From: Spongospora subterranea f. sp. subterranea
Taxonomy: Eukaryota
Assembly: GCA_049724395.1 (NCBI GenBank)
Contig: JAUGWO010000113.1
Location: 173,563-193,562 of the forward strand
Length of the DNA: 20,000 bases
Direction: 5' to 3'
The notes beneath the pieces were generated by a model. It was not told where the DNA came from and did not search any database. It saw only the letters and a list, made by a program, of their open reading frames with translations. This document shows positions 1-20,000 of this stretch, one piece after another (within the stretch, counting starts at the first letter, position 1; each line of letters starts with the position of its first letter). The translations under genes were made by a program, and so were the position numbers.

Positions 1-262
1 AAGGGAAAGACTCACAATCGCAAAAGTGATTAGAGACTTGCGAATCCGTGTGCGACAAACGTTGATTGTTCGGCAAACTTATAGCTCGCCGCCAAGTCAG
101 ACCCGCTCGCCGAACCCGATCTGGATGCCAACCCTTGCTGTCTCTTCCGTTCATTGTCTGTTTTATTTCACGTTGTGTGGTTTTTGTTTTTGTGTGGACC
201 CAAAGTACCTCAGTGTATCTGGTGTAACGTTCAGCTGTTATCTCATGTAATGTTACTCGTAT

Positions 263-303
263 ATAAGACTTAACGAGGGAAGTTCTATGACAGGTGTCCT
301 GCT
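263..303. repeat. Degenerate partial copy of the 67-bp tandem unit
   Basis: ATAAGACTTAACGAGGGAAGTTCTATGACAGGTGTCCTGCT matches the array unit with about 2 differences and carries the 'CCTGCT' variant seen in array units 12-15. Confidence 0.85.
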
Positions 304-407
304 TTTCTTGTCATGGTTGCCTGCGTCATGTCGCCAGAATGATCGTCGGTGTCCCAATCCCAAACGTGAATAGAGTAATCGGGAACTAGGGGCAGTTCTA
401 AACAGGT

Positions 408-900
408 TGTAACGGGACTTTTCCGTTCATGTTCCGGCAGATGTGTTGCGTCACCAAGCCGCTAATCGCAAAGCGTTGCGTCATGATGCGTGACGCTGCC
501 GGATTGGGCAAGACGAGATTGGTTGAGACATGTGGTTCATTTGTTTAAGACAATTAATCTTTATGATGCCATGGGTTCATGCCTTTGAGACGATTTTCAT
601 CTTTATAAAGCCATTTTGTTCTAACGCTTGAATCTCTGAGGCCGACGTCTCGCAAACCGTCACATTACCAATTTGTGAATGATTGTGAGAACCGCTCGTC
701 GGCCTCAGAGATTGAAGCTTTAAAACAGTATGGCTTTATAAAGATCAACCGTGGGAAAGAAATGAACCCCATAGTCTCAACCAATTTCGTCTTTCCCAAT
801 GCGGTAGCGTCGTGCCTCATGACGCAACACATCCCGACCAATACGATCATCTTGGTGACGCAACACATCAGCCGGAACATGGACGGAGGTTCCCGTTACA
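408..900. mobile_element. 493-bp non-autonomous fold-back element with TGT...ACA ends and 4-bp TSD (Ginger/TDD-like MITE)
   Basis: Starts TGTAACGGGA (408) and ends TCCCGTTACA (900). AGGT flanks both sides (404-407, 901-904). Imperfect inverted arms run almost to the centre (~665-672). It splits a 67-bp unit (GGGCAGTTCTA..ACAGGT | AGGTGTCCTGG). The Ginger assignment is inferred from the termini and TSD length only. Confidence 0.8.
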
Positions 901-2142
901 AGGTGTCCTGGTGTAGCAGCACATGTATCGCAATCTGATAAGACTTAACGATGGGCAGTTCTATGACAGGTGTCCTGGTGTAGCAGCACATGTATCGCAA
1001 TCTGATAAGACTTAACGATGGGCAGTTCTATGACAGGTGTCCTGGTGTAGCAGCACATGTATCGCAATCTGATAAGACTTAACGATGGGCAGTTCTATGA
1101 CAGGTGTCCTGGTGTAGCAGCACATGTATCGCAATCTGATAAGACTTAACGATGGGCAGTTCTATGACAGGTGTCCTGGTGTAGCAGCACATGTATCGCA
1201 ATCTGATAAGACTTAACGATGGGCAGTTCTATGACAGGTGTCCTGGTGTAGCAGCACATGTATCGCAATCTGATAAGACTTAACGATGGGCAGTTCTATG
1301 ACAGGTGTCCTGGTGTAGCAGCACATGTATCGCAATCTGATAAGACTTAACGATGGGCAGTTCTATGACAGGTGTCCTGGTGTAGCAGCACATGTATCGC
1401 AATCTGATAAGACTTAACGATGGGCAGTTCTATGACAGGTGTCCTGGTGTAGCAGCACATGTATCGCAATCTGATAAGACTTAACGATGGGCAGTTCTAT
1501 GACAGGTGTCCTGGTGTAGCAGCACATGTATCGCAATCTGATAAGACTTAACGATGGGCAGTTCTATGACAGGTGTCCTGGTGTAGCAGCACATGTATCG
1601 CAATCTGATAAGACTTAACGATGGGCAGTTCTATGACAGGTGTCCTGCTGTAGCAGCACATGTATCGCAATCTGATAAGACTTAACGATGGGCAGTTCTA
1701 TGACAGGTGTCCTGCTGTAGCAGCACATGTATCGCAATCTGATAAGACTTAACGATGGGCAGTTCTATGACAGGTGTCCTGCTGTAGCAGCACATGTATC
1801 GCAATCTGATAAGACTTAACGATGGGCAGTTCTATGACAGGTGTCCTGCTGTAGCAGCACATGTATCGCAATCTGATAAGACTTAACGATGGGCAGTTCT
1901 ATGACAGGTGTCCTGGTGTAGCAGCACATGTATCGCAATCTGATAAGACTTAACGATGGGCAGTTCTATGACAGGTGTCCTGGTGTAGCAGCACATGTAT
2001 CGCAATCTGATAAGACTTAACGATGGGCAGTTCTATGACAGGTGTCCTGGTGTAGCAGCACATGTATCGCAATCTGATAAGACTTAACGATGGGCAGTTC
2101 TATGACAGGTGTCCTGGTGTAGCAGCACATGTATCGCAATCT
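901..2142. repeat. Tandem array of a 67-bp unit, about 18.5 copies
   Basis: Unit AGGTGTCCTGGTGTAGCAGCACATGTATCGCAATCTGATAAGACTTAACGATGGGCAGTTCTATGAC starts at 901, 968 ... 2107. Copies are identical except for one G>C change in four adjacent units (starts 1638, 1705, 1772, 1839). Confidence 0.98.
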
Positions 2143-2317
2143 CATGCCCTCGTGATCTTGGCACATCACTATTTGTGATCTGTACTCACACAGATATGAC
2201 ACACCCCTCTTTGGCACTGATATTTAGCACCGCAATGTCGGCAATAGAGATCTCGCTCTCTTCTATCAAGGTTTGCGTATCTTTCGCCTCACTAAGATTG
2301 TTTGTAACTTTGTGATT

Positions 2318-2605
2318 CTGAGTTGTTGTGCTTGAATGCGTTTCTGCTTCTGCTTTGTGGGACTTGGCAAACTGCAATAAATTGTGTTAGCTTCGTTTCA
2401 CTTTGCAATGCTTTTACCAATCCATTGGCACTTTGCCGGTTTTGAAGTGACTTCCAATCCCAATGGATTGTAAAAGCACTGCAGACTTCACTATCGATAC
2501 TGAAAAAGAAGCTAACACAATCGTTGCGAGTGGCCAAGCACAGATATTTTCCACTTCCTACAAAGCAGAAGCGTTATAGGATCTGTATCAACAATGTGGG
2601 CTCAC
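2318..2605. repeat. Imperfect inverted repeat (long hairpin)
   Basis: 2346-2362 pairs with 2556-2572, 2381-2394 with 2508-2521 (14 bp perfect), and 2409-2428 with 2460-2478. The outer limits are approximate. Confidence 0.85.
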
Positions 2606-4240
2606 TTGAGGTATTGACGATGTTTGTTGTTTAGTTATTTACGTCCAACGACAGTGACAGCAACACCTGCGTATGAATCAGATCAAAACCCTAACGCCTG
2701 ATCGTTATTATACCCTTATCATGTGTCTGATCCAGTTCTGCACAATTCCACCGACACCCCAAGCTATCTTCAATATTTTGAGGACCTTAAACCTGCCCAT
2801 TTTTCCAGCTCCGGTTGGTCAGCTCGGTCATTTATCTAACGTCCCATCATCCTTATTTCACTTTATTATCCAGTTGTATCTGATTGGTCAGTTTTCTCAA
2901 TCCCCTGATCTTTGGTCAGGGTATGTTGCGCTCGTTTATCAGACCATGCAAGGCCACTTATGATGAATTGTCTTGCCCCAGTTCATTCCTTTCTCTTCCT
3001 AGTTCGACTGATCCCCTATCGTCAACTCCCAACACCATTGTTTATTTGAACCGCGACATTTGAAGTGGGCGTACAAAGTTGTTGGCCGATTATATGTCTA
3101 AATCCGGTTTATCCGGAAGCCATATTTCGACGTCGCTTCAGAAGTTCCTCCAGACACTTCCGCCGGCTTGTAGGCGACATCTCGGCCCAAAACCAATCCA
3201 GTTAGGAGTCGTCCAGAACTGTGCGGGCAGGTTTGGAGCATCACCTGAACAGAATATAACCGCCGCCCTTGGGGGAGTCGGTAATCGGTTCTCAGGTAGC
3301 AGATTAACTCATAAAACGGTTCGTTTGTTGGCTAAATTCGGTCATTAGTCAATTGTAATTCATGATCCAGATCAGGTACAGGTTCGGCATCTATCAACAT
3401 TCTCGCCATTGTCCTAAAGGATTGTCATTGTCAATAGAGATGGTTCCGTTTCTGGCCATGCCGATGGCAGTCTACCTACGAAGCCCCTGACCATTGACAC
3501 CAAATGTCAGTCATAACTAGCTCTTTGATCTGCATTGCGACTGTTGACATTTTTGCGCCAAAGACCAATGAAAATACTGTTTCGTCCTCAGTTTGTAAGT
3601 CGATCGATGAATATGTTCCTGATTGCGGATTCACGCCCTCTCGTTCAGATAAACACCAGCCAGATCCGTTTTTCGAGCATTTAATCTCAACTTAATGCTC
3701 AGAGATTTGTTTCGAAACCGTCAGCCGATTTGTCTCGCTAATTGCATTGAATAAGAACCGTTCTCGAAGAAGAATTCCTTTAATTTTTTCGAGAAGTTTG
3801 TTGCCACCCAATATTCTTCTTACACGCATCACTTGTTTGGTTGCGACTTAAAAGATATATCGGGTTAACCTACCCCTCAATTCGTACTTTTCAAGTTTGT
3901 TCGCAACCTCCAGCAAGAAATAATACATTGCTTTTTCAATTGAAGAGTTTTGGGGTGTTATTCAGAAGTTGTGTCTGTTTTTCCTACTGGATGAACCTGG
4001 GCCGTTATACCAATCGGATTATGGTGTTTGAACAGTATATGGCGACATTATTAAACAACGTGGAGAGGATATTGCCCCGAACACTCGCAATAGGTTGTCG
4101 TTCGACTCCCTATTTGACCGTTCGTAGAGTAATTACAATTAGTGACATGTAGATAGAGCAGTTGGACGTGTTTTTCCCTCGAAACCGTGTTTCTAAAAAA
4201 AACTGATAATCGCTCATATAAGTATACAGTATATTCGCTA

Positions 4241-4294
4241 TTTGTTGTGGAATGGGAAGGGGGGCGGCTGTTTGTTGTGAAATGGGAAGGGGGC
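4241..4294. repeat. Short direct repeat (2 copies, ~30-bp period)
   Basis: TTTGTTGTG(G/A)AATGGGAAGGGGG occurs twice. Confidence 0.85.
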
Positions 4295-5101
4295 TATATT
4301 ATCTTCGAATCCTTTTGTCATTGCATTGACAGTTGCTGGTGTCAGGGTCCCCTTCACCGGATTCCCAGCACTTTTTCAATATCAATTTGGTTTTACGGCA
4401 ATTCGAGCGATGGAAGAACGAAAAGAACGAGGGCGAGACATTTTTATCAAATCAGCTGATTGTATTGATGCGACAAAGGCATGGGGATGTTCCATAGAGG
4501 AAATTCTCCTCGTGTTTCAATGGTATCGGATTCTCAATGAGTCGGAAATAACAGGATACAATATCGGTCAGAATGCGGAAACAAATCAGAGAAGTCTGAT
4601 AATTGGGACGGATGTAGGGTAAAGGATGCAGAGTATATTGGACACACACAGTTCAGGGCAGTTTCCGACTCGAATGGCTTCCGACCAATCATATCAACAC
4701 TTCTCAACCAATACATCATTGTCTTGTTCCCCCGAATTGGACCATCCCCATAACCTCCTCTTGTGCCTTTTGTTAGGAATACAATGAGGCGAAACACGAC
4801 AATGATATATTGTCGAAAGGCGACGGGACTAGTGGCCAAGGGGCGATACCTGTCGGAAGAAAAATCTTCTCGGATGAATATTGTTTACCGGTCATCACCG
4901 TGCTTTGATGACTCCCTCTGACCAGTAATTCTGTATAAAAGATGATGACACCCCTGACATTACCTCTCTTTGCTCAAGAGGAGAAACCCTCTTAACAAAT
5001 TCCTTCTACCCTGTTGAACTAATGTAGGGATTCGTAATAGGTTTCGAGGAGACAGCCTCGTGGAGGTTGTGTTGAAGCGACGTGTAATGGCTCAATGGTG
5101 T

Positions 5102-5198
5102 TTGTTAATGGACCCAGTCCGCCGGTTGCACTTGATTGGCAGGGTTATCCGGTATCAGACAGGACGTGCAACCGGTAGACTGGATCTGGCATTGATGA
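5102..5198. repeat. Imperfect inverted repeat (~100-nt hairpin)
   Basis: CCAGTCCGCCGGTTGCAC pairs with GTGCAACCGGTAGACTGG, extended by TTGTTAATG / CATTGATGA through G-U pairs. Confidence 0.75.
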
Positions 5199-5617
5199 CT
5201 TTGGTAATGGGGAGTGGCCTTAAAAATTTGTAGTCGAGTTTGTCAGAGGGTCGATTGGTGGCGACTGCAGATACCAACTAAAAACAACACATCGATAGAT
5301 GTATTATTAAGAACGTCCGATATGGCATGTACATGACTGATCGTAAAACATATGTAATCAGTAGATAGAGATATTGATAACTTCCATTATACACCAACAA
5401 TACAAAGGAATGTGACTCCCTCCTCTGCGGCATTTTCAAACCGAACCTGGTTCGATTTGAAACGAACCTGGGTTCGAAAACCGATCTGATGGATATGGAT
5501 CCCCCCGCTACAACACCAGGTGTATATATGGATGACTGTGTGCCAGTGCGGGCTCAACAAGGTTCAGGGTTCAAAAAAGTTCAAAATTGAATCCGCCCCG
5601 GATTACGGTATTTCGGT

Positions 5618-6580
5618 ATGTTGGAGTTGCTATTATACGCCACTCTCACGACCATAGCATGTTCGTGTCCAGACAATGAACTCAAATCTCCCCCGTTCTA
5701 TTCCAATCCCGTTTTCTCCCTCGCTCAAGTCTCTCATGACCAGGATTCCTCACAAACTAATCTACCTGTTCAATCGTCTCTCCCCAGTACCGTTGAACCT
5801 CAACCAGCGTGTGCTTCCTCCTTTGACCCTGACCAATTACCTCATGATGACATTTTTCACCAATTTATTGACTACTCACAGGTCGATGCTTTCCACCCGA
5901 CGTTGCAATCCAAAATAGCCATCCTCAAACATCGAATGGATGTGTCCTTCTGCCACTATGTCGTCAGAATCTGTGATGACTATCGCGATATTAGTTCAAA
6001 TACCCAAAGTCTTTATCAGGATTTGATCAAACGTTTTCGACATGATATTGCGGAGGCGGAGAAAGAATTGTGTCAAAATTGGTTCAATCTGGCTGTCCGC
6101 TTGCTGCGACAAATCTATGGTCGTCTGCCTCGGCGTGGTGTCGACGTTATCAAACGAGCACTCGAACAACGTTTTGGTCCAGATAATGGCAATGTGTTTT
6201 TTTTGGCATATCGTAAACGCTCTGGTAAAGCCTTGCAAAGTCTCGTGTGGAGACTGAATGAACCCAACTTCCACATATTTCATTTTTTGCATGCGTTTTT
6301 GACTCATTTGTCATCATTCCCCCTTCTTCTTGAATATATCAGATCCAACTTTTCTCCTGACCAGCAACCGAGTGCCTACGTCCTGGACAATACCGTCATG
6401 ACTCATGTTCGTGGATGTCAGAACACTGCATTCGCCCGGCTTTGGAATAAGAGACATGAACTCCTATCCGAAAACAACAAACGCTTGCACCAACTTCAAC
6501 TTGCTTTCACGAACTTCAAGCTCCCAGATTGTCCAAACAATAATCAAAGGTTCTCCATTGATAAACAGTCAAAGTATTGA
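5618..6580 (+). CDS. Hypothetical protein, probably secreted (effector-like); may be the 5' part of a longer disrupted gene
   Basis: Longest ORF (320 aa) with a true ATG. It has a hydrophobic N-terminus (MLELLLYATLTTIACSC), a Pro/Ser/Gln-rich linker and a helical-looking body. A TATATAT motif lies at ~5523. No family recognised. Confidence 0.6.
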   Translation: MLELLLYATLTTIACSCPDNELKSPPFYSNPVFSLAQVSHDQDSSQTNLPVQSSLPSTVEPQPACASSFDPDQLPHDDIFHQFIDYSQVDAFHPTLQSKIAILKHRMDVSFCHYVVRICDDYRDISSNTQSLYQDLIKRFRHDIAEAEKELCQNWFNLAVRLLRQIYGRLPRRGVDVIKRALEQRFGPDNGNVFFLAYRKRSGKALQSLVWRLNEPNFHIFHFLHAFLTHLSSFPLLLEYIRSNFSPDQQPSAYVLDNTVMTHVRGCQNTAFARLWNKRHELLSENNKRLHQLQLAFTNFKLPDCPNNNQRFSIDKQSKY

Positions 6581-7500
6581 GTCAATTTTTGTCACAATAT
6601 TGATTGATTTTCACAGAATGTGCTAAATTTTCATGTAGCCAATGGCAGGATGAGACCTGTATCAGACGAATACCAAATACTACTCTTTAGCACTGCATCA
6701 TTCTTTCGTACGAATTTTACGATTGATTGTCATATCGCAATTACAGGACGATCGCTGCATTACTCGGTATAACATCCGTCCAGAAAACCCCACAACCGCT
6801 ACCGCTCTCTTCTGGGCGATTCGCGTTTGCAGACTTCTTGAACATTGTCCTTGCGGTCAAACGACCATTGACCGATGATTTCCAGTTGGAAGAATTGGAT
6901 TTGTTTCAGAAGTATTCAACCGATTGATGACAATAATCAGACTGATTATGGGCGATAATGCTCTCAATAACCTCAATCGCTTCATTAGTGAGACCATGTT
7001 GAACTTTTCCTGCAGCACAAAAACTATTGCATTGTGAAATATTCGGTTAGGAAATCTGTTGAATGGAGGTCCATCGTTGACCATGATTACTGTACCGCCC
7101 TTGAGTGAACAAGATGAGACAGGATCAGTAAATGAACTGTTATGACACACACTATTCTGATTTCCAAATTCTGTAGAGCGATTTAAAGTCATTTTTGATA
7201 ATGTCGGGCCCGTTTCCACGTCGCATCAAAATCTGGAAATCCCTGCGATAATTGGTTGAAGAGTCAATATATTTCGAGAAAGGGTTTGTTTGGGGAGCCT
7301 GTATGGATCAATCGAATAATCTCCATCCTGATAAGCCATTTTAATCGCAAATTCTTGATGAACGGTAAGGAAATAGGCCTGATTATTGCTGGACTTTATT
7401 GGTTCCTGTTCCATAAGCACATCATTGACTGTAAAATCCGACACAGATTTATCGGAACACCCTTCATCGTAATGATCTGTTTATTCCATCTATAGCGAAT
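6581..7500 (+). pseudogene. Possible degraded 3' continuation of the 5618 gene
   Basis: Protein-like segments in shifting + frames (SYRNYRTIAALLGI..FADFLNIVLAVKRP; SEVFNRLMTIIRLIMGDNALNNLNRFISE; FPNSVERFKVIFDNVGP) are broken by isolated stops. Confidence 0.35.
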
Positions 7501-7699
7501 CCCAAAGCAATGAAGGAGTACCATTTTCGGTATATCAGTTGCAGTCAACTTCCCACGATATCGATATCATTGCCCTCTTCGGCAAAATATTTTCAAGTTT
7601 AAAAGAATCTTAAACACTGACTCTCAAGTGGGTTTGGCTCAGGGGTACTCTGGGAACTTTTTTCAGAAACTCACAGGAACATCGGCAAAATCAAACATT

Positions 7700-9050
7700 C
7701 TTTGACGATTGCACGAGTTTTTTGGAAGAGATTTTCCCTCAAGTTTGTCATGTGATCAAATTCTTTTAGGCAAGTATTGCGGCAGGCGTCGTCGATACCT
7801 TGCGGCTGCATATAAGCGCACAGGAGAACTTTAGGATTGCATCATTGATACTCCAGCGTTGTTAGACAGGACTGCCTCAATGTACTTGATTCTCGCCGTC
7901 GAACAAATCCTGCTCAATTCAAACAAAGGCTGGATTTCTATTTGATTGTCAACGGGTTTTTTGGTGTCTCTTTGAATCGGAAATGCATAACCGAACTGGA
8001 ATTCAAAAATCAGATACGGAAAAAAGGTGTGTATTATGATGGGCATGATCGTGAAGATGTCCACAAAATTAACATAAGACGTTCCTGCGTTTGTTAAACT
8101 CCTATCGAGCCACGTCGTACTGTCTACATTGACGATAGAATGGATGTTGCTATTCCGCCTGAAGATAGTAATGCTGTCCCCATACGCGTGTCATATCACG
8201 ATGAGAGCATATTCTACGCGAATGAAATTAGTGATACATAATGTGGTCGAGATGACGATCAAGAATTGCTTAAGAAAGGGGTCGGTCGCTGTCTCCATGT
8301 TTCTGACTTCATGTTTAAATCATGTGGATTCTTAAACATGGAAACAAGTTTTCACAGCAGATCAAGTTTTAAAGCTGTGCAAGAATGGGTTGCTGCCCCA
8401 AAATCATCGAAGTCGTTTGATAATATGCCCAGGCAACAATGCAGACCCCTGGTGAGATTGTGAGCAGTTGTTTGAACAATGTAAACACACAATGGACTTT
8501 TTTGAGATCGCATATTCTGGAGAGATAATGTGTGCCATGTTTGATTGCTTCAGCAATCCTAAAGAATTTTTGCACATAACGCTCTCGTAGTGTCTCGCGT
8601 GAACATGAATCCCGAAGGCAAACAGCCCTTTGATGCTCTATACTTTCTTCATTCCCGTTCACCAGGTTACCCGTTCACCAGGTTCGAAATATATTATCGT
8701 CGAAATGTGGTCATACACTAACTATCTACTGAAAACATTTAGCGAAATCAGATTGACCCAACTCCTGTTCCACAATCAATGGTCTTCCTGAACGACCGAC
8801 CATCCCTATTTTGCGGGACAAGCAAAAGGAATGTTGCGAGTTGTACAAGAACGAGGGATTCTCCAGAGCATGGCAAATGCATTGGCATTTGTAAAGACTA
8901 CAAAACTAACAAACTTAAGAATCCAGAAATTCGTACATGCTGTTTAAGCAGAATTTTGGAGTTGGAAGCAGATTTTTCATCCGAAAAATCCGCTCTTGAA
9001 CAATATTTCGTAGGACGTGGACATCCTCCTTTCATATGGCCAGATACGTG
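7700..9050 (+). mobile_element. Degenerate, rearranged IS630/Tc1/mariner-superfamily DDE transposase (type with a long insertion in the catalytic domain)
   Basis: Motifs in family order across frameshifts: AAAYKRTGEL (~7803), RKKGVYYDGHDREDV (~8017-8061), YHDESIFYANE (~8194-8226), LKKGVGRCLHVSDF, QSMVF, GQAKGMLRVVQERGI, CCLSRILELEADFSSEKSALEQYFVGRGH. The FDNS and PKFHCELNPIE segments are missing. Confidence 0.85.
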
Positions 9051-10200
9051 CGAAGAGGATTTTGCATTTCCGCTTCCTGGTTAGGCTCTTGTTTATAAAA
9101 CTGTTCCAAAGAGAAGGATTTGATCATGAGTTCACAGGCAGAAACATGTCCAGTGCACTAGATTCTATTTGCTGGGTGAAAAGGGCCATCACAATTTCAC
9201 ATATTGATGTGTTCATTGAATTTTGGATTGATCGCAACCATGTCTTGTGTCGGAGTCCGAATATATTCGTACGATATATTGATTTTGATTTGTAGGCCAA
9301 GCGAATTTGTGTTCATCGCCATACGGTTTTGACATTAATCGGGCAGATTATCATCGATTTCAAGAAATTTCTGGTTGTTGCTGATGTAATCTTAAGTCGC
9401 GGCGACGCCCTTTTTCATACGACAATGAAAACCGGAATTATTGTTGTGATTCGTGTTTATTCCAGTGTATTTGGCTCATTATAATCGGAATATGGTGAAA
9501 ACTTTATCTGGTGACGATATCAATAGATTATTATGATGTCAGATGATATCCCGACAGGTCCAGGTACCCCAACCAATGAAAACGAACACATATAATGGGA
9601 TGATCGTAAAATCGGCAATCCCAATCGGAAGGTCTTAAGAAATGGCTTCAGAACCTGAGATCTCATCGAACTGTGTCTCACACAAATGAAATCACCACTC
9701 AGTCGAGTCGGTTAGAGATGCCAATCGGGTTGAAACCCTCCAATCCGAGTTGTGCAAAAGTCCTATCTGATTGAACCCGGACTCCTTGCCGAAGAGAGCG
9801 ATTGCCGTAAACATAGTCAGAATCTAGTGAATAAAACTACAGTCTAGGAATTTACGAGCAATGGGACTCTTGTAATCTTTTCAATTCATTTGGATATCAA
9901 TCGTAAATCAGCGCGCTCATTCAGGATCCTGCAGCGAATGATGGAAATACTATTTGCCTTCCATCAATTGCAGCTGGCAGTATGGCCAACCTGTAAACTC
10001 AGTTCATTGCAATCAAAGTCCATTTTGCTCATGTTCCACCACCGTTCCTGAAATTGCTGAAGGGCCTCGCGACGAGCATTAGATCACTGGAAGGTAAATT
10101 TGTTTTGTGTTGTGCTGTCCAATTTGCGATCAACTTGTTCATGTTAGGATCGTTCTCAGTCGCAGATGGCGACTGTTGGGACACACTGCATCGGTATGGG

Positions 10201-10470
10201 TGGCAACGGTGGGTTCAATGTTGCATGCAACAGACACTTGGCGTGAAAGGGCACGATGACGCCTTTTTTATTGGATTTATTGGATCGGTCTGAAATTTGC
10301 ACACACTCTGGGCAAAATGCCTGACTAAAGTTGCTGTCTGGTTTTCGGATTCATCATCATGAAATTCCGAATTGAGCAATCACCATCGTTGGCAGCCTCT
10401 ACTTTCACGCCAAGTGTGGCTCAGTCTTTTGCAATCTTGATCAGCAATCGAATTCACATGAGAATCGCCA
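10201..10470. repeat. Imperfect inverted repeat (long hairpin)
   Basis: Perfect 16-bp core ACACTTGGCGTGAAAG (10234-10249) / CTTTCACGCCAAGTGT (10402-10417), with additional nested and flanking stems that use G-U pairs. Confidence 0.65.
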
Positions 10471-10739
10471 AGCAGGGTGGAAATTACTGCATCAACCATG
10501 TAGCTGGCGCAACGAAAATGACGGAAAGGATTGTTGACTCGAATCGAAACGCTGCTCCATGCAACTGGCTGACGTGACGAACCTGGAGAAAAACGACGGC
10601 GTCTGGATCACAACTCACGTCGATTATAATGCTCTGTAAGGTGTGACATTTTGATCGAGTCAACCCAGCGTTCGCAGATGAGCAAGACCACACCGACAAA
10701 CTATTCACCGTTTGGGTTGCCCTGAACACACATCCTGGC

Positions 10740-11463
10740 GCTACGAATCCACCTGAGGAAGAGAGGCGCCGCCGTCGCCAACTCGGTCTTTGTCTGTATG
10801 GCGGCTATCAACACATGATAAGCTAATCGCCAACCATCTGTCTCACTAAACTCTACTCGTCAGCCTTACTCCAGGTTTATCATTACTGGGCGCGTAGGTC
10901 CTCATCATTCTTGTGATCCAGTAAAAATGATGGTGGATAGCGGGGCGGGCGCCAGCTTTGTTAGTTCATCCATTGCTTCTGCTTTCCAGTTAAGAACGAA
11001 CAGAGCTAAATAGAGCAATCCGGGTTTCTTGTTTTAACGATCGTTTGGGAGCGTATATCGGCAGCTGACGTCCGAATTGGCGATAGCTGCTTTTATTGGA
11101 AATTTTATATTCTGTCTCATTCACAGTTCGACGTTATTCTTGGTTATGATTGGTTAAAGAAGTTCAACCCACAGATAGACCGGAAAACTGGTAAGTTGAA
11201 TCAACTCAGGCTGGATCTTTAGTCATTCCGTTGCATCGATGTCCAGCCATGAAATTCCACTCCCGTACTGCCGGAACTCTACTGTGATTTCACATATGTA
11301 TTTTGAAAAAAAAACCTGATGAACTACTGCCACATCGTCCTTATGATTGCTCGATCCCGATTTCCATGTTGGCTCCTTTCACACAATTGGACCAATTTAC
11401 CGCCTATCGCAAAAGGAGATAGAAGCGCTGCGCGAACACCTCAATGAGAATTTTCAGAAAGGT
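10740..11463 (+). mobile_element. Ty3/gypsy (Tf1/sushi-chromovirus-like) LTR retrotransposon relic: gag Zn-knuckle, aspartic protease, RT N-terminus
   Basis: PEEERRRRRQLGLCLYGG..H (degenerate knuckle), MMVDSGAGASFV (~10928), FDVILGYDWLKKFNPQIDRKTG, PDELLPHRPYDCSI, GPIYRLSQKEIEALREHLNENFQKG. Several stops and frameshifts; truncated at ~11463. Confidence 0.9.
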
Positions 11464-11845
11464 TCTTGATTCTTTGTAGAATTATTCATAAGTTCACTAT
11501 ATAGATGTTCGATTCCGTGTTGGCTGGAGCCATATCGGCCATTACAGGTGCGTGGCGTTCATTGTTTCATATGTTTGTTATTATCACATCGATGATGATC
11601 GTTATTTCTGCAGTGGGTGCCGTCGGCAGCTGTGTCTGTTGGAACCGGTCGGCTGGGTCATCGCTTCTGCGCTGACGACGGTCCCTAATTCAGTTTTAAC
11701 AAACGCACACGCCGACTGCAGCGACTGCAGAAATAACGATCATATATGAACGCCACTCACCTGTAATGGCCGATATAATAGCTCAAGCCAACACGAAATC
11801 GAACCTCTATAGTGAACTTATGAGTAATTCTAGAAAGAATTAACA
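11464..11845. mobile_element. ~380-bp fold-back element / long inverted repeat
   Basis: 11466-11562 pairs with ~11746-11843, and 11595-11647 with ~11690-11743. There is a ~30-nt bulge in the left arm. No TSD found. Confidence 0.75.
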
Positions 11846-11852
11846 ACAATGA

Positions 11853-12187
11853 TACTCCCTCCGTTCGGAAATGATTGACACTTTGCGAACTTTCAAAAAT
11901 TTATCGCGAAATTTTTGGTTATAGCTATGAGACCTTCGGATTGTCGTAGTGCACAGAGAAAGCTAACAACTGATGAAATTTGTTCCCTTAGAAGTCTTCG
12001 GAGGAATTAACTATTGAACATTAAAAACACGATTTTGATCACGTGGTACTTTTTGACGCCACGGCCAAACTATACGCTCTACGAATCAACAGATCATACC
12101 ATTATATGAGTCGTTTTTCCAGCTATCCAGTGCATCAAGAACCACAGAAATCGGTAAACTTAAACCATTTTTATAACATCTGGAGGA
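11853..12187. mobile_element. Stowaway/mariner-type MITE fragment (one terminus only)
   Basis: TA + CTCCCTCCGTTC (11853-11866) is the canonical Stowaway/DD39D-mariner TIR start. No matching ACGGAGGGAG end is seen, so the right boundary is a guess. Confidence 0.5.
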
Positions 12188-12944
12188 TAGCTTGGGTCCT
12201 GTCTGTCCCAGTTGGTGGCAGGCATGTCAGGGTGAGTGCTACCAACTTAACCCGAAAATAACACATGGTGTTGTACTGTATTCGAATTTCCCTAAAATCG
12301 AACATCCGGGCGTTCGACTCTATAACATCTGGGTGTTCGTTCTGCCAAAATCCAAATACAACACCACTTCCAAGGTGCTGTATTCGATTTAGAACACCTG
12401 GTTTTATTATCGTATCAGTCGGGGAAATTGACATAGCTGGATCGGGGAATTCGACATCGCTGGACTATATTTTCTTGCACGAGTTCAACATCCTGAGTAG
12501 CCGCAGGAGCAGTATACAAAACCGAAGACGTGGTCTCAGCGTTTACGACTTTGATATTCCAATTCTCCTTGATTGACATGGCATAATCTCCAACTCCTCT
12601 GCGGCAGTATCTTGCTCCAGTTCAGCATAATATGATTCACTGGTAATGTCTTGCAGCTCTGGAACCGATCTCATGAAATGCAAAAGCTCCGTTTTGTAGT
12701 CTTCCCAAGCAGACTCGTTGCTACCCACTTTACGTGCGATGCACAAATGTATAAGCTCTCCTTTTCCGAATCGGGTAAAAACCAGTTTGAAGGTTCGAAT
12801 GTTTCTTCAACCAGTACTGATTCGGTATCAATATAGGACGAGTACAGATCATTCCAGGAGTCAAGATCAAAGGAAGGCTCGAAGAGCGCTTTCAGTGGCG
12901 GATGCAGCAGGCTAAGATCAAAGACCTTTTAGGTACAAGACCAC

Positions 12945-13635
12945 AATCAAAAAAGCGTTTGTAATTTGTTCGACTGTTTTGGTTTTTGTCCATTCGACGT
13001 TCCAGTTGGAGACAGATATATAATTAGGGACTTTGGGGTTGCCAGTCCGTGTTTGAAGCTCTGGGTCTTCCAATGCTTGCCCAATTTATCATAGCAGGTC
13101 TGATATTAGGATTGAAAACTTCTATTGACAGCCACATCTAACGGTTGCAAGATGTTTGTCAAATTGGGAGGAATGATGACAGTGAAGATGTTGTACTTTC
13201 TAGAGTTTTTAACTCGGCCAGCTTGATATGCACACCATAAAAATCAATGATAAAAAGAATAGGCTCTCTCATGAACGAAGTCTCCATCCGGGAAACCAAT
13301 GCATCCTTGACAAATTGAAGTAACATTTCGTCATTCCACTTTCCCGTCTTATTTACTTCGACAAGCACGTCTTTTGTTAACAGACGGCTTGTTTTTGTGG
13401 TCAGAAAATAGCAGGTGCGATTTGAGTAGTTTGCCGTCGCCAGTAATGGCAAATGTCACAGTAAATCGTTTATGACTGGTCCCTCCTTTTCTCAGAAAAA
13501 CCTTAAAACGAGTCAGTACTGTAAATTACGAGTTATGTGAGTTCATCATTAACTGATCGTTGACGATGCCTCAGTCTTAAAGTATCAAGGTACTTGGTCC
13601 ATGTTAATAATGTTCTTGACTTTGATCGAGTGTGT
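12945..13635 (-). mobile_element. pogo/Tigger-type DDE_1 transposase pseudogene
   Basis: NIINMDQVP (~13590-13615), [73 protein letters not shown], with frameshifts and stops. Confidence 0.9.
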
Positions 13636-14403
13636 CTCAATTAGACGATGAACAGACTGAACGAATGAAAAAAAAGACAATGATCAAACAAAGAAAGAAG
13701 AACTGCTACAAAAAGTTGAAAGATAAGGATCAACGACAAATGCTCAAACAACGATGCCTCAACAAAACAAAAAAGACAACTGAAAATCACACAATGTTTT
13801 GCGCGCCTTAAGGTTAAAGCGAAACAAGTAAAGAATAACAGAAATTTCTGATTATAGCACAATGGAACGCATGTTCATTAAGCGAGGAGAAGGCAACCGA
13901 ACTGGCTTACTTTGCGAATCAACACCTAATAGATGTATTTAGTATTGCAGAGCAGAAACATCGACGTAATATTCAGGGATTTCCACAATACGAGTGTGAT
14001 GATCGATACACACAATCAGAAATATTTTGGCGAGAACATGTCAAAATAGAAAAACTATATCCTCCGGCAGTTCAATGCTTTGGAGAATTCGCTATGTACA
14101 ACACAAAAATAACTGAGACCCCGGATATTCTCAAAGGAACAAAAAATTTAAAAAAAATGTAGTACAGTACCTATTTGGAGGTCACTTTTTTTTTCAAAAA
14201 TTCAAACGCCGCGCCGCCCCAATCAAAGTTCAAGGACTTGGACTGTGTCAACGCAATATTTTAGACGCAATCATCTAAAAATAGCTTTTTAGCTTGGATT
14301 TACCAAGCCCTCATACGTGACTGGGCACGTGAACGTATTGGATAAGAACGCATAGTCACCGCTGCATGTGGTGATCCAATCCATGGCATGAACTCTTTGG
14401 TCA

Positions 14404-14810
14404 TCAACTTCGTTGGATGTTAAACTGGTGATACTTGTTCTCCGATATGAAGTGTGACGTATCGGTCTCTGAGCATGGCGTCAGCGTTGAGAGGCTTTCT
14501 GCGTCAGCGTTGGTACGGGCAGATGGTACTGATGGGGTTTCCTTCAGGTTTAGCGAGTGCAACACGATTCGCCAATCGTCAGCCCGGGCCCTGGGTCGCC
14601 AGATAGGAGATCCTAACACGGTGGCGTTCTGGCACAACGTAGAGGCAGTGTATGATGATGCGAGCAGCAGTTCGCTCGTGTTCTTCAGAAGGGATGCATC
14701 GCTCCCTGTGATGCCGAGCTTTGACCGACCCGCGTCTACAATCCTTCTTGCAGTAGCCTCTGGGATGCCGAAGTACACAAAATCCTGGGTTGGTGAGAAT
14801 CTCATGGCAT
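14404..14810 (-). pseudogene. Gene fragment of unknown function, possibly with a SAM-like N-terminal segment
   Basis: Open, GC-richer frame. DAMRFSPTQDFVYFGIPEATARRIVDA loosely resembles SAM-like 'GIP.G.A.RI' helices. The opposite strand is also open, so the strand is uncertain. Confidence 0.3.
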
Positions 14811-15538
14811 CCAACGCACATGCACTGTTAAGACTGCTACATAATGCAGGATGGCGGCGGCAAAAGACCAACAATTCGCCATGATTGTATACGATTTCAT
14901 GAAGGCATTCGATAGAGTGCAACGAACACTGCTGATCCAGAAAATGAGGGGAATGGGGATAGATCATATCTGATACTACTGATTGATGACTGGCTAACAA
15001 CCAGAGTATTTGAGGTGAATTGCAGAAACACCAATTCTAAATTACATAGACAGGAGAATGGTATTCCACAGGGATCCAGTATAAGTGTGTTGCTGTGGAT
15101 AATCTACATATATGACGCCCCTACAAACATTGTATTCAATGAATACTCACCCACAAACAAATTGACTCAGACGACCAAAACAGTGCAATACCTAGGAGCA
15201 ACGCTAAACGCCAATAACGAAAATAACCACTCAACTTTCACGATTCAACTGACAGAAGTGGCCAACGATATAAGGAAATGATGTAAACTGGTACGAGAAA
15301 TGAGAAAATACCGGATACCATACAGAACATATCAACAGTTATGTCGAGGATTTATAGGAAAGAAACTGAACTATTACCTACCTTGGTTGGCAGTAGAAAT
15401 CAGCAAGAGCATGAGTAGAACATTGCGACCCAATGTTTCAGACCAACACCAATCCCTATATTACATGCAATATCCGGATTCCTACTATTGAGAGATAAAA
15501 TCATTACTGAAACAACAATGACAGTAGTCGCTGCTCAG
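14807..15538 (+). mobile_element. Non-LTR (LINE) reverse transcriptase relic
   Basis: SNAHALLRLL, AMIVYDFMKAFDRVQRTLLIQKM, ENGIPQGSSISVLLWIIYIYD, TVQYLGATL. The YADD segment is deleted and there are frameshifts. Interrupted at 15538 by the TRIM array. Confidence 0.9.
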
Positions 15539-17980
15539 TGTTAGGAACTGCGCTCGAGATACACAGTTACCAACTGACCCAAAAGGTACTATGATGGCAC
15601 AAGGCCATCATTCTCGGGTCCTTATATGCCTAAGACTTTTTCATCATGACATTATCCCCATGTTTAGGAGCGACCCCCATGACCTTCCAGCCCCCGTGGA
15701 TTATCCTCTGACTGGTGAGCATAGAAACGAGATAACACAGTTGAGAGAGAAGGAAGAAGACGAAACAATCCAGCCAGGCGGGGAAGTCTGACCACGAAAG
15801 GTATATAAGGCAACCCCCATTGCCGTTACATGTAAGCCGCGAGTGACCCCAAAATGCTGTGAACACTAAGGAAATCGAACTCACGACCTTGATAGCCATC
15901 ATACTGTTAGGAACTGCACCCGAGATACACAGTTACCAACTGACCCAAAAGGTACTATGATGGCACAAGGCCATCATTCTCGGGTCCTTATATGCCTAAG
16001 ACTTTTTCATCATGACATTATCCCCCTGTTTAGGAGCGACCCCCATGACCTTCCAGCCCCCGTGGATTATCCTCTGACTGGTGAGCATAGAAACGAGATA
16101 ACACAGTTGAGAGAGAAGGAAGAAGACGAAACAATCCAGCCAGGCGGGGAAGTCTGACCACGAAAGGTATATAAGGCAACCCCCATTGCCGTTACATGTA
16201 AGCCGCGAGTGACCCCAAAATGCTGTGAACACTAAGGAAATCGAACTCACGACCTTGATAGCCATCATACTGTTAGGAACTGCACCCGAGATACACAGTT
16301 ACCAACTGACCCAAAAGGTACTATGATGGCACAAGGCCATCATTCTCGGGTCCTTATATGCCTAAGACTTTTTCATCATGACATTATCCCCCTGTTTAGG
16401 AGCGACCCCCATGACCTTCCAGCCCTTAGCTTGGTTCTGGTCTGTCCCGGTTGGTGGCAGGTTAGGACCAGGTCAGTGTGAGACTTGAGTTCGAAAACCC
16501 CGTGGGCAGGGATTTTGGGGAACACCCTAAGGTTGGCCAGCTAATACGGAAGTAGAGCGAAGGTTGAGCATGGCAGGAACGAACCTCTGGAAAAATACCG
16601 ACAGCTGATTTGTAATGATGCGACTTGGGTTCAAGGCATTGTGGTGTTCCGTAAGGGAATTTTCCCCCGTGTCCTAATGGTAAGGGGGTTTTTAGTGAGT
16701 CAGGTCATGGGATCAACCTCACACTACTACAATGTCGGTCAGACTGCAGAACATTCAGCGAAGGTATCTATTGCAAGTGCGAGCTTGCTACTGGGAGGAG
16801 CTTTAGAGGCGAGAGCCGAAAAAGTGAATCTTGGCCCGATAGCCAAGGGACCGGCAAACCTGCATGAAAAATGCGAACTCAATCACAAAAAAAAAAAAAA
16901 AAAAAAACCTTCCAGCCCCCGTGGATTATCCTCTGACTGGTGAGCATAGAAACGAGATAACACAGTTGAGAGAGAAGGAAGAAGACGAAACAATCCAGCC
17001 AGGCGGGGAAGTCTGACCACGAAAGGTATATAAGGCAACCCCCATTGCCGTTACATGTAAGCCGCGAGTGACCCCAAAATGCTGTGAACACTAAGGAAAT
17101 CGAACTCACGACCTTGATAGCCATCATACTGTTAGGAACTGCACCCGAGAATACACAGTTACCAACTGACCCAAAAGGTACTATGATGGCACAAGGCCAT
17201 CATTCTCGGGTCCTTATATGCCTAAGACTTTTTCATCATGACATTATCCCCCTGTTTAGGAGCGACCCCCATGACCTTCCAGCCCCCGTGGATTATCCTC
17301 TGACTGGTGAGCATAGAAACGAGATAACACAGTTGAGAGAGAAGGAAGAAGACGAAACAATCCAGCCAGGCGGGGAAGTCTGACCACGAAAGGTATATAA
17401 GGCAACCCCCATTGCCGTTACATGTAAGCCGCGAGTGACCCCAAAATGTTGTGAACACTAAGGAAATCGAACTCACGACCTTGATAGCCATCATACTGTT
17501 AGGAACTGCACCCGAGATACACAGTTACCAACTGACCCAAAAGGTACTATGATGGCACAAGGCCATCATTCTCGGGTCCTTATATGCCTAAGACTTTTTC
17601 ATCATGACATTATCCCCCTGTTTAGGAGCGACCCCCATGACCTTCCAGCCCCCGTGGATTATCCTCTGACTGGTGAGCATAGAAACGAGATAACACAGTT
17701 AGCATGAGAGAGAAGGAAGAAGACGAAACAATCCAGCCAGGCGGGGAAGTCTGACCACGAAAGGTATATAAGGCAACCCCCATTGCCGTTACATGTAAGC
17801 CGCGAGTGACCCCAAAATGCTGTGAACACTAAGGAAATCGAACTCACGACCTTGATAGCCATCATACTGTTAGGAACTGCACCCGAGATACACAGTTACC
17901 AACTGACCCAAAAGGTACTATGATGGCACAAGGCCATCATTCTCGGGTCCTTATATACCTAAGACTTTTGGATCATGACA
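15539..17980 (-). mobile_element. Tandem array of a TRIM (miniature LTR retrotransposon): 6 LTRs and 5 internal regions, 366-bp period
   Basis: LTRs at 15539-15651, 15905-16017, 16271-16383, 17130-17243, 17497-17609 and 17868-17980; on the minus strand each reads TGTCATGA...CCTAACA. A PPT AAACAGGGGGATAA abuts the downstream LTRs (one substitution in the first unit). The array begins and ends exactly on LTR termini. The internal region is 253 bp with no retroelement coding motifs. Confidence 0.9.
16426..16907 (+). mobile_element. SINE-like retroposed insertion with poly(A) tail and 12-bp TSD
   Basis: ACCTTCCAGCCC is duplicated at 16414-16425 and 16907-16918, with an A21 tail at 16887-16907. 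A-box-like TAGCTTGGTTCTGG and B-box-like GAGTTCGAAAA lie near the 5' end, and a CTTGGC..GCCAAG stem-loop near the 3' end. Neighbouring array units show the empty site. Confidence 0.9.
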
Positions 17981-18040
17981 ATTAACATATGCTTCTCTTA
18001 GATTAGTCATATCCATTGTCATCAATCGCACGATGAACAG
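17981..18040 (+). mobile_element. Displaced continuation of the copia RT fragment
   Basis: Joining 18773 to 17986 through the ATTAA duplication restores DTYSSVLTYASLRLVISIVINRTM, matching the copia RT pattern TYSPV....S.R.LL. Confidence 0.75.
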
Positions 18041-18084
18041 GCGGGTCGGACGAGATGGGTTAAATATGCTAACACATCGTATTA

Positions 18085-18225
18085 TGAACCTCGTGAACCA
18101 CCTAACCAATGTGGAGTACCCAAGAACGTACCACGAGGCAATGCAGATGCCTGACAGTATGCACTGGCATAAAGCCGCACTTCAAGAGATGAAATCATTG
18201 GAAGAAAACAACACATGGTCACTGG
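18085..18225 (+). repeat. 141-bp direct duplicate of copia segment 18477-18617
   Basis: Identical sequence encoding NLVNHLTNVEYPRTYHEAM...EENNTWSL. Confidence 0.95.
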
Positions 18226-18259
18226 GCTATAAGTCTACATAGCTACTGCTCATTTGAGA

Positions 18260-18313
18260 CACAAGGCCATCATTCTCGGGTCCTTATATACCTAAGACTT
18301 TTTCATCATGACA
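18260..18313 (-). mobile_element. Partial TRIM LTR (retains the TGTCATGA terminus), flanked by CTCAG
   Basis: CACAAGGCCATC...TCATCATGACA followed by CTCAG (18314-18318), the same pentamer that precedes the array (15534-15538). Confidence 0.9.
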
Positions 18314-18388
18314 CTCAGGTCAATTTGGGCAGAGAATACACGAAATGGACTGGGAAAGGAGATGGATGGACACCACTTGGAGAAGTAA

Positions 18389-18773
18389 GATGTTTTATTC
18401 GAGGATAAATTCCCGAACCAGGAGCGACCGAGCGACCATGACCCTATTGAAATAATCGATGATCATGGATTCGAACTGAACCTCGTGAACCACCTAACCA
18501 ATGTGGAGTACCCAAGAACGTACCACGAGGCAATGCAGATGCCTGACAGTATGCACTGGCATAAAGCCGCACTTCAAGAGATGAAATCATTGGAAGAAAA
18601 CAACACATGGTCACTGGTAACTTTACCAGCCAATAACAACGTGATTAAAGGACGATGGGTCTTTACTAAGAAGCAATCCGATGGGAAAGCTAAGTACAAA
18701 GCACGATTCGTCGCTAAAGGCTATTCCCAAATTTATGGCATCGATTACCACGACACGTATTCCTCTGTATTAA
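18389..18773 (+). mobile_element. Ty1/copia pol fragment (integrase-RT linker and RT N-terminus)
   Basis: DVLFEDKFP...YPRTYHEAM..WHKAALQEMKSLEENNTWSLV..VIKGRWVFTKK..KYKARFVAKGYSQIYGIDYHDTYSSV, cut by a TRIM at 18774. Confidence 0.95.
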
Positions 18774-19220
18774 TGTTAGGAACTGCGCCCGAGATACACA
18801 GTACCAGTTACCAAACTGACCCAAAAGGTACTATGATGGCACAAGGCCATCATTCTCGGGTTTTTATATACCTAAGACTTTTGGATCATGACAGTATCCC
18901 CCTGTTTAGGAGCGACCCCCATGACCTTCCAGCCCCCGTGCGACTTCCTAGATTATCCTCTGACTGGTGAGCATAGAAACGAGATAACACAGTTGAGAGA
19001 GAAGGAAGAAGACGAAACAATCCAGTCAGGCGGGGAAGTCTGACCACGAAAGGTATATAAGGCAACCCCCATTGCCGTTACATGTAAGCCGCGAGTGACC
19101 CCAAAATGCTGTGAACACTAAGGAAATCGAACTCACGACCTTGGTAGCCATCATACTGTTAGGAACTGCGCCCGAGATACACAGTTACCAACTGACCCAA
19201 AAGGTACTATGATGGCACAA
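18774..19220 (-). mobile_element. Diverged TRIM copy (LTR 18774-18893, internal region, truncated LTR 19157-19220)
   Basis: Same unit with small insertions and PPT AAACAGGGGGATAC. The left flank ATTAA (18769-18773) equals the flank at 17981-17985. Confidence 0.9.
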
Positions 19221-19396
19221 TATTAGACGATAGTGGTAGTGGTAGTGGTAGTGGTCGATGGTAACGTTAATGAGTACTATAGAAGAGTGACGTTTATTGT
19301 CATTGATGATGTGTTTAATACACATAGTTGAGTCATGCTTATCAATGACTCAACATGAATCATGCGGAAGATGAAAATATCGCCTTACGGTTAATA
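19221..19396 (-). repeat. Putative 3' LTR of the copia element with TATTA...TAATA termini
   Basis: It follows the RNase H region and a purine-rich AATAGCGAAGGTGCG. It has inverted ends TATTA/TAATA, a minus-strand AATAAA (~19293-19298), (AGTGGT)4 at ~19232-19255 and a GTTGAGTCAT..ATGACTCAAC hairpin. The partner LTR is not in the window. Confidence 0.55.
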
Positions 19397-20000
19397 CGCA
19401 CCTTCGCTATTGAATCTGGAGCTAGTTCGGTGTTTAAAATCTTGTGTCGGTGGGTTTCGAACTTCTGCTCGCTCAATGGTTTTGTAAAAAGGTCCGCAAT
19501 CATTGTTTCAGTTGGGCAGTATACGACTTTGATCCGGCCTTCCTTGATCTTTTCCCGGATAAAATGGTACTTGATATCCACATGTTTGGTTCTTGACTTA
19601 TTGCAGTCGTTTGTTTGAAGAAAAATCGCTCCCTGGTTGTCCTGATGGAGGATGGACCTCTTGTTTGTGATGATACGTAGTTCCGCTAATAGGTCTTGCA
19701 ACCAGATCGCTTCCTTTGTGGCGTCACACGCGGCCATATATTCGGCCTCTGTGGTAGATAAGGTTACCGCTTTCTGCTTTGTACTTTTCCATGAAATAGT
19801 ATTGTTGCCTATTTTGTAAATCCATCCAGTCGTCGATTTGCGGTCGTTTTTGTCACCGGCAAAATCGCTGTCGGCGTATCCTTGGATAGTTGATGAACCT
19901 TTTGTAAAAGTGAAGCCCGAGTTCTTGTGTAGTGTTTAAATACTTGATAATTTTCTGGATTGCTCTCCACAGATTTGGTGATGGTGATGTAACATAGCGG
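19360..20000 (-). mobile_element. Ty1/copia pol C-terminus (RT end and RNase H), frameshifted, runs off the window
   Basis: LWRAIQKIIKYL, a frameshift near 19917, then GYADSDFAGDKNDRKSTTG, ISWKSTKQKAVTLSTTEAEYMA, HQDNQGAI, RTKHVDIKYHFIRE and YCPTETMIADLFTKPL. Confidence 0.97.

What the first reader, a model, noticed from the sequence alone, without database searches (positions are those of the whole stretch)
15539..17980. The 366-bp 'satellite' is a tandem array of a miniature gypsy-type LTR retroelement (TRIM)
Seen: on the minus strand each period is a 113-bp LTR (TGTCATGA...CCTAACA) plus a 253-bp non-coding interior ending in AAACAGGGGGATAA directly against the next LTR. Four junctions with foreign DNA (15539, 17980, 18313, 18774) fall exactly on LTR termini and carry two matching pairs of 5-bp flanks. 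Known: TG..CA ends, a 5-bp TSD and a GGGGGATAA/TAC-TGTCA junction are typical of Tf1/sushi-group (chromovirus) Ty3/gypsy elements, and tandem-array TRIMs are described mostly in plants. Inference: this is a recently active ~480-bp non-autonomous element, expanded by LTR-LTR unequal recombination or multimer integration.
Basis: partly seen in the sequence, partly recalled or inferred. Interest (0 to 1): 0.8.

Follow-up and report, generated by a model that had tools for sequence, protein, structure and literature searches.

The report
Self-priming miniature retrotransposon in tandem array
A gene-less jumping DNA element of about 480 bases sits here head to tail and at many other sites in related samples; it likely starts copying itself by folding back on its own RNA, as the yeast element Tf1 does, and it may carry a tRNA-type promoter split between its end repeat and its core.

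Summary
Real, and a TRIM. The unit is a 113-bp LTR plus a 253-bp non-coding interior; 15539-17980 holds six LTRs and five interiors, one split by a poly(A) insert. Correction: the two ends of that interval do not share a TSD. CTCAG pairs 15539 with 18313 and ATTAA pairs 17980 with 18774, so the locus is rearranged. Both are true TSDs: other runs hold the empty sites. Contigs leave into unrelated flanks at the LTR ends, and one run suggests roughly 65-130 interiors. New here: the primer site is no tRNA site. It pairs 9/9 with the LTR 28 nt below a TATA box, the Tf1 self-priming layout, and full-length chromoviruses share both LTR junctions. The array most likely grew in place from one variant copy. 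A possible Pol III promoter is split between LTR (A box) and interior (B box); about 30% likely. No autonomous partner was retrieved. This scan noted a self-priming TRIM before in another genome (e1-9820285). Verdict: new variant of a known kind, interest 0.45.

The parts
15534..15538 (+). 5-bp target-site duplication CTCAG, left copy (target: a decayed LINE RT region)
   Evidence: empty site joint 15538->18325 in X1 and X5; RVT_1 hit at 14916-15278, below the curated cut-off
15539..15651 (-). LTR 1 (3'-most LTR of the array); keeps the common G at plus-strand LTR position 14 and has a private T at 16
15652..15904 (-). interior 1 (253 bp), PPT with one change
15872..15882 (-). B-box-like motif in the interior (nt 23-33); one base off the strict consensus
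   Evidence: variants in diverged relatives
15895..15903 (-). primer-binding site (interior nt 2-10), complementary to the element's own LTR; repeated in every unit
   Evidence: relatives stop matching at 15895
15905..16017 (-). LTR 2
15936..15947 (-). A-box-like motif in U5 (LTR positions 71-82); one base off the strict consensus
15956..15964 (-). predicted start of R and self-primer (LTR positions 54-62)
   Evidence: start site inferred, not mapped
15970..15977 (-). U3 arm (LTR positions 41-48) that forms a hairpin with the R copy of the 3' LTR
   Evidence: pairing probability 0.89-1.0
15988..15992 (-). TATA-like box, 28 nt upstream of the predicted start
16018..16030 (-). polypurine tract abutting the LTR
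   Evidence: the common form of this junction is shared with chromoviruses
16018..16270 (-). interior 2 (253 bp)
16271..16383 (-). LTR 3
16384..17129 (-). interior 3, interrupted by the poly(A) insert
16426..16906 (+). SINE-like insert with poly(A) tail and 12-bp TSD (16414-16425 / 16907-16918)
   Evidence: very high summed contig depth in X1 and X2
17130..17243 (-). LTR 4 (one extra A)
17244..17496 (-). interior 4
17497..17609 (-). LTR 5
17610..17867 (-). interior 5 (258 bp, 5-bp insertion)
17868..17980 (-). LTR 6, chimeric: left part of array type, right part like the copy at 18774
17981..18030 (+). ATTAA plus 45 bp of the copia RT that continues the frame ending at 18773
   Evidence: (joint 18768->17981; loose end behind 18030)
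18031..18259 (.). patch: 54 bp unplaced, 141-bp exact copy of 18477-18617, 34 bp unplaced
18260..18313 (-). half LTR (plus-strand LTR positions 60-113), the true end of the CTCAG insertion
18314..18318 (+). TSD CTCAG, right copy
18769..18773 (+). TSD ATTAA in a copia RT (RVT_2)
18774..19220 (-). second insertion, of the common 263-bp-interior type: LTR 18774-18893, interior 18894-19156, half LTR 19157-19220 (positions 1-64) cut by the end of another element

Best explanation
This is a gene-less, dispersed LTR retroelement (a TRIM) that is likely copied in trans by a Tf1/sushi-type chromovirus and is predicted to prime its own reverse transcription without a tRNA. Shown: LTR-interior anatomy, two 5-bp TSDs with empty sites, many dispersed copies, and a 9-nt site right after the LTR that is complementary to LTR positions 54-62. 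Inferred mechanism: transcription starts near LTR position 54; the RNA 5' end folds onto the primer site across a U5 stem; the helper's RNase H would cut off this 5' piece and its RT would extend it, as in Tf1; the G-rich tract would prime the second strand; the helper's integrase would insert the cDNA with a 5-bp duplication. A U3 hairpin is predicted to cover the second R copy at the 3' end so that it does not compete for the primer site. The array likely grew in place by unequal LTR-LTR exchange from one variant copy inserted in a LINE (TSD CTCAG, true extent 15539-18313). A SINE then landed in one unit, and a repair event patched about 330 bp copied from the neighbouring insertion and its copia flank into the last LTR, which crosses the TSDs.
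For: Empty sites: joint 18768->17981 with 5 shared letters in X2 (depth 1576) and X5; joint 15538->18325 in X1 and X5 (2 of 3 contig runs each; the raw RNA run X24 had 0 reads). Loose ends with low agreement (0.49-0.7) at 15904/15905 and 16017/16018 in X1, X2 and X14 (22 of 135 rows shown). Single interior contigs in X2 have depth 5696-7036 against 53-86 for long contigs, about 65-130 copies (rough). Primer-site complement 9/9: 0.0008 in 20000 LTR shuffles and 44 of 26576 background 12-mers; pairing probability 0.92-1.0 if the RNA ends near LTR position 71. Five listed contigs of diverged relatives (X1 records 5, 6; X2 records 27, 28; X12 record 10) match the LTR and stop at 15895, the last base of the primer site. 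The common PPT|LTR junction occurs in 121 listed metagenome loci; 18 of the 33 with 3 kb upstream carry a sense chromovirus integrase, 0 of 33 a copia RT/RH. Three full-length copies of one such family (L058, L005, L051; gag-PR-RT-RH-IN-chromo) also begin their interior with GTAT and pair 11/11 with their own LTR. In-place growth: all five interiors share a 10-bp deletion nearly absent from four runs, and LTRs 2-6 share A at position 14 while terminal LTR 1 keeps the common G. Self-priming in the Tf1/sushi group: PMC4600332, PMC6317226 (passages).
Against: No autonomous partner from the same organism was retrieved; the chromoviruses found share only the junction motifs, come largely from a few metagenomes and the three full-length ones are one family. 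The start site is not mapped. If the RNA ran to the end of the 3' LTR, primer pairing drops to 0.59-0.68. Whole-RNA folding is unremarkable (z -1.2 to -2.0). Self-priming is also predicted for TAR-lineage copia elements (PMC6317226), so it does not by itself prove a gypsy helper. The case for in-place growth rests mainly on one LTR site. No run spans the array or the 18030-18260 patch, so the rearrangement could in part be an assembly error. The pairing changes among the three chromoviruses are all CpG transitions and are weak covariation.
Confidence: 0.78

Rival explanations
1. Same element and priming, but transcribed by RNA polymerase III from a split tRNA-type promoter: A box in U5 of the LTR, B box in the interior just past the primer site. 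Only an LTR followed by an interior would be a full promoter, so solo and 3' LTRs would be silent and every unit of an array active. The T4 run at LTR positions 68-71 would end the RNA with an 18-nt R, the length reported for Cassandra. This adds to the best explanation and does not exclude it.
For: A-like motif at +18 and B-like core 67 nt further on; such a pair occurs in 19 of 2000 dinucleotide shuffles of the unit and 0 times in 26.6 kb of background. In diverged relatives the listed changes fall at 15864-15872 and 15883 and none in 15873-15882; the change at 15872 (5 contigs in X1, 2 in X2, 2 in X14) makes the B box match the strict consensus, and one loose end in X2 keeps the B core in otherwise unlike sequence. 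The SINE-like insert has the same B core. 18-bp terminal redundancy in Cassandra: PMC10886601 (passage).
Against: The search pattern was written after seeing the sequence. Both boxes fail the strict consensus by one base in the window and differ by one base each from the motifs given for Helenus. No tRNA hit by Rfam at E up to 10 or ARAGORN. The same T4 lies at +15 in the 5' LTR and another at element position 164, and would have to be read through. The B region is also part of a predicted RNA stem, which could explain its conservation. A TATA box at -28 fits Pol II equally, and the unit is present in an oligo-dT library (X12, depth 220; DNA carry-over not excluded).
Confidence: 0.3
2. The array was inserted at once as a multimeric cDNA (read-through transcript or template switching), or copied from an array elsewhere.
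For: Units are about 99% identical; multi-unit transcripts and template switching are proposed for Cassandra arrays (PMC7215508, passages). A single TSD pair bounds the array.
Against: One cDNA should give terminal LTRs with the same U5, but LTR 1 and LTR 6 differ at positions 14 and 16, and LTR 1 keeps the common base that LTRs 2-6 have lost. The 366-bp type is nearly absent from four other runs, so no donor array is seen there.
Confidence: 0.25
3. The element is primed by a tRNA or tRNA half and moved by a copia element, like fungal Helenus; the LTR complement is incidental.
For: 5-bp TSDs also fit copia; fungal Helenus uses anticodon-loop priming and copia helpers (PMC10886601 section 3.6). 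A copia family of about 17-22 copies is present in the runs. The site shares 5 nt with the half-iMet type of primer site (recalled).
Against: The interior does not begin with TGG; 9/9 complement to the element's own LTR at a TATA-defined position; the PPT|LTR junction goes with chromovirus integrase in 18 of 33 loci and with copia RT/RH in 0 of 33. Host tRNAs could not be tested.
Confidence: 0.1
4. A plain satellite or an assembly artefact with chance TG..CA ends.
For: No run spans the array; no metagenome contig holds the exact 19-mer across the primer site and LTR end.
Against: Empty target sites, dispersed flanks at exact termini, unit-specific changes including a SINE insertion with its own TSD.
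Confidence: 0.03

Closest known systems
TRIMs and tandemly arrayed TRIMs of plants (PMC4717578, passages), bivalves (PMC6934838, passages) and ants (PMC3532108, passages)
   Same: Under 1 kb, 100-250-bp LTRs, non-coding interior, PPT, short TSD, L(n)I(n-1) arrays.
   Different: Those are described with a tRNA-complementary primer site, or with no identified site (biv-TRIM, where self-priming is only mentioned for other elements). Here the site pairs with the element's own LTR.
Tf1/Tf2, Tj1 and Tf1/sushi-group chromoviruses (PMC4600332, PMC6317226, PMC5006619; passages)
   Same: Primer site complementary to the 5' LTR; same PPT|LTR junction and interior start as three full-length chromovirus copies fetched here; 5-bp TSD.
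   Different: No gag or pol, 479-489 bp instead of about 7.4 kb (L058), a 9-nt instead of an 11-nt duplex, a U3 hairpin over the 3' R copy, tandem arrays.
TRIMp3: Cassandra, Helenus, Ajax (PMC10886601 passages and section 3.6; PMC7215508 and PMC10853983 passages)
   Same: Non-autonomous, arrays, possibly an internal Pol III promoter and an 18-nt R.
   Different: In those the small-RNA-derived promoter lies wholly inside the LTR and priming is by tRNA; Kojima found no LTR-primer-site complement in Helenus. Here the candidate boxes straddle the LTR end and no tRNA- or 5S-like segment is detected.

Membership tests
TRIM | Two short direct terminal repeats with TG..CA ends, total under 1 kb | tested here: met
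   113-bp LTRs, monomer 479 bp (489 bp for the common type)
TRIM | Non-coding interior | tested here: met
   253-263 bp; only short stop-free stretches; too short for gag or pol; not scanned against Pfam
TRIM | PPT before the 3' LTR | tested here: met
TRIM | 4-6-bp TSD, dispersed copies | tested here: met
   two 5-bp TSDs with empty sites; unrelated flanks at termini
TRIM | Primer site right after the 5' LTR; tRNA-complementary in the original description | tested here: inconclusive
   A primer site is present but pairs with the LTR; no TGG start; host tRNAs not available. Filed as a self-priming variant
Tf1/sushi chromovirus (autonomous) | gag-PR-RT-RH-IN-chromodomain ORFs | tested here: not met
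   none in the element; it works like a derivative but is not a member
Tf1/sushi chromovirus (autonomous) | Primer site complementary to the RNA 5' end | tested here: met
   9/9 complement; the RNA 5' end itself is inferred
Tf1/sushi chromovirus (autonomous) | RNase H release of the self-primer | not testable with these tools
   needs biochemistry
Tf1/sushi chromovirus (autonomous) | A partner in the same genome sharing LTR and primer site | tested here: inconclusive
   two long contigs (15.7 kb in X1, 21.2 kb in X2) share LTR part and primer site and then diverge but cannot be read; no genome
TRIMp3 (Helenus, Cassandra, Ajax) | tRNA- or 5S-derived promoter wholly within the LTR | tested here: not met
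   no Rfam or ARAGORN hit; the B-like core lies in the interior
TRIMp3 (Helenus, Cassandra, Ajax) | Transcription by Pol III | not testable with these tools
   only contigs were available for RNA runs

The most novel reading that the evidence does not exclude
A TRIM free of both usual host and helper signals: it primes itself like Tf1 and is transcribed by Pol III from a promoter split across the LTR end (A box in U5, B box behind the primer site), so that only an LTR followed by an interior fires. Solo and 3' LTRs would be silent and each added unit in an array would be a new complete gene, which would favour arrays.
Probability: 0.28. Interest if true: 0.72.

Novelty: new variant of a known kind. 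Interest (0 to 1): 0.45.

Why it matters
TRIMs are defined with a tRNA primer site, and annotation pipelines filter on that site (PMC13570524 and PMC4717578, passages), so self-primed TRIMs would be missed. My searches returned no paper describing one, though the library lacks most subscription journals and such an element is an expected derivative of Tf1-type chromoviruses. At under 500 bp it is a minimal natural set of cis signals for Tf1-type replication (primer duplex, U5 stem, U3 shield hairpin, PPT) that could be tested in trans in fission yeast. A split Pol III promoter, if real, would be an architecture not found in two searches and would give arrays a selective logic. The family also looks polymorphic between isolates and could serve as a marker.

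Tried and rejected
An exact 19-mer across primer site and LTR end found 0 metagenome contigs. Rfam found nothing at gathering scores in the window and one chance hit at E 7.1 in 15500-17000; ARAGORN found no tRNA. The 2026 raw RNA run X24 had 0 reads on the region, which is no test. The circular 406-nt contig in RNA run X12 is no evidence of tandem transcripts, because a monomer with two LTRs also closes a loop in an assembly graph. Summed contig depth could not give an LTR-to-interior ratio, so the share of copies in arrays is unknown. The window's own gypsy fragment gave no tblastn hit to the fetched chromovirus loci and cannot be named as helper. Local alignment of the element to 1-330 and to the 67-bp satellite gave only 8-9-nt matches, so I rejected a shared origin. 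Protein searches did not name the host. An excised-circle model for the crossed TSDs was considered because 18260 and 19220 overlap by 5 bp (LTR positions 60-64, the loop of the U3/R hairpin); I prefer a patch inserted into the last LTR, since 19221 is the end of another element with different flanks in other contigs, but the two are not resolved. Of 51 loci with 1.5 kb upstream only 8 hit the integrase query; widening to 3 kb gave 18 of 33; the other 88 of 121 loci were too short and were left out of that count, and 8 of the 15 misses carry upstream ORFs with unrelated, non-retroelement Pfam families. Lin and Levin 1997 is not held and is cited only through PMC6934838.

Full report
Observation. 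Tandem Repeats Finder reports two blocks, 15539-16425 and 16907-17980. Alignment resolves them into six LTRs of 113-114 bp and five interiors of 253-258 bp. The gap is a 481-bp insert with a poly(A) tail and a 12-bp TSD in interior 3. Three more LTR pieces lie at 18260-18313, 18774-18893 and 19157-19220, the last two around a 263-bp interior. The minus strand is the sense strand: the interior ends in a G-rich tract against TGTCATGA. The four outer junctions fall on LTR termini and give two matching 5-bp pairs, about 3e-6 by chance. The pairs are crossed: CTCAG lies before 15539 and after 18313, ATTAA after 17980 and before 18774.

The TSDs are real. No genome is held. Twenty of 24 listed runs hold part of the region, from seven studies. 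Laying three contig runs and one raw RNA run on 14400-20000 showed a joint from 18768 back to 17981 with five shared letters in X2 (depth 1576) and X5. This is the copia RT without the element; the frames on both sides fit and the left part is RVT_2. A joint from 15538 to 18325 in X1 and X5 carries one CTCAG and a sequence like 18319-18324: the LINE region without the element. So the CTCAG insertion spans 15539-18313, and 17927-18259 or so is a patch inside its last LTR, made of the end of the ATTAA insertion, its copia flank, a 141-bp copy of 18477-18617 and two unplaced pieces. This reading is inferred; no run spans the patch.

The element is dispersed. On one period (15685-16050) 573, 123, 5 and 47 contigs were laid from X1, X2, X12 and X14. 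Among the 22 loose-end rows shown of 135, contigs leave into unlike flanks before 15904/15905 (X1 five contigs, agreement 0.49; X2 two; X14 one) and behind 16017/16018 (X1 two, X2 three, X14 one). Single interior contigs in X2 are 65-130 times deeper than long contigs, a rough copy number. The common form differs from the array units by a 10-bp longer interior and at 15774, 15918, 16007-16008 and 16018, and matches the window's copy at 18774-19220. The array is thus an expansion of one variant copy that is nearly absent from these four runs.

Priming. The interior does not start with TGG. Its nt 2-10 are the exact complement of LTR positions 54-62, which lie 28 nt below a TATA box. A match of 9 nt arises in 0.0008 of 20000 LTR shuffles and in 44 of 26576 background 12-mers. 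An RNA from position 54 folds its 5' end onto this site around a U5 stem, with pair probabilities of 0.92-1.0 if it ends near position 71 of the 3' LTR and 0.59-0.68 if it ends at 113. In the 3' LTR the same R sequence is held in a hairpin by U3 positions 41-48 (0.89-1.0), which would keep it from competing. Diverged relatives give an independent mark: five listed contigs match the LTR and stop at 15895, the last base of the site. This is the layout described for Tf1 and Tj1 (PMC4600332, passages) and the Tf1/sushi group (PMC6317226, passages).

Helper type. The common PPT|LTR 17-mer occurs in 121 listed metagenome loci; none resembles the TRIM beyond about 40 bp at the junction. Of the 33 with 3 kb upstream, 18 have a sense hit to a chromovirus integrase taken from L020 and none hits a copia RT/RH query; 8 of the 15 misses have unrelated upstream genes. 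L058, L005 and L051, three copies of one family, encode gag, RT, RNase H, integrase and chromodomain (protease shown for L058). L058 has a 5-bp TSD. All three begin the interior with GTAT, as the TRIM does, and pair 11/11 with their own LTR, one with a G-U pair. The TRIM therefore shares both junction types with self-priming chromoviruses. The actual helper was not retrieved; two long contigs in X1 and X2 that share the LTR and primer site are candidates.

How the array formed. LTRs 2, 3 and 5 are identical; LTR 1 differs from them at two sites and LTR 6 at three. LTRs 2-6 share A at position 14, where 48120 of 48439 depth units in X1 read G, and LTR 1 keeps G. One mutation in the 5' LTR after insertion, spread by unequal exchange, explains this. 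A single multimeric cDNA needs a reversion, a conversion or a template switch. The SINE-like insert is in one unit only and came later. Both routes are discussed for Cassandra (PMC7215508, passages). I put in-place growth at about 0.65.

Possible split Pol III promoter. An A-box-like 12-mer lies at LTR positions 71-82 and a B-box-like core at interior nt 25-30. A loose pattern, written after seeing the sequence and based on recalled consensus motifs, finds such a pair in 19 of 2000 shuffles and in none of 26.6 kb of background. Strict patterns fail by one base each. In diverged relatives no listed change falls in 15873-15882, several fall beside it, and the change at 15872 restores the strict B box. 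Against it: no tRNA similarity, T4 runs at +15 and element position 164, an RNA stem over the same bases, and presence in an oligo-dT library. The three chromoviruses show no such pair. About 0.3.

Comparison. TRIMs and their arrays are known from plants (129 subfamilies with arrays in 35 of 43 genomes; PMC4717578, passages), bivalves (up to 58 LTRs; PMC6934838, passages) and zebrafish Helenus (PMC10886601, passages and section 3.6). The array is ordinary. A self-primed TRIM did not appear in searches, and a promoter split across LTR and interior did not appear in searches; I saw listings and abstracts' openings for most hits and read passages of twelve papers, no supplements. An earlier AI note of this scan reports a self-priming TRIM in another genome (e1-9820285); my test came before that look-up. 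Another note names the host of this genome as Spongospora (e1-10702345); I could not verify it, though rhizosphere RNA runs hold the sequence. Searches listed no TRIM description for plasmodiophorids; in the two papers searched for the word the passages shown concern sequence trimming.

Verdict. The element is a real, dispersed and probably recently mobile TRIM (about 0.95). It likely self-primes and uses a chromovirus helper (about 0.8). New variant of a known kind, interest 0.45, rising to about 0.7 if the split Pol III promoter holds.

Noticed in passing
window 16426-16906: SINE-like poly(A) element with 12-bp TSD and a B-box-like core near +63; very high summed contig depth in X1 and X2; a 35-bp piece of its 5' end recurs at 12188-12222.
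   Followed up: partly
window 901-2142 and 255-303: 18.5 copies of a 67-bp unit at 99% identity; part of the unit recurs at 255-303, on the far side of a long inverted repeat. The unit contains short words that also end the TRIM LTR, but alignment found no real similarity.
   Followed up: partly
window 422-887 and 11462-11847: Two long imperfect nested inverted repeats (MITE- or foldback-like); the second starts where the gypsy fragment breaks off.
   Followed up: no
window 10860-11460: Decayed gypsy protease and start of RT on the plus strand (RVP_2 and Asp_protease hits).
   Followed up: partly
window 5618-6577: Intact 320-aa ORF with a hydrophobic N-terminus and no homologue in Pfam, two protein collections or the atlas; possibly a secreted orphan protein.
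   Followed up: yes
window 19221-20000: End of a copia-type element on the minus strand (RNase H ORF 19360-19935, about 17-20 copies by depth). Other contigs have different flanks at 19221, and the end is not TG..CA; a short hairpin lies near 19329-19357.
   Followed up: partly
window 18260-18264 and 19216-19220: Both half LTRs break at the same five bases (LTR positions 60-64), the loop of the U3/R hairpin; possibly a breakage or insertion hot spot.
   Followed up: partly
window 13159-13455: Fragment 73% identical to a DDE_1 (pogo-like) transposase, P0149.
   Followed up: partly
L058, L005, L051: Full-length chromoviruses of about 7.2-7.5 kb with long antisense-independent 3' regions of about 1-1.5 kb between integrase and PPT, and an 11-nt self-priming duplex.
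   Followed up: partly

Follow-up and report, generated by a model that had tools for sequence, protein, structure and literature searches.

Self-priming of reverse transcription is proven for Tf1 of Schizosaccharomyces pombe and predicted for its autonomous relatives. Tf1/Tf2 and the Tf1/sushi chromoviruses (Tj1, Tosmo1-3, Tcry1 and the Tcn1 clade) carry, directly after the LTR, a site complementary to the predicted 5' end of their RNA; a U5 stem lies beside this site and the elements generate 5-bp target duplications. The primer duplex of Tf1 comprises 11 bp (PMC7175516), and the so-called pretzel structure is described as requiring three duplexes, of which the U5 stem is one of two side duplexes (PMC10085805). 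Self-priming is also predicted for the TAR-lineage copia elements Houba and Osr-1, which are autonomous plant elements (PMC6317226). Fungal GalEa copia elements have no tRNA site and carry a 9-bp motif, the Conserved Hairpin Site, directly after the LTR; according to PMC5445492 this motif has its partner further down in the leader, and the LTR yielded none.

TRIMs, including those in tandem arrays, have been described from plants (Cassandra, Zma-SMART), bivalves and cestodes. They measure less than 1 kb, have repeats of 100–250 bp and a non-coding interior, and carry a polypurine tract (PMC6934838, PMC4717578). The classical definition includes a site complementary to a tRNA 3' end. Biv-TRIM lacks such a site, and no mechanism was proposed for it. 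The Tf1-type mechanism itself is already known; in the literature searched, mostly outside subscription papers, we found no report of self-priming in TRIMs or other non-autonomous LTR elements.

Here we describe a TRIM from Spongospora subterranea f. sp. subterranea, located in a stretch of 20,000 nucleotides (the window), which likely primes reverse transcription with the 5' end of its own RNA, as Tf1 does; we put the probability at about 0.7. The element resembles the Tf1/sushi group in the site after the LTR, the U5 stem and the 5-bp duplications, and its LTR starts with TGTCA like those of Tosmo1-3, Tcry1 and Tj1. It differs from this group in the apparent lack of gag-pol, an LTR of only 113 bp, a duplex of 9 instead of 11 nt with a 1-nt gap, a weak third duplex, an additional copy of the site within U3 and its tandem arrangement. 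Size, repeat length, an apparently non-coding interior, polypurine tract and tandem array are those of other TRIMs, whereas the classical TGG is absent from offsets 0–5 after the LTR. A 5S part was not found in an Rfam search. In contrast to TAR-lineage elements its LTR start does not fit the copia motifs (PMC3601003, Table 3), and unlike in GalEa the partner of the site lies in the LTR.

Structure of the tandem array

The TRIM unit measures 479 bp (113+253+113), a size below 1 kb with two terminal direct repeats within 100–250 bp. In the array the repeat period is 366 bp, corresponding to one 113-bp LTR and one 253-bp interior on the minus strand. The LTR reads TGTCATG...CCTAACA and thus has TG…CA termini. 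Since the interior starts with GTATGATGGC and ends with AAACAGGGGGATAA against the next LTR, the orientation on the minus strand is fixed. Six LTRs and five interiors are located at 15539–17980, and more pieces are found at 18260–18313 and 18774–19219. The features are the following:

15534–15538, no strand: 5-bp target duplication CTCAG, partner at 18314–18318
15539–15651, minus: 3' LTR closing the array
15652–15904, minus: internal region, 253 bp, without recognised coding remnant
15895–15904, minus: putative primer-binding site, G + TATGATGGC
15905–16017, minus: 113-bp 5' LTR of the studied unit, doubling as the 3' LTR of the next array unit
15906–15940, minus: predicted U5 stem-loop adjoining the primer site, paired over 5+6 bp, or over 5+8 bp with the variant 15918 A>G
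15942–15953, minus: U5 segment that may pair with the U3 outer arm (through 15950–15942) or, weakly, with the leader (third duplex)
15956–15964, minus: putative self-primer GCCATCATA, beginning at 15964, the transcription start expected from TATA spacing
15970–15986, minus: U3 arm, consisting of the primer-site core copy ATGATGGC (15977–15970) and the outer-stem arm (15986–15978), from the predicted fold of 15940–16017
15988–15994, minus: TATA-like box with putative promoter role, CATATAA in the unit studied and TATATAA in three of the eight LTR copies holding the box
16018–16031, minus: polypurine tract AAACAGGGGGATAA adjoining the LTR; copy at 15652–15665 with one G>T
16018–17980, minus: remainder of the tandem array; one interior interrupted at 16426–16910
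17981–17985, no strand: 5-bp target duplication ATTAA, partner at 18769–18773, splitting the copia RT reading
18260–18313, minus: partial LTR, U3 part, broken at the hairpin loop
18774–19219, minus: variant copy with R-U5, primer site, longer interior and full 3' LTR, sharing several variants with the deep form of public runs

Full units are near-identical (95.7–100%). At the four outer junctions two pairs of 5-bp duplicates are seen, CTCAG and ATTAA. The ATTAA insertion interrupts a copia RT reading and the RVT_2 match stops at the junction; both CTCAG junctions were found again in the public runs X1 and X2. The two pairs are interleaved, and the region must therefore be rearranged or misassembled. 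Coding capacity of the interior was judged by length, 253 bp being too short for gag-pol domains; frames of 80–106 aa over the array were left out of the Pfam scans. Judged by its sequence, the array is a real TRIM, integrase-mobilised and recently mobile.

Some further observations concern the array itself. Scrambling is seen at 17981–19220, where 141 bp occur twice, at 18085 and at 18477, again by rearrangement or misassembly. The 485-bp insert at 16426–16910 has a poly(A) tail and a duplication of about 11 bp on its flanks; its first 35 bp recur at 12188–12222, a weak match is located at 4453–4525, and it has the appearance of a SINE or a retroposed RNA. Each interior copy contains TATATAA on the antisense strand (15797–15808, plus strand), possibly an antisense promoter aimed at the primer site; 12 nt match the TATA region in the LTRs of two copies exactly (E 0.87, alone not significant). 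A 10-nt palindrome, TTACATGTAA, is located in the interior at 15826–15835 and might act as an RNA dimer signal.

The primer site and its complement in the LTR

Directly 3' of the LTR end CCTAACA the minus strand reads GTATGATGGC (15904–15895). The initial annotation had proposed that no TGG-type primer-binding site follows the LTR and that the complement of the site lies inside the LTR, and both points were borne out: TATGATGGC (15903–15895) is the exact complement of GCCATCATA (15964–15956). The match has a length of exactly 9 nt, and a single unpaired G separates the duplex from the CA of the LTR. The first TGG occurs at offset 6 from the LTR, outside offsets 0–5, at which classical sites for tRNA 3' ends start. 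Placement of the LTR segment about 28 nt downstream of the TATAA box was correct as well, GCCATCATA beginning 28 nt after its first T (15992). The following chance figures all apply to a pattern chosen after being seen. When the LTR was shuffled 20,000 times with dinucleotides preserved, 40 shuffles gave a perfect match of at least 9 nt located 0–3 nt after the LTR, and in 6 of these it also lay 22–38 nt downstream of the TATA position; among 26,120 control positions in the window, 78 gave such a match and 8 gave it at the TATA-relative distance too. According to PMC6317226, REXdb accepts tRNA primer sites at offset 0–5 and needs a complement of at least 10 nt to predict self-priming; with a TGG at offset 6 and a match of 9 nt the element therefore misses each of the two rules by one base.

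The site is present at all six LTR/internal junctions in the window, and the 9-mer in all eight LTR copies long enough to contain it. The earlier statement that the arrangement is kept in all copies thus holds as a count; the copies are near-identical and do not represent independent conservation. Two-sided compensatory changes in primer and site were not seen among the copies and variants compared.

We considered two other primers. A whole tRNA might prime at TGGCTATCAAGG, 6 nt after the LTR, which would then be a decayed initiator-Met-like site. A TGG is indeed present there, and the letters following it presumably bear a loose resemblance to plant initiator-Met sites. However, the offset of 6 lies beyond the range described as usual, the six extra bases would lie beyond the CA end, and downstream of TGGC the copies differ from each other (15892) and a relative has other sequence. 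This relative (record 10; X15, single contig, depth 3.4) aligns over 15895–15946 and diverges immediately past the 9-nt site, which is 4 nt inside the putative tRNA site; its six mismatches are unplaced, so that the site itself may differ. As far as its sequence can be read, this divergence argues against a tRNA site beginning at TGG. We regard priming by a whole tRNA as very improbable.

Alternatively, the primer at GTATGATGGC could be half a tRNA or another small RNA of the cell, half tRNA-Met and half tRNA-Ile being used in this way by certain copia elements. The UCAUA in the complement of the site presumably resembles the Met anticodon loop, a likeness of about 5 nt, and copia remnants surround the array. 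Half-tRNA priming is known in copia lineages and, according to PMC6317226, was found in copia alone, while the LTR ends here fit Sushi. It would also turn the perfect internal complement into a coincidence, and such a primer seems improbable to us. A Pol III reading of box A/B-like words after the site was rejected by eye, the spacing being about 5 nt.

Predicted folding of the 5' RNA end

We modelled the RNA expected from self-priming. The segment from 15964 to the site is predicted to fold as a duplex round the U5 stem (z −2.65; 1 of 200 shuffles as good). The primer/site duplex, with a predicted energy of −12.2 kcal/mol, reached a probability of at least 0.99 in the full-monomer model starting at 15964 with an R of 7–34 nt, and of 0.6 with an R of 37 nt. 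On the LTR side of the site a U5 stem of 11–13 bp is predicted, equalled in 120 of 2,000 shuffles for the studied copy and in 6 of 2,000 for the variant. The third duplex, between U5 and leader, is weak at −4.8 and −7.0 kcal/mol, respectively, and duplexes as good were formed by 80 and 17 of 219 internal 12-mers; as modelled, it is no better than chance in the studied copy and marginal in the variant.

Two changes, 15918 A>G and 15892 A>G, characterise the dominant form in X1, X2 and X15 and are present likewise at 19147–19216, in another copy. Each creates a G-C pair where G-U was possible, in one side stem apiece. This one-sided strengthening fits the structure and is not covariation. No change in primer or site is listed for the deep form in the three runs.

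The U3 hairpin

A hairpin competing for the primer, formed by a second copy of the site just upstream of the predicted start, had been proposed earlier and was confirmed: ATGATGGC-CTTGT-GCCATCAT (15977–15957) pairs U3 arm and primer over 8 perfect bp, and perfect 8-bp hairpins with a loop of 3–12 nt occurred at 8 of 26,324 control positions. It extends to a 17-bp stem with a 6-nt bulge (15986–15942; z −3.44, 0 of 200 shuffles), the most significant fold observed here. A sigma-70 promoter scan, of no relevance to eukaryotic DNA, recovered nothing but this hairpin.

The prominence of this fold could indicate that the three motif copies serve another role, such as RNA 3'-end formation, packaging or DNA binding, or that they arose by local duplication, with some other primer in use. 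In addition, site and U3 arm agree as direct repeats at 9 of 10 positions, and a relative seen in two contigs (records 4 and 11) keeps 15942–16005, the block of TATA and hairpin, without the rest of U5. Such a role would leave the element without a primer, and it does not account for a complement at TATA+28 or for a match 1 nt from the LTR end, which makes this explanation unlikely in our view.

If the element is self-priming, the hairpin would decide which RNAs can prime. In the models, which give equilibrium predictions only, the hairpin wins in all seven RNA starts at 16005 or further upstream (0.66–1.0), and starts at 15995–15980 (16–31 nt upstream) are split, with the primer/site duplex at 0.32–0.97. 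At the 3' end of the monomer the hairpin has a probability of about 1.0 and prevents the R copy from pairing with the site; when the modelled RNA ends before R, the U3 arm captures the 5' primer (0.96–0.98). Masking of the primer in 3'-LTR and long read-through copies, as suggested in the initial annotation, is therefore seen in the folding models. The regulated switch suggested along with it did not find the same support, the modelled hairpin being likely a constitutive lock. The combined reading of a minimal self-priming retroelement with a built-in lock, in which the U3 site copy pairs with the primer everywhere but at a correctly started 5' end, is tentative and we would not yet favor it. 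If true, only RNAs started at an LTR promoter could prime in a tandem array, with 3' ends and read-through RNAs silenced, and the self-priming unit of about 70 nt would include a control part that has no counterpart in Tf1 in the literature consulted. The U3 hairpin also suggests, in a form open to testing, how an RNA carrying the primer twice might select the right copy.

Two partial LTRs, at 18260–18264 and 19215–19219, break at the hairpin loop beside the predicted start and have 5 nt in common (CACAA).

Public sequencing runs and relatives

Parts of the stretch are contained in 20 of 24 listed public runs, originating from nine studies with four coded organism labels and rhizosphere metatranscriptomes. 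The analysis covers four of the 24 runs (X1, X2, X15 and X24), and rows with a small share were not used as habitat evidence. X1 and X2 have common depths, look like one data set and were counted once; that they represent RNA is a guess. X24, a raw-read run, gave 0 reads and hence no test.

Contig depth in X2 is 524–619 in the interior, 257 at 15910–15950 (inferred from bin residuals), 80 at 15921–16006, 100 at 15977–16017 and 215 at 15989–16046, compared to 6–14 in flanking contigs. Depth accordingly drops about 7-fold inside the LTR, with the minimum within 15921–16006. DNA copies would give an LTR depth at least equal to that of the interior; the pattern therefore suggests a monomer RNA with both ends inside the LTR, bearing in mind that contig depth cannot place a start and that the 17-bp hairpin alone could lower depth.

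In X15, an oligo-dT RNA library, one closed-cycle contig with a flat depth of 220 was found. Together with the 366-bp tandem units this might point to spread as a retrozyme-like circular RNA or satellite, without priming of the LTR type. Yet cyclic contigs arise from tandem copies alone, and Rfam gave no match at E up to 5 in 15400–16500. The CTGANGA core of a hammerhead occurs on neither strand, and TG..CA ends, polypurine tract and 5-bp duplications indicate an integrase. We consider this mode of spread extremely improbable.

Low-depth contigs represent three kinds of relative, aligning over 15895–15946, over 15942–16005 and on the polypurine side up to 16064. Relatives with one element end each in common were seen just as 30-letter loose ends. 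In a metagenome scan the 17-nt LTR/site junction matched 31 loci, none extending beyond 23 nt and all attributable to chance; the hairpin pattern gave 0 matches each in the viral and prokaryote collections.

A helper element and the proposed course of priming

The family represented at 10740–11463 had been named as the source of Gag and Pol. This claim was not sustained: the fragment represents a Ty3/gypsy protease region in broken form (RVP_2, E 1.7e-6) and shows no significant DNA similarity to the TRIM unit. Its seven representative relatives, two of them named from Tanacetum, support only a gypsy-type protease; a word search matched 0 of 24 candidates and a PDB search returned nothing meaningful. 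Its zinc-knuckle and pre-RT motifs presumably resemble those of fungal chromoviruses, and a Tf1/sushi rank of the fragment, which depends on such motifs, is tentative. An MITE-like element with long nested inverted repeats (11462–11847) terminates the fragment. An autonomous partner with the same LTR, primer site and polypurine tract was not found in the window. By eye, the LTR ends TGTCATG and CCTAACA match the Sushi integrase motifs TGTYANR and CNTNACA, which are short and degenerate, and the LTR start does not match the copia TGTT motifs (PMC3601003, Table 3).

The initial proposal of Tf1-style self-priming by a protein-free TRIM is favored by the lack of a canonical tRNA site, the Tf1-like geometry, the U5 stem and the depth pattern in X2. 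A match of 9 nt, below the 10 of REXdb and the 11 of Tf1, and the weak third duplex count against it. The anatomy, the complementarity, the target duplications and the high depth in public runs are direct observations; the course of priming given here is inferred in all its steps. Transcription by RNA polymerase II would begin close to or at 15964, some 28 nt downstream of the TATA box, and the first nine bases of the RNA would fold onto the site just past the LTR, the loop enclosing the U5 stem. An autonomous element, probably a chromovirus of the Tf1/sushi type, would package the RNA, and its RNase H would free the primer as in Tf1; strong-stop cDNA would then be expected to carry the RNA primer GCCAUCAUA at its 5' end. 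The plus strand would be primed at the polypurine tract and an integrase would make the 5-bp duplications. At the 3' end of the RNA the U3 site copy may fold onto the R primer copy, so that neither competes with the 5' duplex, and the same hairpin would hide the primer in long read-through RNA.

Self-priming retained in a TRIM would mean that the signal acts in trans and can be reduced to some 70 nt, a compact substrate for asking what RNase H must see. TRIM searches starting from tRNA-derived sites (e.g. PMC13570524) would miss such elements.

Other sequences in the window

An open frame of 329 aa (5591–6580, plus strand) had no Pfam, homolog or Atlas match, and 83 further frames of the window gave only protease matches and weak noise. 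ARAGORN found no tRNAs in the window. A DDE-transposase-like piece without Pfam match was recognised by eye at 13162–13455 on the minus strand, followed by a decayed non-LTR-like RT at 13839–15490 on the plus strand (RVT_1, E 4.6e-4, below the cut-off). Copia RT/RNase H pieces are located on both strands at 18389–20000, with RNase H relatives reaching 63% identity. At the other end of the window, 18.5 copies of a 67-bp unit, 99% alike, occupy 901–2142 beside nested inverted repeats at 422–887.
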